Positions 1 to 64,000 of a stretch of 64,000 nucleotides of DNA are shown here, one piece after another. A program made the translations under genes and the position numbers. Where the stretch lies: sequence record OR545507.1; one strand, 5' to 3'. The notes below the pieces were generated by a model. It was not told the DNA's origin. It saw nothing but the letters and a program-made list of their open reading frames with translations, and did not search any database. Positions within the stretch are counted from its first letter, which is position 1, and the number at the start of each line of letters is the position of its first letter.

Positions 1-526
1 TACCAAAACCAGCACTCATATATTGAGAGTATTTATTGTCTTTTTTCGATGCTTCAATTGCATCATCAACGGCAGTGTTTGCACGTTGTTGTCCAGCTAA
101 GTCATAACTGTCTTCTGGTTTACCAAAATCCACTCCAATAACTGGTTCATCAACATCATCAAAATCGATATCATCTTCCAAATCAGTCATTTCAATTTGA
201 CGAGGTTCATCTTTACTACGAACACGAATCAATGCTTCTGTCATGCTTAGTAAATTGCCAATTTCATACATTAGTACATTTGATTGAACGCCACGATGAC
301 ATTTAAAGTCAAACATCCAAATTTCACCACAATCTAATTCATAGAAATCTAATGGTTTTTCCATAAAAATTGTTTTCTTTAGTGCTCCAATTTCAAACGC
401 ATCATAGCGATCCATTAGTCGCTGGGTTACTTTACTAAGTTGCTCAGGTGTTGGTTCAACTGCAAACTTAACTCGGTATTCATAAACTGGTTTCTTTTCA
501 GTTAGGATTTGTTGTAATCTATTCAT
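1..526 (-). CDS. Hypothetical protein, partial (runs off left edge)
   Basis: GGAG RBS then ATG at 526; open frame MNRLQQILTEKKPVYEYRVKF... to the window edge; not in the ORF track. Confidence 0.75.
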   Translation of the reverse strand, partial: MNRLQQILTEKKPVYEYRVKFAVEPTPEQLSKVTQRLMDRYDAFEIGALKKTIFMEKPLDFYELDCGEIWMFDFKCHRGVQSNVLMYEIGNLLSMTEALIRVRSKDEPRQIEMTDLEDDIDFDDVDEPVIGVDFGKPEDSYDLAGQQRANTAVDDAIEASKKDNKYSQYMSAGFG

Positions 527-553
527 TTTAATAACTCCATAAGGTCGTTTAAG

Positions 554-2661
<2,108 letters not shown>

Positions 2662-2672
2662 TCATTATCTCC

Positions 2673-3449
2673 TTAAAATCCTACACTACCAAAAACACGA
2701 TCAATGATATCTAAACCTTGATTGACATTTTCAGGTAAAAGTGAATTAATTCTGGTACTATACATTTCTTCAATGTTATCAAATTGTATACAATTATCTG
2801 GTTTGATAGTCACTACCATTTCAACTGGAGAACTTGAACTATAGTCTAATGAATCGTATGATATGTTTTGAATAACACATCCGGTTAAAACAAAGTATTC
2901 CATAACACCAGCACTGTTATAAGAAGAACCACCAATAAATTGATCTACTGCATTTACTAAGCCAGCATTATTTGTTGCAGCAGTTGCAGCATCTACTAGT
3001 GTATCTCTTCCTAGATTTTCTAGTGTATCATCTGAGTTACGACCACTCAACATCTGTATAACTAAACCAAATTTATAAGAACCATAATCTTGGTCATTTC
3101 TTGAAGTTATTCTGCGTTGAAAGTCCAGTTGTTTTTGTAGTTGGCGTGATAATGCTTTTGCTGATGCATTTCCAACTGAATCACGTATAGATATAGTAAT
3201 TGGTTCCCAATCATGACTACCTATATAGGAAGTATTAGTAGTAAATTGATATAGTTTATGAGTACTAAATGTTACAGTAGGTCTATCAATTTTATCAACA
3301 TCTAATGCGATGTGATCACGTTCATCTATATCAGTACCGAAATTATACACAATAACACGAAACTTGTATTTTGCTTTCGGTTGTAGCATTGAACGATTAC
3401 GCCCCGATGGTAAAGGAACGCCATATTTATTAATCATGTTATTTGCCAT
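2673..3449 (-). CDS. Tail tube protein paralog
   Basis: N-terminus YGVPL...QPKAKYKFRVI shared with 3544..4230. Confidence 0.7.
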   Translation of the reverse strand: MANNMINKYGVPLPSGRNRSMLQPKAKYKFRVIVYNFGTDIDERDHIALDVDKIDRPTVTFSTHKLYQFTTNTSYIGSHDWEPITISIRDSVGNASAKALSRQLQKQLDFQRRITSRNDQDYGSYKFGLVIQMLSGRNSDDTLENLGRDTLVDAATAATNNAGLVNAVDQFIGGSSYNSAGVMEYFVLTGCVIQNISYDSLDYSSSSPVEMVVTIKPDNCIQFDNIEEMYSTRINSLLPENVNQGLDIIDRVFGSVGF

Positions 3450-3494
3450 AGCAACCTCTTTTTATTTTATAAGGCATTATACTTTATTTAGCAT

Positions 3495-3522
3495 AAAAAA
3501 AGCCCCGAATAGATTCGAGGCT
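3495..3522 (-). terminator. Rho-independent terminator
   Basis: AGCCTCGAAT-ct-ATTCGGGGCT followed by T-run on minus strand. Confidence 0.75.
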
Positions 3523-3543
3523 ATATATTAAGTTTAAATAAAA

Positions 3544-4230
3544 TTAATTTTCGTAGAAGTTACTATCTGGTAGAGTAGTACTACTAATATTAGTTTGTGC
3601 ACCAGAAATAGAGGTAGCAGTTGATGGATTACCGAAGCCACTAACTTCATCACCGAACGCTTCGCCGTTTGGACCCAATTTAGCACAACCATCTGGTTGA
3701 ACAGTCATTGAAATAACTTGTGCTTCACTTGAGGAATAATCCCAATCACCAAAGTTGCTGGATTCAATAAAGCAACCTTGACATACCCAAGTACTCAATG
3801 TTCCTTCAAACAAGTTTGTTGTATTTTCACTATTAGAACCATCAAGCTCTTGAATCCACATTTCAAATTTAAATTGTGAATCTGTCATGCGAGATTCTTG
3901 ACTGTAGTAGTTAAATTCTTTACGCATTTGGTTGTATAGTGCTTTAGCAGAAGCATTACCTACAGAGTCACGGAAAGCAACATCAATTGTATCCCAAGTG
4001 TATTTCCCTTTGTAGTGTGCAGAACTGTTGTAACTATGAACAGTGACGTTTTCATGTGATACAGATACTGCCCCAACTGTATTGGTGTCTAGTGTAATCA
4101 TATTACCATCATCATTAGTACCAAAACCAAAGAAAATAACACGAAATTTGTATTTTGCTTTTGGTTGTTTCATAGAGATACGACCACCGCCAGCGAGCGG
4201 TACGCCATATCGATCAAGCATTGTAGCCAT
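3544..4230 (-). CDS. Tail tube protein (gp19-like)
   Basis: YKFRV...YKGKYTWDTIDVAFRD...WVCQGCF...DWDYSS; lies downstream of the sheath gene. Confidence 0.8.
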   Translation of the reverse strand: MATMLDRYGVPLAGGGRISMKQPKAKYKFRVIFFGFGTNDDGNMITLDTNTVGAVSVSHENVTVHSYNSSAHYKGKYTWDTIDVAFRDSVGNASAKALYNQMRKEFNYYSQESRMTDSQFKFEMWIQELDGSNSENTTNLFEGTLSTWVCQGCFIESSNFGDWDYSSSEAQVISMTVQPDGCAKLGPNGEAFGDEVSGFGNPSTATSISGAQTNISSTTLPDSNFYEN

Positions 4231-4290
4231 TTATATTCTCCTATTATGGAATGACATCTTTATATTATTTATCTATCTGGAAGTATATTT

Positions 4291-4546
4291 TTAATTAACT
4301 AAAGTGTCATCAACAGGGAACCAATTAATATTAACACAATATAAGTATCTTTTTCGTTTAGTGTGGTCAATATAGTTTACTGATATAGACCATTTTCCAT
4401 TTGTGTATACTTCGTATTTTTCAATTATACCGACAATCTTCTAAATTTTTTAAAAATATATTTAGTATGTGTATTGATTCTAACTGAGTTAAAACTATTT
4501 TACTGACATCTTGTATTGTTCTTTTTAGTATTTCTTCCATATCCAT
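4291..4546 (-). pseudogene. Small gene (84 aa if joined) split by a +1 frameshift at about 4432
   Basis: AGGGA RBS and ATG at 4546; frame 0 MDMEEIL...NLEDC-CGG stops soon after; +1 frame GIIEKYEVYTNGKW...DTLVN* has no ATG start of its own. Confidence 0.5.
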
Positions 4547-4593
4547 AATGTCCCTTTATAACATCAATATAAAGGTATTTAATTTTAAACAAT

Positions 4594-4619
4594 AAAAAAG
4601 GGAACCAAAAGGTTCCCTT
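4594..4619 (-). terminator. Rho-independent terminator after the sheath gene
   Basis: AAGGGAACC-tttt-GGTTCCCTT plus T-run. Confidence 0.8.
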
Positions 4620-4625
4620 AGTGTT

Positions 4626-7289
4626 TTATTGAGTTTTTTCGATACGGATTGGTACGTAAATGAAGTTAATACTCTTAGTTGGTTGGATTGCAATATCCAT
4701 CCAAAGTTCATTACGGTCAATACGCTCTGCGGTATTGTTACTTTCATCACAAACTACTGCGAAGTTATAAAGACCCTGTTGTTGAACAATTTCAGCCAAG
4801 AAACTATTAACTACACCACTAAATTCCTGACGAGTACTTGGAGTATTCAAACGGAATAGGAATGGTTCGGAAATAATTTCTAGTTGACGACGAATATAAA
4901 CAACTAAACGAGCAACGTTAACACGACTTAGTGCAGAAGTTTGATTAGCAGATAGAGTTTTATCTCCATAAACAAGCAAACCACGGTTAGGACGCATTGC
5001 AATTGGGTTAATGTTGTTAGTATACATAACGTCACGTTGACCTTGGTTATATACTACTGGTTGATATTCACCTTCGCTGTTGATAAAACCAGTACTTGCA
5101 GCGTTTGTTACAACACCACGAGTTGTACCAGCAGGTGGATACCATACATAACTAACACTATCACTATATGCATATGTACGCATTGCAATAGTACTACCAG
5201 GAACTGCAACTTCTTCACCATCAACGTTAGTACTTAGACACCAACCCATATACTGAGCAGCATAATCATAAGCAGTTGTGCGACCAACTGAACCGTTACT
5301 TGGTGCATTGTTAGCATTAGTAGCCCATTGTTGTACAGCACTACCGTTTCCGGTTGGATTCAAACGTGCTGGAACGTCAGTAACAATAAATGCAGTTTCT
5401 TTACGATCAGTGTTTAAAGTTACACATTCATCAAGTGTTTCAACGTAACCAGGTACACAAATTAGGTTAAAATCAATAAATTCAGAACGAATGTCATCAT
5501 TACCAATAATAACAGCAGCTAGTGCTTCAACTACTAGTTGACGTTGTGCAGCACGACCAAATAGACCAGCACCATCAAGACTTACACCACTAACAACTTC
5601 CCATTGACCATTAACCATTTTCTTAACAACACCTTCAGTGTTACCTAGGTCAACAGCAAGCATACCATTTTGATATAATGCCGCAGCAGGAACTTGGCTT
5701 GGGAAATTAAAGTCTTGGAAAATCATACCATTTAGTGTACTTTGGTCAGTACTGTCAAGTTTAACCCATTCACCATCAACGTTACGATAGAAATCATAAC
5801 CATCAATGCCTTGAGACAAAGGACAAACCCAAATTAAACGGTCAGCCGCTGGTTCATCAACTTGTACATATTTGTTTTCTTCTTGTACTAGATCCCATTC
5901 ATCATTAGCAACATCAGCAACATACATAGTTACAGTTAGATTATCGGAGTTCCCGAAATCATACCAGAGAGTTCCTTCTTTTGCTACACTACGTGGTACT
6001 GAATAACTAACACGGAAGTTATTAACGTTAATTAGAGAGTAGTTGTTACTATCTACAGTTAGTTTTTGTAGTTCAGATTCAGCAAAAATATCATCACCAC
6101 TTTGTGTGATTTTGAAACTGTAACCTTTTGTATTGGAAACAACTAAACCACCATTAGTTTCACGTTTAAATTTAAAACCATCGTTAATAATTTCAGCATT
6201 TGCATTTAGATTATTGATGATAGTTTGGGTATTAATAACACCGCCTTGTGGAACTGCTAGTACTTTAACTGATTTATTCAAATAAACAAAAGTCATATAA
6301 CTATCAGCACCTGCTTGTTCAATAATAGTTTCACCAAGTGGCAAAGCAGGAGCACTAATTGTTGTTAGTTTTGCACTTTGAATATAGAAAGAGAAACTCT
6401 TACTATCTTCATCAAAACGAGATGCGATATAACTATTGTTTAGTACACCACTTTTCGCTTCAATTTCTTGGAATGAATTACCAGTATATGCTGGTACAAT
6501 ATTCCAAACTTGAGTTAGGGATGCATAACGTTTAATAACAAAACGAGTACCAAAATAGTTTGAACCATTTTGGGTGTAACCATCACGAATCCAAATGTTA
6601 CCTTTTTCTACAGTTGAGCCAACTGGAACTTTGTTAATTGGTGATAGATAAGTTTCCATTTGCACTAGCCCAGAAGCAGAACGTTTATACATTAGCATCT
6701 GACCATTGCTTGGTTTGTAACGTAGAACTAAATCATCAACATTTAAACCTACTAGACTTACATCTTCAACTTCTTCAGCACTTACAATAGTTACTGGCTT
6801 AAGTTGCCAATCATAAAAACTGCTTGGACTATCTTTCTTCGCTACATACGCTTCTACTTGTGATTGTGCGGTATCAAACCACAAAGTACCATTGGATACT
6901 GGGCCAGTTGGTGCTTCAGCACTTGGTGCTAGTTGTGCTAGATCGATATCAGCACGAATTACATATGCACGGTTAGTAATGCCTAGATAAGAATATACTG
7001 CATGTAGGCCATATTCGTTTAGTTCATCACCTTGAACAACAGAACCGTTATTCATTTGAAAAATTGGTGTACCATAGGTATCAAGTGAACTTTTTTGTGA
7101 TGTTAGAAGCTGTAGTTTTCCAGCGTTTGCTTTAGTAGTTCCCGCAGCTATTGCACTGCTTCCTGGGACAAGTTTGTCTTCAGCAGTAGCGATTACAAAT
7201 AGTGGTACAGTGCCAGGAGCAGCAGCGGTACTCATACTTTCATCAGTTACTGAAATGGAAACGCCAGGTGAGAGTAGATCTCCTGCCAT
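4626..7289 (-). CDS. Tail sheath protein (gp18-like)
   Basis: N-terminal LLSPGVSISVTDES; C-terminal WYPPAGTTRG...INPI...YGDKT...NVARL...IQPTKSINFIYV. Confidence 0.95.
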   Translation of the reverse strand: MAGDLLSPGVSISVTDESMSTAAAPGTVPLFVIATAEDKLVPGSSAIAAGTTKANAGKLQLLTSQKSSLDTYGTPIFQMNNGSVVQGDELNEYGLHAVYSYLGITNRAYVIRADIDLAQLAPSAEAPTGPVSNGTLWFDTAQSQVEAYVAKKDSPSSFYDWQLKPVTIVSAEEVEDVSLVGLNVDDLVLRYKPSNGQMLMYKRSASGLVQMETYLSPINKVPVGSTVEKGNIWIRDGYTQNGSNYFGTRFVIKRYASLTQVWNIVPAYTGNSFQEIEAKSGVLNNSYIASRFDEDSKSFSFYIQSAKLTTISAPALPLGETIIEQAGADSYMTFVYLNKSVKVLAVPQGGVINTQTIINNLNANAEIINDGFKFKRETNGGLVVSNTKGYSFKITQSGDDIFAESELQKLTVDSNNYSLINVNNFRVSYSVPRSVAKEGTLWYDFGNSDNLTVTMYVADVANDEWDLVQEENKYVQVDEPAADRLIWVCPLSQGIDGYDFYRNVDGEWVKLDSTDQSTLNGMIFQDFNFPSQVPAAALYQNGMLAVDLGNTEGVVKKMVNGQWEVVSGVSLDGAGLFGRAAQRQLVVEALAAVIIGNDDIRSEFIDFNLICVPGYVETLDECVTLNTDRKETAFIVTDVPARLNPTGNGSAVQQWATNANNAPSNGSVGRTTAYDYAAQYMGWCLSTNVDGEEVAVPGSTIAMRTYAYSDSVSYVWYPPAGTTRGVVTNAASTGFINSEGEYQPVVYNQGQRDVMYTNNINPIAMRPNRGLLVYGDKTLSANQTSALSRVNVARLVVYIRRQLEIISEPFLFRLNTPSTRQEFSGVVNSFLAEIVQQQGLYNFAVVCDESNNTAERIDRNELWMDIAIQPTKSINFIYVPIRIEKTQ

Positions 7290-7339
7290 ATTAAATCCTC
7301 CAAAAATAATTGGTTATTCGAAATATATTCGTATAGTCT

Positions 7340-7347
7340 TATTTATT
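7340..7347 (-). promoter_or_regulatory. T4-type late promoter (AATAAATA)
   Basis: TAAATA box upstream of sheath; similar boxes near 3485, 4266 and 9197 precede tube and neck genes. Confidence 0.55.
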
Positions 7348-7383
7348 GAAGGATTTAATTGTCCAGTCCTTATTGTTTATAAT

Positions 7384-8010
7384 TTATGTATTAGAATAAA
7401 TAATGTCCATTGCTTTTTTATGTAAATCATCAATAGTACTGTTATTCTGTACAATTATATCAGGATTGTTTATTCCAATCCAAGCCCACTCAGATTCGTG
7501 TACTGATTCAAGTTCAACTGGTTTAATATTAATATCCCCTTTATTATAAGAGGCAGCCAAACCATACCAATGTGGTAGAACACGTTGAACTTCAATAATA
7601 GTCCCATTATTCGATCTAATCATTTTTAATTCATTTGGAAAACGGCAATCAGTGATGATGATATTTCCATCTATGTCTTGCATTGATTTTTCTAAACTGA
7701 ATACCCAAATATCATTATGAAAATACTTACGCAAAATATTAGTACCATAATTCTGCAATACCCATCGAGGGGATACATCATTACGACCTAACTTATCACA
7801 CCAGTACTGATCCGGTTCTTCACGAATCTTACGACTTTCCTTAGTTGACCCCTCAAGCATTTCACGGTCCCATCCAAAGATGGCAGAAACTGAATCTTTT
7901 AGATTGGTTGCGAATGACATTCGTGTGTAACCATTATTAATAAAAGATTCACCAAATGTATCTTTACCACTTCCAATAGTTCCGTTAATTGCAATTATTT
8001 GTCTTCCCAT
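7384..8010 (-). CDS. Deoxynucleoside monophosphate kinase (T4 gp1-like)
   Basis: P-loop GTIGSGKDT, SFATNLK, PRWVLQNYGT, IITDCRFPNE, HESE. Confidence 0.9.
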   Translation of the reverse strand: MGRQIIAINGTIGSGKDTFGESFINNGYTRMSFATNLKDSVSAIFGWDREMLEGSTKESRKIREEPDQYWCDKLGRNDVSPRWVLQNYGTNILRKYFHNDIWVFSLEKSMQDIDGNIIITDCRFPNELKMIRSNNGTIIEVQRVLPHWYGLAASYNKGDINIKPVELESVHESEWAWIGINNPDIIVQNNSTIDDLHKKAMDIIYSNT

Positions 8011-8028
8011 TATACTACTCCATGTATT

Positions 8029-8298
8029 TTATATAATTTCTATTAAATCCTTTCCTACTAAACTTTCAAGTAATCCAAGAATTGACTCATTACCATAATA
8101 TATAGAAACATAAGTAATAAAAAATGTTTCCCCATCATCATCACGATATATACTCGCCCATGCATTTATTCGATCTCTACCGATAACATCAATGATTGAA
8201 TCTTTGATAAATTTCCAGTACTTTTCAGTTGATTCATAATCAAGCGTTGGTCTACCACAACGATATCTGTTATACGTTACATTTATGTTATTATTCAT
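8029..8298 (-). CDS. Hypothetical protein
   Basis: 89-aa ORF; TGATATAAT -10 box just upstream (about 8326). Confidence 0.6.
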   Translation of the reverse strand: MNNNINVTYNRYRCGRPTLDYESTEKYWKFIKDSIIDVIGRDRINAWASIYRDDDGETFFITYVSIYYGNESILGLLESLVGKDLIEII

Positions 8299-8343
8299 GA
8301 CAAGTTCCTTTAGATTAATATTATCATTATATCACATAATATG

Positions 8344-8370
8344 AAAAAAGACCCCATATAGGAGTCCTTT
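8344..8370 (-). terminator. Rho-independent terminator
   Basis: GGACTCC-tata-TGGGGTC hairpin plus T-run after the neck gene. Confidence 0.6.
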
Positions 8371-8374
8371 TAAT

Positions 8375-9181
8375 TTAACCAATAATCATACCGAGTGGTT
8401 CAGCACCATCTTGATAACGTTTCAAACGCTCTTTAAGCTGTTCTTGAAGCTGTAAACCTTCATTGCGTAAGGTATCACCATCCATAGAAAACGTTCCCTG
8501 TGGTCCAGGAAGCGATGCAAATTTAGCACGGTTACGACCCAACATAATCATTGCTTCGGATAAAGCCCAATCACGCAACCAAGGATAACTTTGCTGCCTT
8601 TGGAACAACAATGGTTCAGGAATATTATGATAGACGTGTAATAGTACTTCTTCAGTACCACGAATATCACGATCTATAATTAATTTTTTGGTCATTGGGT
8701 TAAATTGAAATATAATATCACGACCAAACATACGACCTACCAGTTCTTGGAACTGAAAACTAAAATCATATGTAGTTAGATCATATCCACCAGCATTTCG
8801 TGCTGAAGTCAATAAGTAAGTGTTGGTGAATGCTAGAGAAAACGGGTCTACTGAGTTCCCACTACCAGAACTTAAGTAACCATTACCATAACGATAAATC
8901 TTTTTAACAATTTCAACTTCAGTTGGTAGCATATATACAGATTGTGAATCATAAAATTTCATATTTAAAAATGCTTCTTCTTTAGAAGCAGAACTCCACG
9001 CTCTGTAATTCGATACCGCATTATCAATTGCAATTTCTAATTGACCATCAGTAATTTCTACCTCAACGGCCCCAGCACCCAACATTTGAGTGATAACATC
9101 TTTCAGTTTTTCACGATGGTCAAAGTTAGGAGCATCAGGGTTTCCACCCATATAATCGTAAGACATAAAAAAGCACCTCAT
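8375..9181 (-). CDS. Neck protein (gp13-like)
   Basis: LGAGAVEVEITDGQLEIAIDNA...WLRDWALSEAMIMLGRNRAKF...LPG. Confidence 0.85.
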   Translation of the reverse strand: MRCFFMSYDYMGGNPDAPNFDHREKLKDVITQMLGAGAVEVEITDGQLEIAIDNAVSNYRAWSSASKEEAFLNMKFYDSQSVYMLPTEVEIVKKIYRYGNGYLSSGSGNSVDPFSLAFTNTYLLTSARNAGGYDLTTYDFSFQFQELVGRMFGRDIIFQFNPMTKKLIIDRDIRGTEEVLLHVYHNIPEPLLFQRQQSYPWLRDWALSEAMIMLGRNRAKFASLPGPQGTFSMDGDTLRNEGLQLQEQLKERLKRYQDGAEPLGMIIG

Positions 9182-9216
9182 TAATGTTTATATACATTAT
9201 TTAGAGGTGCTAATAG

Positions 9217-9435
9217 TTATTTTGAATTATACAAGCAGTACAGGTATACCAATGGAGTAAAATGTTCGGAATCTATTATATATATTAACTGAGTAACATA
9301 TATTCCATATAGATCTCGTGATTTATCTCTGTACATTAACAATGATTTATTTAAGTAAGGATCAACCCAGTACTTAATATCATTGTACTTCAACGTGTTG
9401 TTACGGTAACCTGATAGTTTTGAATTTTTATTCAA
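9217..9435 (-). CDS. Small hypothetical protein (EHF-LVY-YC family)
   Basis: C-terminus resembles 42656..42880 and 42068..42286. Confidence 0.6.
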   Translation of the reverse strand: MNKNSKLSGYRNNTLKYNDIKYWVDPYLNKSLLMYRDKSRDLYGIYVTQLIYIIDSEHFTPLVYLYCLYNSK

Positions 9436-9805
9436 TTTTCTTACAATTACTCAGTAAGTGAATGATATCATCAGCAGTGAATGGTCCCAATACCAGAACT
9501 TCTTCACCATTACCGAAAATGCTCAATGGCACTGATTGTTGACCAGCTAGATATTCAATTTGTTCCAGTTCGAAAATGTCATCAGCAGCATATACTACCT
9601 GCTCCATTTCATTATCTTTAATCCATGACTGCCAATGTTCTTTAAACTTCTTAGCTTCGTATTCTTGAACATAGTTAGGTGATTCAGGGTTGTATTGATG
9701 TAACATAGTCATCCCAGCCATTACTAATTCTTTAGGGGATGGTGTAGAATCTTTCAGTACTACGATAGCTTGGATAGTTTTTACTTTAACGTCATTAGCA
9801 GCCAT
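9428..9805 (-). CDS. Degenerate PTH2-fold (peptidyl-tRNA hydrolase 2-like) protein
   Basis: QAIVVLKD...W..W...EQVVYAA...ELEQI...A....VPLSIF...VLVLGP pattern. Confidence 0.5.
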   Translation of the reverse strand: MAANDVKVKTIQAIVVLKDSTPSPKELVMAGMTMLHQYNPESPNYVQEYEAKKFKEHWQSWIKDNEMEQVVYAADDIFELEQIEYLAGQQSVPLSIFGNGEEVLVLGPFTADDIIHLLSNCKKIE

Positions 9806-9817
9806 TATATACCTCTA

Positions 9818-10126
9818 TTATAGAATGATTTTATTCTCAGGAACGAAAACTTTTGGAGTGTTTTCGATTGCTTTAATAGCATCAACATAAGCATCAACTA
9901 ATGCAGGGTTTGCATCACTAACACTAATAATGTTGGATTTATAAAAAATAACATTTTTCTCCATACTAACAAACTCTAGATAATCACGAAGAATGATTTC
10001 ACCATTTTCGTCAGTCCCTAGTTGTGCTGGGTAGTTAACTACAACAGCTTCAGCAGAATCGGTTTGAAGAACTGCTAGTACTGGGCCAATGTTATTGATG
10101 TTTAGTAGTTTAACGGTCATAGTCAT
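9818..10126 (-). CDS. Conserved hypothetical protein (possible Sm-like beta fold)
   Basis: ATG at 10126; beta-rich N-terminus, NPALVDAY helix. Confidence 0.55.
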   Translation of the reverse strand: MTMTVKLLNINNIGPVLAVLQTDSAEAVVVNYPAQLGTDENGEIILRDYLEFVSMEKNVIFYKSNIISVSDANPALVDAYVDAIKAIENTPKVFVPENKIIL

Positions 10127-10145
10127 TTTTGTCAAGTCCTTTTGT

Positions 10146-10622
10146 TTATTTTAGAATGTATAAGTGTTTTTCTGCATTGACCAGACGGTGATCAATGATT
10201 TCTTTGATAACGTTCCAGTTACCGCCGCCCAAATCGGCTCCAATTTTCGGGAAATGTACATGAACATCTCGATCAACTTTACAAAAATAATTTAGATGTT
10301 TGAACACATCGTCAATTGCATCATAACTGACATATTTAGCACCGTCATTACCGTACATTTTTTGGGTAATACAGTTTGCAATAATCAAATTATCGTTAAT
10401 TGCTGAATATGCAATTTGTCCAATTCTAAGAAATCCCATTTCCTTTTCATATGCTTTATAATCATCATATGCCATTGGGTAGCGATTCCTTAGTTCCTTT
10501 GCGAAACCAGAACCCATCTTACCTTGAGCATTACATCCGTGAGCAATAATATGTAATGCATTTTGATCATCGGTAACAGTACTGAATAATTCAAACAGAT
10601 TACCTCGGTGTTCATGAATCAT
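10146..10622 (-). CDS. Macrodomain (ADP-ribose binding/processing) protein
   Basis: GNLF...IIAHGCNAQGKMGSGFA...FPKIGADLGGGNW. Confidence 0.9.
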   Translation of the reverse strand: MIHEHRGNLFELFSTVTDDQNALHIIAHGCNAQGKMGSGFAKELRNRYPMAYDDYKAYEKEMGFLRIGQIAYSAINDNLIIANCITQKMYGNDGAKYVSYDAIDDVFKHLNYFCKVDRDVHVHFPKIGADLGGGNWNVIKEIIDHRLVNAEKHLYILK

Positions 10623-10633
10623 TATATTCTCCG

Positions 10634-10663
10634 AAAAGAAAGGACTCTGTGGTCAGAGTCCTT
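10634..10663 (-). terminator. Rho-independent terminator
   Basis: AAGGACTCTG-acca-CAGAGTCCTT plus T-run. Confidence 0.8.
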
Positions 10664-10671
10664 ATTTTAAA

Positions 10672-10929
10672 TTATTCTTCTTCACCGAAACGGATTTTCT
10701 TTAATTCTTTTCGATGCTTTCTAGCTATTGTACTTTTGTGAAGTCTATTACTGCGTTTTGTGTCTTTTGTAATGTACCATGAATCTTCTGGTGCATCATA
10801 ATCACAAAATCCATCTTCCGTAATTGTTCCTAAAAATGCAGATTTTTTAGGAATATTAGTTTGAGCTTTAGCCTGAAATTGACCTTTTGCTAATTGTTCA
10901 CGAAAACTGAGCATAATAGTATCTCCCAA
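10672..10929 (-). CDS. Hypothetical basic protein
   Basis: 85-aa ORF; TAAATA late-type box upstream (about 10955). Confidence 0.6.
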   Translation of the reverse strand: MGDTIMLSFREQLAKGQFQAKAQTNIPKKSAFLGTITEDGFCDYDAPEDSWYITKDTKRSNRLHKSTIARKHRKELKKIRFGEEE

Positions 10930-10960
10930 ATTGTTAAGAAGAACTTTTTGTTCTTCACAT

Positions 10961-11212
10961 TTATTTAGGGTTGCCAGAAACCTTCACATGTTTGATAAAT
11001 GCCAAAATATCATCTTTACTAAAAGATTTTACAATAAATTCTACAGCCGAATCATACTGTTCTTGTTTAGATAGATATTCTTTCATTTTGTTAATTTTAA
11101 TCTGGGCTTTTTCTTTAGCTATTGAAATATCAGGAATTTTAAACTCTACTCCCAACGTATCAGCTAGTTGTTTTGCACGAGATGATACTTTTTCAATATC
11201 CATTAGTTCCAA
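10961..11212 (-). CDS. Hypothetical protein
   Basis: 83-aa ORF coupled to glutaredoxin. Confidence 0.6.
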   Translation of the reverse strand: MELMDIEKVSSRAKQLADTLGVEFKIPDISIAKEKAQIKINKMKEYLSKQEQYDSAVEFIVKSFSKDDILAFIKHVKVSGNPK

Positions 11213-11451
11213 CGACCTTCTTTAAGACCTTCAATAAATCCAGTACAACCACCTGGTACATAAATGTCATTTACGAAAATTTGAGGAACTTGACGAACTG
11301 GTTCACCACAAATTTCAGACAGTTTTGAACCATCGATACCTTCAGCAACAATATCTACAAACTCCATTTCAAATTTATTTTGTTCACATACAGCTTTTGC
11401 AGTGTCGCAAAATTTACAACCAGTCTTGCGACCATAAATTTTAACTTTCAT
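11203..11451 (-). CDS. Glutaredoxin
   Basis: CKFC active site, RQVPQIFVND...GG. Confidence 0.9.
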   Translation of the reverse strand: MKVKIYGRKTGCKFCDTAKAVCEQNKFEMEFVDIVAEGIDGSKLSEICGEPVRQVPQIFVNDIYVPGGCTGFIEGLKEGRWN

Positions 11452-11452
11452 G

Positions 11453-11885
11453 TTATTTCCTTCTATTTCTTTGAAAAGCTTTAACAGCTTTAATAATACT
11501 GTTACACATTCGTTCAGTCAAATACTTTTGACATTCTCGTACATCAATGTACATGAACTTATCCAATTCTGGATGACTCTTACCATATCTATTAGTGTAA
11601 GTACTTTTACAAACTAATTCATCTGGTATTGGTTTGTCTTTGGCAGTATAAAAGAAAAGTACTAACCTTTTTCCCTTTCTATAGGATACATCACCAAGAA
11701 ACAGAAGATCATCTTCATCGATTTCGTATCCTGTCTCTTCGAAACATTCACGTACAGCAGCTTCTTTGAAAGTTTCATTACCCTCAGCTTTCCCTTTAGG
11801 TAAATCCCAATGATTCTGTCCGTGTTGTATGTCCGATAAGTATCTGACCATCACGATAAAATATTATACCACAACTATAACGCAT
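11453..11885 (-). CDS. nudE: T4 NudE-like NUDIX hydrolase, +1 frameshift at about 11822
   Basis: Nudix box WDLPKGKAEGNETFKEAAVRECFEETG. The N-terminus MRYSCGIIFYRDGQILIGHTT (ATG 11885) is one base out of frame and matches the NudE SAGIIF motif. Confidence 0.8.
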
Positions 11886-11926
11886 ATCTTATCTCTTTGT
11901 CATCAATCGATGTTCAGATACTAATA

Positions 11927-11954
11927 ATTATATCAGTTATTGGTTTTTTGTCCC
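11927..11954 (-). promoter_or_regulatory. Sigma70-like promoter GGGACA-16-TATAAT with extended TG
   Basis: gggacaaaaaaccaataactgaTATAAT on minus strand. Confidence 0.6.
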
Positions 11955-11961
11955 ACTATTT

Positions 11962-13074
11962 TTAGAACATTTGTTTGATTGCTTCGTAACGAAGTTCACA
12001 AACAAAATCACGAATTTCTGACGTTTCAAGTTCACCATCTTTGACCATTTGCTGAATATCAGGCAATTCAACATCAGTATAACGATCATAAACTTTAATA
12101 ATTAGATCTTCAAGTTCTAAATCAATTTCTTTTCGCAAAATGAAGTATTCCAAAACTTTATAAAGGAATTCTTCACCTCCGTTATTTTTAATATTCATAT
12201 CCAATAAAATATTACCCATTTCAATAGGGGTCTTTTTACGGAATGTTTTGATATCATCACGGAAACGTTTGATATAATTACTAAATTTAACATACTTAAC
12301 TGGAACTTTAATAGCACCGTTAAGTACTGAATCATTATTTACTTCTTCATTTTCAAGAAGAATAGACCACAGAAAATATGGTTTATATACATCAGTACAG
12401 TTATCTGAAATATAATCAATAAGGTCTAAATTCTTTTTGGTCAAAGATGTATTAAACACCTTTTCGTAATAACCAAATTTACTTAGCGTCTTAAGGAACT
12501 TTGAAGGCTTTTCTTCAGAAAATGATTTTTCGAATTCCACAAAAACACGGTCAGGAACAAGATGATTTAGCTCACCACTATTGACCATTCCAATAGCGAG
12601 TTCCTCAGTGCTTTCATGGATAGTAAAGTCTGAATAACGAGTAGCAAATCGAGCAAGACGTAACACGCGTAATGGATCTTCTTTAAAATGGTCAGAAACA
12701 TGACGTAGTATCTTGTTCTTGATATCAGCTTTACCACCGTATGGATCGATGTGAATTTGTAGTACTGGATCATACGCAATTGCATTAATTGTAAGGTCAC
12801 GGCGATACAAATCTTGTTCTAGTGTTACGCCTTTTGTATCCACTTCAAAGCCACCATATCCAGTACCAGTTTTACGCTCAGTACGGGCTAATGCGTGTTC
12901 ATTACCTTCTGGACTTAGATATACTGGGAAATCCTTACCTACTTGCTTATAGCCAATACTTTGCAAGTACTTAAGATCAGATTCGGATGCACCAACAATG
13001 ACATAATCTTTGTCTTTTGCACGGATGCCCATTAAACGGTCACGGACGTAACCGCCAACCAAATACTTTTTCAT
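11962..13074 (-). CDS. cca: tRNA nucleotidyltransferase (CCA-adding enzyme, short form lacking HD domain)
   Basis: YLVGGYVRDRLMG...DKDYV...DLYRRDLTINAIA...EDPLRVLRLARF. Confidence 0.95.
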   Translation of the reverse strand: MKKYLVGGYVRDRLMGIRAKDKDYVIVGASESDLKYLQSIGYKQVGKDFPVYLSPEGNEHALARTERKTGTGYGGFEVDTKGVTLEQDLYRRDLTINAIAYDPVLQIHIDPYGGKADIKNKILRHVSDHFKEDPLRVLRLARFATRYSDFTIHESTEELAIGMVNSGELNHLVPDRVFVEFEKSFSEEKPSKFLKTLSKFGYYEKVFNTSLTKKNLDLIDYISDNCTDVYKPYFLWSILLENEEVNNDSVLNGAIKVPVKYVKFSNYIKRFRDDIKTFRKKTPIEMGNILLDMNIKNNGGEEFLYKVLEYFILRKEIDLELEDLIIKVYDRYTDVELPDIQQMVKDGELETSEIRDFVCELRYEAIKQMF

Positions 13075-13075
13075 G

Positions 13076-13198
13076 TTATTCCCCCATCAACCAATCACGT
13101 AGACGTTCCCAGAAGCCTTTTGGTTGGTATTCTGGGTATTCATATTCATCTGTGCCTTGCTCGGAAACACCCCAATCTTCTTCTAACATAGCAATCAT
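13076..13198 (-). CDS. Small acidic hypothetical protein (40 aa)
   Basis: GGAGG RBS; MIAMLEEDWGVSEQG...; not in the ORF track. Confidence 0.55.
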   Translation of the reverse strand: MIAMLEEDWGVSEQGTDEYEYPEYQPKGFWERLRDWLMGE

Positions 13199-13209
13199 AA
13201 TGCCTCCAA

Positions 13210-13632
13210 TTAAATTAATCTATCACGTAGACGGTCGTAATATTTTTTGTGTATAGCTAGTATACACTGATATGCAGAATAGTCAATACCAAATGTATCA
13301 TCAATGAACATGTACTGATCAAGTGTTTCCGGTCCATTATCATCAACTGGTAATGTCCCTTCTTTTTTTGATAGTGTGTGCCACATCAACTCACTTTCAA
13401 TATGGTGAGTTGCGTATGTCAATTCTATCTTACTTTTTCGTAGTAAAATTAACAATTCATCATTGTCGTCGAGTGCATTACGAAATTTAATACGAACTGT
13501 ACCCTGGAAATTATTAGTGTACATAACACGATGATGATTGTATGAAATCAAACCACGTCTTTCAGTACTGATTTCGTGTTCAGCAAAGTACTTTAACGTT
13601 TCATTAAATTTTGGAATTTTAGTAACGTCCAA
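13210..13632 (-). CDS. Hypothetical protein, GTLP-QY-DDTFGID family
   Basis: Paralog of 13619..14035. Confidence 0.7.
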   Translation of the reverse strand: MDVTKIPKFNETLKYFAEHEISTERRGLISYNHHRVMYTNNFQGTVRIKFRNALDDNDELLILLRKSKIELTYATHHIESELMWHTLSKKEGTLPVDDNGPETLDQYMFIDDTFGIDYSAYQCILAIHKKYYDRLRDRLI

Positions 13633-14035
13633 TCACATAATCCTCATAAAGTTCGTATACCCTCATTATACTCTGATATGTATCAAAGTCAATACCAAAG
13701 GTATCCTCAATGAACTGATATTGCAAAAACTCTTCCTCTGTAGCAGCAATAGGAAGAGTCCCGTTTCGTTGTTCTGTGGATTGAACATCCTCAATATACA
13801 TCAACACTATACCTTCATCCAGATTTATATCTATCATAAAAACATCTTCACTATAAAATATGTTATATGTACGGATGAAGAGATTTCCTGTTCTATCATA
13901 ACTTGACACGTGTGTTTCATAATACATTTTATCTAAACTAAAGAACAAACCTGTACTATCTGGCTTTTTAGTATTTTTTAATTTAATTTCGATAGCATCA
14001 ATAATAGGTTTAATATCAAACTTTTTCATAGACAA
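13619..14035 (-). CDS. Hypothetical protein, GTLP-QY-EDTFGID family
   Basis: Paralog of 13210..13632. Confidence 0.7.
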   Translation of the reverse strand: MSMKKFDIKPIIDAIEIKLKNTKKPDSTGLFFSLDKMYYETHVSSYDRTGNLFIRTYNIFYSEDVFMIDINLDEGIVLMYIEDVQSTEQRNGTLPIAATEEEFLQYQFIEDTFGIDFDTYQSIMRVYELYEDYVIGRY

Positions 14036-14211
14036 ATCTCATATCGATTAGTGTTTGGATCATAGCAATAATTATCATTAACTTTAACACCAGGTTTAAG
14101 TGTTATTGTTGTTCCTACTTCAGTACTGGGTTCTGCATCACAATAAATCATCACACCAACCCCGACTAGTAAGGATATGATACATATAACTATACATATT
14201 GTATATTCCAT
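14026..14211 (-). CDS. Small membrane protein
   Basis: N-terminal hydrophobic helix. Confidence 0.6.
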   Translation of the reverse strand: MEYTICIVICIISLLVGVGVMIYCDAEPSTEVGTTITLKPGVKVNDNYCYDPNTNRYEICL

Positions 14212-14224
14212 ACATTTATCTCCA

Positions 14225-14620
14225 TTATAAAAAGCAATTATACAGTTTATTGTACAATATAAAAAGGTCTTTCACATTATCATAAGTAATATCAGATACA
14301 TCATGAATTAATGATAACTGAAAAAATGAAGCTTCGTCTATTTCTGCTGGAATTATAACATCACCATCTTCTTCGTCCATTTTATTGGTGTAGTATTTTA
14401 TGTGATCTACATTCAACTCAATAGAGAACGCAATGTTGGTTTTTGTATAATCTTCAATTAATCCAATATATTGAGATTTTTCATTAATAAAAAATCCAAT
14501 CCCAACACAACGGTTATCTGGATATGGATAGTACCATCTATTAATAACTAGGTGTTCAGGTAAGTCCATATCATGTGTTGATATTAGAGATTTTACAATT
14601 TCCATCCAGGAATAATTCAT
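14225..14620 (-). CDS. Hypothetical protein (EE/EA-FFQ family)
   Basis: DEASFFQLSLI motif shared with 30430..30831. Confidence 0.65.
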   Translation of the reverse strand: MNYSWMEIVKSLISTHDMDLPEHLVINRWYYPYPDNRCVGIGFFINEKSQYIGLIEDYTKTNIAFSIELNVDHIKYYTNKMDEEDGDVIIPAEIDEASFFQLSLIHDVSDITYDNVKDLFILYNKLYNCFL

Positions 14621-14637
14621 AATTAAAACTCCATAAG

Positions 14638-14665
14638 AAAAGGGACAGAATTAATCTGTCCCTTT
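14638..14665 (-). terminator. Rho-independent terminator
   Basis: AAGGGACAGA-ttaat-TCTGTCCCTT plus T-run. Confidence 0.8.
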
Positions 14666-14673
14666 AGTATATA

Positions 14674-15006
14674 TTACTCTTCGTTTTCTGTCAAATCATC
14701 AAGAACTGGGTGTTCTGGATGGTTTCGGCGGTGTAATTTAATGCTTTTGTCTTTACTGAATACAGTTTCCATCTTATCAAAAGATTCAACAATTGCTTTA
14801 TACAAATCAGCATCATCAGCAGTTACTGATTTACTACCAGCAGTTAAAGTTACAGCATATTGAGTTTTATGCTCTTTCTTAACATGAACACCAATGTCTA
14901 GTACTGAAGAAGTACGGTACTTATCCAGACTTTTTGCTTCATTGTAAATAGCATCTTGGATTGCTGGAGTGATATCAACGTTGCCTTGGATATTTAGATT
15001 TAGCAT
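14674..15006 (-). CDS. hpf: Ribosome hibernation promoting factor (HPF/RaiA family)
   Basis: LNIQGNVDITPAI...DLYKAIVESFDKME matches HPF terminal motifs. Confidence 0.8.
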   Translation of the reverse strand: MLNLNIQGNVDITPAIQDAIYNEAKSLDKYRTSSVLDIGVHVKKEHKTQYAVTLTAGSKSVTADDADLYKAIVESFDKMETVFSKDKSIKLHRRNHPEHPVLDDLTENEE

Positions 15007-15023
15007 ACTTCACCTTCCTTTTT

Positions 15024-15950
15024 TTAGAGTGAACTTAACAACAAATCTGCTCGGTTTGTAACTTGACGATACCATAAGGAATTCATAATTTCTTTTTTAA
15101 ATTTCTTAGGGTTATCATTTTTCACACTTTTCCAAAGTTTATTAAACGTTGCTAATTTATCAACACCCATTGTATAGGACATTTCATAAAGAATACGTTG
15201 TTGTTCTTTGGTCAGATTTACTGCTTCTTTTTTCTGCATCAATAATAAAAAGTCATTATATGTTCTTTTCATATCTTGCATTAAAAGTTTATTGGCTTGA
15301 GCTTTGGTAATACCGTTTCTGTACTTAATCGCATCAGATTCTTTTCTACCCAAATAATGCCCATAACCTATTGTATAATTACCTTTCATGTCCTTGTAGG
15401 GATGAAATTTAGAATTGTGGAAAGGAACTCCGACTTTCCCACCAAGTAAACGGCGTTTGTTCTTGGACTGAAATTCAATTGAACCTTCAGCTTCTTTGAT
15501 GTGATTGACAATTTCTGGATCATTATAATCAAACAGTACAGTCACATCTGGTAACAATACGTTCTTCAAATCCTCTTTTGTTGGGATAAAGATACCCTGA
15601 GAAGTATGAAGAGTAGCATTTAAATTGATATTTTTCAACAAAATAACATACTCTTCAAGTTGTACATTTTTAGGTTTAAACTTTTTAGCAATAGAATAAT
15701 AACTATCACCAGGTTGAACCGTATAATGCTTCTCGCCGCGTGGAACATCCTTTGATATTTCTACCTTTGGTAATTCCTGCTTTTGAATTTGCGTAACTTG
15801 TGGTTTTAAATTGTGTACCTGACTTTCGTCCGATGATGATACACGATCATTTTGAGAAAAACCATAAAATCCAATCGCAGCGACAAGTACTGTGCAAACT
15901 AGAACACCATAAGTAGTCTTAGTTTTCAGTGCTTTTTTCGCTTGTTTCAA
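15024..15950 (-). CDS. Membrane-anchored LysM plus T4-type lysozyme domain protein
   Basis: AAGGAGG RBS before TTG at 15950; TM segment; LysM YTVQPGDSYYSIAKKF; lysozyme E...YKDMKGNYTIGYGH...YEMSYTMG...WYRQVTNRA. Confidence 0.85.
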   Translation of the reverse strand: MKQAKKALKTKTTYGVLVCTVLVAAIGFYGFSQNDRVSSSDESQVHNLKPQVTQIQKQELPKVEISKDVPRGEKHYTVQPGDSYYSIAKKFKPKNVQLEEYVILLKNINLNATLHTSQGIFIPTKEDLKNVLLPDVTVLFDYNDPEIVNHIKEAEGSIEFQSKNKRRLLGGKVGVPFHNSKFHPYKDMKGNYTIGYGHYLGRKESDAIKYRNGITKAQANKLLMQDMKRTYNDFLLLMQKKEAVNLTKEQQRILYEMSYTMGVDKLATFNKLWKSVKNDNPKKFKKEIMNSLWYRQVTNRADLLLSSL

Positions 15951-16066
15951 AACGCCTCCTTTGTTGATTGTTAAGATGGGCAATCACAAAGATGGCAAAG
16001 AGGCCATTTGTAAAAGCCTCATCGGACTTTCTACAGTACAAAAACGTTCTTTTCAAATGTTTAAGT

Positions 16067-16094
16067 AGTATAGCATATTTTTATTTTATTACAA
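16067..16094 (-). promoter_or_regulatory. Sigma70-like promoter TTGTAA-16-TATACT
   Basis: Minus-strand match with TG extension, upstream of the lysozyme leader. Confidence 0.55.
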
Positions 16095-16118
16095 GACATA
16101 TTTACTGTAAAAACCACA

Positions 16119-16529
16119 TTAATCGTAGTAGGTTCTACCTACAGTGATGTGATATTTAAAGTACTTGGTTGGTAGTCCTAGTTCATTTCTAATATGTGTG
16201 ATGAAATCATCTTCAAATTCAATGATAAAGAATGAACCTGGATTCTTTTTATCTTTTACTATCTCAATACAAGGATTGAACTTTATCTTTACTTTCATTC
16301 CATCGTACTTTTTCCAGTACTCTGGATTTGGTGGCACTTCACCACGAACGATACTGACATGTGCTCCCCATTGTGGGTCTTTAATATCAATATGTAAGTC
16401 AGTTCTGATGAAGTACTGGTAGTATCGAACCAACTGTAATGGAAGTTGTAGTACTAACCAGAAGTCCTTCTTCTTTTTCATAGTGCCACGTTCTGGATCA
16501 TACACCAGAGTTCCTTCCATTTCAATCAT
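16119..16529 (-). CDS. 2H phosphoesterase superfamily protein
   Basis: Two Hx(S/T) motifs: GAHVSIV and YHITVG. Confidence 0.7.
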   Translation of the reverse strand: MIEMEGTLVYDPERGTMKKKKDFWLVLQLPLQLVRYYQYFIRTDLHIDIKDPQWGAHVSIVRGEVPPNPEYWKKYDGMKVKIKFNPCIEIVKDKKNPGSFFIIEFEDDFITHIRNELGLPTKYFKYHITVGRTYYD

Positions 16530-16536
16530 ATGTTAC

Positions 16537-16755
16537 CTATAAAATTACATATATGTTTTTATTTTCAATACGAACATATGTTTCCAAAACATCTTTCGGA
16601 ATTTTATTACTTGTTTTGAACCATGTAGTATTCTCTACTAAAACAAAAGTTTCACCTTCAGTTTCACCAAATGTACTTAGTGCATAAATGAAGTAATTGG
16701 GTGATGCACTACAATATATATCAGCATTAATTTCAATCATACTTTTACACCACAA
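16537..16755 (-). CDS. Hypothetical protein
   Basis: ORF in a contiguous minus-strand run. Confidence 0.55.
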   Translation of the reverse strand: MWCKSMIEINADIYCSASPNYFIYALSTFGETEGETFVLVENTTWFKTSNKIPKDVLETYVRIENKNIYVIL

Positions 16756-16887
16756 TAAAACTTAATACAACAAGTGTAATAAACACACCCACAATAGCAG
16801 TCATTTCTGGGTTTGCATCATATGTATAGCGTATACATTTTAGAAAATCTTTACCAAATTTCTTTAGTCCATTCATATATTTTCCTT

Positions 16888-17244
16888 TTATTTCTTGTGT
16901 AAAGGTTCATCACTTTCATAATAAATTGTATCATTATTTCGCTCTATAGTAAAGCTCTTTTGACACAACTCTTCAGCTAAACCCTTTGCATAGTTTAATA
17001 CATCTCGGTTGAGATATACTTCTTCTTTTGGAAAGCGTGGGTACTGAATAATACGAGCACACATCCCACTTTCAAGACCGCCAGTGTAGATATATTCACA
17101 GGGAATTAATTGTACACAAAAGCCATGCTTAAACGCAAATTTTCTTGTGTACTCTCTTGCTGTTTGAATATCACCAGCAATATGGATATTCCAGTACTGT
17201 GTCTCCACTGTACCTTTATCGATGTATTTCATACTCATCTCCAA
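16888..17244 (-). CDS. Conserved phage hypothetical protein
   Basis: CVQLIPCEYIYTGGLESG...IIQYPRFP. Confidence 0.7.
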   Translation of the reverse strand: MEMSMKYIDKGTVETQYWNIHIAGDIQTAREYTRKFAFKHGFCVQLIPCEYIYTGGLESGMCARIIQYPRFPKEEVYLNRDVLNYAKGLAEELCQKSFTIERNNDTIYYESDEPLHKK

Positions 17245-17261
17245 TTATAGCACTAAAAATC

Positions 17262-17651
17262 TCACTTTCCCAACTCTTCTATGATTCTTTTTATTGAATC
17301 ATGGTTTTCCAGACATAAAGTACTGAAATTTCTACCTGTTTTTTCATTTAGTTCGCTGATTTCAAGCATAAGATATCCATATGTAATATCTTGAACCCTA
17401 CTTCGTTTTACCCTTGAGTACAGCTTGATTGGTACTGATACACGAGTATTCAAAAAGAATTCTGGCAAATCATAACGATATACCAGGTATTCATTCTTGT
17501 AACGTTTACGACTGTACGATTCGAAACACTGCGGATAACGTCTATCAAACATACTACTTCTTAGTTGAAGTATGATTGGATCTAACTTATGTGAGTAATA
17601 TTTTTTGATTATTTTATCAAATCTTTTTACATGTCGTTTACGCCATCTCAT
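17262..17651 (-). CDS. Hypothetical basic protein
   Basis: 129-aa ORF, ATGA-coupled to the upstream gene. Confidence 0.65.
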   Translation of the reverse strand: MRWRKRHVKRFDKIIKKYYSHKLDPIILQLRSSMFDRRYPQCFESYSRKRYKNEYLVYRYDLPEFFLNTRVSVPIKLYSRVKRSRVQDITYGYLMLEISELNEKTGRNFSTLCLENHDSIKRIIEELGK

Positions 17652-18100
17652 GTTCTAACTCCTTTCAATAATACAATAGGAAAATACTGTGTATCTGTAT
17701 CAGAAATACTATTACAGTACTCAATAATTTCTTGATGGAGTGTGTTTATATAAATGCTAGGATATGGAATTGGTGTTTGTATTAGTCCAGAACTATAAAC
17801 ACAATCAGTTCTTTGACAATCAATATAGTGTGTTGTTGGTATATCTTTACCACGTTCCTCAACTACAATTGAGTACGAGTCAGCAATAAAAATGAACGCA
17901 TTGTTAATTGATACATATTGTAGGGAATACACATCATCATGAACTTCAATCAAAGGACCATCAAAATTCATCAATACCGAACGACGATATCCTAACACAT
18001 CACTCATTGCATCGAACTGTTCTTGTGATGAAAGATAACAAAAACACGTATCACGACATACGTCAATAAAACGCTTAAATGTTTCTGTTTCTATAAGCAT
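17648..18100 (-). CDS. Hypothetical protein
   Basis: AAGGA RBS before ATG at 18100. Confidence 0.65.
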   Translation of the reverse strand: MLIETETFKRFIDVCRDTCFCYLSSQEQFDAMSDVLGYRRSVLMNFDGPLIEVHDDVYSLQYVSINNAFIFIADSYSIVVEERGKDIPTTHYIDCQRTDCVYSSGLIQTPIPYPSIYINTLHQEIIEYCNSISDTDTQYFPIVLLKGVRT

Positions 18101-18145
18101 ATAATTTTCCTTAAAAAAGACCCCACATAGTGAGGTCAAATACAT

Positions 18146-18370
18146 TTAATCGTTATCATCATCCAATGCGTCACGGTAAACATAATAAACATGTGCACCT
18201 AGCAGAGCAATAAGTACAATAAAGATTAACCAGAATGGTACAAAATGCAGTACTAGTGAAAACGCCAGTACTGTAATAACCATTACAACTGAACTGAAAA
18301 TAAGACTTACTGCTTTTTCAAATCCAGATAGTAATTTTTTAAAGATTTTTTTCATAAATGAATCAACCAT
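18146..18370 (-). CDS. Small two-TM membrane protein
   Basis: Two hydrophobic helices. Confidence 0.6.
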   Translation of the reverse strand: MVDSFMKKIFKKLLSGFEKAVSLIFSSVVMVITVLAFSLVLHFVPFWLIFIVLIALLGAHVYYVYRDALDDDND

Positions 18371-18713
18371 TTTTAATCCTCAAGAAAGTATGCTTACATT
18401 TTAGTTTATTACCATAGAATGAAATAGGAACATTAAACATTTCAATCTTATCTTCTTTCAACAAACGTAGAATATCAGGATCGTTTTTTGTTTGAATGCA
18501 ATGAAGACCATTAACCTGAATTTCTAAACCTTTCTTTAGATATTCATAAATTTTTTGACGACGCATCCCACCATAACTATCATTATGTACCACATCACGT
18601 AATTCTTTATATTCTTGCTTCAATGCTCGGTCTACAAGTGTTCCATCTTTCTTCCTGATCTCTGCAATACATTTATATTGATTTGAACCTCTAAGAGCCA
18701 TGTTGTACCTCAT
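18363..18713 (-). CDS. Hypothetical protein
   Basis: ORF in operon. Confidence 0.6.
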   Translation of the reverse strand: MRYNMALRGSNQYKCIAEIRKKDGTLVDRALKQEYKELRDVVHNDSYGGMRRQKIYEYLKKGLEIQVNGLHCIQTKNDPDILRLLKEDKIEMFNVPISFYGNKLKCKHTFLRIKNG

Positions 18714-19170
18714 TAGGGTATTTTTTCATCAATTCGTGTAAACGCTGAATCTCTTGTTCTTTTTTTCTATCACTCTCGTATTTTCGAGAAAGTTTCTTTT
18801 TTGTATTTGCTTCTTCTAATCTAATATCAGTACAGAATTTGTCATTTTTAAAAAAATTGATACGCAATGCATCGAAAACAGACTTGAAATCGTTTCCTAA
18901 TTCTTTAGATGTGTCAGTATGATTATGAAAATACATATTATTTGTCATATTTACATGTTCAATTACTGCACCATTGTGCGTTACGATAAACATTATATCT
19001 CCATACTGTTCACGTGGTTCTGTACGATACAGATATATATGTTGACGTAAATAATCTTTTAATTCATGTTCAATGCCACTTTGTTCATAACTTTGATATA
19101 CTAAAACCTCACCATCAGTTGAACTGTTGTCAGATTCATATGGTTCGCGGATAATTATAAGATTATACAT
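18691..19170 (-). CDS. Hypothetical protein
   Basis: ORF with AAGGAG RBS; C-terminus EIQRLHELMKKYP. Confidence 0.65.
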   Translation of the reverse strand: MYNLIIIREPYESDNSSTDGEVLVYQSYEQSGIEHELKDYLRQHIYLYRTEPREQYGDIMFIVTHNGAVIEHVNMTNNMYFHNHTDTSKELGNDFKSVFDALRINFFKNDKFCTDIRLEEANTKKKLSRKYESDRKKEQEIQRLHELMKKYPNEVQHGS

Positions 19171-19178
19171 ATTACTCC

Positions 19179-19460
19179 TTATACCGGAGATACGGTACTC
19201 AACATTAGTAAAGCTGTATTTTCATCAATTTCATGATAGTTGTCGCATACAAGTGTTTCCAACAAATCAGGATGATAATAATAATGTTCATAATCAGTAT
19301 CATTAGGAATATGATGATATACAAATACAATATCAAAAACATCATCATCATTTTCACACTTGAAACGCTTTAATTCATCGACACTTTCAACAAAGCCATA
19401 TTCTTCAAAAGCAGTTGTACCATCTGGTAGTTTCATCCATGCACTTGCAACAATTTTCAT
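19179..19460 (-). CDS. Hypothetical protein
   Basis: ORF with AAGGA RBS. Confidence 0.6.
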   Translation of the reverse strand: MKIVASAWMKLPDGTTAFEEYGFVESVDELKRFKCENDDDVFDIVFVYHHIPNDTDYEHYYYHPDLLETLVCDNYHEIDENTALLMLSTVSPV

Positions 19461-19477
19461 AAATTTGTGAATCCTTA

Positions 19478-20062
19478 TTATTTTGTAATGTTTAGTTTAG
19501 AAACGAAGTATTCTTTGGCTTCTTCATATGTCATTGAAGTATACATAGGATTCCATTTATCGTCAATATCGATAAGTACTTTAACTTCCATTACATCTTC
19601 TGGTGTATAGAATTGCCATGTATTGTGATCTGGCTCATAGTTAGGGTCCAGTACAAAAACCGTACCATCCTGACCATAAACTTCTCCATCCTCTAATAGC
19701 TCACGGAAGAAATCTTCTCCAGTAGTTGGGTCTTCGTATGCATTATAAAAACGAAAAACAACATTCTCAACATCTGTTCGGGTAGTACCATCGTCTTCAT
19801 CATATTCCACCAAACGGTCCTGATGAAATACTAGGTCAATTGCACCAATGCGAGGTTTATTATGTGGAGTTTTGATTTCTTGCTGGGAATTGTAATCAAT
19901 ACGTTCAGTACTGATGAATACTCCACTAGGGGTAATTTCAATACCAGACACATTTTCTGGTGAATAGTAAGCGTCACACATGTCATCAATGTGCATGTGC
20001 TCATGATACACTTCCATTTCAGGATTCTGCAACAACAGTGCTGCTAAGTCTTTTGCTTTCAA
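19478..20062 (-). CDS. Hypothetical protein, paralog of 20798..21415
   Basis: MKAKDLAALLLQNPEMEVYH vs MKSHELAKLLLSQPNLEIYH; shared MTYEEA/MSYDEA ending. Confidence 0.7.
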   Translation of the reverse strand: MKAKDLAALLLQNPEMEVYHEHMHIDDMCDAYYSPENVSGIEITPSGVFISTERIDYNSQQEIKTPHNKPRIGAIDLVFHQDRLVEYDEDDGTTRTDVENVVFRFYNAYEDPTTGEDFFRELLEDGEVYGQDGTVFVLDPNYEPDHNTWQFYTPEDVMEVKVLIDIDDKWNPMYTSMTYEEAKEYFVSKLNITK

Positions 20063-20451
20063 TCTACAATCTCCATAGAATTATCATCATCATAATCATC
20101 ACTGGTGTACTTAGTTTTTACCTCAATACCATTCTCATGTAGGTATGTGATAAAACCATTACCATAAACGAATTGATTATAATATGTATTTTCTTCTACA
20201 TGTGCATCATAATCATCTTCATAATATGTGGGTATTGTAACATCATGACCTACACTTTGCAAGTACTGGAACAATTCTTTCAGTACTACTTCGATATCAC
20301 CTTCTTCTGTGCCATAACAATATGCAGGTTCACCGTGAGTGAATTTGAAACCTTTACAGGAAACTGTATAAATGTCACTCATTTGTATACCACAATCATC
20401 ACATTCATGTATAGAACAATGCTGGTGGAATTTAATCTTTTTGATTTGCAT
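20059..20451 (-). CDS. Hypothetical acidic protein with HxCxxC
   Basis: HECDDCG motif. Confidence 0.6.
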   Translation of the reverse strand: MQIKKIKFHQHCSIHECDDCGIQMSDIYTVSCKGFKFTHGEPAYCYGTEEGDIEVVLKELFQYLQSVGHDVTIPTYYEDDYDAHVEENTYYNQFVYGNGFITYLHENGIEVKTKYTSDDYDDDNSMEIVD

Positions 20452-20791
20452 TTAGAAAATCCTGTAAAGATGTAGTAGACATTGGACTATCAGCACCATC
20501 ATACCACAGTGATGTATATGGCTGAACTGAACTAATATCAATACAGAATCCTTCACGCTCACATTTTCGAGCGAATTCTTCAGTAGTTAGTTTGTTACCA
20601 AAAGAAATCTCAAATTCATAACTAGACATATCAATATCAGTACTGTAAATCAATGCACCATCATATGTAATATGGAGTTTAGAATCTGCGTCAAAAAGAC
20701 GATCTGAAATAGCTTCATAATCATCTTCAGGAACTGCTTCAATAAGACGTGCCATTAGTCCAGATGTTACGCGGTAATCACTCATGTTCAA
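20432..20791 (-). CDS. Hypothetical protein
   Basis: ORF in operon. Confidence 0.6.
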   Translation of the reverse strand: MNMSDYRVTSGLMARLIEAVPEDDYEAISDRLFDADSKLHITYDGALIYSTDIDMSSYEFEISFGNKLTTEEFARKCEREGFCIDISSVQPYTSLWYDGADSPMSTTSLQDFLNANQKD

Positions 20792-20797
20792 CCTCTT

Positions 20798-21415
20798 TTA
20801 TTTTTCAATTTTATCAATCATAGAAGGTGATACTTTAACATTGAATTCAGAATCAGGAAAATCTTTAGAAAATGATTCATTTTGTTCTTGTGAAAGTTCT
20901 TTTTTCGGTGGAAATAACATTTTGGCTAAATTTTTACCACATTCAATTGCTTCATCATATGACATATTTTCCCATGTTTCATGCCAAGTATTAGGATCAT
21001 ATTCTGTCAGTACTGAAATGAAATCAATATCATCAGATGTATAACAAACAGCATGTTGATTAGAGAATTGTGTTGATTTATTTTTACCTAATAAAACAAT
21101 TGGCTTTTCATAAGGAATGTTAAATACCAACCCATATTCTAAGCTAAGAACAGTTTGAATATGTGAACCCTCCAATTTTGGAGTAATAGTACCATCCTTA
21201 AAGAAAATTTGCACATGACCCAAGAGGGGGGTTTCGTATGGTGTAAGTACATTTTCAGAAACTGATGTAGGTTTTACCGTTGTGAAAATACCAGATGGTG
21301 TAACCATTAATCTATTATCAAAATTCTGATAATGCAAGTCACTCTCTGCATCATAATGATAAATTTCTAGATTTGGTTGAGATAGTAGTAATTTTGCTAA
21401 CTCATGCGATTTCAT
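20798..21415 (-). CDS. Hypothetical protein, paralog of 19478..20062
   Basis: GGAG RBS before ATG at 21415. Confidence 0.7.
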   Translation of the reverse strand: MKSHELAKLLLSQPNLEIYHYDAESDLHYQNFDNRLMVTPSGIFTTVKPTSVSENVLTPYETPLLGHVQIFFKDGTITPKLEGSHIQTVLSLEYGLVFNIPYEKPIVLLGKNKSTQFSNQHAVCYTSDDIDFISVLTEYDPNTWHETWENMSYDEAIECGKNLAKMLFPPKKELSQEQNESFSKDFPDSEFNVKVSPSMIDKIEK

Positions 21416-21427
21416 ATTATTTCTCCA

Positions 21428-21457
21428 AAAGAAAAGGAGAGTCATAGCGACTCTCCA
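21428..21457 (-). terminator. Rho-independent terminator
   Basis: GGAGAGTC-gctat-GACTCTCC plus T-run. Confidence 0.8.
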
Positions 21458-21463
21458 TATAGT

Positions 21464-21904
21464 TTATTGTAAAACTTTAAGTTTGTAAAGTGTTCCTTCA
21501 ACAAAACTCATAATATCTTCTAATGTGTTTACACTGCCGTAATCACCCGATTCTTCAAGCATATCATGAATTGCTCTGCATTGCTCAACATATTCTTCAA
21601 GAATTGGTACACAATCTTCAATTGGTGTAAAACGATAACTATTACCAGTCCCAACTTGCAAAGCACCACGATTATTCATGATACCTTCAACAAATGCGTC
21701 TACATATTCTGGTAATTCTTTATATAGTTCATCTAATTGTAAATGCTTTGTATAAAAATGACATTGTAAGTGCCAGTTATGTGCAGCAGAACTTAAAAAC
21801 AAACTATTTTCAATAAAAGTTAATAGTACTTCATCATATGAATTATCTTCTTCAGTACTTCCGATAAAGTCCATTACGTGTCGTAAATCATTAATATCTT
21901 CCAT
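21464..21904 (-). CDS. Dps/ferritin-like protein
   Basis: AHNWHLQ...YTKHLQLDELY...VDAFVE Dps-type ligand pattern. Confidence 0.75.
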   Translation of the reverse strand: MEDINDLRHVMDFIGSTEEDNSYDEVLLTFIENSLFLSSAAHNWHLQCHFYTKHLQLDELYKELPEYVDAFVEGIMNNRGALQVGTGNSYRFTPIEDCVPILEEYVEQCRAIHDMLEESGDYGSVNTLEDIMSFVEGTLYKLKVLQ

Positions 21905-21936
21905 AATATCTCTCCTTAGAGTTATTCTCTTATTAT

Positions 21937-22365
21937 TTAGTTAATAATAAAGGTAATTTCAGGATTCATTTCCGAAACTGCATTGCGTTTACTTCTATCC
22001 CATAGTATTCTGTTATTATACAAAGAAGAATCACATACTACAAGTAAGCAATTTCTTAATCTACTTACAGTACTTTGATTATTTAAATCAGTTTCTGAAA
22101 TAAAAAATACATTTTCAGGAACTACTAAAGGAATAGATTTATCAAAAAACAAAACTACAATAGGTCTTGTTGTATGAACTGATTTAACGAAATCCAAAAT
22201 ACTATTATAAAAATTAGTTTCTTTAGTAATTACTGACGGATCTTTAATTCTTTTCAAATATTGCTGTGGTAATTGATGTTCGTCTTTTATCTGAAACTCA
22301 AAATATTCTTTGAATAACATTTGTGTTAATTCGGATTTATCGGATATTTTCGTTGTGTTACTCAT
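21937..22365 (-). CDS. Hypothetical protein
   Basis: 142-aa ORF. Confidence 0.6.
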   Translation of the reverse strand: MSNTTKISDKSELTQMLFKEYFEFQIKDEHQLPQQYLKRIKDPSVITKETNFYNSILDFVKSVHTTRPIVVLFFDKSIPLVVPENVFFISETDLNNQSTVSRLRNCLLVVCDSSLYNNRILWDRSKRNAVSEMNPEITFIIN

Positions 22366-22504
22366 TCACTTCGTTCTCTCGTAACTCAAGAAGTCACTGC
22401 GTTTACTTCGTAAACTAGTTCCTTCTGAAAATGATAATGTACTTTAAAAACTTGACGGGATTTGTTGAGGACTATTACATCCCCCCGCAGGGGAATGAAG
22501 GTAA

Positions 22505-22530
22505 TAAAAAAGAGACAATTAAGTCTCTCT
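22505..22530 (-). terminator. Rho-independent terminator closing the candidate ncRNA
   Basis: AGAGAC-ttaatt-GTCTCT followed by T-run. Confidence 0.75.
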
Positions 22531-22567
22531 TGACGATGATGGCATCGGATATTATCGAATTGCGAAT

Positions 22568-22749
22568 TTCTCAAATTTTGGACGGATCTTTCTTGTACCA
22601 AAATTTAGAGAGCGAAAGCGGGTTGCTCGGTTTCTCTCTATCGCAGTCATATGCAACGGTCGCTGGTCTTTTCATCAACAGCACTCAGTACTAACTCTAT
22701 TCGATCAAAGTAGTACTTGTTCTCAAATTTTGGACGCAACTTTCTTGTA
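22568..22749. repeat. 30-bp direct repeat, 2 copies (22568-22597 and 22720-22749), 28/30 identical
   Basis: TTCTCAAATTTTGGACG(G/C)A(T/A)CTTTCTTGTA. Confidence 0.9.
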
Positions 22750-23026
22750 AAAATTGCGTCCGCTATTCTTGAACTCCCTTAGCAAATCTGGTAAGGTGCG
22801 AACCTTATACATCTATCTAGGAACTCTCTGTATGCTTATCGGAGTTCTTTATACAGCCGTGTCGCCGTGATTCGTGGTCTTACATCGTGTTTGTTTGAAT
22901 GCCAGTACTCTAACAGGTTTCTTCTGCTGTTCGCTACAACGGTAAAGCTCATCTATCCTTTACATTTTCAAGAGAAGTAGGTTCTCAGTGTCCATTTTTC
23001 AATGTCCGTTGTCATTTTCTATATAC

Positions 23027-23054
23027 ATTATATCATTGGAACATATAATGTCCC
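23027..23054 (-). promoter_or_regulatory. Promoter GGGACA-16-TGATATAAT with an inverted repeat over the -35
   Basis: ATGGGACATTATATGTTCCAATGATATAATGT; near-copy at 48244-48272. Confidence 0.7.
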
Positions 23055-23055
23055 A

Positions 23056-23454
23056 TTACATGTATACTTTTTTTAAATCCTTAGAACAACGATCAAAAAT
23101 TGTGTTTATGAATTCAACATCTTCGATAATATTCGAATCGTTAGCAACATTTTCATTTCTTGTCGTGTTCCTATATGTGTGTTCAGGATGATTGTATACC
23201 ACCTTGACTACATTATTTAGGTCTATAAAATTTGACGTTTTTTGCGTATAGGAAGCCTGAAGCTTGATGAGTTTACCATCATTCTCAAGATTGGTTTTAT
23301 GAATTAGTTCTTCAATGCCAGTTAAATGGCTATAGCTATCTTTTTCTTTTACAAAAGTAATAGTAACAAGAACTGCTTTCTCATCTCCCATATCGGAAAT
23401 GTTTTTTACAGCACTGATAATTTCTAAGTTTGAAAAATCTAATTCTTTAAGCAT
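23056..23454 (-). CDS. Hypothetical protein
   Basis: Likely ATG at 23454 (MLKELDF), directly after the upstream stop. Confidence 0.6.
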   Translation of the reverse strand: MLKELDFSNLEIISAVKNISDMGDEKAVLVTITFVKEKDSYSHLTGIEELIHKTNLENDGKLIKLQASYTQKTSNFIDLNNVVKVVYNHPEHTYRNTTRNENVANDSNIIEDVEFINTIFDRCSKDLKKVYM

Positions 23455-23455
23455 T

Positions 23456-23812
23456 TTACAAATATTTCCACAAAGTTCGATAAGTGATAATTTCTTCTCT
23501 GGTAACAGAAACTTCATTGCACTTAACACCATCAGTTTCAGTACTGAATGGTTGTACTGGTCTATCTTCTGTTAAACCTCGTTCATAAGTACAATGATAA
23601 AACTTATTTGTGCTCATGTCAAGAAATACGAGATCAAATTCTTCAGTCCACCTTCTGTGCCCTTTGCTTTCATTGCAGATGATTTTATATTTTACATCTG
23701 GTTTAAAAGTTTCAGTACTGTCATCCCATGCACCATAGTCAGTATATTCATCATTTTCATCTAACTCTGCTAGATGCCACATTAATTGTGGTAAAAAGAT
23801 TTTAGATTTCAT
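23456..23812 (-). CDS. Conserved phage hypothetical protein
   Basis: GHRRWTEEFDLVF...YERGLTE. Confidence 0.7.
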   Translation of the reverse strand: MKSKIFLPQLMWHLAELDENDEYTDYGAWDDSTETFKPDVKYKIICNESKGHRRWTEEFDLVFLDMSTNKFYHCTYERGLTEDRPVQPFSTETDGVKCNEVSVTREEIITYRTLWKYL

Positions 23813-23825
23813 TTATTTTCTCCAA

Positions 23826-23853
23826 AAAAAAGGACTTGAATACTCAAGTCCCT
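23826..23853 (-). terminator. Rho-independent terminator
   Basis: GGACTTGA-gtat-TCAAGTCC plus T-run. Confidence 0.8.
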
Positions 23854-23864
23854 ATAATATCATA

Positions 23865-24476
23865 TCAATCATGTTTATTCAATTTCTTCTGTTCTTTTTT
23901 CAAAGCTTTCATATGACGACCAAACTCTCGAACATGCCATAGATGATCGGTTTCCCATAATTCTTGACGTAACCTACGTTCTTCTAGTAGTTTCGACTTG
24001 TCAATGTTATTTTTCTTTTTTTGTACATTAAAGAAATTATTCATATGTTCTTGGAGAAGATTACGACCTTTAACTTTCTCAAGAAACTCATCAACTGTTT
24101 CAGTTTTATTCGAACGTAGTTGATTACATCTGGAGCACATAGTATTAAAGTTTGACTCTAAATCAGGTCCACCCTTAGATGCCAGATGATTATGGTCAAC
24201 TGTCATTAAAACTTCATAAAGACCACATACAGCATATACATTTAAATGTGGTTTACCATATACTGGATCAGAACATAATGAACGTTCAATGCGTACTTCA
24301 GTAGCTTCAATCCCACATGCCACGCATTTTGGATTCTTAACAAAAGTAAGAACTTTTTGTGGGAAATATCGAAAAGTAATACCATTTAAAGTGTAGCGTT
24401 TCATCTTAGTACTTCGTTGATTTAATTCGTCAAGAAGTGATAATTTTGTCGTATAGTAAACATGATATTTGTTCAT
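23865..24476 (-). CDS. HNH endonuclease-like protein
   Basis: CVACG...TVDHNHLASKGGPDLESNFNTMCSRCNQLRSNK; AAGGA RBS before ATG at 24476. Confidence 0.85.
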   Translation of the reverse strand: MNKYHVYYTTKLSLLDELNQRSTKMKRYTLNGITFRYFPQKVLTFVKNPKCVACGIEATEVRIERSLCSDPVYGKPHLNVYAVCGLYEVLMTVDHNHLASKGGPDLESNFNTMCSRCNQLRSNKTETVDEFLEKVKGRNLLQEHMNNFFNVQKKKNNIDKSKLLEERRLRQELWETDHLWHVREFGRHMKALKKEQKKLNKHD

Positions 24477-24477
24477 T

Positions 24478-24786
24478 TTATTCCTTGATATTGATTTTAA
24501 TATCTTTACCTTGTAAATCACGAATAGTTTTAATCAATGCGTCGTGTTTTAAAGCACATTCATTGTAGACTGCATCCCAACGAGTAAGTACTTTAAGAAT
24601 TTCTGCACCATCATAACCTTTAAAACCATTTTTGTCAATCATAATTTTTTGTGGTAGAGGTGTATCATCATCACATCTTTCTAACAGAATTTCTTGTTTA
24701 ATTGGTGCGGGGGATTGTAGTTTTACTTGCTCGGCACACCCACTTATAATTAAAAAAGAAATCATTGGAACTAATAATTTTTTCAT
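24478..24786 (-). CDS. o-spanin (Rz1-like lipoprotein)
   Basis: Lipobox ISGC; Pro-containing; downstream of the i-spanin. Confidence 0.8.
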   Translation of the reverse strand: MKKLLVPMISFLIISGCAEQVKLQSPAPIKQEILLERCDDDTPLPQKIMIDKNGFKGYDGAEILKVLTRWDAVYNECALKHDALIKTIRDLQGKDIKINIKE

Positions 24787-25157
24787 TTGAATTTATTCCT
24801 CGCTGCTTGAGAATTTTGTTTTAGTTCATTCAGTACTTTTACACCATCTTCATCTAAACATACATTCTTATAAACTTCACGTTCTACAATAAAAGGAACC
24901 TTTGTTTCAATAACTTTAGCATTATCTTCCATGATTTTTTTAGTTTCAAGGTAATTTTTTGCATTTTCTTGTTGCATTTTATCCAAGGCGGTATCAACTT
25001 TTTTAGCTATTTGTTGCTCTATGCTTTGTTGATATCCACTGTAATAAGTATTAGCTTCCCAACCAGCATAAGCTGAACCGCCAATTAATAATACAAAAGA
25101 AATTGGTTTCCAAAATGGAATAAGAATTTTTGAAACAATTATTTCTAACATACTCAT
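24783..25157 (-). CDS. i-spanin (Rz-like)
   Basis: N-terminal TM, coiled coil, VYKNVCLDEDGV. Confidence 0.8.
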   Translation of the reverse strand: MSMLEIIVSKILIPFWKPISFVLLIGGSAYAGWEANTYYSGYQQSIEQQIAKKVDTALDKMQQENAKNYLETKKIMEDNAKVIETKVPFIVEREVYKNVCLDEDGVKVLNELKQNSQAARNKFK

Positions 25158-25210
25158 AATAATATCTCCTATAGTTGATGATATTATTTAGAGTATACAA
25201 TTGTATAGTT

Positions 25211-25630
25211 TTACAACATTTTTTGAATATGTTCTACTAGTTCATACAGCTTCGTTTCATTATTCTCGAACTTTTCATCAACTTCAACATTGAATTTTTC
25301 TTCTAGTTCCATGACCATTTCAATCCAATCAAGCCAATCAAAATTGAATTTTTCTTCGACTTCCAATTTAGTAAGATTGAAGTTCGCTGATACCTCATTC
25401 TCTGATGTATCACAGTAACGAGTAGTGATGAATTTGACAATTTCTTTTTCAACATCGTTTAATTCACGAGTTTGATATTCGGGCTGAAGATACCACCATT
25501 CTCCCTTATTAATAGATTCCAATTCTTGTTTGATTTCATGCATTACTTTATAACGGTCAGTACTTTTATCAATAGAATTTACTTCTTGGTTCAATACATG
25601 TAGTGCATTTTTAATACGTTCATTTAACAT
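25211..25630 (-). CDS. Acyl carrier protein-like domain protein with Ser-to-Trp at the phosphopantetheine site
   Basis: C-terminal FDWLDWIEMVMELEEKFNVEV vs ACP consensus DSLDxVELVMxLEEEFxIEI. Confidence 0.75.
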   Translation of the reverse strand: MLNERIKNALHVLNQEVNSIDKSTDRYKVMHEIKQELESINKGEWWYLQPEYQTRELNDVEKEIVKFITTRYCDTSENEVSANFNLTKLEVEEKFNFDWLDWIEMVMELEEKFNVEVDEKFENNETKLYELVEHIQKML

Positions 25631-25643
25631 TTTATCACCTTAT

Positions 25644-25673
25644 AAAAAAAGAGAACTCCATATGAAGTTCTCT
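25644..25673 (-). terminator. Rho-independent terminator
   Basis: AGAGAACT...AGTTCTCT hairpin plus T-run. Confidence 0.7.
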
Positions 25674-25674
25674 G

Positions 25675-25703
25675 ATTATACATAATTACTTTTTCTATGT
25701 CAA
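25675..25703 (-). promoter_or_regulatory. Consensus sigma70 promoter TTGACA-17-TATAAT
   Basis: Perfect match with TG extension, upstream of the ACP-like gene. Confidence 0.85.
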
Positions 25704-25704
25704 G

Positions 25705-28494
25705 TTATAAATCACGGAAACGATTTGGTGTGTTTAAGCGGTACATTGAGTATAATCCCAATCCACGCATAATCTCACCTGCCCAGAAACCAAAAAACAT
25801 ACCATTATCAGTACCTTCTCTAACTGCTGGACTCCATGAACCATTCATTGGAGAACCTGGACTTACAATAACATAGTTCTTTTGAAGTTCGAGAACTAAG
25901 TTATCAGCGAGTGTTGTTAGACCTTCTATTTTACATCCAGCCAATCCAGCAGCACAAGCCCCAGCTAACCACAACCCACACATATGACCTGTAAAGTCCC
26001 AATCTGGACCTTCAACTGTGCCATCTTTATTGAAGATTGTTGGTGAACGACCATCATTATCTTTTTGAAATTGAATTAAAAAGTGAATCCAATTCTCACA
26101 AAATTCAACAAGATCTGCTGGTGGTTCAATTCCTCTCTCTGCGAGTTCTTGCCATGCTCTGGCAGCCCCAAAGAACGCACGTGGTTCATACCCACTCCAT
26201 GCTTGATCACCCCAATGTAGCATAGTAAATGTATCTGGTTCACCATATTTTAAGTTATCCCAGCGGTTCCAAACATATGCTTGTGCACATGGACCAACAG
26301 TACCGAATTGTTGAGTAAACCATGTTTGAGAATCTTTCATAAAGCTTAACATGTTGCCTAAACGTGTGTTATCAACTGGTTGGTCTTTAAAACAATATAT
26401 CACAGGATATTGATAACCTGGATACGGTAAACCACGCCATCCTGAATACTGGTTCGCATACGGGTCAGTGATGTTAGAAAATGGTATTGTTCCTGGTGTG
26501 TAATGCAATGAGTTTAACAAATAATCCTTGATTACACAATCCCCTAACTGTGCAGTATATGGTGATTCACCTGCAATTGTTATTGAAAATGTCATAGTAT
26601 AGTCATCACCGTCAGCATCCGTGTATAATTCTGGAATGTCATTAATACAATACCAATCAATTATTGCAGCAACACCATCTACTGGGGTTGTATCAGGTAA
26701 AATAGTAATATCTTCTAGTTCACTATAAACTGGTGCATCTGGTCTTGGGTCAGAACTTGGATGATTTGGCTGATACCCAGATAAACGTAATGTATCGGAA
26801 CTTAGTGTGATTGTAGTCCATTCCCCGTGTGTTGCAGGAATCATCCACCACCATCTCCAACCATTATCATCTACAATTCTTATATTGTAATCATCTTCAT
26901 ATGAACGATAGGTAAAAGATTTAACTTCAGACTTATTTGTTGCTAATAGCCAAAATCCAATAACAGCACCATCATCTTCACCACAAACTAACTGATTAAT
27001 GGTATCGCGGCGTGTAACTAATATATCAGTACTATATATCATTTCGGACGTAGCTGCACCATAAGGAACAACAATTCTACTATCAGCAATTATATAAGGG
27101 GAACCATCTGCTTTCTTTTCTCTAACAAATGCACTTAAAGGTGTTAATGAATGTGTGATATTTTGGTCTTTACTTTCCGGTAAGCCACAACGATAACGAA
27201 CAACATCATGGTCATTTTTTGTTTTTGACAATTCCAGTACTGGTTTAAATGATAACGGCTTACCATCATCACATACACCACCATAGTCTACAAGTAATTT
27301 AGAATCAGCATTGACCCTGAACCAAATAGCTTGTTGTTCCATAGTACTTTGTGCACTTTGGTCTTGCCTGATAGTAATATATCCTAGAGAATTTCTACCA
27401 AACTTAGCAATAGCATCACTAGGATAAAAATATTCATAGGAAATACCATCAGTGAATGGTGTGGTTACAATTGTACTTTGTCTGAAAAATTTATCTCTGG
27501 AGTCAATATCACCATAAGCATAACACGTTAGTAGTGAACATTTCCAACCCAAATAATGTTTTCTTTCTTTTGTTATTTTATATAACAAATAAGAAGCATC
27601 ACTAAACCATAATTCTGCATCTGATGCGTTATCAGCAAATTCCAAATCAATTGGAACATGAAGAGGGCGGTTGTGTTGCATTTCATTTCGTTGAATTATC
27701 ACACCACCATATTCTACTGGTTGACGATTTGCAAAATTTAATTTATATACACCATTAATTGTTGTATTCTTTAATTGAACAGTTCCTTTTTCCGATTCGT
27801 CAAAACCTTCTGCTAAAATATTACCATCCCAGTCGATTTTTCTACCCATGAAATCGATAATCCAGTCAACATCATATTGTTCACCTGGTGTATCCCAATC
27901 AACACTACCATCTGGTAATAATGCTTTTACTGACGCATTTATTTGGTTCCATGCTAAAGCACCTTTGAATGCAAATGTTACTTTATCCAAGAACTGACCA
28001 TAATAAGGTGCACCATGTGGTATTTTACATTGTCCATTTGTAAATGTAAATTCTACACCCTTGAAACCACCATGTGTAGGCCATCCATCATCAGCTAAAG
28101 GCCAGTTAGCCAATATAGGTTCTTTGGCATTAACTATCCAGTTACATTGTAGTGGTGTAGGTGGATCTGGTAATTCACGTCCAGCATAAAAGTACTGATG
28201 ATATGCGTCCCAATACCACTTTGCCTTATCTAAAAACATTGGATCATTTGTTGCCAGATACGCATAAATGTATCCTAAAATTAATAGACTTTGACCTTCT
28301 GTTGTCCCGTCACCGTTTGGTTGACCTTCCATTGCAGAATAGTTAATAAAATGACGGTTGTTCGCCAAAACACCCTGATTATTCACCACATAATGTTGTA
28401 CTGTTGGATCTATAGTATCACCAGTATTTCTTTCAATAAACTTATGATGCCCATAAAGAAGTTGTACTATATTATCAATATTATTGTTTAACAT
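25705..28494 (-). CDS. Large GH8-like (alpha/alpha barrel) glycoside hydrolase with insertions
   Basis: GTTEGQSLLILGY and NASDAELWF resemble the BcsZ/CelA motifs TSEGQSY and SASDGD. Confidence 0.65.
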   Translation of the reverse strand: MLNNNIDNIVQLLYGHHKFIERNTGDTIDPTVQHYVVNNQGVLANNRHFINYSAMEGQPNGDGTTEGQSLLILGYIYAYLATNDPMFLDKAKWYWDAYHQYFYAGRELPDPPTPLQCNWIVNAKEPILANWPLADDGWPTHGGFKGVEFTFTNGQCKIPHGAPYYGQFLDKVTFAFKGALAWNQINASVKALLPDGSVDWDTPGEQYDVDWIIDFMGRKIDWDGNILAEGFDESEKGTVQLKNTTINGVYKLNFANRQPVEYGGVIIQRNEMQHNRPLHVPIDLEFADNASDAELWFSDASYLLYKITKERKHYLGWKCSLLTCYAYGDIDSRDKFFRQSTIVTTPFTDGISYEYFYPSDAIAKFGRNSLGYITIRQDQSAQSTMEQQAIWFRVNADSKLLVDYGGVCDDGKPLSFKPVLELSKTKNDHDVVRYRCGLPESKDQNITHSLTPLSAFVREKKADGSPYIIADSRIVVPYGAATSEMIYSTDILVTRRDTINQLVCGEDDGAVIGFWLLATNKSEVKSFTYRSYEDDYNIRIVDDNGWRWWWMIPATHGEWTTITLSSDTLRLSGYQPNHPSSDPRPDAPVYSELEDITILPDTTPVDGVAAIIDWYCINDIPELYTDADGDDYTMTFSITIAGESPYTAQLGDCVIKDYLLNSLHYTPGTIPFSNITDPYANQYSGWRGLPYPGYQYPVIYCFKDQPVDNTRLGNMLSFMKDSQTWFTQQFGTVGPCAQAYVWNRWDNLKYGEPDTFTMLHWGDQAWSGYEPRAFFGAARAWQELAERGIEPPADLVEFCENWIHFLIQFQKDNDGRSPTIFNKDGTVEGPDWDFTGHMCGLWLAGACAAGLAGCKIEGLTTLADNLVLELQKNYVIVSPGSPMNGSWSPAVREGTDNGMFFGFWAGEIMRGLGLYSMYRLNTPNRFRDL

Positions 28495-28495
28495 G

Positions 28496-29123
28496 TCATA
28501 CTCCTGCTCTAATCAATGCACCGTACCATGTAACTCCTTTATCGTATGTTTCTAATGAAATAATATCTTTTTCACCAATTTCATAAGAAAGAACAACTGG
28601 TCTATTATATGACCATTTAACATTAGATCCCCAATTAACGAGGTTAGACCCTGTTTGCTGAGTTAATAGGATAGTAATTGAATAAACTTCAGTAGGAGCA
28701 GCACCAATAGCAATAGTGGTATTTCTGTCAGATAAATTAATATTAAAAACTGTATTACCTGATAGGGGATTAATTAAAATATTATTAGAACTCAATACAT
28801 TATATAATTTGTTACTAGCACTATCATACAATGTTACCCATTCTGTTTCATGATTCTCATTAGTAGCTTTAGCTTTTATTTTTACATTATTTTCGGAAGA
28901 AGTCATTCCAGTCCAGCCAGAAATAATAAAAGAACTGTTTTTATTTGTTCCAAATGATGCAATTACTGAATCACTAAGAGAACTATCTTCACCGTCAATA
29001 GATCCGAGTACTGACAATGTTAAAACCATCATTTTTAATGTCTACACCAGTTGCACCTGAAAAATTATTTTGAAATTTAATAACTCCGGTAGTGTGGATA
29101 TCTGTGAAAATTTGTTGTGCCAT
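28496..29123 (-). CDS. Tail-fibre-associated structural protein, +1 frameshift at about 29006
   Basis: AAGGA RBS and ATG at 29123 (MAQQIFTDIHTTGVIKF); joins GSIDGEDSS... if one C is skipped; C-terminal WGSNVKWS...DIISLETYDKGVTWYG. Confidence 0.6.
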
Positions 29124-29152
29124 ACTTAATCCTTGCGTTAATTTATATTGAG

Positions 29153-29160
29153 TATTTATT
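29153..29160 (-). promoter_or_regulatory. T4-type late promoter AATAAATA
   Basis: Upstream of the 29123 gene and the GH8-like gene. Confidence 0.55.
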
Positions 29161-29200
29161 GAGTATAATGGCATTTTTAGTACCATTATACTCATGTATG

Positions 29201-30433
29201 TTACTTATACCATTGCATTTCTCTGATATCAATGATAATTTTTGATGCTAATTTAATGTTTGGTTTTTTGGGAAGTACTGATTTCTTATATAGAACATCA
29301 CGAATGTATTGTACTTTATCATCGAAATATTCTAATACTTCTTCATACTTCCACTTACCATTACGAATATCCATCAACATTTGTGCATCAGGTCGTTTAA
29401 CTTGAATAATTCCACTCTGTAAAGCTTCTTCTGCACTATTCAAAAGTCTAATTGTGTGCATAGCATGTTTACAATCGTATCCGTGTTGTGATTCTAAAAC
29501 AGCACGTTTGGCATTACGATTTTCTTTCCATTTATGATAACTTTTCCTATTCTCACTATTCTCCTGATATTCTTTTTCGTTAAATTTTACAATTAGTTCT
29601 GGTTTGGTTTTCAACTCTTCAGTACTACGTTCTTTTGAAAAATAACGCAATGAACCATCATGGTTAATAGTGCTTTCATTAGGATTCTTAACAATCGCAA
29701 AAATGTTTTCTCCGTAATGAATTAGTTCATAACCATTATTAAAATTCAATAAATTGAAATCACGATCAAGAATTTTTTCAGTAGTGTAGTTATGCACTAA
29801 TCTTACGAAATGATATTGCTTTAATGGATTTTTCGAAACTAACTGCAATGATGTATCACGCATATATTTTTCAAAATCAATCTTTTTAGCATTAAATGGA
29901 TGTAAGTTGGATGTATCTAAACGTTCAACAAGATACTGTGGGAATGAATCATACATCCACGCAAGAACCTCATCGACAGGGTGTTCTTCTAAAATCTCAT
30001 TTAATCGTTTTTCAGCAATACGCTCTTTATCCATCCAACCGTGATGATTTGTCATACGCTTAATCTGATTATATGCATATCCAGTGTATGAAAATGCAAT
30101 CTTGGAACTAAGAAGTTTTTGGTTAAATGAACGAAGATAGTCATAAATTTCAGTACTTTCCACAATGTGTTCAGGTTCAACCCAAAGTGATTCAAGAATA
30201 TTAGGGTTAGCTTCAGTGTATAATTTTAAATACTGATTCAACTCATAGAATTTAGTATCTTCTTCGCTTTTGTCAGCTACCTCTTTGACCTTATAGAAGG
30301 GTGTAAGAATAAATTCTTTATTAGCAAGAAAAATACCACGATAATCAGTATCACTTTCCGGTGTACTGGTTCCGTAGGCTTGTGACCCAGCCAAGTGTTT
30401 CACTATTGTTTGTTCAATATATTGGTTATTCAT
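29201..30433 (-). CDS. Pol-beta superfamily nucleotidyltransferase (RlaP/DUF-type) with central insert
   Basis: GSQAYGTSTPESDTDYRGIF...ANPNILESLW; C-terminal YDCKHAMHTIRLL...LMDIRNGK. Confidence 0.85.
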   Translation of the reverse strand: MNNQYIEQTIVKHLAGSQAYGTSTPESDTDYRGIFLANKEFILTPFYKVKEVADKSEEDTKFYELNQYLKLYTEANPNILESLWVEPEHIVESTEIYDYLRSFNQKLLSSKIAFSYTGYAYNQIKRMTNHHGWMDKERIAEKRLNEILEEHPVDEVLAWMYDSFPQYLVERLDTSNLHPFNAKKIDFEKYMRDTSLQLVSKNPLKQYHFVRLVHNYTTEKILDRDFNLLNFNNGYELIHYGENIFAIVKNPNESTINHDGSLRYFSKERSTEELKTKPELIVKFNEKEYQENSENRKSYHKWKENRNAKRAVLESQHGYDCKHAMHTIRLLNSAEEALQSGIIQVKRPDAQMLMDIRNGKWKYEEVLEYFDDKVQYIRDVLYKKSVLPKKPNIKLASKIIIDIREMQWYK

Positions 30434-30831
30434 AGATAAATTGTTAACTCCTTTAAGAAACCATTATAATAACGATTAAAGTCATGTTCTAATGTTTTAT
30501 AATCATCAAAACTAAAACCTAAATTGATAATTGTATCTTCTTGAAAGAAAGTTTCTTCATTCATACATTCAATAGGTTCGTAATTAATTCCACCTTTGAA
30601 AACTTTTGTAAAAAACATTCCATCATTATTAATTTCAACATACATAAAATTATTTTCTGGGTCACGAGGACAGACGATATTCAGTGAACTATTTCCACTT
30701 GTATTGTACTCATAAGAAATTATATCAAAAGAATCAATACCATAACACTTAGATTTTTCTTTATCGCCAAATACTTTTCTATCTGTACTCATATTGCGTA
30801 TAGTGCTATAGATATCATCAACTGTAGTCAT
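30430..30831 (-). CDS. Hypothetical protein (EETFFQ family)
   Basis: Motif shared with 14225..14620. Confidence 0.65.
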   Translation of the reverse strand: MTTVDDIYSTIRNMSTDRKVFGDKEKSKCYGIDSFDIISYEYNTSGNSSLNIVCPRDPENNFMYVEINNDGMFFTKVFKGGINYEPIECMNEETFFQEDTIINLGFSFDDYKTLEHDFNRYYNGFLKELTIYL

Positions 30832-30833
30832 AG

Positions 30834-31343
30834 TTAACCACCATACTTTGACTTGTATGTTTCAAGTGATAAAGATATACGATTTTGCTTTTTAATTCTT
30901 TCATCAATATCCTTTGAATTCTTCACACTTCGGTATACGTCAGCTAATAAATTATAATCTTCTTTATTTGAGCTATGCTGTGTCCAACCTATGTCTGTTT
31001 TAATACGAACATTTGCTTTATTTGACGAGTAAAAGAAACTGAAACCATTTGACCCATCAAAAATATCAAAAGTATCTACCCAATCACCATAAGGAAAACT
31101 CATCGGGACTGACTCGTGGTCGATTGTGATATCCGATAAATTTTTTGAACAGTACTTCGCAAAGTGATAAACAATTGGATCACATTTAGATAATTCATAT
31201 TTGTATTCAATGATAGTTTTTCTATTAGCATCATTGATAGCATATTCTTTCATCAATGGGCTTTTTTTGATGATAAGAGTCCACAGAAACGATTCTAATC
31301 CGGTTTCATCAACTTTTTGTTTCTTTTTGAAAAATGAAATCAT
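30834..31343 (-). CDS. Hypothetical protein, tandem paralog 3
   Basis: KKSPL...R..IIEYKYELSK. Confidence 0.7.
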   Translation of the reverse strand: MISFFKKKQKVDETGLESFLWTLIIKKSPLMKEYAINDANRKTIIEYKYELSKCDPIVYHFAKYCSKNLSDITIDHESVPMSFPYGDWVDTFDIFDGSNGFSFFYSSNKANVRIKTDIGWTQHSSNKEDYNLLADVYRSVKNSKDIDERIKKQNRISLSLETYKSKYGG

Positions 31344-31861
31344 TTATATAAACCCTTAATTTTCTGTCTATTATGTATATCATTTTGCTGGATTTTCAAT
31401 TTAGTAAGGTTGTTTCTTACACCTTCAACTCCACGCATTATTTGTAACATAATTAGTGATTCGTCATATGTTAGTACATTGCTATTATTATCGATATATA
31501 CTTTCACTCCACTTTCAAGATAATCATTTTCTTTGGAGTTAAAGTTTCTAATAGCAAACTTAACGCCATTTGATGTATCACTGAAAACATATCGTTCCGC
31601 ACCGTAGAATGTTTTTCCACGAAATAAACCGCCGTCTTCCCACTTCCAACGACTAGATTCATAATCATTAACGTAATCAATGATTAAAGAAAGTAAAGGG
31701 TGTTTGCTCAATTTATATTTTGCATCTAACAGGATACGTCTATCATTATCTGTGGTGATAATATCCTTTAGTGAGTAGCTTTTAGATATAATTTTAAAGA
31801 TAATTTCATGCCAAATTAAAGTACTGTTTTGTTTTCCAACTGATCCAAAAAACATATCCAT
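31340..31861 (-). CDS. Hypothetical protein, tandem paralog 2
   Basis: KSYSLK...TDNDRRILLDAKYKLSK. Confidence 0.7.
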   Translation of the reverse strand: MDMFFGSVGKQNSTLIWHEIIFKIISKSYSLKDIITTDNDRRILLDAKYKLSKHPLLSLIIDYVNDYESSRWKWEDGGLFRGKTFYGAERYVFSDTSNGVKFAIRNFNSKENDYLESGVKVYIDNNSNVLTYDESLIMLQIMRGVEGVRNNLTKLKIQQNDIHNRQKIKGLYK

Positions 31862-31867
31862 TCCTCA

Positions 31868-32434
31868 TTAGTATAAATCAGTAATGTCTTTGTATGCATT
31901 AATCTGTTTTTGTTGTAATGAAAGTTCATTGAGTTTAGTTACCATTTTATCTACACCAACACGTGTATAGAAAATAATAAATGAATCTAAATTGCCTAGA
32001 GTAATTCTTGAACTGAAATTTGAAAGTTTTCTTGCATAAACATAAATTTCTTCTTCACTTGGTAAACGTTTCTCAATCGGCCAGCTTTCCACACCATTCG
32101 GCTCATAATCGATTTCAAATTCAACTCCCATCACTGTGTCTTGAATGAGATCCGTATATGAACCACCGTAAAAATACTCTCTTGGTTTGGCTCTCCAACG
32201 AGGACTAAATGGGTCAGATGCGTATTCTTTTACAAATTTGTAAAAGGACATTTTACTGAGCATATACTTCATCTCAATTAGTGCTTTGCGGTCATCATCA
32301 GTTTTAAACTCTGCTTTGAGCGATGGACTTTTACACAGTAACTTAACTAAATTGATGTACATCTTTAATGTACGTTGTTCTTTCATTTCTTTGATTTTGT
32401 GACGTTTTGGTGGCGGTAATAAAGATTTGACCAT
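31868..32434 (-). CDS. Hypothetical protein, tandem paralog 1
   Basis: KSPSLK...TDDDRKALIEMKYMLSK. Confidence 0.7.
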   Translation of the reverse strand: MVKSLLPPPKRHKIKEMKEQRTLKMYINLVKLLCKSPSLKAEFKTDDDRKALIEMKYMLSKMSFYKFVKEYASDPFSPRWRAKPREYFYGGSYTDLIQDTVMGVEFEIDYEPNGVESWPIEKRLPSEEEIYVYARKLSNFSSRITLGNLDSFIIFYTRVGVDKMVTKLNELSLQQKQINAYKDITDLY

Positions 32435-32471
32435 AATTTCCTCCTATTTTTATTCAATTATACACATAAAA

Positions 32472-32498
32472 GAAAAGCCCGTCAATAGACGAGCTTTA
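32472..32498 (-). terminator. Rho-independent terminator
   Basis: AAAGCTCGTC-tatt-GACGGGCTTT plus T-run. Confidence 0.75.
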
Positions 32499-32501
32499 AA
32501 T

Positions 32502-35231
32502 TTATTTCCAACGTGTACCTGGACCTGATGGTACACCAGTACTGGCAGGTATCGCTGAACCACGTTTCGTTGTACTTGGACGATATGTCAAAAAACGAGT
32601 TACTTTTTCTGTATCAATTGAAGTTATTCCTGAAGTTCCAGTAACTATCTTACCAATGTAAGTGCTAGTTAAAGATTCATCAATTGTTTCAGTACTAATA
32701 ACATATGACGCTTTCTTAGTATTCCTGTTCATTTGTATATACAAATAGAACGTAGTATTAGCTGGGTTACTTTTTACAGTACTTAAATCAACACTTTGTA
32801 TAGGTAGTCTGTCGAAAATTCCACCTAAAAACACCGGAACTTCACGTGTAAAGTACACTGAGAATCCTTGTGCAACGTCTTGTGATACTACCACAATCTT
32901 TTCTTTAACGCTACCATTTCCACTAATTAAACCATCCATTTCAGCAGATGTTGTACCAAAAACGCTGAATACAGATTTGGTTTGATAGTCAGAATCTTGA
33001 AAATTGTAATATCCAAAACCAACACCAGGAATAACACCATGTTGATATGCTGCACCAAGTTGGATGTAACTAGATGATAAAAAACGATTTGATGTTATGA
33101 CACCATCTACTGTTTTAGCTATCATCATCTTAAATTGTGCATTACCTGGTTGTGAAAATTGATGAACAGCATCAACACCAATGTAACCAAATCCTGAATA
33201 TTTTGCAACTGTTAGACCAGTACAACGTTTCATATATGCTTCAGTAATAATTCCTGTAACAGAACTAAGTGTCTCATATCTAGTACTTACCAATGTAGCT
33301 GAAGTTATGTTAGATCCAGATAATACAACATCAACTTCGGCATAGATTGCATAACCTTGGTTATTGTTAAGATTATATGCTGAAACTACTGCAATGGATT
33401 TAGAAAAAGTATTATCAGGTACATAATATAATACAATTTGTCCAGATAGTGTACCAACAATGCCAGAGTTTCCTAGATTAGCAAAAATATCTTGTTTTAA
33501 TGATTCTAATACCGTTGGTTCTATTGTATATGTTTCATCAAATTCTAAAGTATCTGGGTTTAATAATCCACCACTTGTTTTATATACACCTTCAATGAAT
33601 GATGTTCCATAACATCTAACACTACCATCGGTATCAACAAGAGAAATCATAGCAGTGTATGTAAAATCATCACCTATTTGTTTACGATTAGATTGTGGTG
33701 CAAAACCATTTAATGTAGTATTATTTTGAACTGAGTTATATTGATATGTTGGTTGTGAGCCTATTTCAGAAAAAACAGTATTATTATAATTATATGTTAC
33801 ATCATCATACGTACCAGAACATGCTAATAATATTTTTCTATTATCGATGAAACGTACACCTAATAGGTTTGCACCAACAGCACTACCAAAAACTGGTAAA
33901 ACGTTTGCATTTATAACGTTACTTGCGGATCTAGTACTAGCAACCCATGAATCAAACGGTGTACCACTAACCTTATATCGTTGTAGACCATAAAATTCAG
34001 TTGAACTCCATCTAAATTTAGATGCAAATACTAAACCATCTTTGGTTTGACATAAACCACCTGCGTTTCCTAATACACCAGCAGCAGTTGTCCCAGTAAA
34101 GTTGACCATATTGATTTCAAATGGGTTAGAAACTTGAAATCCATTATCATATGAAACTGTAGCAGGAGCACGAGCAGAACCATCTAGTGACATAGATTTT
34201 GAGTTTATATTATAAACAAAACTGATACCAGTACCATACACTGTTGAAATATATAAAGGTGTAACCATTCTATGGGTTGGGTATAAAGTTACACGTATTT
34301 TGGATAAATCAGTACTAACGTTTGCTTGTATATTAAAGTCTGTATAATCCGAAAATTCTACACGTGAGACTGGTGATGTAACTTCGAATAATGAATCCGA
34401 GCTAGTACCAACACTATATAATCTATCAAACACTCTTATGTTATTAGATGCAGAATAACTTGTATTTCGAACAGTTTGCCCTGATAATCCAGTAACTTTT
34501 GTTAATGATGCCATTGAGCTTGCTTTCACATCACTTAGCTCTACTGTATAAATTGAAAGTGCTAATCCTAAATTAGAAACACTTTTATCTTTACACCAAA
34601 TATATACTTTTGTTCCAACAATATGAGTATATATAGGCATATCATTACCAAAAGAAGTACTTGGTACTTTAGCATGAATATGTGATACTTCGTTGAATGT
34701 ACCATTAGTTATAGTAAAAATATAATTATCTTCTGTACTTAAACATCCAAGCATTTCATAACCATTAGAGCCAATAAAATACTTAATATTCTCTGTACTA
34801 CTCATAATTGAAGGTTTATACATTGAATTGGTTGAAATAACACTTTCTTGTGAAATCATGGTTATATTTCTGATTTCTCGTATAAATGAATAATAAAAAC
34901 CTTTAGTACTACCATTGGTTCCGCTACGCAGAACAACGGCGGTTCCATCATCTTCAATAATTGTTGGCTGAACTACTTGGTCACTTGACATAGGTGTAGC
35001 ACCTTCATACGACCCACTTACGTTTAATGGCAAGTAATCCATTTCTCCTACACGTGATATAGGCAACATATCTAAAATACTTTGAACTTCTGAACGCTTA
35101 TATATTGGATATTGAACAATTCCAGTATTGGCATTCGGTGAGGTTCCATTAAAAGTACGCATAGCGTACCTTTGTCCAATTGCCAAGTTCCCAAGGATCT
35201 CGGCACTTCCTATAATTCGTTTTGATGACAT
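32502..35231 (-). CDS. Large virion/tail-fibre-like beta-rich protein
   Basis: AAGGA RBS before ATG at 35231 (MSSKRIIG); Ser/Thr/Gly-rich; paralog of 35847..38543. Confidence 0.65.
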   Translation of the reverse strand: MSSKRIIGSAEILGNLAIGQRYAMRTFNGTSPNANTGIVQYPIYKRSEVQSILDMLPISRVGEMDYLPLNVSGSYEGATPMSSDQVVQPTIIEDDGTAVVLRSGTNGSTKGFYYSFIREIRNITMISQESVISTNSMYKPSIMSSTENIKYFIGSNGYEMLGCLSTEDNYIFTITNGTFNEVSHIHAKVPSTSFGNDMPIYTHIVGTKVYIWCKDKSVSNLGLALSIYTVELSDVKASSMASLTKVTGLSGQTVRNTSYSASNNIRVFDRLYSVGTSSDSLFEVTSPVSRVEFSDYTDFNIQANVSTDLSKIRVTLYPTHRMVTPLYISTVYGTGISFVYNINSKSMSLDGSARAPATVSYDNGFQVSNPFEINMVNFTGTTAAGVLGNAGGLCQTKDGLVFASKFRWSSTEFYGLQRYKVSGTPFDSWVASTRSASNVINANVLPVFGSAVGANLLGVRFIDNRKILLACSGTYDDVTYNYNNTVFSEIGSQPTYQYNSVQNNTTLNGFAPQSNRKQIGDDFTYTAMISLVDTDGSVRCYGTSFIEGVYKTSGGLLNPDTLEFDETYTIEPTVLESLKQDIFANLGNSGIVGTLSGQIVLYYVPDNTFSKSIAVVSAYNLNNNQGYAIYAEVDVVLSGSNITSATLVSTRYETLSSVTGIITEAYMKRCTGLTVAKYSGFGYIGVDAVHQFSQPGNAQFKMMIAKTVDGVITSNRFLSSSYIQLGAAYQHGVIPGVGFGYYNFQDSDYQTKSVFSVFGTTSAEMDGLISGNGSVKEKIVVVSQDVAQGFSVYFTREVPVFLGGIFDRLPIQSVDLSTVKSNPANTTFYLYIQMNRNTKKASYVISTETIDESLTSTYIGKIVTGTSGITSIDTEKVTRFLTYRPSTTKRGSAIPASTGVPSGPGTRWK

Positions 35232-35247
35232 CTTTCTTTTCCTTAAT

Positions 35248-35835
35248 TTACCAACCAATTGTACCAGTTTCTGATGGTTTTCCAGTACTGACTGGGAATG
35301 AAGAACCTTTTTGTGTAACACTAGGTCTATATGTACTAAATCTGGATACTTTATTAATGTTTATATTTGTAATACCACTTGTACCAACGGTCAGTGTTCC
35401 AATAAACATTATAATTTCAGATTCTTGTATTTGTGTTGGTGATATTTTATAAATTGGTTCACCGAGAACTAACGTTGCATATACATATTGTGTTTGTGTT
35501 CCAGATGAAACAGTTGAAGCAAAAATAGAAACTGCTGGAAATTTATAAAGATAACCACCAATAAATGATGGTATCTGTCTATTAAATGTAAGACTATAGC
35601 CTGATGAAGTAATATTTAGACTAGCGTCATCATACAATTCTCCGTATTGTGTAAGTGGTAATCCATTGACAATAAAGTTAACTTCATCTTTGGTAATAGA
35701 GGGGAATGTACATTCCCCATTTGAATTTGTTGGGTAATAAGTCATATTATTACCTAATACACCAAGTCCAGTACTTTTACCCTGTACTGTAACTTGTTGC
35801 ATTGCCTTAAGGTCTGCTCTTATTTTAAATGCCAT
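35248..35835 (-). CDS. Short paralog carrying the shared C-terminal domain
   Basis: Ends TYRPSVTQKGSSFPVSTGKPSETGTIGW. Confidence 0.7.
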   Translation of the reverse strand: MAFKIRADLKAMQQVTVQGKSTGLGVLGNNMTYYPTNSNGECTFPSITKDEVNFIVNGLPLTQYGELYDDASLNITSSGYSLTFNRQIPSFIGGYLYKFPAVSIFASTVSSGTQTQYVYATLVLGEPIYKISPTQIQESEIIMFIGTLTVGTSGITNININKVSRFSTYRPSVTQKGSSFPVSTGKPSETGTIGW

Positions 35836-35846
35836 TATGTAATCCT

Positions 35847-38543
35847 TTACCAGTTTATGGTTCCTGTTTGTGATGGTAGACCGTAGCTAACTGGGAACGA
35901 TGAACCTGCTGATTCAAGTGAAGCACCAAATATATCTAAACGTGAACGTTTTTGTATATTAATAGTTTCGATTTGAATTGCGTTAGTTTGAATAGTACCT
36001 ATCCAAAAAATATTATATGCAGTTGTTCCTGTTTCGGAAATAACATCAGTAGTTATGTAGTAGTTTGCCAACCCTTGTTCTAATTTAACATATACATAAA
36101 ATGTTGTATTTGCTGGATTAGATTTTATAGTTCTCAAATCAATATTTGAAACTGGTAGTGTAAAAGACTTACCTGATAGTATAACTGGTGTTTCCTCTGT
36201 AAAATAAACAATAAACCCTTGAGCAACGTCTTGTGATACTACGTTAATTGGGCTACCTTGTGGAGTCCAGTTATTATAGTCGGCTATCGTTGTTCCATAT
36301 TTTTGAAATGACATTTTATTTGTATAATCCAGTGGATCAAAAATACCAAATCCAATACCAGGCAACGCAGTGGGTTGTCTTCCTTGTTCATAACTGGCAT
36401 GAGAACCAGTAATAACAAAACTTGTAAATTGTGCAGTTGATTTAGTTACATATGCTCTAAATTGATGAGTTGCTGTATTTCCTATTGTTGGATGTGTTAA
36501 TGGGTCAGAACCACCAATGAAGTAGAATGAACCACCATCATAAATTGTTAACCCAACAGAAGAAGATGCAATCGAACCATTACCATTAGGTGTAAAGTTT
36601 TCACCATATGTATTTTCTAGTACTAAACGCTTAAAGGTAATAGATGTTATATTTCCAACTCTAGTATTAACGTTAACTTCAGCAATTCTAATATAGTTTT
36701 TATAGTCATTTGTTATAGTACTCAACATAACAAAAGCCGGAATGTCAGTTTGTTGTGGAACAAATAATGTCATATCACGATAAGCTTGTGAAGATAAGTT
36801 CCAGTCACTTAGAACTTTAGCATATTCTGTATTTCTAAAGTTATCTAGAACTGATTGTGTAACACTAATAACACCAGTACCATTTAAGTTTTTATCATAT
36901 GAAAATGATTGTGAATAACGTTGACCAACCATAAAAATACCGCCATTAGTTGTTACAGTTGAACCTGAAATACTACTAATGAAAATTCTATTATTGGCAT
37001 TATCATCTACATAACCACGTTCAGTTGTAGGTTCATAACCTTGTATGGTTCCTAAAGATAATGATTTAAATGTAAAATTAGGAGTACTTTTATGAACTGC
37101 ATATGATGGTCTAAACCCACCACTACCAGACGCACGTGAATATTGTTTAGTACTATTATCTGGTAACAACTCCACACCATTAATAAATGAACCAACTGCT
37201 GAACCAAAGGATGGTCTAACAACTCCACCTTTAAAATCAGTTGATTGTACTGCACGAACGTTAATCATACTATAAACAATTTGTATAGGAAACTTTGCTT
37301 TTTGCATAAGTAATGGTTCTGCTAAGTTTGGACACACAGTACAAAAAGCTTCACCTGAACTTAAGTAAAAATAAGAACTATAAATGTTTCTTGCATTAGC
37401 ATGATTATATAATGGATCATTATTTAAAACGTTACCTGTAGGCACTAATGCAGAACCAGTATTGGTTATAACCAATGGTGCTTGATATGAACCTATGTCA
37501 TTCCCAGCGTCTAGGGTGCATTGTTTAGTACTCATATTAAATGCAAAGCTGTAGCTATGTTGTGGTCGGGCATTATATGTCGCCATTGTAAACCATGCAT
37601 CACCATTCATTCTAAAACGAAAGTTCTGTGTTCCTGGTTGCTGTGCAACATACAAATCAATGGATGTCATATAAATCCCAATACCACGTAGGTTTTGTGG
37701 TACATACACATAAGGCTTATCTGCTATATTAGTTGAAGTTACTTGATTAGTAATAACCATGTTATTCTGTGCAGAATAAGTTGTATTATAGAATGTTTTT
37801 GTAGTCCATCCTGTAATACGAGTTGCCGTATATGTTCCATTGCTAATATTATATACAACTCGGACAACAACTAACTGTAGTTGGTTATTTTCATTAAGAA
37901 CACTAAAGACATAGATTGAACCATCTTCAGCCATCATTGCAAATTCTATACCACCTTCAGGGCAAATATCTGCTTGATTTACAAAAAAACCAGTATGTAA
38001 TTTATCATCTAATGTACCATTAGTAATAGAAATAAACAATCCATTAGTACTGTTAGAAGTGTCTACATATCTACCGAGTAAAATATTTGGATCAGTATTG
38101 TATAAGCCAATTGCGACGCGATTTGAACCGAAAAAACCAGGCTTGTATTGACGACTGGTGTTAATTGTACGGCTCATGTCATCAACTGATAATGCGTTAG
38201 CCAAATATGAATAATATAATCCCTCAACACTACCGTTTGTACCACTACGTAATAATACGAGTGTACCATCGTTTTCTAATAAAATTTTATTTCTACGTTG
38301 GGACTGGTTTTCAGATGCACCATTGAAATCACCAGATACACCAGCAGGAAGATAGTTTTGTGACCCATAATGGGAAATTGGCATCATACTGACGATATCT
38401 AGTACTTCATCTCTTGAATAAGTATCTAGCTCCATATTGCCATTAGCATCAAATACTTGATCATTGATACCTTGTATTGTTCTTTTACCATTAACTGTCA
38501 CATTATGTGTGACATCCAAGCCACCATATATTTTCTTTGACAT
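35847..38543 (-). CDS. Large virion/tail-fibre-like beta-rich protein
   Basis: LLENDGTLVLLRSGTNGS shared with 32502 gene; late promoter upstream. Confidence 0.65.
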   Translation of the reverse strand: MSKKIYGGLDVTHNVTVNGKRTIQGINDQVFDANGNMELDTYSRDEVLDIVSMMPISHYGSQNYLPAGVSGDFNGASENQSQRRNKILLENDGTLVLLRSGTNGSVEGLYYSYLANALSVDDMSRTINTSRQYKPGFFGSNRVAIGLYNTDPNILLGRYVDTSNSTNGLFISITNGTLDDKLHTGFFVNQADICPEGGIEFAMMAEDGSIYVFSVLNENNQLQLVVVRVVYNISNGTYTATRITGWTTKTFYNTTYSAQNNMVITNQVTSTNIADKPYVYVPQNLRGIGIYMTSIDLYVAQQPGTQNFRFRMNGDAWFTMATYNARPQHSYSFAFNMSTKQCTLDAGNDIGSYQAPLVITNTGSALVPTGNVLNNDPLYNHANARNIYSSYFYLSSGEAFCTVCPNLAEPLLMQKAKFPIQIVYSMINVRAVQSTDFKGGVVRPSFGSAVGSFINGVELLPDNSTKQYSRASGSGGFRPSYAVHKSTPNFTFKSLSLGTIQGYEPTTERGYVDDNANNRIFISSISGSTVTTNGGIFMVGQRYSQSFSYDKNLNGTGVISVTQSVLDNFRNTEYAKVLSDWNLSSQAYRDMTLFVPQQTDIPAFVMLSTITNDYKNYIRIAEVNVNTRVGNITSITFKRLVLENTYGENFTPNGNGSIASSSVGLTIYDGGSFYFIGGSDPLTHPTIGNTATHQFRAYVTKSTAQFTSFVITGSHASYEQGRQPTALPGIGFGIFDPLDYTNKMSFQKYGTTIADYNNWTPQGSPINVVSQDVAQGFIVYFTEETPVILSGKSFTLPVSNIDLRTIKSNPANTTFYVYVKLEQGLANYYITTDVISETGTTAYNIFWIGTIQTNAIQIETINIQKRSRLDIFGASLESAGSSFPVSYGLPSQTGTINW

Positions 38544-38577
38544 TATATATCCCTTATAAATTAGATATTAGTTAATG

Positions 38578-38585
38578 TATTTATA
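38578..38585 (-). promoter_or_regulatory. T4 late promoter TATAAATA
   Basis: Exact T4 late consensus about 35 nt upstream of ATG 38543. Confidence 0.75.
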
Positions 38586-38593
38586 TACATAAC

Positions 38594-38616
38594 AAAAAAG
38601 CACCCAATGGGTGCTT
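38594..38616 (-). terminator. Rho-independent terminator after nrdG
   Basis: AAGCACCC-att-GGGTGCTT plus T-run. Confidence 0.8.
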
Positions 38617-38619
38617 ATG

Positions 38620-39090
38620 TTAAAAATCTTTATTTTTATATAGTATTCTTTGATTATTTGAACCACGGAAAGGTAATTTTAAATTCTTTTCGGACTCGAT
38701 AAACTTACCATCAACTAATACATCTAAGTACTGAAGTATATCTTTAGCATGATTTTTCATAATCTCATCTAAAGTATACCCACTCCAGCACCAAATAGTT
38801 TTACTAGGATAAGTTTCTTTAACTACTTTGCATAGATTTAAAACTTCATCTATATTCTTTTTCATTAATGGATCGCCGCCTAGAAGTGACAAACCACTAA
38901 CATATGGTTTTTTTAGTTCCTGTAGTATAATCTCAACTGTTTCAGTACTGAACTCTTGTCCACTTCGGTAGTCCCATGCTTCTTCATTGAAGCAACCATC
39001 ACATCCGTGCGAACACCCACTAACAAATAAAGAGCAGCGAACGCCCTCTCCATTTACTAAATCATCCTTGATTATCGTCTGGTAATTCAT
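38620..39090 (-). CDS. nrdG: Anaerobic ribonucleotide reductase activase
   Basis: LVNGEGVRCSLFVSGCSHGCDGCFN (CxxxCxxC), GLSLLGGDP, FRGSNNQR. Confidence 0.95.
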   Translation of the reverse strand: MNYQTIIKDDLVNGEGVRCSLFVSGCSHGCDGCFNEEAWDYRSGQEFSTETVEIILQELKKPYVSGLSLLGGDPLMKKNIDEVLNLCKVVKETYPSKTIWCWSGYTLDEIMKNHAKDILQYLDVLVDGKFIESEKNLKLPFRGSNNQRILYKNKDF

Positions 39091-39394
39091 CTAATATTGC
39101 ACTCACTATTTCGACAAGAACATCGCCGTGACATGATTTTGGTTTACAGAAACAACCAAGGCGTTTCCCTGCGAGTTCAAGTAATTCATCAATCTTAACT
39201 TCTCCACAAGAAATACGTTCAATAATGTATTCTCTGAATTTTTCAATTGATTCTTCTCTTGTACTAACAATGAATTCGGCTTTAGTTTGTTTATCTTTAA
39301 TATGGGTAAATGGGTTTCCCCATTTAGACCCACGTCCAATATACACATCATACGGTTCTTTGTATTTGTTAACCACAATTGGCTTTAAATCCAT
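39062..39394 (-). CDS. DUF4326-like protein
   Basis: YDVYIGRGSKWGNPF...LGCFCKPKSCHGDVL. Confidence 0.8.
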   Translation of the reverse strand: MDLKPIVVNKYKEPYDVYIGRGSKWGNPFTHIKDKQTKAEFIVSTREESIEKFREYIIERISCGEVKIDELLELAGKRLGCFCKPKSCHGDVLVEIVSAILDELPDDNQG

Positions 39395-39402
39395 AATTTA
39401 CC

Positions 39403-41208
39403 TTATTTGTGCTGAATACGCTCACAACACTCTTGTTGTTTGCCTTTATTGAATCCACGCGAAGAAGGATTACCCAAGTAACCAGAAACACGACGAATCA
39501 CTGAGATTGTCTTCTCATTACGATTATCACATACCGGACAGTGGAAACCATGTTTATCTACACTGAACTCACCCTGGAAGCCACATTCATAACAATGGTC
39601 AACTGGTTGGTTAATACCAAAATATGGTATCTTAGTGTACGCATAGTTAACTAATGTTTCAAGTGCTTGAATGTTGTTTGCTAAGTTTGGAGATTCAACA
39701 TAACTGATGTTTCCACCGTTACTTAGGTAAGCAAACCCTTCTTCATAACTCCATTTATCAAATGGAGAACTTTCTACCCATACTGGTTGATGGAAGGAAT
39801 TTGTGATGTAATCACGTTTTAGTACTGAAGGATATTTTGCTTCAATGCAACGTGCAAATTTATAACAAAGCGACTCTGCTGGAGTTCCATATAGACTAAA
39901 AGCAATATTACTTTCTTTTTTGAACTCATCACATTTTACTTTCATATAATTCAGTACTGACATACAAAACTCCTTACTGATAGAACCAGTGAGGATTTCT
40001 GAACATTCAACAAGACCAACATAACCAATACTAATACTAGCATAACCATTGTAAAATAGCTTGTCAATGGTTTCTTCTGCACCTAAACGTGCTAATGCAC
40101 CTTCCATGAACAAAATTGGATTCTGCTTCGCTTTAGTGCCTTTTAAACGCTCCACACGGTTCATCTGAGCACGATATGCAATATTCATGTGCTCGTCTAT
40201 CTTATCAAAAAACTCTCCATCAGAAGCACTCTCAAGAGCAATTAGAGGTAAATTGATAGAAACTACGCCTAAATTGAAACGACCGTTGTATTGTTCATTT
40301 CCATTTGAATCTTCCCATTTTCCTAAGAATGAACGACAGCCCATCGGTGTTACAGCAGTACTACTACTTCCAGTCACTTTGTGATTTAATGGAACTGAAA
40401 CAAAGTCTGGGTAGATTCGTTTTGATGCACAACGCATAGCTAACTGTTTAAGGTCATAATTACTATCATTGGTATTCATGTTTATACCATCTTGTAAAAA
40501 GAAAATTACTTTAGGAAACACTGGAGTAATCTTATCTTTACCTAAACCATTCTCATGAACTTTTAAGTACTGTTCAGTGATTAATTTACCAAATTTAGAA
40601 GTATTAAGCCCTAAACTAAGAGAAATGAATGCAGCTTGTCCATTAGTGCTAATCATTGAATTAGTCTGGTAAAGTAATGTTTGACATCCATCGTATACTT
40701 CTTTTCGTAATTCTTCTTCAATGAACTCATCACTTAGATTATATTTCTTTTGTTTTTCTAACAGCTTATCCCATGACTTTTGGACGTAAGGTTCAAGACC
40801 AACGTCAATATGAGCCAACGATTGTCCACCGTACTGGGAACTGGCAACAGCTTGGACAATTTGTGTCAGTACTGTGCAAGCTACACTGAAACTTTTTGGT
40901 TCTTCAATTTTAGCACAACCAATAGTGAAGCCGTTTTTAAGCATATCAGGATAGTTAACCAAGCAACAATTGGTCAATGGGCTAATATAGTAATCTAAAT
41001 CATGAATATGACCATATCCATCATTATGCCATTGCATTAACTCGGTGGGAATAACATCTTGTGAATAATGCTTAGATAGAATACCTGCTAGTAAATCTCT
41101 ATGTGTATTGACGCATTTTGCATCTTTATTAGCGTTTTCATTAGTAAGATCAGTATTACTCTGATTTAGGAAATTTGTTACATCGGTATATAATTTATCT
41201 AATTGCAT
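39403..41208 (-). CDS. nrdD: Anaerobic ribonucleoside-triphosphate reductase (class III), no ATP cone
   Basis: HIHDLDY, TNCCL, MGCRSFL, NLGVVSINLP, YGTPAESLC, CxxC-CxxC, RVSGYLG; AAGGA RBS before ATG at 41208. Confidence 0.95.
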   Translation of the reverse strand: MQLDKLYTDVTNFLNQSNTDLTNENANKDAKCVNTHRDLLAGILSKHYSQDVIPTELMQWHNDGYGHIHDLDYYISPLTNCCLVNYPDMLKNGFTIGCAKIEEPKSFSVACTVLTQIVQAVASSQYGGQSLAHIDVGLEPYVQKSWDKLLEKQKKYNLSDEFIEEELRKEVYDGCQTLLYQTNSMISTNGQAAFISLSLGLNTSKFGKLITEQYLKVHENGLGKDKITPVFPKVIFFLQDGINMNTNDSNYDLKQLAMRCASKRIYPDFVSVPLNHKVTGSSSTAVTPMGCRSFLGKWEDSNGNEQYNGRFNLGVVSINLPLIALESASDGEFFDKIDEHMNIAYRAQMNRVERLKGTKAKQNPILFMEGALARLGAEETIDKLFYNGYASISIGYVGLVECSEILTGSISKEFCMSVLNYMKVKCDEFKKESNIAFSLYGTPAESLCYKFARCIEAKYPSVLKRDYITNSFHQPVWVESSPFDKWSYEEGFAYLSNGGNISYVESPNLANNIQALETLVNYAYTKIPYFGINQPVDHCYECGFQGEFSVDKHGFHCPVCDNRNEKTISVIRRVSGYLGNPSSRGFNKGKQQECCERIQHK

Positions 41209-41345
41209 TGTACATTCCTTGTATTTTGAAATCATCTGGGGGTGAAGATATTTAATATCACCAGACAACATTATAGCGTCAGAACAGGTTATTTCTCTTG
41301 ACCTATATCAAGGAAAAGTCACATTGCTTTTTATTTGCACAAATA

Positions 41346-41370
41346 GAAAAAGCACCACAAGGGTGCTTTT
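41346..41370. terminator. Rho-independent terminator (bidirectional-looking)
   Basis: AAAAGCACC-acaag-GGTGCTTTT. Confidence 0.75.
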
Positions 41371-41485
41371 AAAGTACTGCTAATATAACAACTGCCCAAA
41401 TTAGCAGTAATACATTGGTTGGTGCGGAAAAAAGCATATATGCAGCAAGTGCACTGCAACCTATGACAAGTTTAGCTAGTCTCAT
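41369..41485 (-). CDS. 38-aa membrane peptide
   Basis: MRLAKLVIGCSALAAYMLFSAPTNVLLLIWAVVILAVL; not in the ORF track. Confidence 0.55.
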   Translation of the reverse strand: MRLAKLVIGCSALAAYMLFSAPTNVLLLIWAVVILAVL

Positions 41486-41708
41486 CTGGACTCCATGTAA
41501 TAGTTACTGTGAACGTCCCTTCTTGAAAACCAAACTCATCTTGTGGGATTTGTTCAGCTAATGGGTTAAATCTTGAATCGAAGGCTTCATGCACATCTCT
41601 CTGAATATCATAGAGACTTTCACCATCGTATTCTTTTTTAAAGATTTCATTCTGCATTGATACGTAACGACCCTCGTATTCTGTCTGGATAGCCATCAAA
41701 TAGTTCAA
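41472..41708 (-). CDS. Hypothetical protein
   Basis: PQDEFGFQEGTFTVTITW. Confidence 0.6.
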   Translation of the reverse strand: MNYLMAIQTEYEGRYVSMQNEIFKKEYDGESLYDIQRDVHEAFDSRFNPLAEQIPQDEFGFQEGTFTVTITWSPDETS

Positions 41709-42057
41709 TAAGTTGGTTTAACGCATAAGAACTGAAGAATGGATTATTCTTTGCAATTTCTATTCGTTTTTCAATATCCATTAATATAATCTCTGGTCTA
41801 CTGAAATTACCTTTACGTCTATATGTTAGTAAACGCTCTTTGTGTCCGTTGAACTGAAATTCAAAATATGTTGATGATGTATAATCACTTCCATCAGGAA
41901 TCGGAATTGAGAAATCAACATTGTACTTATAACCAAATGCAAAAAAATAACCACCATCTTCGAACGGTATAGTTGTATCATTTAGGTGGAAATCTATTTC
42001 ATCTCCTAATATATCAAATATCTTGGTACTTAGAGACATAAAATCATCGGCTAACAT
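41647..42057 (-). CDS. Hypothetical protein
   Basis: 136-aa ORF. Confidence 0.55.
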   Translation of the reverse strand: MLADDFMSLSTKIFDILGDEIDFHLNDTTIPFEDGGYFFAFGYKYNVDFSIPIPDGSDYTSSTYFEFQFNGHKERLLTYRRKGNFSRPEIILMDIEKRIEIAKNNPFFSSYALNQLIELFDGYPDRIRGSLRINAE

Positions 42058-42067
42058 TTTTTTTACC

Positions 42068-42286
42068 TTATTTTATAACTCGACAGTAGTACTGAATAAT
42101 GTAAGGAAATAATGGATTATTCACGTATGTAGCGAAATTAGCTATTGTAACTTTTTTATAGTACGAATTATGAATTGTTATAAGAGTGTGGGGATCTATT
42201 GATTCTCTATTAGAGAGTTCAACATAACGCCCACACTTCATATAAGCCTTACCATAATAATCGTAAATTATGTCATATTTTTCCAT
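42068..42286 (-). CDS. Small hypothetical protein
   Basis: Resembles the 9217/42656 family. Confidence 0.55.
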   Translation of the reverse strand: MEKYDIIYDYYGKAYMKCGRYVELSNRESIDPHTLITIHNSYYKKVTIANFATYVNNPLFPYIIQYYCRVIK

Positions 42287-42646
42287 TTATTCTGGATCTT
42301 TGTTTTTATCAACTGTGTTGTTTTTATTTAAATCAATTTGTAAAGCCATTGCAGCTTCAGCATTTTCTTCATGTGTGCCATTGAATTTATACCCATTCTT
42401 AATGAGATTCACTGTGTAGTACTTATTGTAAAGAAATGCCCACACGACCATTGCAATTGTACCCACAATCCAAAATGACACTGCGTTGAGGATGAAGTAA
42501 ATTACAAATGCACCGATGAACGTAATAAAGTCACCACGAAACAATGCAGGGAATGGTCCAAAGAATAGTGTTGTCCATGAGAATCCAAAGAAACCATCTT
42601 TGCGTTGTCCTACATTTTCATTTTTTAAAGAAATAGTTTTAGCCAT
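42287..42646 (-). CDS. Conserved membrane protein
   Basis: GFSWTTLFFGPFPALFRGD and two TM helices. Confidence 0.7.
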   Translation of the reverse strand: MAKTISLKNENVGQRKDGFFGFSWTTLFFGPFPALFRGDFITFIGAFVIYFILNAVSFWIVGTIAMVVWAFLYNKYYTVNLIKNGYKFNGTHEENAEAAMALQIDLNKNNTVDKNKDPE

Positions 42647-42655
42647 TTTAATCTC

Positions 42656-42880
42656 CTACTTATTATTTGGGTTTGGTATACAGTACACATATACTAGATT
42701 ACTAAAGTGTTCAGTACTGGAATATTTTGCTAACTCAGTAATGTGAAAGTTCTTGTCATAAAACCTTCCACTATTGAATGTTGTTATTTGGCAACAATGT
42801 ATAGGTCTGAAAATATAATAATAAAATATATCATTTTCAACTACAACAGTATGGTTTGTATAACGCTCGATTTTCTTCAT
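42656..42880 (-). CDS. Small hypothetical protein (EHF-LVY-YC family)
   Basis: STEHFSNLVYVYC vs DSEHFTPLVYLYC. Confidence 0.6.
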   Translation of the reverse strand: MKKIERYTNHTVVVENDIFYYYIFRPIHCCQITTFNSGRFYDKNFHITELAKYSSTEHFSNLVYVYCIPNPNNK

Positions 42881-43245
42881 GTGTGGATAATTTCCTTAAC
42901 CCCGTATTCCATAATTGCTAATGTGCAAATTTCACATGGTTTGGCAGGTACAGGAATTCCATCTTTACTTATCCGTGCAATCAGTAAAGTATGAACATCA
43001 GCACGAGCAGCCAGTAAACATGAAATTTCAGCATGAAGAAACTCACCTTGCGGTCGCCCAGCACGAATGGCGAAACCCTTCTGTACTGGGTGAGTCTGTG
43101 TATAAGAATTTGTGCGAGTTGCCAGTACTCGACCTTTTTTATCCAGTGCACGAGCAATCACACGATACCGCTTGTAGTTCCCTACTTGCTCAATAGGTGG
43201 CATCCGGCGTAATTCTTCAACAAGTTTCTCCAATTTACTATTCAT
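42877..43245 (-). CDS. Zinc-dependent cytidine/adenosine deaminase-fold protein
   Basis: LHAE and KPCEIC motifs. Confidence 0.8.
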   Translation of the reverse strand: MNSKLEKLVEELRRMPPIEQVGNYKRYRVIARALDKKGRVLATRTNSYTQTHPVQKGFAIRAGRPQGEFLHAEISCLLAARADVHTLLIARISKDGIPVPAKPCEICTLAIMEYGVKEIIHT

Positions 43246-43856
43246 AAGTCTAAGTCTATACCCTTTTCAAGTGATTTTTCTAGAACCCAAAGTTTACATT
43301 CTTCACTCTCCAAATGTATCTTTGCCTCTTGCTGTTCTCCTATTGTACAAGACTTTATGAATGCACGCAAGGCTTGGATTGTATTTTTTAAATTTTTTAT
43401 GTCATCGATGATTTTTTCTTTGGTTTCTTCATCGATTACACATGAACTCCAACTGTGTCGTTCCTCCCAAACTGTTTTAGCGGGATTATATATTGATTGT
43501 GATGCATTGAATGAATGTATTTTATGAAATTTATCATCTGCTTCCTGTTGGGTATAATCCCCATATGTGTTCAGAACATTTTTGTATAATTCATCAATGG
43601 CCTCTTCATACGTATCACCACCACAATCCAATTGATAATCATGTGCTTGTACCCATTCGTCGTCTTGCTCAATATACATTGGTGAAAGAAATTCTACCCA
43701 AAATTGAGTCTTTGTATTCAATGCTTTGAAATCTTCAATTCGATTTGTCATTGGACACACATCATGAGGTTCAATATCAATCCTAGCTGGAACCATATCT
43801 TTGTTTATGAATTTAGGATGACCCAAAATCCACCAGTACTTTTCCGATGTAGTCAT
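43242..43856 (-). CDS. Hypothetical protein
   Basis: HDYQLDCGGDTYEEAI; GGAG RBS. Confidence 0.65.
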   Translation of the reverse strand: MTTSEKYWWILGHPKFINKDMVPARIDIEPHDVCPMTNRIEDFKALNTKTQFWVEFLSPMYIEQDDEWVQAHDYQLDCGGDTYEEAIDELYKNVLNTYGDYTQQEADDKFHKIHSFNASQSIYNPAKTVWEERHSWSSCVIDEETKEKIIDDIKNLKNTIQALRAFIKSCTIGEQQEAKIHLESEECKLWVLEKSLEKGIDLDL

Positions 43857-43870
43857 AGTAATCTCCAATT

Positions 43871-43898
43871 AAAAAGTACTGCACACGATGGCAGTACT
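43871..43898 (-). terminator. Rho-independent terminator whose stem is two AGTACT palindromes
   Basis: AGTACTGC-catcgtgt-GCAGTACT then TTTT. Confidence 0.7.
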
Positions 43899-43902
43899 GA
43901 TG

Positions 43903-44262
43903 TTAAACGTAACGTTTCTTTTTATAATCATACCCTACTGCTTTGTAAAAGTCAAACAAAGAAGCATGTTCAAATGTAGGTAATAGATCATATGGGTGCT
44001 GATAGTTCGCAATACCAACAATAGCCATCATTGATTCAGCAGTTCTTACGTTATCACTATCCCATTCATCTAAACGCCAAAGTGAGCAAAGTACCTCTCG
44101 TTCATGTTGCTTACCCAGAAAGAATCCAGCTTCACGGTCACGAAATGCACCTACACTGACAGTACTTTTGTACCAGTCTTTTTCACCATATAATGGCATA
44201 CGGATAATATGTTTTTCTTTAGCTTCTCCAAAGCGATGAAGAAATGCTACATAATCACTCAT
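43903..44262 (-). CDS. Hypothetical protein
   Basis: 119-aa ORF. Confidence 0.65.
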   Translation of the reverse strand: MSDYVAFLHRFGEAKEKHIIRMPLYGEKDWYKSTVSVGAFRDREAGFFLGKQHEREVLCSLWRLDEWDSDNVRTAESMMAIVGIANYQHPYDLLPTFEHASLFDFYKAVGYDYKKKRYV

Positions 44263-44429
44263 AATTTATAACCCATTACAGGTTTGGTATGATCCGGTTC
44301 GTAAGACTTTTCAGTACTGAACCCTCTGAAATTTCCACGTCCTGGATTTGGACAAGCCATCCCTTGTATTGAATGCTTACCCTTATCTTTGCCACAATTT
44401 TTACATTTGTAGCCAATTACTTCTTTCAT
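44259..44429 (-). CDS. 56-aa putative Zn-binding protein (CxxC-x6-H-x6-C)
   Basis: MKEVIGYKCKNCGKDKGKHSIQGMACP; ATGA-coupled at both ends; not in the ORF track. Confidence 0.7.
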   Translation of the reverse strand: MKEVIGYKCKNCGKDKGKHSIQGMACPNPGRGNFRGFSTEKSYEPDHTKPVMGYKL

Positions 44430-44659
44430 TGTGCATCCTTCGGAACAGTATTAAGACGTTTGCGATTCACAATCTTCCTGCACATGAGGTTAAGATCTTG
44501 CCCATGACGCATAGTATGACATGCGTATAGTGTTCCTTGATGATTTAGTTTTGTTAAACCTTGACGGATGATTTCAGCATCCATCTCATCAACTTTAGGA
44601 GCACAACCACAGAGAATAATGGATACAAATATTGTTAATGTAATGAATATATTTTTCAT
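44426..44659 (-). CDS. Putative lipoprotein
   Basis: Signal peptide with lipobox LCGC. Confidence 0.6.
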   Translation of the reverse strand: MKNIFITLTIFVSIILCGCAPKVDEMDAEIIRQGLTKLNHQGTLYACHTMRHGQDLNLMCRKIVNRKRLNTVPKDAQ

Positions 44660-44670
44660 GATATTTTTTC

Positions 44671-45051
44671 TCATTTAGTAAAACACGAATTATTACTGAT
44701 AAGTTCATCAAGTACTTTTTGTACTTCGATAGAATTAATATCAACTTTGTAATAATTATAGTTTTTAACTCTAAAATGTTCTTTTGATATATCAACTTTA
44801 AATTCAATAATATCAAGATTACCAATAAAATCAGACTTATCAGTTCTTAAATCCAAAATACCTAATTCCGGTTTTTGTGGTTTACATAAAATCAAACCAA
44901 ATTTATTTTCTTCAAATGCCTGATTAAACATATCATAATAATCACTAATAACAAATCTAATATTATCAGTGCTTAACTTTCCTGATTTTCCTTTTTTATA
45001 AACAGAAACAATGTTTAGTTCAAAGGTTTTACCAAAGCGTGTGATTTTCAT
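44671..45051 (-). CDS. Hypothetical protein
   Basis: 126-aa ORF. Confidence 0.6.
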   Translation of the reverse strand: MKITRFGKTFELNIVSVYKKGKSGKLSTDNIRFVISDYYDMFNQAFEENKFGLILCKPQKPELGILDLRTDKSDFIGNLDIIEFKVDISKEHFRVKNYNYYKVDINSIEVQKVLDELISNNSCFTK

Positions 45052-46019
45052 TTTGGGCTATAACCACTTTTAATTTTAGAAATTACTTTCTTCTCGAAGA
45101 ACTTACGTGCTTCTTCAATAGTTTCGAATTCTTCACCATCTGTAGTACTGGTTTTACCAATAGCACCGTACTCAATAATTACTTCACACACTGGAGCATT
45201 CAATTCAATATTATAGAATTTGTTTGAAGAACCGTGAACATATTCCAAATGTACATTATCAGGAATGTTCTGTACATAATCATAGTTCTTGAAGATAATA
45301 TCAATCATATTTTCTTCGCCGCGATCAGGAAATAGTTCAGTATTATTCAGTACTAAACGCTGTGCAGCACGGAACATATCAAAATATTGTTCGCCTTTTT
45401 TCAGTTCTTTTGTATCAGAACAGAAATGACCATAGTATTCTACATAATCATTCCAAGGATAAATTCCTTCATCAGCAGTTTCAGACACGTAAGTTTCATC
45501 TTGTGGAACTTTAAAACCACGAGTTTTTGGATGAGAAATTAAGCACAGTGAAATATTATGACCGATATCTGAATCATCAGTAATACTACCACCAACCATA
45601 TGAACAACATTTTTAATACTTTCAAAATCTACATCTTCAATTTCATGATACATTAAATGTTCTTCAATATTACTTACTAGTAATGAATTACCATTTCCGG
45701 CATCGAATTCAAAAATGAAAAGTTCTACACAATCTTCTTCTTTCATTTCAATAGTATCACTGAGTTTAATATACTCATTTTTTAATTGTTCAATATTTTC
45801 ATGAGAACCAAAACTATAACGTGAACTGATATAACTACTACCGTCCAACCATCCCATATCCCAAGGTTCTTCTGACATGTATTCTGAGCTATAGAAATCA
45901 GTCAAATCATCTCTCTGAGTACAAACCGTAAGAGAACGAACATTACTAAGACCTTGAACTTCAAGATTCAGTACTGTAGTATTGCCAATTTTTTGTTCAG
46001 AAATAATTTTAGTTTTCAT
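45048..46019 (-). CDS. Protein with C-terminal WGR domain
   Basis: SSNKFYNIEL...IEYGAIGKT...FETIEEARKFFEKKVISKIKSGY. Confidence 0.8.
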   Translation of the reverse strand: MKTKIISEQKIGNTTVLNLEVQGLSNVRSLTVCTQRDDLTDFYSSEYMSEEPWDMGWLDGSSYISSRYSFGSHENIEQLKNEYIKLSDTIEMKEEDCVELFIFEFDAGNGNSLLVSNIEEHLMYHEIEDVDFESIKNVVHMVGGSITDDSDIGHNISLCLISHPKTRGFKVPQDETYVSETADEGIYPWNDYVEYYGHFCSDTKELKKGEQYFDMFRAAQRLVLNNTELFPDRGEENMIDIIFKNYDYVQNIPDNVHLEYVHGSSNKFYNIELNAPVCEVIIEYGAIGKTSTTDGEEFETIEEARKFFEKKVISKIKSGYSPK

Positions 46020-46028
46020 TTAAAATAC

Positions 46029-46219
46029 CTATTGAATTGATTTACGCCATTTGGCTAGTTTAACATTCATGTAAGTAACTCACGTTCCATCTCTTCTGAA
46101 CTCATATTATCGCATTACAAAGCGAACATGTCAAGTGCACAAATGCAAAGATCTACAGCTTCACCTTTGACACCATCTTTACCTGCTTCTTTATATGATA
46201 ACCCATCACGGATGTTCAT
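46029..46219 (-). pseudogene. Decayed MazG/NTP-pyrophosphatase-like remnant duplicating the C-terminus of the upstream gene
   Basis: MNIRDGLSYKEAGKDGVKGEAVDLCICALDMFAL*CDNMSSEEMERELL, then frameshift to YMNVKLAKWRK. Confidence 0.55.
46106..46134 (-). promoter_or_regulatory. Sigma70 promoter TTGACA-17-GATAAT
   Basis: Located inside the pseudogene, upstream of the WGR gene. Confidence 0.65.
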
Positions 46220-46232
46220 ATTTCATATCATC

Positions 46233-46883
46233 CTACTTTTTCGATTGGAACAATGCAATCTGTACGCGTGTAATGAACTCACGCTCTACTTCTTCAGCAC
46301 TGTGTCCTTCATATTGTGTCTTGAAAAGTTCCATTGCTTTTAGTGCCATCTGTACAGAAATGTCTGTAATACTTTCAGTACTGGTACTTTCAAATACATT
46401 TTTGAGGCTTAGTTCATCATCACTAACATCATCAACTTCAACTGGGTTGTTGTTTTGTTCATCAATGTAACGTAAAGCTTTGTACTCTGCTTTTGTTAGA
46501 TTTTCATACCAACGTGGGTGGTGGAACAAATCATGCATTGTAACTTTTGCTGCTTCCATGAGAAGTAATAGCTCTTCATTTCTGCGAATATGTTTTTCTT
46601 CACCTTTATGATTTTTGTAAGTATATGCACAACGCATAATGGCTAATCGAACTTCACCTGCTTTGGTGATAGTGTATGAATGTATTGCATTATCATAATC
46701 ACTTTCCCATTTCTGACCAGCATATTCGTACCAAAGTTCATTAGTTTCCCATTTAATGAAATCAAATTCTAACAAACTGTCAATCAACTTAGCCAAATTA
46801 CCACTGTACTCACGGCTAATGATATTGAAACCACCATTGTACTTTGCAAGGTACAGAATCTTTTCTTGAGTTACATTTTTCAT
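46233..46883 (-). CDS. Hypothetical protein
   Basis: 216-aa ORF; C-terminal helix aligns with the 46029..46219 remnant. Confidence 0.65.
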   Translation of the reverse strand: MKNVTQEKILYLAKYNGGFNIISREYSGNLAKLIDSLLEFDFIKWETNELWYEYAGQKWESDYDNAIHSYTITKAGEVRLAIMRCAYTYKNHKGEEKHIRRNEELLLLMEAAKVTMHDLFHHPRWYENLTKAEYKALRYIDEQNNNPVEVDDVSDDELSLKNVFESTSTESITDISVQMALKAMELFKTQYEGHSAEEVEREFITRVQIALFQSKK

Positions 46884-47221
46884 TACATGTAATCCTTGAT
46901 GTATTTTAGCAGTTTAGATTTCTCTTCGGTACTTAATGATTTCTTGTTCATTAAGTGTTTCATTTCTTGACGTTCAATTTCTTCACATCTTTTAGATTCA
47001 GCTTCAATTCGTGTATTATATTCTTCGTCAGTTTCTTCTCTGGTCCAAATTACATTGTATCCATGAAAACCGCCGTAACCACTGTCTGGTGAAAGACTAA
47101 TGTGACCGTTATATTCAGCACGATACTTATTAAGAGTGTCAATAAAGGTATCAATGCCACACGGTTCAATTTCAATATAACCAATCACTACAGTAACGTC
47201 AATTTTGTTCATAAAGTTCAC
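46883..47221 (-). CDS. Hypothetical protein
   Basis: REETDEEYNTR motif. Confidence 0.65.
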   Translation of the reverse strand: MNFMNKIDVTVVIGYIEIEPCGIDTFIDTLNKYRAEYNGHISLSPDSGYGGFHGYNVIWTREETDEEYNTRIEAESKRCEEIERQEMKHLMNKKSLSTEEKSKLLKYIKDYM

Positions 47222-47239
47222 CTATAAAATTAGGGAGCA

Positions 47240-47797
47240 TTAGCTCCCTTTGTATTGATGTTTACGTTTAGTACTGTATTTCCAGCCAGTACTATGTCTT
47301 GTTCTGATATCGTCCCAATACGATGGTAATGAACGCATCTTACGTCTTCCACGTATATCAGGTTCCCCCTCATCCTTCAGTACTGCACAAGCCATACGAC
47401 GCTCTTGTTGTGTCTTAGGACGCTTGTATCGGGAGTGGTTATGTTTGTACATATACGAACGCTTATGTCGCCATTCCGTATCACGAGCTTTACGTTTATG
47501 TTCCCAGTACTCATTATAGAGTATCATGTATTCACCCATAAGTAAATCAGGAGATACAAGTAATCCTTTTTCAGTACAAAGATAATAACCCACAAACTTT
47601 TCTGGAAACATTTCGTAATAGAAACGGTTCTTCCAAAATGTTTCACGATTCTTTTTGTTGAATTCAGCTAAATCGAATTTCATCTTACTGTGGAAACGGT
47701 CTATACCGTCATGTTCCGCAATGTACTCTAACAGATTATCAATAATCTCAACTTTACCAGAATCGTGATACAACGTAAATGTTTGGTCAAAAAACAT
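47240..47797 (-). CDS. Basic hypothetical phage protein
   Basis: RPKTQQERR...SLPSYWDD...GWK; AAGGAG RBS. Confidence 0.7.
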   Translation of the reverse strand: MFFDQTFTLYHDSGKVEIIDNLLEYIAEHDGIDRFHSKMKFDLAEFNKKNRETFWKNRFYYEMFPEKFVGYYLCTEKGLLVSPDLLMGEYMILYNEYWEHKRKARDTEWRHKRSYMYKHNHSRYKRPKTQQERRMACAVLKDEGEPDIRGRRKMRSLPSYWDDIRTRHSTGWKYSTKRKHQYKGS

Positions 47798-48023
47798 ATG
47801 AAATCTCCTTTAAGTTAAAATAACCTAATGGAAAGTCATTCTTCCTTTAATACATGTTCTCATGATTTGTTCCTTTTGTCAAGATATAGATATAAAAAAT
47901 CCCTGCCAAAAGACAGGGACGAAAAACTGAAATAACACATGGAGTTCTTTTTAATTTAATAAAAAGTATTATTATTCTTATAAAAGTATTTATTAAGAAC
48001 TCCACAATATGTCTTCAAATGAA

Positions 48024-48212
48024 TCAAAAACCTTTCTGAGCTACTAGTTCACGGTACTGTGCACGAGTTAGTACACCTTGTTTGCGTAGAGCTTGAAGAC
48101 CGGATAGGGTTTCACTCTTACGTTGTTCGTACATACGTTGTTCTTTAGATTGAATAACTTTCTCTTTCTTAACTTTTGCTACTGGTTCTTTTTTCTTAGG
48201 TTGTTTAGCCAT
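48024..48212 (-). CDS. Small basic protein
   Basis: AAGGAG RBS; Lys-rich. Confidence 0.7.
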   Translation of the reverse strand: MAKQPKKKEPVAKVKKEKVIQSKEQRMYEQRKSETLSGLQALRKQGVLTRAQYRELVAQKGF

Positions 48213-48243
48213 TTTATATCTCCTTCTGTATTATGATAACAAC

Positions 48244-48272
48244 ATTATATCATGTATGGGACATAATGTCCC
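48244..48272 (-). promoter_or_regulatory. Promoter GGGACA-17-TGATATAAT with palindrome TATGGGACATTATGTCCCATA
   Basis: Near-copy of the 23027-23054 promoter. Confidence 0.7.
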
Positions 48273-48280
48273 ATACAATA

Positions 48281-49720
48281 TTACATATTTTCTTCAGCAA
48301 ATTCTGCAAGTGGTGAACGAACAACACCTTCTAGTTCGATGACACGACAACCTGCCCAATCTTTAAACTTCTCAGTTACATATGTCAAACCACTGTTAAC
48401 AGGACTAATAAACTTACTGTCAATCTGACTCAAGTTACCCATAATTACTACTTTACAGTTTAATCCTGCTCGTGTCAAGATTGTTTTGGCTTGTGCAGGT
48501 GTAATGTTTTGGAATTCATCAACTACTAGAATAGTGTTGGTGAATGAACGTCCACGTACAAAGTTTAGTGCTTTAAATTGAATAACATTACGTTTCATAA
48601 TCTCTTCAATACTACCTTGAGGGTTAGCATCATCTTTATGAAGAAACTCTAACGCGTCAATTGCGGCTCCACAGAATGGAATCACTTTTTCTGCTTCTGA
48701 ACCTGGCAAGAAACCAATATCTTCAAACTGTGAGTCTTGAGTTTTAGAGAAGATGATTCGGTCGTATTTACGTTTTTCCAGTACTAATTCTAATGCAGTC
48801 GCAATCGTAATTAGTGTTTTACCAGTACCAGCAGAACCTAGCAGTACTGTTAGATGTACATCAGGATCGAGAATACTGTTGATGGCGAGTGCTTGTTGGA
48901 TATTCTTTGCTTTAATATCCCATACTTTAGCACGTAAAGCTACTGATTGTCCAATATCTTGGAATACCAAAATATCTTCTGGTGTTAGTGTTCCATCATC
49001 TTCCTCAATTGCTGATTGACCTTCGTACACAAATAATACGTCTGCATCATCATATAGATAATCCCCGATGCATAGATTTTGTGGGAGCAAATGCTCAATC
49101 AAGCTTTTGGAAATGTAATGATACAAACGACGACCAACTTGTTCGGATTGAATATTAGTATTGGTTAAGTTGCTATATACTTCCCAAAAATTGATTTCCA
49201 AATGGTGTTGACCAATGTGAATCAAATCACTATCACCAATAACAATATCATGGCGATAATCTTGTACCTCGACACCATAACTTAGTGCTTTGATACGCAT
49301 GTTGATATCACGAGTTACCAGTACTGATTCTGTTGCTAAAGCTACCAGAATGATTTTATCATCAGGTACTGTGCTTTTGAGAAGGGTTTGAACTTTCTCT
49401 TCTGAACCTTTAGTACGAATTAGTGCTTCAGCTTCTTCGTTTGTAATAACAAACAATTTGCTATCAGGATTCATATTGGTATGAACATCAGCAATATTAA
49501 CACCAGTACTACTAATCTCATCATGTGATGCATCTGCAATAATTGCTTCAATGTTACGAATAGCAACACGAGCATCGCGTGAAACATCTACATTACGACT
49601 CTTAATTGAATCCAATTCTTCCAGTACTGTAAATGGTAGAATGATTGCAGCACCATCAAAAGCAATAGATGCATTAGGGTCAGATAGTAGTACGTTTGTG
49701 TCAATTGTATATTTTTTCAT
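48281..49720 (-). CDS. phoH: PIN-PhoH family protein
   Basis: N-terminal PIN IDTNVLL...VLEELD; GSAGTGKT; GFLPG; RGRSF; DEFQN; GNLSQID; RSPLA. Confidence 0.92.
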   Translation of the reverse strand: MKKYTIDTNVLLSDPNASIAFDGAAIILPFTVLEELDSIKSRNVDVSRDARVAIRNIEAIIADASHDEISSTGVNIADVHTNMNPDSKLFVITNEEAEALIRTKGSEEKVQTLLKSTVPDDKIILVALATESVLVTRDINMRIKALSYGVEVQDYRHDIVIGDSDLIHIGQHHLEINFWEVYSNLTNTNIQSEQVGRRLYHYISKSLIEHLLPQNLCIGDYLYDDADVLFVYEGQSAIEEDDGTLTPEDILVFQDIGQSVALRAKVWDIKAKNIQQALAINSILDPDVHLTVLLGSAGTGKTLITIATALELVLEKRKYDRIIFSKTQDSQFEDIGFLPGSEAEKVIPFCGAAIDALEFLHKDDANPQGSIEEIMKRNVIQFKALNFVRGRSFTNTILVVDEFQNITPAQAKTILTRAGLNCKVVIMGNLSQIDSKFISPVNSGLTYVTEKFKDWAGCRVIELEGVVRSPLAEFAEENM

Positions 49721-49780
49721 AAAACATCCTTGAGTTATGAGTACATCCTTGTACTCGACTAATGTTATTGACTCGGATTA

Positions 49781-50083
49781 TTACATATTTGGTTCGTATT
49801 CAACATAGCAACGTGAACCTCGAACCTTTTCTTCCCAGCACTCCTGGTAAACAAGTTGACCAATTGAAACTGGTTCTCTTGATAGTCCATTACGTACTTC
49901 ACCATTTTGGGTTTTATACATAAATGAACATTTGGACTCGCTACATTGTCCTAAACTAACAACTTCTGCGGTATTGTAGTGAATGTTGGTACGCTTAGTG
50001 TTCTCGTGATACTGTCCGAACCAAAGAACTCCTGCACCTAACAGAACAGTACAAATAAGACTTTTGATGTGTGTTTGAATCAT
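49781..50083 (-). CDS. Membrane-anchored hypothetical protein
   Basis: N-terminal TM; four Cys. Confidence 0.6.
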   Translation of the reverse strand: MIQTHIKSLICTVLLGAGVLWFGQYHENTKRTNIHYNTAEVVSLGQCSESKCSFMYKTQNGEVRNGLSREPVSIGQLVYQECWEEKVRGSRCYVEYEPNM

Positions 50084-50400
50084 AATGAGTTAAATCCATT
50101 GTTTAAGTATGTTTCAATATTAATTTTACCAACAGGATTACTACTGTGAACAAAGTACTCAAACGGTTCTTTAATATTATTATCAAACATATAATCAATA
50201 AGAAACTTAGCAAAAGAATATCCAGTCTTTTCGTCTTCGCTCACATCACCCAAGTCATGGTCGAATGATACAAATGCTGGAATTCCATTTTCAATAACAT
50301 ATTCACATGCACTTTTAAAGTCACGACATACCACCATATCTTGGTTTGGATAATATAGATTTGCATCACGAATATCATCCAAAAACATTGAGTAAGACAT
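50080..50400 (-). CDS. Cyclic-phosphate-processing receiver-like domain protein
   Basis: FLDDIRD...SFDHDLG...KTGY...HSSNPVG. Confidence 0.75.
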   Translation of the reverse strand: MSYSMFLDDIRDANLYYPNQDMVVCRDFKSACEYVIENGIPAFVSFDHDLGDVSEDEKTGYSFAKFLIDYMFDNNIKEPFEYFVHSSNPVGKINIETYLNNGFNSL

Positions 50401-50409
50401 GTTAAACTC

Positions 50410-50961
50410 CTATAGATAACTAATTAGTAAGTTTTCTTTTTGAACCAGATACTCCAATTCTTGTTTTGCTGTACCGATGAAGTTCTGTGTCATAAGATTA
50501 TTATATCCCGCTTCTCGATTTTGTCCCTTAGAATAACGAGAAATATGACATAAATTTACACCAGCAACTTCTGCACTTGCATGTTTAGCATTAGTGTATC
50601 CATCTCTAATGTGTTTCAACTCGTCATAGGTTACTTCATAGCTAAAACTGTGACTGTTTGCACCTGGGTAAATTTCAAAAGTTTTGAGTGGTCGAAGATG
50701 GGAAACAAAAATATTGTAATCCATTTCTTCTTGAACTTCACGACGCAACGCATCTTCTAGTGAGATATCAGTACTTTCTACGGTTCCACCACATCCACCA
50801 AGAAGACCATCCCATCGTAATTGCAGTAATACTAAATTTACTTCTGGTATATCATTCAACTCATAGTTTTTGTAAGGGTTGCATTTTCTTGCAAAGAAAT
50901 AACAAAATACAAAATTTGCACGTGTGCCATATTCACCAAAGGGAACTTCTTTAACACTCAT
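50410..50961 (-). CDS. NUDT16-like NUDIX hydrolase
   Basis: LLQLRWDGLLGGCGG...SLEDALRREVQEE...NFIGTAKQEL resembles the NUDT16/X29 family. Confidence 0.7.
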   Translation of the reverse strand: MSVKEVPFGEYGTRANFVFCYFFARKCNPYKNYELNDIPEVNLVLLQLRWDGLLGGCGGTVESTDISLEDALRREVQEEMDYNIFVSHLRPLKTFEIYPGANSHSFSYEVTYDELKHIRDGYTNAKHASAEVAGVNLCHISRYSKGQNREAGYNNLMTQNFIGTAKQELEYLVQKENLLISYL

Positions 50962-51716
50962 TTCATACGTTCCTTAATTATAGTCTCTAGATGCGGTATT
51001 GCTTTGGTTGCTGGCTTGATAACTTTTTCATTAAACAAAAAATCATTATCATTTTTACGAATGTTAACATTAACACTATAACATGGTAATGCTGCTGCTA
51101 ATCTCGACCATACCAGTACTGTATCGCTACTACCAATTACAATAACTGTATCATTTTCATTAAGAGATTTCAACACATTATTTCGTTCTTCGTAAATTGG
51201 TAAGCGAATACCATCAACATAACGATGATATTCTCCAATCATTACTACATTTGGTTTAGCAAAAACATCATGTTTTGGTATGTATGGTTCGTATCCGCAG
51301 TTAATAACATTATAATCATCGGAATTGATACTATAATTTTCAATAACTTCGCACAAGTTTCCATGAAGTTTAAGCTCATGACCACCAATACGAGTATAAA
51401 GATCGTCCATGTTAGAAGTCATATGAAGGAAGCAATCACCATATTGATCTTCTAACGATTTTATAAAATAATGCATTGCATTCGGTTCGCATTGTCCCAA
51501 TTTTACACGTAATGTATTATAGAAAGAATGAACAACATGATATTTTGTAGTTAAACTAGCAATGTTACATACATCATTAATTTTAAATGTATCCCACAAA
51601 CCATCATCAAATCGAAAAGGTTCCATACCACTTTCAACAGAAAGTCCTGCACCTGATATAATCAGTAATCGCTTTTTACCTTCATTGCTTATAAATTTTT
51701 CTGATATCATATTCAA
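50958..51716 (-). CDS. Sir2/CobB family NAD-dependent enzyme, divergent
   Basis: SGAGLSVESG..FR, PN..H, SNMDDL, LHG, KPNVV.IGE, IGSS; no Zn-finger cysteines. Confidence 0.9.
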   Translation of the reverse strand: MNMISEKFISNEGKKRLLIISGAGLSVESGMEPFRFDDGLWDTFKINDVCNIASLTTKYHVVHSFYNTLRVKLGQCEPNAMHYFIKSLEDQYGDCFLHMTSNMDDLYTRIGGHELKLHGNLCEVIENYSINSDDYNVINCGYEPYIPKHDVFAKPNVVMIGEYHRYVDGIRLPIYEERNNVLKSLNENDTVIVIGSSDTVLVWSRLAAALPCYSVNVNIRKNDNDFLFNEKVIKPATKAIPHLETIIKERMK

Positions 51717-51913
51717 TCCTTATAAAAAACAATTAAATATATTGATAATAACAGAATGATTCCAATATGATAGGCATACATAAAATTATTATCTTTGTGA
51801 TAACCATTGGATTTCAAGTCCCTATATAAGCATTTAGCATTGTTATAAATTACAACAATAGAAAAAACTATAAAAAAACTCAAAACCCATTCATAAATTG
51901 TGTATGCCATCAT
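51713..51913 (-). CDS. Small membrane protein
   Basis: Two hydrophobic segments. Confidence 0.55.
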   Translation of the reverse strand: MMAYTIYEWVLSFFIVFSIVVIYNNAKCLYRDLKSNGYHKDNNFMYAYHIGIILLLSIYLIVFYKD

Positions 51914-51940
51914 CTATTCTCTCTTATAATATTAGTACTT

Positions 51941-52534
51941 TTAATATTTTAAAACATCAAACTCTTCGCTTACGCTTGTTACATTATCACTAACAATTTT
52001 AAAAATTGATTTGATACGTTCGTGTAGTGGTTTTTTAGATTCGTTCTCAACTTCAATATATGCTTGCATTGCTGCAATTGCATGATATGTCCCACTACCT
52101 ACTGCGGTAATTCTTGTTTTAGGTTGTAGTACTGAAAAGTCTTCTTGAACTTCATAGATTGTATGATTGTGGAGAATGATAAATTGTCCACCTCCTACAT
52201 CTTGTGATGCATCTCGTGCACCCCATTCTTCTTTAAACATTTGACGAATAATTGGAATAACTTTAAGAACCAAATATTGTGAAAATGTTTGACTAGCATC
52301 TTGTTCAGGTAAATTAAGGTTATAATTTAACAACTGACCCATACGAAATGATGTAGTATAACCCAATGCCATTACTTCTTTAGTTCTAGTTAGTCCATCA
52401 TCATGTAACTTGATAAATTCTTTCTCGAATACCTTTGGCTCAGTTTGAACAGTTTTTGTAAATCCATTGCTTCCTAACTTATCCCCAGCAATAAAAGAAC
52501 TTACTCCGTCAGTGTGTGCAATAATACAGGTCAT
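51941..52534 (-). CDS. HslV/proteasome-beta-like Ntn hydrolase
   Basis: True start MTCIIA (Thr2 nucleophile), IAGD, GYTTSFR, AVGSG. Confidence 0.75.
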   Translation of the reverse strand: MTCIIAHTDGVSSFIAGDKLGSNGFTKTVQTEPKVFEKEFIKLHDDGLTRTKEVMALGYTTSFRMGQLLNYNLNLPEQDASQTFSQYLVLKVIPIIRQMFKEEWGARDASQDVGGGQFIILHNHTIYEVQEDFSVLQPKTRITAVGSGTYHAIAAMQAYIEVENESKKPLHERIKSIFKIVSDNVTSVSEEFDVLKY

Positions 52535-52791
52535 AAAATAGCTCCAATTGCAAATAATGTTGTGTATAAGATATAAATTAGTGCTCCTAACAACATTAGG
52601 CACACCAAGTATGAAGTTGATAGTACATAATAAATTATTGCTTCGAATTTTGAATTGAACTTCATTGTAGTTGAATCAATAAAGCCATTACGATAATCTT
52701 TGTAAATGAAAACTGTTAGAAAAATAACTGTAGCATACATTACTACAGTAGCATAAAAAATAATAGATGTCAAGTTTTGGATGTTTGTCAT
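52531..52791 (-). CDS. Membrane protein
   Basis: Two TM helices. Confidence 0.6.
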   Translation of the reverse strand: MTNIQNLTSIIFYATVVMYATVIFLTVFIYKDYRNGFIDSTTMKFNSKFEAIIYYVLSTSYLVCLMLLGALIYILYTTLFAIGAIL

Positions 52792-52861
52792 AGTTATATA
52801 ATCTCAATATAATTAATAACAAAGGAAGTACATCATAATCATCCTGTTATTTTAATTATTT

Positions 52862-53485
52862 TTATTGTTTGACTGAACCGTAAAAAACCAGTTCTGGTTT
52901 TGTTAATATTACAACATCTTCACCACGAGAACGACTAACTCTAAATAGAACTTCTGGTGGGATTCCATTTGCTGCATATAGTGAAAAAAGGAAACCTACC
53001 TTTGTTGCCATTTCTTCGGTAAAAGTTGATAACTGTCTTACAGACACAAATGAATTATCACCATCAGTAACATTACTTTTAATCGAAATGTTATGAAGAC
53101 CCAGTACTGAGCGATTTGTCATATATCGCTTTTCGGGAGATACACTAAAGAATACCACAGTACATGCTGAATTGCAATACCTAGAAACAATTAAATTTAT
53201 CCCATTGTCTCTAACAAAGTTTGCCATTCGAATACCTGCATCAAAATCACCACCAGGAGATGTAATTGTGATGGTATCATAGTGTTCTTTATCATACAAC
53301 TCTATCATACGCTTGAGTGACCCATCTGTAATATCTGATATGAAATATACATTTCGGGTTTCAGGATTATACTTTATCACATTTTTACTTTCAATACCAG
53401 CACTGGCTGGAAAATTTATTAACAATAGAAACATTGCTGCTTGTATCACTTCAAGCCATAGTCTTTTCATATAACAAGTCCTCAA
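52862..53485 (-). CDS. Exported ClpP/crotonase-fold protein
   Basis: Signal peptide; ITSPGG...CNSAC...LGLH. Confidence 0.65.
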   Translation of the reverse strand: MRTCYMKRLWLEVIQAAMFLLLINFPASAGIESKNVIKYNPETRNVYFISDITDGSLKRMIELYDKEHYDTITITSPGGDFDAGIRMANFVRDNGINLIVSRYCNSACTVVFFSVSPEKRYMTNRSVLGLHNISIKSNVTDGDNSFVSVRQLSTFTEEMATKVGFLFSLYAANGIPPEVLFRVSRSRGEDVVILTKPELVFYGSVKQ

Positions 53486-53500
53486 TTTTGTTTAGGAAGA

Positions 53501-53508
53501 TATAAATA
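53501..53508 (+). promoter_or_regulatory. T4 late promoter TATAAATA on plus strand
   Basis: Exact consensus upstream of the only plus-strand gene. Confidence 0.5.
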
Positions 53509-53596
53509 ATATAGTACTTAAACACTTAAGTCAAACTTTTTCTGTACTTAACTCAAATTTTTAAAAATAAAACTTAAGGTGTACAGTTTATAACAG

Positions 53597-53625
53597 ATCA
53601 TATCATACCACTGATGTTTTGTCAA
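53597..53625 (-). promoter_or_regulatory. Sigma70 promoter TTGACA-17-TATGAT
   Basis: Minus-strand match upstream of 53485. Confidence 0.6.
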
Positions 53626-53695
53626 CTAGTTCATGGTGCATCTGATGTAAAAAACAAATATATTTCATACTTATATTTAAAAAAGGAAATAAAAT

Positions 53696-54073
53696 ATGAA
53701 AGCTATCGCAGCACAAGGTAAACTACCATTCAATATCGGCGGGTTTTGTGTAACCGCAGCTAATATAAACGGTGAATTGAAATATAACTTGAACATCTTT
53801 AATCAACGTTCTAGTTGTGTTTACGATCTCATTGATACTGATTTTAATGTTTATCGTTTTGTAACTATCACTAGTTATGATAAAGATAAAATTAGATTAG
53901 ATGCATCTAAAACAGCATTGGAAATTGCACCAACTCTAGCCAAAAATACTTTTTGTATTAAGATTGACGATAGTGCATTTGCTGAATCATTCCAGTTTCA
54001 TAAAATTAAATTGAGTACTGGGGCGATGAAATATCACCCTTGGGATTTGTATTATTGCAACCTCCCAGGTTAA
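53696..54073 (+). CDS. Hypothetical protein (only credible plus-strand gene)
   Basis: AAGGA RBS, ATG, ends at a bidirectional terminator; not antisense to another gene. Confidence 0.8.
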   Translation: MKAIAAQGKLPFNIGGFCVTAANINGELKYNLNIFNQRSSCVYDLIDTDFNVYRFVTITSYDKDKIRLDASKTALEIAPTLAKNTFCIKIDDSAFAESFQFHKIKLSTGAMKYHPWDLYYCNLPG

Positions 54074-54074
54074 C

Positions 54075-54102
54075 AAAAAAGGAGCCTTGTGGCTCCTTTT
54101 TT
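54075..54102. terminator. Bidirectional rho-independent terminator
   Basis: AAAAAAGGAGCC-ttgt-GGCTCCTTTTTT between convergent genes. Confidence 0.9.
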
Positions 54103-54359
54103 TATTCTACAGTATTAAGCTTCTGACAAATCATATCAGCTTCTACTCGGTCTTTATAATAAATGGTAAATCCAAATCTACTTGTTACCCTTTTCTCACT
54201 ACGGTGTATACAGTTTACAATATAGTACTTATTATTTTGTGCAGAAAAACGAACTTCATAATTTCGAAAAGAAGTATTAGGTTCATCCATAGCAACTATA
54301 TATAACATAAAAATAAAAAACACTGTTATTAGAAAAGCAATAATAATTATTACTGTCAT
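54102..54359 (-). CDS. Membrane-anchored hypothetical protein
   Basis: N-terminal TM. Confidence 0.6.
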   Translation of the reverse strand: MTVIIIIAFLITVFFIFMLYIVAMDEPNTSFRNYEVRFSAQNNKYYIVNCIHRSEKRVTSRFGFTIYYKDRVEADMICQKLNTVE

Positions 54360-54835
54360 TTATCAAGACCCTTATCATAAATGCAATTAACAATAATTCC
54401 AGCATCTTCCAGTACTTTAATAGCTTCTGGTGGTGTACGAGGATAATTTTTGAGATAAATTACACGTGAAATCCCACTACCTGCGATCAACTTAGAACAA
54501 GTATAACATGGTTGTAGTGTTGTGTAAAGAGTAGCACCTTGACGTTCAGTAGGAGAACTATAGAGTAAAGCGTTCATTTCAGCATGGATTTCATGAATAT
54601 TACTCCACTCATGATGTTCATGCTTTGCTTCATCACTAACCCAGTCTTGAAAACGTCCATCATTGACTAAGTGTTGATTCACATCACAACAATTTGGTTG
54701 TTTTGATGGAGTACCATTGTATCCAGTACTCAATACTCGGTTATTTTTAACAATAACACAACCAACTTTTTGTGAAATACATTTACTTTCCTCAGCAACT
54801 ACTTCTGCTATCTTCAACCAAGTCGTATGTTTCAT
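54356..54835 (-). CDS. cd: dCMP deaminase
   Basis: SKCISQKVGCVIV...STGYNGTP...HAEMNAL...TTLQPCYTC. Confidence 0.95.
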   Translation of the reverse strand: MKHTTWLKIAEVVAEESKCISQKVGCVIVKNNRVLSTGYNGTPSKQPNCCDVNQHLVNDGRFQDWVSDEAKHEHHEWSNIHEIHAEMNALLYSSPTERQGATLYTTLQPCYTCSKLIAGSGISRVIYLKNYPRTPPEAIKVLEDAGIIVNCIYDKGLDK

Positions 54836-55316
54836 TATAAGCTCCAATACTTAACAATGCGTTTTTACACAAATCATGAATTTTCATAACTCGAATATAG
54901 TTTAACACATCTGTTTCATTAATTTCAAATGGTTTATCTGCATATGTAGACCACGTTTGATTTAATTCAATAACAAATGTAATTTTATCTGTATCCATAA
55001 TATTATCACAAAATCTACGAAAATCTTGCTCTTCATCGGAAAGTCTGAAATTTAAATCATTTTTTAAACCATTAACTGTGAAGCAAATACCAGTACTGTA
55101 ACCGATGCAAATATCTTCAATATCATATAATCCATAAATTAATTTAGAGATAAACGTGCTATATTTGTTTCTATGATAATAGTTTAATATTTCTTGTTTA
55201 ATATTAATTTCAATATCAGTAGTTTTTTGTAATGTAAGTTTAATTAATTCTAATGTCTTGATTATGTTATCTAACCAGATATTAGTATCATCTATACTTA
55301 GGTGTGTGTATTTCAT
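54792..55316 (-). CDS. Hypothetical protein
   Basis: Probable paralog of 55288..55842. Confidence 0.6.
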   Translation of the reverse strand: MKYTHLSIDDTNIWLDNIIKTLELIKLTLQKTTDIEINIKQEILNYYHRNKYSTFISKLIYGLYDIEDICIGYSTGICFTVNGLKNDLNFRLSDEEQDFRRFCDNIMDTDKITFVIELNQTWSTYADKPFEINETDVLNYIRVMKIHDLCKNALLSIGAYNETYDLVEDSRSSC

Positions 55317-55842
55317 TATGTCCCTCTAGATTCCAATCATCAACGAGTTTAGAACAAACTTCCATATGATTATAGTACTTTTCATCCAATACATACGGTT
55401 TATTATGATATTGTCGTACATCAGTGAATATATCATAATTTCTATATATGAATGACATATTTTTATGCATTAATTCTATAGTTTTCCAAATTTTCTCAAT
55501 ATCATATAGAATTGTTTCTAATGACAAACCTGTTAACTTGGAAATTCTTTCAACTTTAAACCCTGATAACATCATAGTACTGTTGTGTTTAGTTAAGTAA
55601 CTATATCCAATAGAACTATGTATTAACTCAATACTATCAGTGTATGTGATTGTTTTTAGAAATGATTTTATATTTCTATTAAACCAATACCACTTTTTGT
55701 TTTTATTATAACAACTATACCATTTCTTCAATATATCAATTGCTTCAGAATTAATTTTTAAAGCAAATTCATCAATTAAAAACATATGATGGTAAAAAAT
55801 ATCACTTTGTTCTTCAGTTAAATTATATTGCTGCATATTCAC
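55288..55842 (-). CDS. Hypothetical protein
   Basis: Probable paralog of 54792..55316. Confidence 0.6.
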   Translation of the reverse strand: MNMQQYNLTEEQSDIFYHHMFLIDEFALKINSEAIDILKKWYSCYNKNKKWYWFNRNIKSFLKTITYTDSIELIHSSIGYSYLTKHNSTMMLSGFKVERISKLTGLSLETILYDIEKIWKTIELMHKNMSFIYRNYDIFTDVRQYHNKPYVLDEKYYNHMEVCSKLVDDWNLEGHNEIHTPKYR

Positions 55843-55924
55843 CTACCCTAGTAACAATGATTCCTTGGGTATTTAGCTCATATAGATCAAAATATGATCA
55901 ATGGAAAATTGATATACAGCAATA

Positions 55925-55954
55925 AAAATAGGAATCCCATGATAGGATTCCTTT
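55925..55954 (-). terminator. Rho-independent terminator
   Basis: AGGAATCC...GGATTCCT hairpin with T-rich tail. Confidence 0.7.
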
Positions 55955-55962
55955 TCACAATA

Positions 55963-56409
55963 TTATTTTTGATATGGGGTGTACTGATATTTTTCACAAT
56001 CAGAAACAGTTAGAACACCTTCATCATAACCATATTGAAGTACAAGGTCAAATGCTTTATCAACCATAGCAACAACATCTTTATAACGAACAATCTTATG
56101 AGATTGATTCTCAACTGCTTTCATAATCCCCATTAGCAACCAGCGACCTTCATCGGTGTGTAATTTAGCAAAGCGTGGACGCTTTGTCGCTGCCATAATA
56201 TCAGTCCATTCAGCTTTAAAAATGTGTGGACGTTTTGGAATATCATATAGTGTAGTAGGGAAAGTTACATTATTTTTCTTCATTGCTTCTGCTTGTGCTG
56301 CACGATAGCCCTGACGATATAATGGATGCTGCATTTTTAGCTGTTCAGCACTTAGAACTACTTTTGCTTTGTATGCGTCATAACCATCTTTATATTGTGC
56401 ATTGGACAT
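55963..56409 (-). CDS. Hypothetical protein
   Basis: 148-aa ORF. Confidence 0.7.
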   Translation of the reverse strand: MSNAQYKDGYDAYKAKVVLSAEQLKMQHPLYRQGYRAAQAEAMKKNNVTFPTTLYDIPKRPHIFKAEWTDIMAATKRPRFAKLHTDEGRWLLMGIMKAVENQSHKIVRYKDVVAMVDKAFDLVLQYGYDEGVLTVSDCEKYQYTPYQK

Positions 56410-56410
56410 A

Positions 56411-56701
56411 TTATTCTTTTACCTCATCAGTTTGAATGTATTTTTTGTCAGAGAATGTACCGTGTTCTTTACGCACAGCTTCTGCATGTTGAACCGCATC
56501 AACTGGATTAATGTTCTTTTTAATTAGTACTTCATTCATTAATTCAAGTACAATTGCAAAACCATTCAGCACACGCTCAGATTCATCTACATTTTTTAAT
56601 TCAAGTGCTACTGCACTAATTTGATCGAACGCAACATTAATAAAATCGGAATCTTCTAATACATTTGCTACTTCCGTATTATTACGTACTAGTACTTTCA
56701 T
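56411..56701 (-). CDS. Hypothetical protein
   Basis: GGAG RBS before MKVLVRNN. Confidence 0.65.
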   Translation of the reverse strand: MKVLVRNNTEVANVLEDSDFINVAFDQISAVALELKNVDESERVLNGFAIVLELMNEVLIKKNINPVDAVQHAEAVRKEHGTFSDKKYIQTDEVKE

Positions 56702-56749
56702 ATAATCTCCACAAAGATGATGCCCCATATTGAGGCATCAAAATCTATC

Positions 56750-57445
56750 TTACACCCACTCTTCTACACCACCGCGACGCTTAACTAAGTACTTGCCTTC
56801 TTCGTTACGTGGACCAAGAATAATACCATCAATGAAACCATGTTCACCATATTCAAGTGCTTCTTCTGCATTTAACCACAAATCGCGGTCAGCATCTTTT
56901 AGTAATTGTTCATGTGATACACCTACAGCTTCTGCAATTTCTTTGGTCAACAATGTATTCAGTGCATCAGAATGTTGTAGGGAAATCTTCTGGTCTGTAA
57001 TTAGACCTTGTGTACCAGAACTTACTTGGTGACACATGAAGTATGAGCGTTTACCACCTAAACGGAAACCTTTAGTCCCAATAACAGATTGTGTATAGCA
57101 ACCCATTGATGCTGCATAGCCCATTACTACAGTGCGAATTGGCGAAATACAAGACTTAGCAACATCTGCAATACCCAAACCTGCGTGTACTGAACCACCC
57201 GGTGAACTAATGTAGAATGTAATAGGGGAATCACCTTGTGAGTCTAACCATACCAATTGTTGTTTGATGATATGTGCCATTTGATCATTGAAATCAGTAT
57301 CAAGGAAAATGATACGGTCTTGCATCATACGAGATGCTAGATCATATGTACGTTCTGAACCATTAACTTTCTCAACTACGTAAGGAATAGAAATGTTACG
57401 TACTTCGCCATTAGCATAACCACCAAACATGAATTGTTCAACCAT
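56750..57445 (-). CDS. clpP: ClpP protease proteolytic subunit
   Basis: YDLASRMMQDRIIFL, ISSPGGSV, AASMG (Ser), MCHQ (His), DRDLWL (Asp). Confidence 0.92.
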   Translation of the reverse strand: MVEQFMFGGYANGEVRNISIPYVVEKVNGSERTYDLASRMMQDRIIFLDTDFNDQMAHIIKQQLVWLDSQGDSPITFYISSPGGSVHAGLGIADVAKSCISPIRTVVMGYAASMGCYTQSVIGTKGFRLGGKRSYFMCHQVSSGTQGLITDQKISLQHSDALNTLLTKEIAEAVGVSHEQLLKDADRDLWLNAEEALEYGEHGFIDGIILGPRNEEGKYLVKRRGGVEEWV

Positions 57446-57479
57446 TATTAATTTCCTCTATTATTTCGTTGTTGTGAGT

Positions 57480-57507
57480 ATTATATCACTAAGATTTAAA
57501 ATGTCCA
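57480..57507 (-). promoter_or_regulatory. Promoter TGGACA-16-TGATATAAT
   Basis: Upstream of clpP. Confidence 0.6.
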
Positions 57508-57509
57508 AA

Positions 57510-57950
57510 CTATTTTACTGGAATATTTGAAAAGAAATCAGTCATCCAATACGCCGTCTCTTTGTTGAATAATACTGGATCAAACTTAAGTAACTCAACA
57601 TGACTTGTATCATACACGCTTGTATCGGTAATGTCAAACAAAGTTTTAGTACTGAATAGTGGATTACTCACTAGAAAGTAGTAATCAGCAGTAGTGCTAA
57701 TGTCATCATAAAACACACCGTCATACCATCCATCATCATATACATAAACAGAATCGTCATGAAGATAGTAAACTTCTATATGTAAACTCAAGTTCTTCAT
57801 GGTTTCAATCATTTTTGCCGTATGAGGATTTAACTTATTGACATTTTCAAACACATAAGAGTGTTTTTTATTCATATCAACAAATGAAAATATTCGTACT
57901 GAACGTATATTCATATTACTCCAAATAAACAAGTGAATTAATGAAATCAT
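57510..57950 (-). CDS. Hypothetical protein
   Basis: ORF; start probably MNIRSV. Confidence 0.6.
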   Translation of the reverse strand: MISLIHLFIWSNMNIRSVRIFSFVDMNKKHSYVFENVNKLNPHTAKMIETMKNLSLHIEVYYLHDDSVYVYDDGWYDGVFYDDISTTADYYFLVSNPLFSTKTLFDITDTSVYDTSHVELLKFDPVLFNKETAYWMTDFFSNIPVK

Positions 57951-58299
57951 ATTTCAATTTATCATCAACATAATTCAAATCAACTTTAATCATCGGAGCA
58001 TGGGAACGTATAGACAGTGTTTCCATAAAGTACTGATTAAGTTTGTATGTATGGAAAAGATGAATATCTCGTTTCAATACCACCATTACTTCCCCGAACA
58101 GATCACAGAGTTCAACTTCAGTGTTAGTTGGGTCAAACCCATAACGATTCTTTAATGTACGTGGTTCTTTATTTCGATAATAATGCACAGCTTTATTACT
58201 ATTCACTAACAAGTGATGATATGCATTACTATAAACTGAGCAAATAACTCGGCTTGGATAATTGGTATATTCTGGCAGTTCAAAATAAATTAATGACAC
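57916..58299 (-). CDS. Hypothetical protein
   Basis: 127-aa ORF. Confidence 0.6.
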   Translation of the reverse strand: MSLIYFELPEYTNYPSRVICSVYSNAYHHLLVNSNKAVHYYRNKEPRTLKNRYGFDPTNTEVELCDLFGEVMVVLKRDIHLFHTYKLNQYFMETLSIRSHAPMIKVDLNYVDDKLKYDFINSLVYLE

Positions 58300-58311
58300 A
58301 ATATCCTCTCA

Positions 58312-59103
58312 TTAAATTTCAAATACAAATTTAGGATTGTAATCAAAATTCTCACAAGCTCCACTGTATGATTCATAGCCTCGTGGATTACAAATGATAC
58401 GTGTCTTACCAATGTGGTAGTCAAAACTACTATGAACATGACCATGAATCCAAACATCAGCACCCAAATCTTCAATGTACTGATCCATATCGGAACAGTA
58501 ACAACCATTCAGTGAATCATTTTTATATTTTGGTGAAACACTTTGATAACTTGGTGCGTGATGGGTAACCACGATGACCTTGAAATCATTATCATGCATA
58601 AAGCGAACTGTGTCAATAGAATTTTTGATAAATTGTTTATCTTTGTGATGCATAAACTCAGTATCATCTGGTGTCAGTTTCTTACGCCAAGGCTCTGATG
58701 TTGTTCCATGACGGATATGTTTGTAATCGTTCATCTTCAGACGAGCATCAAACTTCGTCAAAGAATTACCTTTATCGAAGTCTGTCCACAGAGTACTACC
58801 AACAAGCAGTACTCCGTCCAGCCATACAAATTTGTTTTGCAAAAAGATGAAATTTGGAATCTCATCTTGCATATCGGACAGTACTTTATGCGTTTTGTGG
58901 ATATTGGAACCATAATATTCATGATTGCCAGGAACCAGTACTACATTCTTAAACTGCTTACATAGTGATTCTATACCAGTACGGTAACGACTGCGTTTAA
59001 CTTCATCGAAGTCCCCAGCAATAATCAGTACTGTATCACTGTAATCACCACTATGGAGGTAATCAGTCCCACCGTGTACATCAGATGTTACAACAAATTT
59101 CAT
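58312..59103 (-). CDS. Calcineurin-like metallophosphoesterase
   Basis: SDVH, AGD, PGNHEY, THHAP, HGHVH, CNPRGY. Confidence 0.9.
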   Translation of the reverse strand: MKFVVTSDVHGGTDYLHSGDYSDTVLIIAGDFDEVKRSRYRTGIESLCKQFKNVVLVPGNHEYYGSNIHKTHKVLSDMQDEIPNFIFLQNKFVWLDGVLLVGSTLWTDFDKGNSLTKFDARLKMNDYKHIRHGTTSEPWRKKLTPDDTEFMHHKDKQFIKNSIDTVRFMHDNDFKVIVVTHHAPSYQSVSPKYKNDSLNGCYCSDMDQYIEDLGADVWIHGHVHSSFDYHIGKTRIICNPRGYESYSGACENFDYNPKFVFEI

Positions 59104-59122
59104 AATCACCTCCAATAAATGG

Positions 59123-60541
59123 TTAACCTAATGCGTCAATAATACTGTTTGAGAACACTTCAACAGCACTCTCACGAATTTCTAAGATACGAGTATAATC
59201 ATCACAAGTGTTTTTGTCAAATCTAAATTCAATAAACACTGGTAAGAACAGTGATGGCTCACCAGTACGCTTGTCGAATACAATGTCATTACACTCAACT
59301 GTAACCACTTTACCAATAAGTTCTTGCATTCTTTCCCAAATGGTTTTAAATGTCCATTCAGCATCTTTCTCTTTGATACCAGTACCCACATTAACTTTCA
59401 ATGAACCACAAGCACTTTCCAGTTGTAAAGAACCTAGGCTTCCTTTACGTTTACCTTCACCTTCATTGAAACCAACAATACGTAAGTCCAGTTGCATTTT
59501 CAATTTCATTTTCAACTGCTTAGGTGAAGTATGAGATTTCCAGATACCATCTTCACATTTCAGTACTGAACCCTCTTCACCTTCGTTCATTAGTTCACTA
59601 TTGTACTCAAATGCTTCTTTGATGTTTAGAACTTTACGGAATCCAACCATACGAACAAAATCACTATTGAGTTCGTTAATTGCATCTACTAAGATCTCGC
59701 GACGTTCTTTACGTTTTACATCCCATACACCTTCACAAAATGCATCATATGGAACAACATCCCATAGAACGAATACAGTACGCATTGCTTCATTCTGACT
59801 GATGCTATCTTTACCAGCTTTCTGAATTATACCGTTGCCAGTAGTGCGTGGGAGAATGGTTTCTCCATCATTGTCCAGTACTACACCTTCCCCCATAAAG
59901 ACTACACCACTACTAAAACGTTCATCTTTACTTTGGATGATGTGAGCAAGACCTGCCATCTCACCATCACGACAACCCAGGAAGTCGTATAGTTTACCAT
60001 TACGGGATGTAGAAGTTAATGAACCATTAATGACAACGTGGTTTAAGTACTGACCATCCATTTTCACTTCTGATATAGCGTAACCATAATCTTTGAAGTT
60101 GATGTTCTTTGCAGTCTTTTTGTCAATCAAAGAACAACGCATATATGGTTCGTCTTTGATGAATCCTTTACCAAACACATCATTGCAGTTCTTCTCCTGA
60201 ATACCACAATCAAGGTTCTTAGTGAGCATTCTACGTAGAACTTCCTGATCATCTTCAGATACAGAACCCAGTACTGAAGCAATGAAATCACGCCCCGCAT
60301 TTCCTGTCACATCACGCTTGTAAATGCATTCTAGCTTATCAATTGCTTCATCTAACGTCATATGTTGATATACGTCATCAGCGGCAGGGAGCTTCTTATA
60401 GCCACTAACGATAGAAGGGTCTAGAGTATATTTCAGTACTTTTTGTAAAGTTACATTATCTTTATTTTGTTCAAGAATAGCCTTTTTGCCCAGAGTACTG
60501 CTAGTATTTTTAATGCTTTCAAGAATTGCTAAAATGCTCAT
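59123..60541 (-). CDS. lig: ATP-dependent DNA ligase (T4 gp30-like)
   Basis: EVKMDG motif I, EGSVLK, WKSHTSPKQLKMK, FLPVFIEFRFDK. Confidence 0.95.
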   Translation of the reverse strand: MSILAILESIKNTSSTLGKKAILEQNKDNVTLQKVLKYTLDPSIVSGYKKLPAADDVYQHMTLDEAIDKLECIYKRDVTGNAGRDFIASVLGSVSEDDQEVLRRMLTKNLDCGIQEKNCNDVFGKGFIKDEPYMRCSLIDKKTAKNINFKDYGYAISEVKMDGQYLNHVVINGSLTSTSRNGKLYDFLGCRDGEMAGLAHIIQSKDERFSSGVVFMGEGVVLDNDGETILPRTTGNGIIQKAGKDSISQNEAMRTVFVLWDVVPYDAFCEGVWDVKRKERREILVDAINELNSDFVRMVGFRKVLNIKEAFEYNSELMNEGEEGSVLKCEDGIWKSHTSPKQLKMKLKMQLDLRIVGFNEGEGKRKGSLGSLQLESACGSLKVNVGTGIKEKDAEWTFKTIWERMQELIGKVVTVECNDIVFDKRTGEPSLFLPVFIEFRFDKNTCDDYTRILEIRESAVEVFSNSIIDALG

Positions 60542-60552
60542 TGTATATTCCT

Positions 60553-61755
60553 TTATAGATAATACTTTCCAATATAAAGTGGATTACTAATTGATAGTTG
60601 AACGTGACATGGTTTGTCTTGGTAGTAACGAGTGCTTGATGTTTTGCGTTCATTTGGTGGGAAGAATGGGGAACGATAGCCATTCCATGTACTAAATGAT
60701 GAGTGTTCATTAATATCAACATCCATTACCATAATCCCATTATCATCAATTTGAACTGGATATGCACTAAAGCGTTCAAATTTATCATTATAATGGATAT
60801 TATAATCTCCACTACGCCCATAATAACTACGCGTTGTATTATTACTTACACCAAAAAATACGCGATATGTTTGTTCATTATCTTTAGTCATAAATGGTAC
60901 GTTCTCGTTGAAACGTCCATTATTCATAAGATCATCAACATTTATTTCTTCGTATTTAATTTTAAGGTCTTTTGCTTTAAATGATTTATTGTGTACCAGT
61001 ACTGGAATGTTAGATTCACCTAATGGGTTATGTCTGTTTGTTCTATAGCTTTGCCAAAATTCATTAGCAAGTTTAATTTCTTCATCTGCCGTAGTCTTCT
61101 TATTCAAGAGTGCACGAGGTTCAAGATTGTAATTATCCAAACGTTGATTCAATGCATAAGTTCCACGAGTACTGTTAAAAAGTAAATGATAAACTGAACT
61201 TTTGTCGGGATATGCAAATTCTTTAGTTTTCTTTATACAAATTGCATGTACTTTACCGCAGTAATAGTAATCTTCTTTAAGATAAGTGAAACCATCACCA
61301 ACTTTAAGACCTGCTACAGTTTCTTTTTGTTGTTCTTTTTTATTTTCTTTTTCAACTAACTTAGCAAACGTTTTTGTTTTACCATTAATTAATTCTAAGT
61401 TATTGTTGAAAAACATTGGGTCTACAAAAACACCTTTGATTATATCGTTATTGATAATTAAATCATTCATGTTTTTTGCACTAATCATAAATTCAAATCC
61501 TTCTGGGTGACGGATCGTGAAATATGTTTCTCGTGCATGAGTTGTTAATTTATCAACTACACAAAATCCCGTAGTTGGAACGTTGTCAATATATAACGAT
61601 GGAAGATTGTTCTTCTTTGCCCAGTACTCTGCTCTCTCTTTCTTTGTTTCAAACGCTTTTGTATGTGATTTTGTTGCATCGATAATAAAACCATCAACTT
61701 GGTTGTGGTTTACATAGGAACGTGCAACAAATAACTTCTCTGGAAAATCCATCAA
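60553..61755 (-). CDS. Hypothetical protein
   Basis: 400-aa ORF; IDNVPTTGF...RHPEGFEF. Confidence 0.7.
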   Translation of the reverse strand: MMDFPEKLFVARSYVNHNQVDGFIIDATKSHTKAFETKKERAEYWAKKNNLPSLYIDNVPTTGFCVVDKLTTHARETYFTIRHPEGFEFMISAKNMNDLIINNDIIKGVFVDPMFFNNNLELINGKTKTFAKLVEKENKKEQQKETVAGLKVGDGFTYLKEDYYYCGKVHAICIKKTKEFAYPDKSSVYHLLFNSTRGTYALNQRLDNYNLEPRALLNKKTTADEEIKLANEFWQSYRTNRHNPLGESNIPVLVHNKSFKAKDLKIKYEEINVDDLMNNGRFNENVPFMTKDNEQTYRVFFGVSNNTTRSYYGRSGDYNIHYNDKFERFSAYPVQIDDNGIMVMDVDINEHSSFSTWNGYRSPFFPPNERKTSSTRYYQDKPCHVQLSISNPLYIGKYYL

Positions 61756-62171
61756 ATTGTCCTCATTGTGCTGATTGCTTTTAATGTGTCAAACAATGCA
61801 CCATATTTTACTTGCATTAGTTGATCACCAGCAGGAAGATTCATACGCATAACAGCCATGTCTTCAATCATTTCAGACGTACACAGTACTGCTACACAGG
61901 TAATAGCATCATTCAATCCAGCTTCATTGAATTTGGCAAACGGAACTTTTCCCTGTTTGCTAAGGTTGTTATAATAAGAATTTAACTTATCATGTCCACC
62001 AGCATTTAGTACTACAATAGTTTCGTGTTCATAGTACCATTCATCAATAATAGTACTGAAAGCAGTACCTTCATATTCTTTAATTAGTTTAACACCAGCA
62101 TGGAATGCTTGAATACCAGCTTGGACACCTTGGCAGTACATATTAGTTAAGCAATACAATTTCATTTCCAT
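61752..62171 (-). CDS. PTH2-like peptidyl-tRNA hydrolase
   Basis: GIQAFHA...W....TIVVLN...FAKFNEAGLNDAITCVA. Confidence 0.6.
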   Translation of the reverse strand: MEMKLYCLTNMYCQGVQAGIQAFHAGVKLIKEYEGTAFSTIIDEWYYEHETIVVLNAGGHDKLNSYYNNLSKQGKVPFAKFNEAGLNDAITCVAVLCTSEMIEDMAVMRMNLPAGDQLMQVKYGALFDTLKAISTMRTI

Positions 62172-62389
62172 ACCTCTTGTTTTTCTACGTAGCCTTTCCC
62201 ATCACAGTGTGGACAAGCATAAAAGCTGCGGTAATCTTCTGACGGTACTTGTTGTGTTCCATTACATGTAGGACATACTTTACGTGCACCAGAAATAATA
62301 CGTTCATGGTGTTCAGCTTGTTTAGCTGAATCAAAAATACGACCATCTTCAGTTTGGTATTTTTCTACCATAACTTGAATTACTTTCAT
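62162..62389 (-). CDS. DnaJ-type zinc finger protein
   Basis: CPTCNGT and CPHCDGKG. Confidence 0.75.
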   Translation of the reverse strand: MKVIQVMVEKYQTEDGRIFDSAKQAEHHERIISGARKVCPTCNGTQQVPSEDYRSFYACPHCDGKGYVEKQEVWK

Positions 62390-62399
62390 TTCTATTTCC

Positions 62400-62669
62400 T
62401 TATAAAAATGTTAAATCTTCAGTACTTAATTGTGATAATTTACCATCATATTCTATTTCAACATATACATCTTGGTCATAAACAGCAACTACACGTTTAA
62501 TAACTCCAACCTTCACGACATTCTTTTTGTAGTTGAACTCAACTGAACAACCAATAAGTTTATTTGATAGAATCTCACGTATTTGATTTGCATGGTCTTT
62601 TAGGATAGAATTAATAGATTTTTTCATAATATATCTATCATTCAAATATTTTTTAACTACATCATGCAT
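62400..62669 (-). CDS. Hypothetical protein
   Basis: 89-aa ORF. Confidence 0.6.
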   Translation of the reverse strand: MHDVVKKYLNDRYIMKKSINSILKDHANQIREILSNKLIGCSVEFNYKKNVVKVGVIKRVVAVYDQDVYVEIEYDGKLSQLSTEDLTFL

Positions 62670-62674
62670 AATTA

Positions 62675-63418
62675 TTACCTTTTGAAACGATTGAATGAGT
62701 ACTCATCTTTTTCTTTACGTAAGTATCTCATCCCACCACTTTGTGGAGTAGCGAGAGTTAAGTCACCCGTCAAGAACTGACTATCAATCCAAATGCGATT
62801 ACCGTAAATGAGTGGGTCTGTAACTGCTGTATGTCCACTAAAGACACAATGCACTCCATCTAACTTAGGTGCATAATATGTATTATTAGTTCTACAATAA
62901 TCGAATGTTTTTCTATCCCACAAGCACTTATCAATTATATCAGCACTAAGTGATTTTGTCCCATTAACAAATCGTTCCCATGTTGTATATTCCAACGGAA
63001 CTCCAGCATGAACTAACCCAATCTTCAATCCTCGGTGATTGATTTGGATAATCATAGGGAGATCCTTTAAGTACTGACGAAAGAATTGAATGCCTGTTCC
63101 TCCAACTTCATCAAGGAATTTATCACCACCATTACTTATCCAACAATGATACCAATCTCGAAGTGTTTCCGAATCAACGCACATCATCTCATGATTACCC
63201 GCAATCATGTAACGATTTTCTCCGAACAAAAATTCAAAAAGGAGCTTTGAATTTTGTTCTCCACGGTCGATAATATCACCTACACTGAAAACATAATCAT
63301 TGTGTGTAATACCAAATTCTTTCACTGTAGCATCCCATAGTTTACCATTACCATGCAAATCACCTACAATGTATAAATCTTTATCATCAGGTACAGTTAC
63401 TTCTAAGAAGTGTTTCAT
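62675..63418 (-). CDS. Ser/Thr protein phosphatase (lambda-phosphatase/PPP family)
   Basis: GDLHG, GDIIDRG, GNHE, HAG, SGHT. Confidence 0.92.
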   Translation of the reverse strand: MKHFLEVTVPDDKDLYIVGDLHGNGKLWDATVKEFGITHNDYVFSVGDIIDRGEQNSKLLFEFLFGENRYMIAGNHEMMCVDSETLRDWYHCWISNGGDKFLDEVGGTGIQFFRQYLKDLPMIIQINHRGLKIGLVHAGVPLEYTTWERFVNGTKSLSADIIDKCLWDRKTFDYCRTNNTYYAPKLDGVHCVFSGHTAVTDPLIYGNRIWIDSQFLTGDLTLATPQSGGMRYLRKEKDEYSFNRFKR

Positions 63419-63420
63419 TA

Positions 63421-63672
63421 TTACTCCAACCATATAATATTAGTGTGTTTAGTAACTTGTGTTCCAGCAAAAGAACCATCTTTAAGATAAGTATTAATTT
63501 TAAAACGCCATTCACCACCACTAATATACATATCAGTAATAATATACTTTCCATACCCTCTGGAGTTTATTAATCGTACTTCTTGACCAATATATTTTGG
63601 CTTCAGATCATTTATAAAATCATCAGCCAAAGACATAAGATATCGCAAATGTGATAAGTCAGTGTTGAACAT
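63421..63672 (-). CDS. Hypothetical protein
   Basis: 83-aa ORF. Confidence 0.6.
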   Translation of the reverse strand: MFNTDLSHLRYLMSLADDFINDLKPKYIGQEVRLINSRGYGKYIITDMYISGGEWRFKINTYLKDGSFAGTQVTKHTNIIWLE

Positions 63673-63887
63673 TATTTCTTTCTCTTATATTTGTTAATAA
63701 TATCTTGGGTAAGTGAAATAAAAATATATACTAATGTTACAGGCCAAATAATAGCCATCAGTGCTGCTGTTTGGAGATTCATGATAATCATGATTTCATC
63801 TTTAAAACAACCCCAATTAAGTACTAGAAAGTTGGTTATAAATGTAACAAATGCTACAAAACCATATATTGCAAAAAATGTTATCAT
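63672..63887 (-). CDS. Small membrane protein
   Basis: Two TM; AIIWPVTLV. Confidence 0.6.
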   Translation of the reverse strand: MITFFAIYGFVAFVTFITNFLVLNWGCFKDEIMIIMNLQTAALMAIIWPVTLVYIFISLTQDIINKYKRKK

Positions 63888-63889
63888 AA

Positions 63890-64000
63890 TTATTCCTCAT
63901 CATCCACTAAAACAAGATAATCCAAACTTAACTCGGTATCTATGTAACAATCACAATTCAAGTACTCAATTTCAGCACCTATAGTTCTCCCATTCTTAAA
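63890..64000 (-). CDS. 3' end of a hypothetical gene (partial)
   Basis: Open frame ...FKNGRTIGAEIEYLNCDC...DDEE* from the right edge. Confidence 0.55.
   Translation of the reverse strand, partial: FKNGRTIGAEIEYLNCDCYIDTELSLDYLVLVDDEE

Follow-up and report, generated by a model that had tools for sequence, protein, structure and literature searches.

A minus-strand unit of Escherichia phage PBECO4 (Asteriusvirus), located at 23055-22451 of the 64,000-nt window from record OR545507.1 analysed here, very likely specifies a previously undescribed class of RNA that is ~515-570 nt long, heavily pseudoknotted and new for phages. The case for the class itself is strong; its function is only inferred. 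In our best overall explanation, the unit is a gene of its own whose product, a large non-coding RNA, acts in trans as a particle or RNP, and PBECO4 has four such diverged paralogs in all; this reading, taken jointly, may as well be wrong as right. The unit consists of an upstream box with an extended -10 element, the RNA body, an intrinsic terminator, a G-rich hairpin and a tail (Table 1). We found no description of this RNA in the searchable literature and no transcriptome for these phages; its expression is inferred and the RNA ends are predicted.

The preliminary description, made from the sequence alone, had inferred a large structured non-coding RNA, and this core inference is strongly supported by the paralogs, orthologs, compensatory changes and three covarying pseudoknots, together with the lack of any Rfam, tRNA or tmRNA match. 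Its extended -10 element and its intrinsic terminator held as well. It had ended the unit at that terminator, which failed: conservation extends past it, across a hairpin at 22499-22475 and a tail that reaches 22451, and the nhmmer family match covering this copy spans 23035-22451. The region is indeed GC-richer than its flanks (0.39-0.42 versus 0.26-0.33), and its predicted minimum free energy fold had a z-score of -4.65, with 0 of 100 shuffles as stable. With spurious ORFs disregarded, 22366-23055 is the largest gene-free stretch of the window; the other apparent gap, 47798-48280, contains a 61-aa gene.

Table 1 Features of the PBECO4 unit and its surroundings, in window positions; RNA strands are written 5' to 3'.
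Feature	Position	Strand	Remarks
Upstream promoter box TGGGACA	23049..23055	-	Family consensus TGGAACA/TGAAACG; conserved ahead of the -10 in every paralog
Extended -10 TGATATAAT	23027..23035 (read 23035-23027)	-	Predicted start near 23020
RNA body, short form	22506..23020	-	~515 nt from predicted start to terminator U-run; ends predicted, unmapped
P1 5' strand ACAACGG	23006..23012	-	Pseudoknot with P1.1 loop
P2 hairpin	22953..22981	-	Conserved 9-nt loop GAAAAUGUA (22969-22961)
P1.1 hairpin GCU...AGC	22933..22948	-	Loop CCGUUGU (22942-22936) provides the 3' strand of P1; AUGA/GAA flanks
P3 (ACAGC/GCUGU) and P4 (CUGU/ACGG)	22853..22930	-	Enclose variable insert, conserved AGAAGAAACC and CGGCRAY motifs; consensus fold of alignment A3
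P5 hairpin GAACUC/GAGUUC	22820..22847	-	Double-sided changes at 6/6 pairs
P6 hairpin UAAGG/CCUUA	22792..22807	-	Conserved GAUAGA just before
Conserved single-stranded CUAAGGGAG	22774..22782	-	AAGGGA nearly invariant; retained in divergent subfamily too
Optional module 1: GGACGCAA/UUGCGUCC hairpin and CCAAAAUUUGAG	22722..22761	-	Stem at 22761-22732; second motif copy within P14
P7 (AGUACUA/UAGUACU) and P8 (CUUUG/UAGAG) hairpin	22687..22717	-	Consensus fold of alignment A4
P9 5' strand, P8 loop UCGAAU	22699..22704	-	Pseudoknot partner of 22560-22555
P10 hairpin	22662..22682	-	Followed by invariant GACCGU (22661-22656)
P11 5' strand GUUGC	22653..22657	-	Pseudoknot across P12 and P13
P12 5' strand UGCGA (22645-22641); P13 GAGAG/CUUUC (22638-22634/22618-22614)	within 22613..22645	-	
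P11 3' strand GCAAC	22626-22622	-	Inside P13 loop
P14 hairpin with module 2 (22612-22569); P12 3' strand UCGCA (22565-22561)	22561..22612	-	
P9 3' strand AUUCGA	22555..22560	-	Covariation
P15 hairpin CGAUG/CAUCG and proximal CGUCAAG motif	22529..22547	-	
Intrinsic terminator AGAGAGAC-UUAAUU-GUCUCU and U6	22505..22530	-	Identified from sequence; hairpin directly followed by U-run; termination inferred
P16 hairpin UUCAUUCCCC-UGC-GGGGGGAUG(U)AA	22475..22499	-	G-rich; in every paralog
3' tail ACAAAUCCCGUCAAG	22451..22465	-	CGUCAAG repeats the proximal motif before the terminator
AU-rich spacer and two hairpins up to next ORF (ATG at 22365)	22366..22450	-	Copy-A version of downstream module

For comparison we assembled a family of 130 unique sequences, drawn from phages, from metagenomes and from five chromosomal islands of enterobacteria, with E. 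coli LR-29-1 and Serratia among the island hosts. When patterns with 17 specified bases were scanned, chance matches appeared in unrelated contigs and were removed by nhmmer; four matches in non-enterobacterial genomes were likewise due to chance, and the plasmid collection that was searched held no copies. The family is present in at least the Asteriusvirus, Mimasvirus, Eneladusvirus and RaK2-like lineages and in an uncultured GC-richer lineage. The four PBECO4 paralogs are ~70% identical to one another, and GAP32, CBB, BF and Yen9-04 carry five paralogs each. Within each genome the copies are co-oriented and lie 44-110 kb apart, with gaps of 44-86 kb in the five-copy genomes and 56-110 kb in PBECO4, where the four loci are at 38, 94, 195 and 305 kb. 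The spacing in the five-copy genomes is more even than expected (minimum-gap p ~0.005-0.02; maximum-gap p ~0.001-0.002). The paralogs hold fixed orthologous positions across genera, and since this spacing is common to the genomes by synteny, it represents few independent observations. Complete units, from promoter to tail, are also carried by unrelated small integrative islands of host species, where they occupy a lysogeny-module or cargo position adjoining integrase and repressor rather than replication genes. No gene is consistently adjacent to the copies.

The RNA folds into a structure with at least 13 helices supported by covariation (16 drawn), including three hairpin-loop pseudoknots, P1, P9 and P11. 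Compensatory variation was found at 51 of 60 pairs among the 130 unique sequences. In the consensus folds of alignments A3 and A4, double-sided changes occurred at 14/21 and 26/35 pairs, respectively, and when column pairs were ranked by MI-APC, the top 14 of 11,325 were all proposed pairs, pseudoknots included. For part of the 3' core, 99.1% of cells were paired in a covariance-model alignment versus 78.4% in shuffles (0/500), with a covariation score of 0.652 versus 0.240 for shuffled alignments (0/500); slid controls on this alignment were 40-57% paired. The 5' domain rests on consensus folding of alignments and custom scripts, not on a covariance-model alignment.

P1 occurs as 16 distinct complementary variants across 51 members, the middle pair of the 3-bp P1.1 stem covaries (C-G, U-A, A-U), and about ten variants of the P2 stem with compensatory changes were seen by eye, the loop sequence being kept. 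P3 shows 2-4 pair types and 99-100% canonical pairing (93-103 sequences), and the insert enclosed by P3 and P4 falls into three size classes. Canonical pairing in P5 is 70-98% (at least 92% at five of six pairs) with 3-6 pair types, and P7 (69-97%) and P8 (92-99%) show many pair types. P9 is among the top covarying column pairs of the 11,325 (89-98% canonical, 1-4 pair types per position). P11 is canonical in 125 of 125 sequences at all five pairs, through variants that include GUUAC/GUAAC, GUUGU/ACAAC, GUCAU/AUGAC and GUUGA/UCAAC. In the covariance-model alignment A6, P12 and P13 are 99.0% and 100% paired and nine of their ten pairs have changed on both sides. The least certain helix is P15, whose pairing register varies between subgroups.

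The periphery of the fold is flexible in composition. An internal direct repeat (22755-22720 versus 22605-22568) corresponds to a module that is present or absent, at either site, and varies among paralogs. GNRA tetraloops cap P14 in other members; such GNRA-capped peripheral hairpins are exchanged for larger modules between members, and the long single-stranded joiners remain invariant. The stems named in the preliminary description fared unevenly when set against this consensus. Its 13-bp stem held and belongs to the optional module; UAAGG/CCUUA is P6, and AAAUUUUGG/CCAAAAUUU agrees with the consensus as an extension of P14. Two others failed on covariation: GUAAAG/CUUUAC is contradicted by P2, in which the partner of AAGGA is UC(U)CUU, and AGAGAG/CUCUCU by the pairing of GAGAG with CUUUC (P13) and of CUCUC with GAGA (P14). 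We also rejected two helices proposed by RNAalifold, neither of which covaries. A GAC/GUC "closing helix" (A4 columns 81-83 with 219-221) does not survive in the divergent subfamily, in which CGAAG replaces CGUCAG, and a GUU/GAC helix (A4 columns 85-87 with 97-99) competes with the well-supported P11.

The TGnTATAAT element is invariant or nearly so among 23 aligned members and meets the criterion for a sigma-70 extended -10. The box and extended -10 together were found 18 times in PBECO4, every time on the minus strand; the primase, exonuclease and sigma-factor genes are among those they precede. They match the "divergent RpoD-like" promoter class reported for CBB and GAP32 (PMC5259590). Promoters of this class thus serve phage genes for replication and recombination as well. 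Each flanking ORF is complete and separate from the element, and in several paralogs the terminator of the upstream gene stands before the promoter. The conserved promoter, its recurrence at 18 PBECO4 sites and these upstream-gene terminators indicate an independent transcription unit.

A hairpin followed by U6-8, with stems differing in sequence, occurs in most paralog groups but is absent from PBECO4 copies C and D and from clusters 6, 7, 12 and 14. The terminator scan missed the hairpin in the window copy because it has only 2 G-C pairs. Beyond it, the P16 hairpin occurs exactly four times in PBECO4. C-to-U changes in its 5' arm preserve G-U pairs, which indicates constraint at the RNA level; a DNA palindrome or parS-like site is unlikely, as the variants maintain pairing through G-U only. 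The proximal and distal motifs shift together across subfamilies (UCGUCAG, CGUCAA(G), CCGUCAG, ACGAAG, CUUCAAG). A further downstream module is present in most paralogs; the homology of the copy-A version is weak and its role uncertain.

The locus shows neither a conserved reading frame nor a match to a known RNA family. The claim that it holds only a 15-codon ORF was literally false, since mechanical ORFs reach 38 aa on the minus and 87 aa on the plus strand, yet none is conserved: the median longest stop-free run was 41-53 codons over all six frames of 54 members. A protein-coding gene was rejected on this ground. Several GenBank records annotate one to six "hypothetical proteins" across the locus. 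Rfam 15 at gathering score gave no matches in the 64-kb window; a permissive search of 22300-23150 returned only chance-level hits (E ≥0.69, at most ~47% of the gathering score), and seven other family loci gave none, with the SRP RNA positive control recovered. The Rfam 15 families so excluded include ROOL, GOLLD, OLE, HEARO, RNase P, group I/II introns, 6S and riboswitches. ARAGORN found no tRNA or tmRNA genes in the window, and the tRNA-like domain and tag frame expected of tmRNA were not met. The earlier statement that no tRNA, tmRNA or RNase P matched therefore held. A group I/II intron was rejected on the complete and separate flanking ORFs, the element's own promoter, the upstream terminator in several paralogs and the lack of a model match; a riboswitch or cis-regulatory leader would call for a conserved downstream gene, and downstream genes are variable or absent. 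Of the checks set beforehand in the preliminary description, the Rfam search was negative, covariation among homologues was found, and the coding or decayed-gene reading was rejected by the ORF scan and covariation.

We propose that these units represent a new class of large phage RNA under a replication-gene type of promoter, with a probable trans-acting role as a folded particle or as an RNP; the evidence leaves this proposal finely balanced, as the function is inferred and not shown. Large amounts of the RNA would be produced during the replication (middle) stage, in a ~515-nt terminated and a ~570-nt read-through form with predicted ends. It would adopt a compact tertiary fold and act in trans as an RNA particle, whether alone, as a multimer or as an RNP scaffold, by binding a conserved phage or host partner, none of which has been identified. 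The several copies would provide dose, their helices having drifted by compensatory change, and we infer that they may persist because wide spacing would make recombination between direct repeats lethal. Island copies in host chromosomes may mimic or exploit the same interaction. A simple trans-acting model does not specifically predict the even spacing and co-orientation of the copies, nor that the 3' hairpin and tail beyond the terminator should be the most strongly conserved.

The main rival, which we consider unlikely, is that each copy marks a replication origin and the structured RNA is a pre-primer like those of ColE1 RNA II or the T4 R-loop origins. The G-run at the 3' end, together with the AU-rich sequence that follows, would form or anchor an R-loop used by the phage replisome, and islands would carry a copy in order to be replicated, perhaps packaged, by an infecting jumbo phage. 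In its favor are the four or five co-oriented, evenly spaced copies per genome, the promoter class shared with primase, exonuclease and sigma-factor genes (PMC5259590), which meets the expectation of a promoter-driven non-coding transcript, the G6 run and AT-rich stretch after the body, the complete promoter-to-tail units in small integrative islands and a phage-encoded RNase HI. ColE1 RNA II has a length of ~550 nt, and the origins of T4 rely on middle promoters. However, an R-loop primer needs neither three conserved pseudoknots nor long invariant joiners, a strong terminator separates body and G-run in most copies, the shared synteny leaves few independent observations of spacing, and the island copies adjoin integrase and repressor, not replication genes. 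Cumulative GC skew has no inflection at the four PBECO4 loci and tracks gene orientation, which is uninformative on origins rather than negative. The origin that the preliminary description had kept as a fallback is therefore not excluded; its support (spacing, promoter class, island copies) is circumstantial, with none that is direct. A bolder version, also improbable, holds that the RNA defines the origins of RaK2-like jumbo phages, its fold being recognised on the nascent transcript and its G-rich 3' end priming DNA synthesis; island copies would then be pirated origins that enable replication, possibly packaging, upon infection. If true, this would represent the first known case of satellite-like parasites of jumbo phages.

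The remaining alternatives are weaker. The core could be a ribozyme, with the duplicated CGUCAR as two equivalent processing sites at which the segment with the 3' hairpin is freed or exchanged. Such a catalytic RNA would fit the invariant joiners, the nesting of pseudoknots and the GNRA caps, as well as proximal and distal motifs that are identical within each RNA and co-change between subfamilies (5-6 variants). There is, however, no similarity to any Rfam 15 ribozyme model, the repeated motif is just 6-8 nt with single instances not significant versus shuffles, and in some subgroups it overlaps the 3' strand of P15, so that the second copy may simply give that strand's partner another sequence to pair with. 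We regard this as very unlikely. Still less probable is a cis-acting leader that senses a signal or modifies RNA polymerase to control the internal terminator and downstream genes. The order of promoter, structured RNA, terminator, conserved sequence and co-oriented ORF in many copies suits it, and the downstream module of one paralog group shows GGAG in a hairpin loop beside AUG. Against it, what follows the copies in clusters 5, 8 and 9 and PBECO4 copy B is the terminator of a convergent gene and not an ORF on the same strand, several groups lack an internal terminator, and downstream genes differ both between and within ortholog groups; the varying downstream genes and the convergent terminators argue against a dedicated leader. 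A decayed coding gene or functionless selfish repeat could account for the hypothetical proteins in GenBank (1-6 per region) and the repetition of the element, but it is all but excluded by the lack of a frame open across 54 members, substitutions that are compensatory in RNA helices and the fixed orthologous positions of the paralogs across genera.

The copies in host genomic islands hint that an RNA stands at the centre of a conflict between phage and host or between phage and satellite. Many GenBank records mis-annotate the locus as 1-6 hypothetical proteins. The distantly related Pseudomonas jumbo phage PA5oct has four RNA-seq-defined, ORF-free "lncRNAs" of 236-619 nt that are abundantly or detectably transcribed (PMC7318152); our nhmmer family profile found nothing significant at the ncRNA001, 002 and 004 loci, the only ones searched.

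The RNA resembles ROOL and GOLLD in its size (>500 nt), its many helices and pseudoknots, its association with phages and integrated elements and its unknown function, so that the likeness suggested in the preliminary description holds as an analogy of size, complexity and phage association, not as membership. Intermolecular contacts build the homo-oligomeric cages of ROOL and GOLLD (10.1101/2024.12.08.627333), and by analogy the P1, P9 and P11 contacts could possibly be intermolecular as well, for which we have no oligomerisation data. ROOL and GOLLD typically adjoin tRNA genes; the present RNA, in contrast, matches no Rfam model and has no neighbouring tRNA genes in the window (ARAGORN). To our knowledge, neither ROOL nor GOLLD occurs as four or five diverged, separately promoted paralogs per genome as the phage RNA does. 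With ColE1 RNA II it shares a promoter-driven ~0.5-kb non-coding transcript, and with T4 a start from a middle-class promoter; T4 ori(uvsY) and ori(34) likewise lie among several dispersed genome sites, and an infecting T4 phage replicates a cloned origin. Neither the ColE1 nor the T4 transcripts are known to depend on a core with pseudoknots and invariant sequence; in the RNA described here, the terminator precedes the putative hybrid-forming region and origin activity is inferred only. Long-range pseudoknots, invariant joining regions and swappable GNRA-capped hairpins recall RNase P RNA and group I/II introns, but there is no covariance-model match, no interrupted gene and no known catalysis, and the RNA has its own promoter and terminator. 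The phi29 pRNA is also a structured RNA encoded by a phage, with a covarying loop-loop complementarity that mediates assembly; it differs in being ~170 nt and single-copy without detectable sequence or structural homology, and a packaging role here would be pure speculation. Only a handful of bacterial and phage RNA classes longer than ~400 nt are known to have complex conserved folds, and each is a shown or suspected machine. The present RNA has unusually clean covariation and three pseudoknots, and since the phages that carry it grow on laboratory E. coli, its function is directly testable.

The element in the window is a conserved gene for an RNA with a compact fold; it has a promoter of its own and is present in multiple copies. 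Its locus (window 22300-23150) matches Escherichia phage PBECO4 (KC295538.1), an Asteriusvirus and RaK2-like jumbo myovirus, at 100% identity, and PBECO4 genome coordinates are obtained by adding 15521 to those of the window, strand unchanged. The GC content of the region is 0.39-0.42 versus 0.26-0.33 in the flanks, and a 569-nt sequence has a predicted fold of -151.4 kcal/mol (z = -4.65 against dinucleotide shuffles). The preliminary description had claimed a structured non-coding stretch with a promoter and a terminator at 22505-23054, and this held. Its statement that the stretch contains only a 15-codon ORF was loose, as there are mechanical ORFs of up to 38 aa (- strand) and 87 aa (+ strand). 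In each of the six frames, the median over homologues of the longest stop-free run is 41-53 codons, and since no frame stays open across homologues, a protein-coding reading was rejected. An intron reading was rejected as well because the unit comes with a promoter of its own and lies between flanking ORFs that are complete. From one to six "hypothetical proteins" are annotated over the orthologous locus in PQ390715, OR699282, OR699181, PQ330092, PP886230, PV611058 and others, and one ORF (gene 516) in 121Q; hypothetical proteins annotated across the RNA gene are very likely over-predictions.

The upstream box and TGnTATAAT are kept in every family copy, and in several paralogs the terminator of the upstream gene lies directly ahead of the box. 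This composite occurs at 18 sites in PBECO4, on the - strand only. Four of these drive RNA copies, and comparison with the PBECO4 annotation placed others ahead of primase, exonuclease and sigma-factor genes. The composite corresponds to the "divergent RpoD-like" promoter reported for phage CBB, where it is found mostly ahead of DNA-synthesis genes (PMC5259590). One further site in the window precedes a small lysine-rich ORF.

By blastn, the element was found in 72 phage records at 2-5 places per genome, mostly 4-5. The rest of PBECO4 holds exactly three further copies with about 70% identity to the window copy, all in gaps that KC295538.1 leaves without annotation. A putative sigma-factor gene lies immediately upstream of copy D, and copy B runs antisense to the + strand genes around it (baseplate hub and endonuclease VII). 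Two other unannotated stretches of PBECO4, about 2 kb each and larger than the window RNA stretch, contain no copy of the family. With an 851-nt query, the RNA part alone showed 67-72% DNA identity to GAP32, CBB, Yen9-04, BF and Erwinia phages, and the flanking genes gave no DNA-level alignment between genera. IMG/VR pattern scans followed by an nhmmer profile yielded 54 unique full-length members, and one metagenome scan about 70 more loci; the final profile alignment contains 150 hits (130 unique). Clustering revealed orthologous paralog groups common to several genera: GAP32, CBB, Yen9-04, BF and related uncultured genomes have five such groups, Asteriusvirus has four, and RaK2-like contigs have at least three and probably five. 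Among uncultured phages, a GC-richer subfamily shares the architecture with a diverged sequence, and its phage lineage is without a close sequenced relative; in one member, L157, the RNA has an rnhA-like gene about 3 kb away.

Copies are co-oriented within every complete genome and evenly spread. Compared with random placement, the 5-copy genomes gave p ~0.005-0.02 for the minimum gap and ~0.001-0.002 for the maximum gap, and PBECO4 gave 0.048 and 0.018, respectively. These tests are not independent trials because the genomes are syntenic.

Coordinates of the transcription unit, related and compared loci, and elements of the RNA model (L-numbers are handles of individual sequence loci)
Feature	Position	Strand	Details
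Upstream ORF	window, end at 23056	-	
Promoter upstream box	window 23055-23049	-	TGGGACA
Extended -10	window 23035-23027	-	TGATATAAT
RNA body	between -10 and terminator	-	~515 nt without credible ORF
Terminator hairpin	window 22530-22505	-	AGAGAGAC/GUCUCU + U6
~38-nt module, two copies	window 22720-22755, 22568-22605		UACAAnAAAGWUSCGUCCAAAAUUUGAG
Further composite promoter	window 48242-48274	-	precedes 61-aa ORF, ~48212-48027, of unannotated size
PBECO4 paralog	~93.7-94.2 kb (L004 14657-15207)	-	
PBECO4 paralog	195.0-195.6 kb (L006 17042-17539)	-	adjoins sigma-factor gene
PBECO4 paralog	304.9-305.5 kb (L008 27925-28453)	-	
PBECO4 unannotated stretches	~151.7-153.7 kb (L005 23211-25205), 343.9-346.1 kb (L009 17365-19644)		
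PBECO4 copies	38, 94, 195, 305 kb		genome 348 kb
GAP32 copies	35, 99, 178, 262, 341 kb		genome 359 kb
Yen9-04 copies	25, 94, 175, 261, 335 kb		genome 354 kb
BF copies	31, 93, 175, 259, 336 kb		genome 357 kb
GC-richer divergent subfamily	L123, L128, L133, L155, L157, L158, L166, L167, L178; also L112, L129		first nine: ENA metagenome contigs
Serratia fonticola NZ_CP183218 RNA unit	L186 3693-4242		
Other chromosomal-island RNA units	L185 5311-5899, L184 3540-4052, L182 6403-7028		
E. coli LR-29-1 NZ_AP027515 RNA unit	L192 ~15840-16500		blastn match 16001-16490
PA5oct lncRNA loci	L102 764-999, L102 14452-14902, L103 617-1235		
P1	5' domain		7-8 bp, 5' leader with loop of small hairpin P1.1
P1.1	5' domain		3-5-bp hairpin between AUGA and GAA
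P1a	5' domain		variable hairpin inside P1, often GNRA-capped
P2	5' domain		inside P1; invariant GAAAAnGUA loop
P3 + P4	central domain		enclose insert of three size classes
P5, P6	central domain		after P3/P4
Invariant joiners	central domain		AGAAGAAACCCGU, CGGCAAUGCGGC, AUAAAG, GAUAGACAUAU, CUAAGGGAG
P7/P8	3' domain		hairpin with 6-nt loop
P9	3' domain		P7/P8 loop with strand ~140 nt downstream
P10	3' domain, after P7-P9		followed by invariant GACCGU
P11	3' domain		GUUGC/GCAAC, crosses P12 and P13
P14, P15	end of 3' domain		

The RNA shows features typical of a defined tertiary structure, namely three pseudoknots (P1, P9 and P11), invariant joiners and peripheral hairpins that are GNRA-capped or module-swapped. 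The fold model was built by listing the segments between anchors and then applying RNAalifold to the two best-anchored domains, with mutually consistent results; consensus folding showed double-sided changes in 14/21 and 26/35 predicted pairs. When column pairs of the 3' domain were ranked by MI-APC, the top 14 of 11,325 were all proposed pairs, P9 and P11 included. For P1, 51 sequences hold 16 distinct complementary variants. Among the 130 unique sequences, most P3-P13 pairs are 92-100% canonical, about ten, mostly at helix ends, are only 52-90% canonical, and compensatory variation was seen in 51 of the 60 pairs examined. A covariance-model alignment covering part of the 3' core only (93 hits, 82 distinct rows) had 99.1% of cells paired versus 78.4% in shuffles and a covariation score of 0.652 versus 0.240 (0/500 shuffles in both cases), while sliding the partners by 1-3 columns left 40-57% paired. 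An optional module of about 40 nt may be inserted after CUAAGGGAG or inside P14. Paralogs carry the ~38-nt module at one, both or neither site, like a swappable peripheral domain, and the internal repeat of the window RNA arises because its copy has the module at both. As for the stems proposed from sequence alone, UAAGG/CCUUA held as P6 and AAAUUUUGG/CCAAAAUUU as the P14 extension. GUAAAG/CUUUAC and AGAGAG/CUCUCU do not fit the model and failed, and the 13-bp stem belongs to the optional module.

Most paralog groups have a hairpin with U6-8 after P15, with differing stem sequences; it is missing from PBECO4 copies C and D and from sequence clusters 6, 7, 12 and 14. Beyond the terminator position, all copies retain P16, a hairpin of 10 bp in which one arm, GGGGGGAUGAA, is invariant. 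Variation in its 5' arm is limited to changes that preserve G-U pairs, indicating constraint at the RNA level. After P16 comes a tail that ends in ...AAAUCYCGUCAR, and its final 6-8 nt repeat a motif just ahead of the terminator. The two motif copies change in parallel between groups, both being UCGUCAG in the main group, CGUCAA(G) in Asteriusvirus and RaK2-like members, CCGUCAG in cluster 1, ACGAAG in the divergent subfamily and CUUCAAG in locus L112. The evidence for duplication rests on this parallel change, because single instances are each too short for significance. The two motifs could be equivalent sites of recognition or processing, or they could be alternative partners of the P15 5' strand, which we cannot distinguish. 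Downstream of the tail, most paralogs have an AU-rich stretch and a two-hairpin module of about 90 nt, present even where no same-strand ORF comes next; the genes beyond vary from one ortholog group to another and also inside single groups.

Unexpectedly, bacterial chromosomes also carry complete RNA units, phage-type promoter included. They were found in Serratia fonticola, Serratia sp. 2723, Silvania hatchlandensis, one Enterobacteriaceae MAG and, out of 5,426 complete genomes of E. coli, in 2; a plasmid collection yielded none. The chromosomal copies lie within low-GC islands bordering normal chromosome and have a large serine recombinase, a CI-like repressor or both as neighbours; that of S. 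fonticola is at the edge of its island, adjacent to two ParB/RepB genes. The island of E. coli LR-29-1 spans about 10.6 kb between ffs and ybaA. Only the RNA unit of these islands matches jumbo phages. The islands could be satellites, prophage remnants or defence islands.

We propose that the RNA accumulates at the replication stage, although its expression is unverified, and that it may act in trans as an RNA particle or an RNP binding a conserved partner, with the several copies supplying dose. Direct repeats of 550 bp in a T4-like phage proficient in recombination would persist only if diverged and separated by essential DNA, and we propose that this would lead both to compensatory drift that is saturated and to copies that lie far apart. 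This joint proposal is inferred, and we consider it as likely to fail as to hold.

The preliminary description had offered a replication origin as its alternative. An origin or primer transcript would agree with the even spacing and co-orientation of the copies, with their promoter class, with the AT-rich stretch that comes after the G-run and with the copies in bacterial islands. However, the fold is elaborate, a terminator intervenes and the island copies occupy a cargo-like position, and we regard this explanation as unlikely. Less likely still are a self-processing ribozyme that uses the duplicated motif and a cis-acting leader, the latter contradicted by copies that lack a terminator or have no gene downstream. 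A decayed gene or a selfish repeat is virtually ruled out.

The Rfam search suggested in the preliminary description was run and no family in Rfam 15 matched; SRP RNA served as a positive control in one search. No tRNA or tmRNA was found. The searchable literature, phage-genome papers included, contains no description of the RNA, although papers outside it could exist. The lncRNAs known from RNA-seq of the distantly related Pseudomonas phage PA5oct showed no detectable relation when three loci were compared with the family profile, and jumbo phages may thus carry several unrelated large ncRNAs. ROOL and GOLLD are only loosely like the window RNA, in size, complexity and habitat, and it fails their membership test as it does that of every other family tested. 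To our knowledge, no counterpart combines 4-5 paralogs of ancient divergence in each genome, every one under a replication-class promoter, with an embedded terminator ahead of a 3' hairpin that is conserved, a duplicated motif whose copies co-vary, and capture by host integrative islands. Because of this combination and the failure of every family test, we rate the family, its function unknown and its expression unverified, as a new RNA class.

Follow-up and report, generated by a model that had tools for sequence, protein, structure and literature searches.

The window (the whole stretch of DNA that we analysed, 64,000 nucleotides of the record OR545507.1) comes from an Asteriusvirus jumbo coliphage. 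Between positions 24000 and 27000 it shares 100% identity with Escherichia phages vB_EcoM_G17 and Sharanji and 99% with 121Q, PBECO4 and phAPEC6. In this region we found, on the minus strand, a small gene whose product has the fold of an acyl carrier protein (ACP), its upstream signals and two spanin genes. The features are as follows:

25675..25703, minus strand: sigma-70-type promoter, seen in the sequence, with the -35 box TTGACA at 25703-25698, a 17-nt spacer and the -10 box TATAAT at 25680-25675
25643..25673, minus strand: 10-bp hairpin (25673-25650) and then a T-run, a terminator-like site at the place where the G17 record has a terminator annotated
25635..25641, minus strand: Shine-Dalgarno sequence AAGGTGA, seen in the sequence, 4 nt before the ATG at 25630 and invariant in four aligned relatives
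25211..25630, minus strand: coding sequence of the two-domain ACP-like protein, 139 aa (phrog_18343; Sharanji gp448, G17_00413, phAPEC6 gp313c, 121Q gp510)
25508..25621, minus strand: N-terminal helical hairpin, residues 4-41 (AlphaFold2 helices 4-18 and 23-41; A9, L10, E16, S23 and Y27 invariant in the family)
25214..25471, minus strand: ACP-fold domain, residues 54-139 (AlphaFold2 model, profile match and structure searches)
25325..25339, minus strand: start of helix II, D98-W99-L100-D101-W102 (from the alignment; W99 stands in place of the phosphopantetheine serine)
24783..25157, minus strand: Rz-like i-spanin gene, 53 nt downstream of the ACP-like gene (phrog_1152, E = 6.6e-29)
24478..24786, minus strand: o-spanin lipoprotein gene, overlapping the end of the i-spanin gene (phrog_2425; lipobox-like N-terminus; the K64-1 orthologue is annotated as o-spanin)

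Regarding the ACP-like gene itself, its product matches the phrog_18343 profile over the full length (E = 2.6e-61; residues 2-139 align with positions 1-138 of the 138 in the profile), and two PHROG families named 'acyl carrier protein' match it more weakly. More than 30 genomes have the gene with an intact reading frame, and it is a core gene of the RaK2-like jumbo phages. The public records name it 'acyl carrier protein' in Sharanji (gp448) and phAPEC6 (gp313c), 'D-alanyl carrier protein' in fEgEco12, and 'hypothetical' in others. We found no study on the phrog_18343 family or on serine-less phage ACPs when the literature was searched for phage ACPs together with spanins or with rIIB and for ACP-like proteins without phosphopantetheinylation. 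The sole exception is a remark on the Eneladusvirus 'ACP' gene near the spanin genes (PMC7760394), and phrog_18343 is a family without a described function.

The gene order is strongly conserved downstream. After a gap of 44-75 nt downstream of the ACP-like gene, all the lineages that we examined (the window, K64-1, BF and seven metagenomic or isolate loci) have the i-spanin gene and then the overlapping o-spanin gene, and most of them have an HNH endonuclease gene after the spanins. The synteny of the three genes holds down to about 19-30% identity, and the ACP-like gene keeps a fixed position in Asteriusvirus, Alcyoneusvirus, Eneladusvirus and the metagenomic clades. Upstream, the neighbour is a tail-fibre module in the window, A4 and P0009, and an RlaP-type nucleotidyltransferase gene directly in P0007, P0011 and P0016; in K64-1 and BF three or four small ORFs lie between the nucleotidyltransferase gene and the ACP-like gene. 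No holin, endolysin or antiholin was found among the nine neighbouring ORFs. There is also a 432-aa ORF in phage CMSTMSU that fuses the nucleotidyltransferase and the ACP-like gene. We rejected it as an assembly or frameshift artefact, because the record is labelled UNVERIFIED, its ORFs are fragmented and the 10-nt gap between the two genes is kept in the sister contig.

Following the minus strand from the stop codon of the 929-aa tail-fibre gene, we meet TTGACA/TATAAT, the hairpin with its T-run, AAGGTGA and the ATG, in this order. A previous reading of this DNA, made from the sequence only, had described a perfect TTGACA-17-TATAAT promoter, and we confirmed it: the arrangement occurs a single time in the 64 kb, which is upstream of the ACP-like gene. 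Allowing up to one mismatch, there are 13 sites in the 64 kb against 1.9 expected, 12 of them on the minus strand. The -35 box is conserved in the relatives A4, P0009 and P0011, and their -10 boxes differ by at least one base. The hairpin, placed between the -10 box and the ribosome-binding site, has a folding energy of -13 kcal/mol when complete (z = -5.2) and shows a compensatory change in its stem among relatives; an RNA whose start lies 6-8 nt beyond the -10 box retains just -3.5 to -1.6 kcal/mol of this folding. Since transcripts started at the promoter would carry only a partial hairpin, read-through from the tail-fibre gene would be stopped and the promoter-initiated transcripts would pass. 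We infer that the hairpin terminates transcripts coming from the upstream tail-fibre gene. The promoter, hairpin and ribosome-binding site form a unit common to the window, A4, P0009 and P0011. In the sister lineage with Trp the ACP-like gene lies 10 nt after the nucleotidyltransferase gene and has no promoter of its own. In the 121Q/G17 lineage the gene is probably expressed early and together with the spanin genes, where 'early' is read from the promoter type, that is, a consensus sigma-70 promoter. One wastewater metatranscriptome contig lies inside the ACP-like gene, which is no proof of transcription.

Fold and domains of the protein

The AlphaFold2 model obtained from the family alignment has a mean pLDDT of 87 and shows two helices (4-18 and 23-41), then a linker of lower confidence and an ACP bundle, so both the ACP fold and the N-terminal helical extension claimed by the sequence-only reading are borne out. 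Foldseek and an exhaustive VIA-align search returned ACP or PCP chains only, all of them over residues 54-139 (with a TM to target of at most 0.78 in Foldseek and a Z of at most 9.1 in VIA-align). A profile built from 28 family members and compared with the PDB matched the E. coli and B. subtilis ACPs with E about 8e-8 over the whole ACP length, and in this comparison residue 99 falls on Ser36 of the DSLD motif. The helix II string quoted by the sequence-only reading corresponds to residues 98-117 of the 139-aa protein, and its claim of a Trp at the invariant Ser, which would block canonical phosphopantetheinylation, therefore agrees with the profile alignment. The Pfam scores remain below threshold, with 12.1 bits for PF00550 (gathering cut-off 20.8) and 17.9 bits for PF14573 (cut-off 32).

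The hairpin behaves in a different way from the ACP domain in the searches. When residues 1-56 were searched alone, no homologue was found beyond the family itself; when the 28 members were scanned with Pfam, no family came up consistently for the hairpin and there was no LYR-type match, and against the protein atlas the hairpin matched only unnamed clusters with scores at chance level. Full-length matches to BFVD models of homologues had an rmsd of 9-20 A, and therefore the mutual placement of the two domains is not consistently predicted.

We also searched the phage genomes for the enzymes that usually accompany a carrier protein. There was no match to a phosphopantetheinyl transferase (PPTase, PF01648) in 121Q, BF or K64-1, no second PP-binding gene in 121Q, and no match to AMP-binding (PF00501) or PlsC-type acyltransferase (PF01553) families in 121Q or BF. 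Thus, the gene content of these phages gives no sign of acyl-carrier chemistry. As lipoprotein acylation takes phospholipids and not acyl-ACP as donor, and most lineages are without the serine, we rejected a role as acyl donor for the o-spanin lipoprotein, which was hinted at before (PMC7760394).

The C-terminal domain is a descendant of a bacterial-type acyl carrier protein. The protein is an ACP by descent and fold and a non-member by the defining functional features, since the serine is replaced, the curated score threshold is not reached and the accompanying enzymes were not found in the phages searched.

The serine site across the family

The site equivalent to Ser36 reads W, S, T, D, E or R in the family, and we could sort the members by their residue at this position:

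i) Trp in D-W-L-D-W. This group holds the close relatives of the window (at least 96% identity) and a second coliphage lineage that is about 72% identical (vB_Ec-M-J, Ecwhy_1, fEgEco12). In the window the Trp99 codon is TGG, at 25334-25336 in plus-strand numbering.

ii) Ser in phage A4 and three metagenomic relatives, with 63-74% identity. The codon in A4 is TCA.

iii) Thr in RaK2, K64-1 and other Alcyoneusvirus. The codon in K64-1 is ACA.

iv) Asp, Glu, Arg or Ser in metagenomic clades, where the codons GAT, GAG and AGA were found.

v) Ser within the canonical DSLD motif in Serratia phage BF (Eneladusvirus), which is a distant orthologue with the codon TCT.

The labels 'acyl carrier protein' and 'D-alanyl carrier protein' are misleading where the site is Trp, Thr, Asp, Glu or Arg. 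The sequence-only reading had proposed to check whether the Trp is conserved, and it is so in the two coliphage lineages of group i), with S, T, D, E or R elsewhere.

Position 99 is among the most variable columns of the 28-sequence alignment, in which M1, A9, L10, E16, S23, Y27, D98, D101 and W102 are invariant. All 28 members start helix II with D-x-[LWC]-D-W and carry S23 and Y27 in the hairpin, and 11 representatives of the lineages were checked singly. Furthermore, an acidic residue (E or D) stands at position 104 in all members, most of them keep E110/E111, and the ACP domain is acidic throughout, with a pI of 4.0-4.9 in every lineage. A variable site 99 amid invariant neighbours suggests that the cofactor site is dispensable across the family and that Trp is the solution of one lineage. 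Therefore, the idea of a mimic purpose-built around the Trp does not hold, as this site takes six different residues in the family.

The maximum-likelihood tree joins the Trp forms in one monophyletic clade (support 96/97), placed among Ser-bearers; Ser appears at scattered places and at least five state changes are needed. Ser is kept over long branches in BF, A4, P0009-P0011 and P0015. Since all canonical ACPs and the most distant orthologue have Ser, we infer that Ser was ancestral and was replaced about five times, in a tree whose root is not established. The dN/dS was 0.235 between the two Trp lineages, 0.24-0.30 among the Ser-bearers and 0.17-0.29 between Trp and Ser forms. These similar values indicate that purifying selection was not relaxed after the change from Ser to Trp.

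The Trp codon is not an accident of one record. We found the identical TGG in more than 20 independently sequenced phages and in the second coliphage lineage, and the contigs from four public runs, which include a bovine gut metagenome and a wastewater metatranscriptome, had no variant at 25334-25336. The closest Ser-bearer, A4, has a codon that is two steps away from TGG. The point mutation or sequencing error that the sequence-only reading had allowed for is thus excluded. Judged from its residues, the window protein is without the capacity to carry 4'-phosphopantetheine at the canonical site.

Possible roles of a serine-less carrier fold

The anatomy and the evolution of this protein are solid; the mechanism is proposed only. 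We tentatively favour, by a small margin and with somewhat less than an even chance, that a host ACP client such as PlsB or MukB is bound by the cofactor-free ACP-like protein. The protein would then be a stoichiometric binding module without cofactor and not an acyl carrier. The acidic start of helix II (D98, D101, E/D104, E110/E111 and the family-specific W102) would dock on a basic patch of the partner, and the contribution of the hairpin would be more affinity, a second contact or oligomerisation. The partner would be a host client that accepts apo-ACP, for which PlsB and MukB, the cases documented in E. coli, are the candidates, and a protein without the serine would act on it as a dead-end competitor that is not turned over as a substrate.

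Two reported effects of apo-ACP are consistent with such a partner. Apo-ACP inhibits the glycerol-3-phosphate acyltransferase (PlsB) more strongly than holo-ACP does (PMC3896788). AcpP acts on the MukB ATPase through the acidic helix II, and its apo form stimulates this ATPase as much as its holo form does (PMC8602292), so MukB is a possible target. SpoT, one of the targets put forward by the sequence-only reading, was reported not to interact with apo-ACP (PMC3896788) and is an unlikely one.

Several of our results fit this docking on a host client. The ACP fold and homology are established over the full domain, and D98, D101, W102, S23 and Y27 stay invariant around a variable site 99 in the 28 sequences. 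The Trp clade is nested among Ser-bearers and still under purifying selection, the domain stays acidic, and neither a PPTase (121Q, BF, K64-1) nor acyl enzymes (121Q, BF) were found. The protein is missing from the phAPEC6 virion proteome, in which the product of the adjacent tail-fibre gene, gp314c, is present. Finally, the promoter is a consensus sigma-70 one, and early-type genes (RlaP nucleotidyltransferase) lie upstream. Nevertheless, AcpP is present at about 100 uM (PMC8602292), and consequently a competitor would need a high affinity or a high expression. The residues W102, S23 and Y27, absent from AcpP, and the conserved hairpin suggest a family-specific interface rather than generic mimicry, and the acidic residues of AcpP helix III are lost in the profile alignment. 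Moreover, a stable core gene with fixed synteny is less typical of host-takeover or counter-defence genes, and Ser is retained over very long branches in several lineages, where the cofactor may matter.

The binding of a host client is only narrowly ahead, and a phage partner is almost as likely. In this second explanation, which we consider possible but by itself rather unlikely, the protein would serve a phage-encoded complex as subunit or adaptor, much as the mitochondrial ACP is a structural part of complex I and of NFS1-ISD11. Its hairpin and D-x-L-D-W patch would bind a co-evolving phage partner, and its variable residues 99 and 100 would be lineage-specific interface positions. It would suit a core gene that keeps its position across Asteriusvirus, Alcyoneusvirus, Eneladusvirus and the metagenomic clades, and invariant residues that are specific to the family and absent from AcpP. 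Site 99 is stable within clades and different between clades, and both Ser and Trp forms occur in phages isolated on E. coli, which means that the state of the site does not track the host. Nevertheless, we identified no candidate partner, and the upstream neighbours are variable (tail fibre, RlaP nucleotidyltransferase, small ORFs). The evidence on virion association, which bears on this explanation, is mixed. For Eneladusvirus, LC-MS/MS of virion preparations revealed the orthologue in three phages, with spectral counts of 3-5 (PMC7760394), low counts that could come from carry-over; the phAPEC6 virion proteome, as said above, is without the protein.

We regard as improbable a role in the envelope or in lysis timing that would be linked to the spanins or to an rII-like function. 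It supposes a cytoplasmic regulator at the inner membrane whose gene is transcribed together with those of the two spanins and which has a fused counterpart in the serine-less ACP N-terminus of RIIB of some T4-like phages. The conserved order of ACP-like, i-spanin and o-spanin genes, an adjacency already remarked by others (PMC7760394), speaks for it, as does the RIIB of Aeromonas phage 65, whose N-terminus shows an ACP helix II motif with Gly in place of the Ser. However, all the members belong to one collinear phage supergroup, and therefore the synteny may be mere inheritance. Furthermore, the spanins act in the periplasm, the neighbouring ORFs include no holin, endolysin or antiholin, the searches of 121Q gave no RIIB, and the match to the RIIB N-terminus is weak.

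Less probable again is a true carrier that would be loaded by the host AcpS in the Ser-bearing phages, with the Trp form as a decaying or neutral relic. BF_0158, the orthologue in Serratia phage BF, does exceed the PF00550 cut-off, and BF, A4, P0009-P0011 and P0015 have kept their Ser across long branches. Nevertheless, the dN/dS of the Trp clade is as low as that of the Ser clade and the frame is intact in those more than 30 genomes, the Ser has been lost in five lineages, and neither a PPTase (121Q, BF, K64-1) nor acyl-activating enzymes or acyltransferases (121Q, BF) were found.

We regard as very unlikely the Trp decoy directed against SpoT stringent signalling or against an ACP-dependent defence protein, which are among the targets named by the sequence-only reading. 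The ACP fold, the loss of the Ser and the consensus promoter on which it was built are real, but SpoT is reported not to interact with apo-ACP, Trp is one of six states of the site, and our searches brought up no ACP-dependent defence system. Finally, a sequencing error or strain-private mutation of a normal DSLD ACP, suggested by the single base between TGG and TCG, is refuted by the records, runs and A4 codon described above.

Comparison with known systems

ACP is among the most connected bacterial proteins, and nearly all its known biology goes through the phosphopantetheine arm. A core phage family under selection, which keeps the ACP fold and the recognition helix and seems to have discarded the serine about five times, is a natural experiment on an ACP without the arm. 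The family is also a concrete way into the question of how giant phages may interfere with, or borrow from, the host ACP network, in lipid synthesis through PlsB or in chromosome organisation through MukBEF.

Compared with AcpP (PF00550), the phage protein has the same four-helix fold and an acidic helix II, in which the window phage keeps D35, L37, D38, E41, M44, E47, E48 and F50 (AcpP numbering). The differences are Trp for Ser36, an extra N-terminal helical hairpin of 55 residues, scores below the Pfam gathering cut-offs and a phage without detected PPTase or acyl enzymes. Moreover, the position of AcpP T39 is Trp in 28/28 aligned phage members, although not in the orthologue of Serratia phage BF.

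This orthologue, BF_0158, is distant (E = 6e-14 to the family profile) and nevertheless shares the two-domain build, the S-x-x-R-Y motif of the hairpin and the place between the nucleotidyltransferase block and the spanin genes. It differs in its canonical DSLD with Ser, in passing the PF00550 cut-off with 38 bits, in having Glu where the other members have Trp102, and in being reported in virion mass spectrometry (PMC7760394).

A functional parallel to the favoured reading would be the apo-AcpP of E. coli, likewise an ACP fold without prosthetic group and with its acidic helix II intact. Apo-AcpP is the form known to inhibit the glycerol-3-phosphate acyltransferase and to bind the MukB joint, whereas for the phage protein such binding is only proposed, and this protein has an additional domain and other residues in helix III.

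ACPs also serve as stoichiometric structural subunits, as the mitochondrial ACP does (NDUFAB1/ACPM, in complex I and NFS1-ISD11) and also AcpM (with MmpL5 and EmbAB), and chains from these complexes were among the structural matches of the ACP-like protein. These subunits need the acyl-phosphopantetheine arm for docking, and neither an LYR-type partner nor the motif was detected for the phage protein.

The last comparison is with the RIIB of Aeromonas phage 65 (411 aa), where a serine-less ACP helix II motif with Gly at the Ser position occurs at the N-terminus of a lysis-timing/membrane-integrity protein, also in a large lytic myovirus. The motif is fused there and free-standing here, and the match between the two is low (hhalign E = 0.0036, probability 9%). 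In 121Q we found no RIIB with T4 RIIB or with the profiles phrog_609, 2886, 3803 and 11221, a weak negative result, as two of the profiles matched nowhere in the controls, and thus we draw no fusion-based link within the 121Q genome. It is a long shot that serine-less ACP modules recur in large lytic phages, free or fused to RIIB, and dock on the same host client (PlsB or the MukB joint); if this were true, the rII and lysis-timing biology and the takeover by jumbo phages would be linked to the host ACP interaction network. The parallel with RIIB suggests that the theme of a serine-less ACP is wider than one phage group.

Promoter and terminator ahead of the ACP-like gene

25643-25703, - strand: overlapping promoter and terminator (sequence and predicted folding)

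The 10-bp hairpin of this terminator begins one base past the -10 box, and RNAs started at the promoter of the ACP-like gene would begin within the 5' arm of the hairpin. According to the predicted folding, the full terminator stem reaches -13 kcal/mol, and the remnant of the stem left in the promoter-derived RNAs only -1.6 to -3.5 kcal/mol. The complete stem would be formed, on this folding model, in read-through RNAs of the upstream tail-fibre gene. The promoter-terminator unit is kept in three relatives, with a compensatory change.

Genes and signals around the ACP-like gene

25705-29032, - strand: tail module, a 929-aa tail protein and a 178-aa tail-fibre protein (comparison with loci L016, L017 and L008)
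25194-25207: perfect 14-nt palindrome TATACAATTGTATA (sequence)
23865-24521, - strand: HNH endonuclease gene (window and orthologous loci)

The comparison of the window with these three loci places the tail module as an insert between the RlaP nucleotidyltransferase gene and the ACP-like gene. Of the lineages compared, the window, the relative A4 and P0009 carry this module, and P0007, P0011 and P0016 lack it; it looks like a movable host-range cassette. On the other side, the palindrome lies 4 nt beyond the ACP-like gene's stop codon, inside the 53-nt gap preceding the i-spanin gene, and may serve as an operator or form a small stem.

The HNH endonuclease gene is found directly 3' of the o-spanin gene in Asteriusvirus and Alcyoneusvirus. 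Three other metagenomic clades were examined: two have it at this position as well, and the contig of the remaining one stops at the o-spanin gene. In Serratia phage BF, the immediate 3' neighbour of the o-spanin gene is not an HNH endonuclease gene. Judging from gene order, the stability of this position is unusual for a homing-type endonuclease.

Divergent records and other ACP-like motifs

L021:1631-2929: 432-aa ORF, Escherichia phage CMSTMSU, UNVERIFIED record (sequence)
L011:3893-4150: stand-alone 85-aa phage ACP on a 69.6-kb IMG/VR contig (sequence)
L020:2471-3706: rIIB, Aeromonas phage 65 (sequence)

The CMSTMSU ORF joins the C-terminal part of the nucleotidyltransferase to the ACP-like protein. 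Because the adjoining ORFs are fragmented, it probably reflects an assembly error or a frameshift rather than a natural fusion. In P0003 (Salmonella phage SD-15_S21), the ACP-like protein is annotated at 192 aa versus the 139-aa core; since its helix II motif stays at position 99, the extra residues seem to lie past the core, and the greater length probably stems from the annotation or the sequence of that record.

The stand-alone ACP, followed by a dUTPase-like ORF, reads DSLDW, retaining the Ser and carrying a Trp after the second Asp as in the two-domain family; thus, Trp102 is not unique to that family. Finally, the RIIB of Aeromonas phage 65 is 411 aa long, whereas that of T4 has 312 aa. 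Its N-terminal ACP helix II-like motif carries Gly in place of the serine, and an HTH domain (PF25787, PF13384) comes next.
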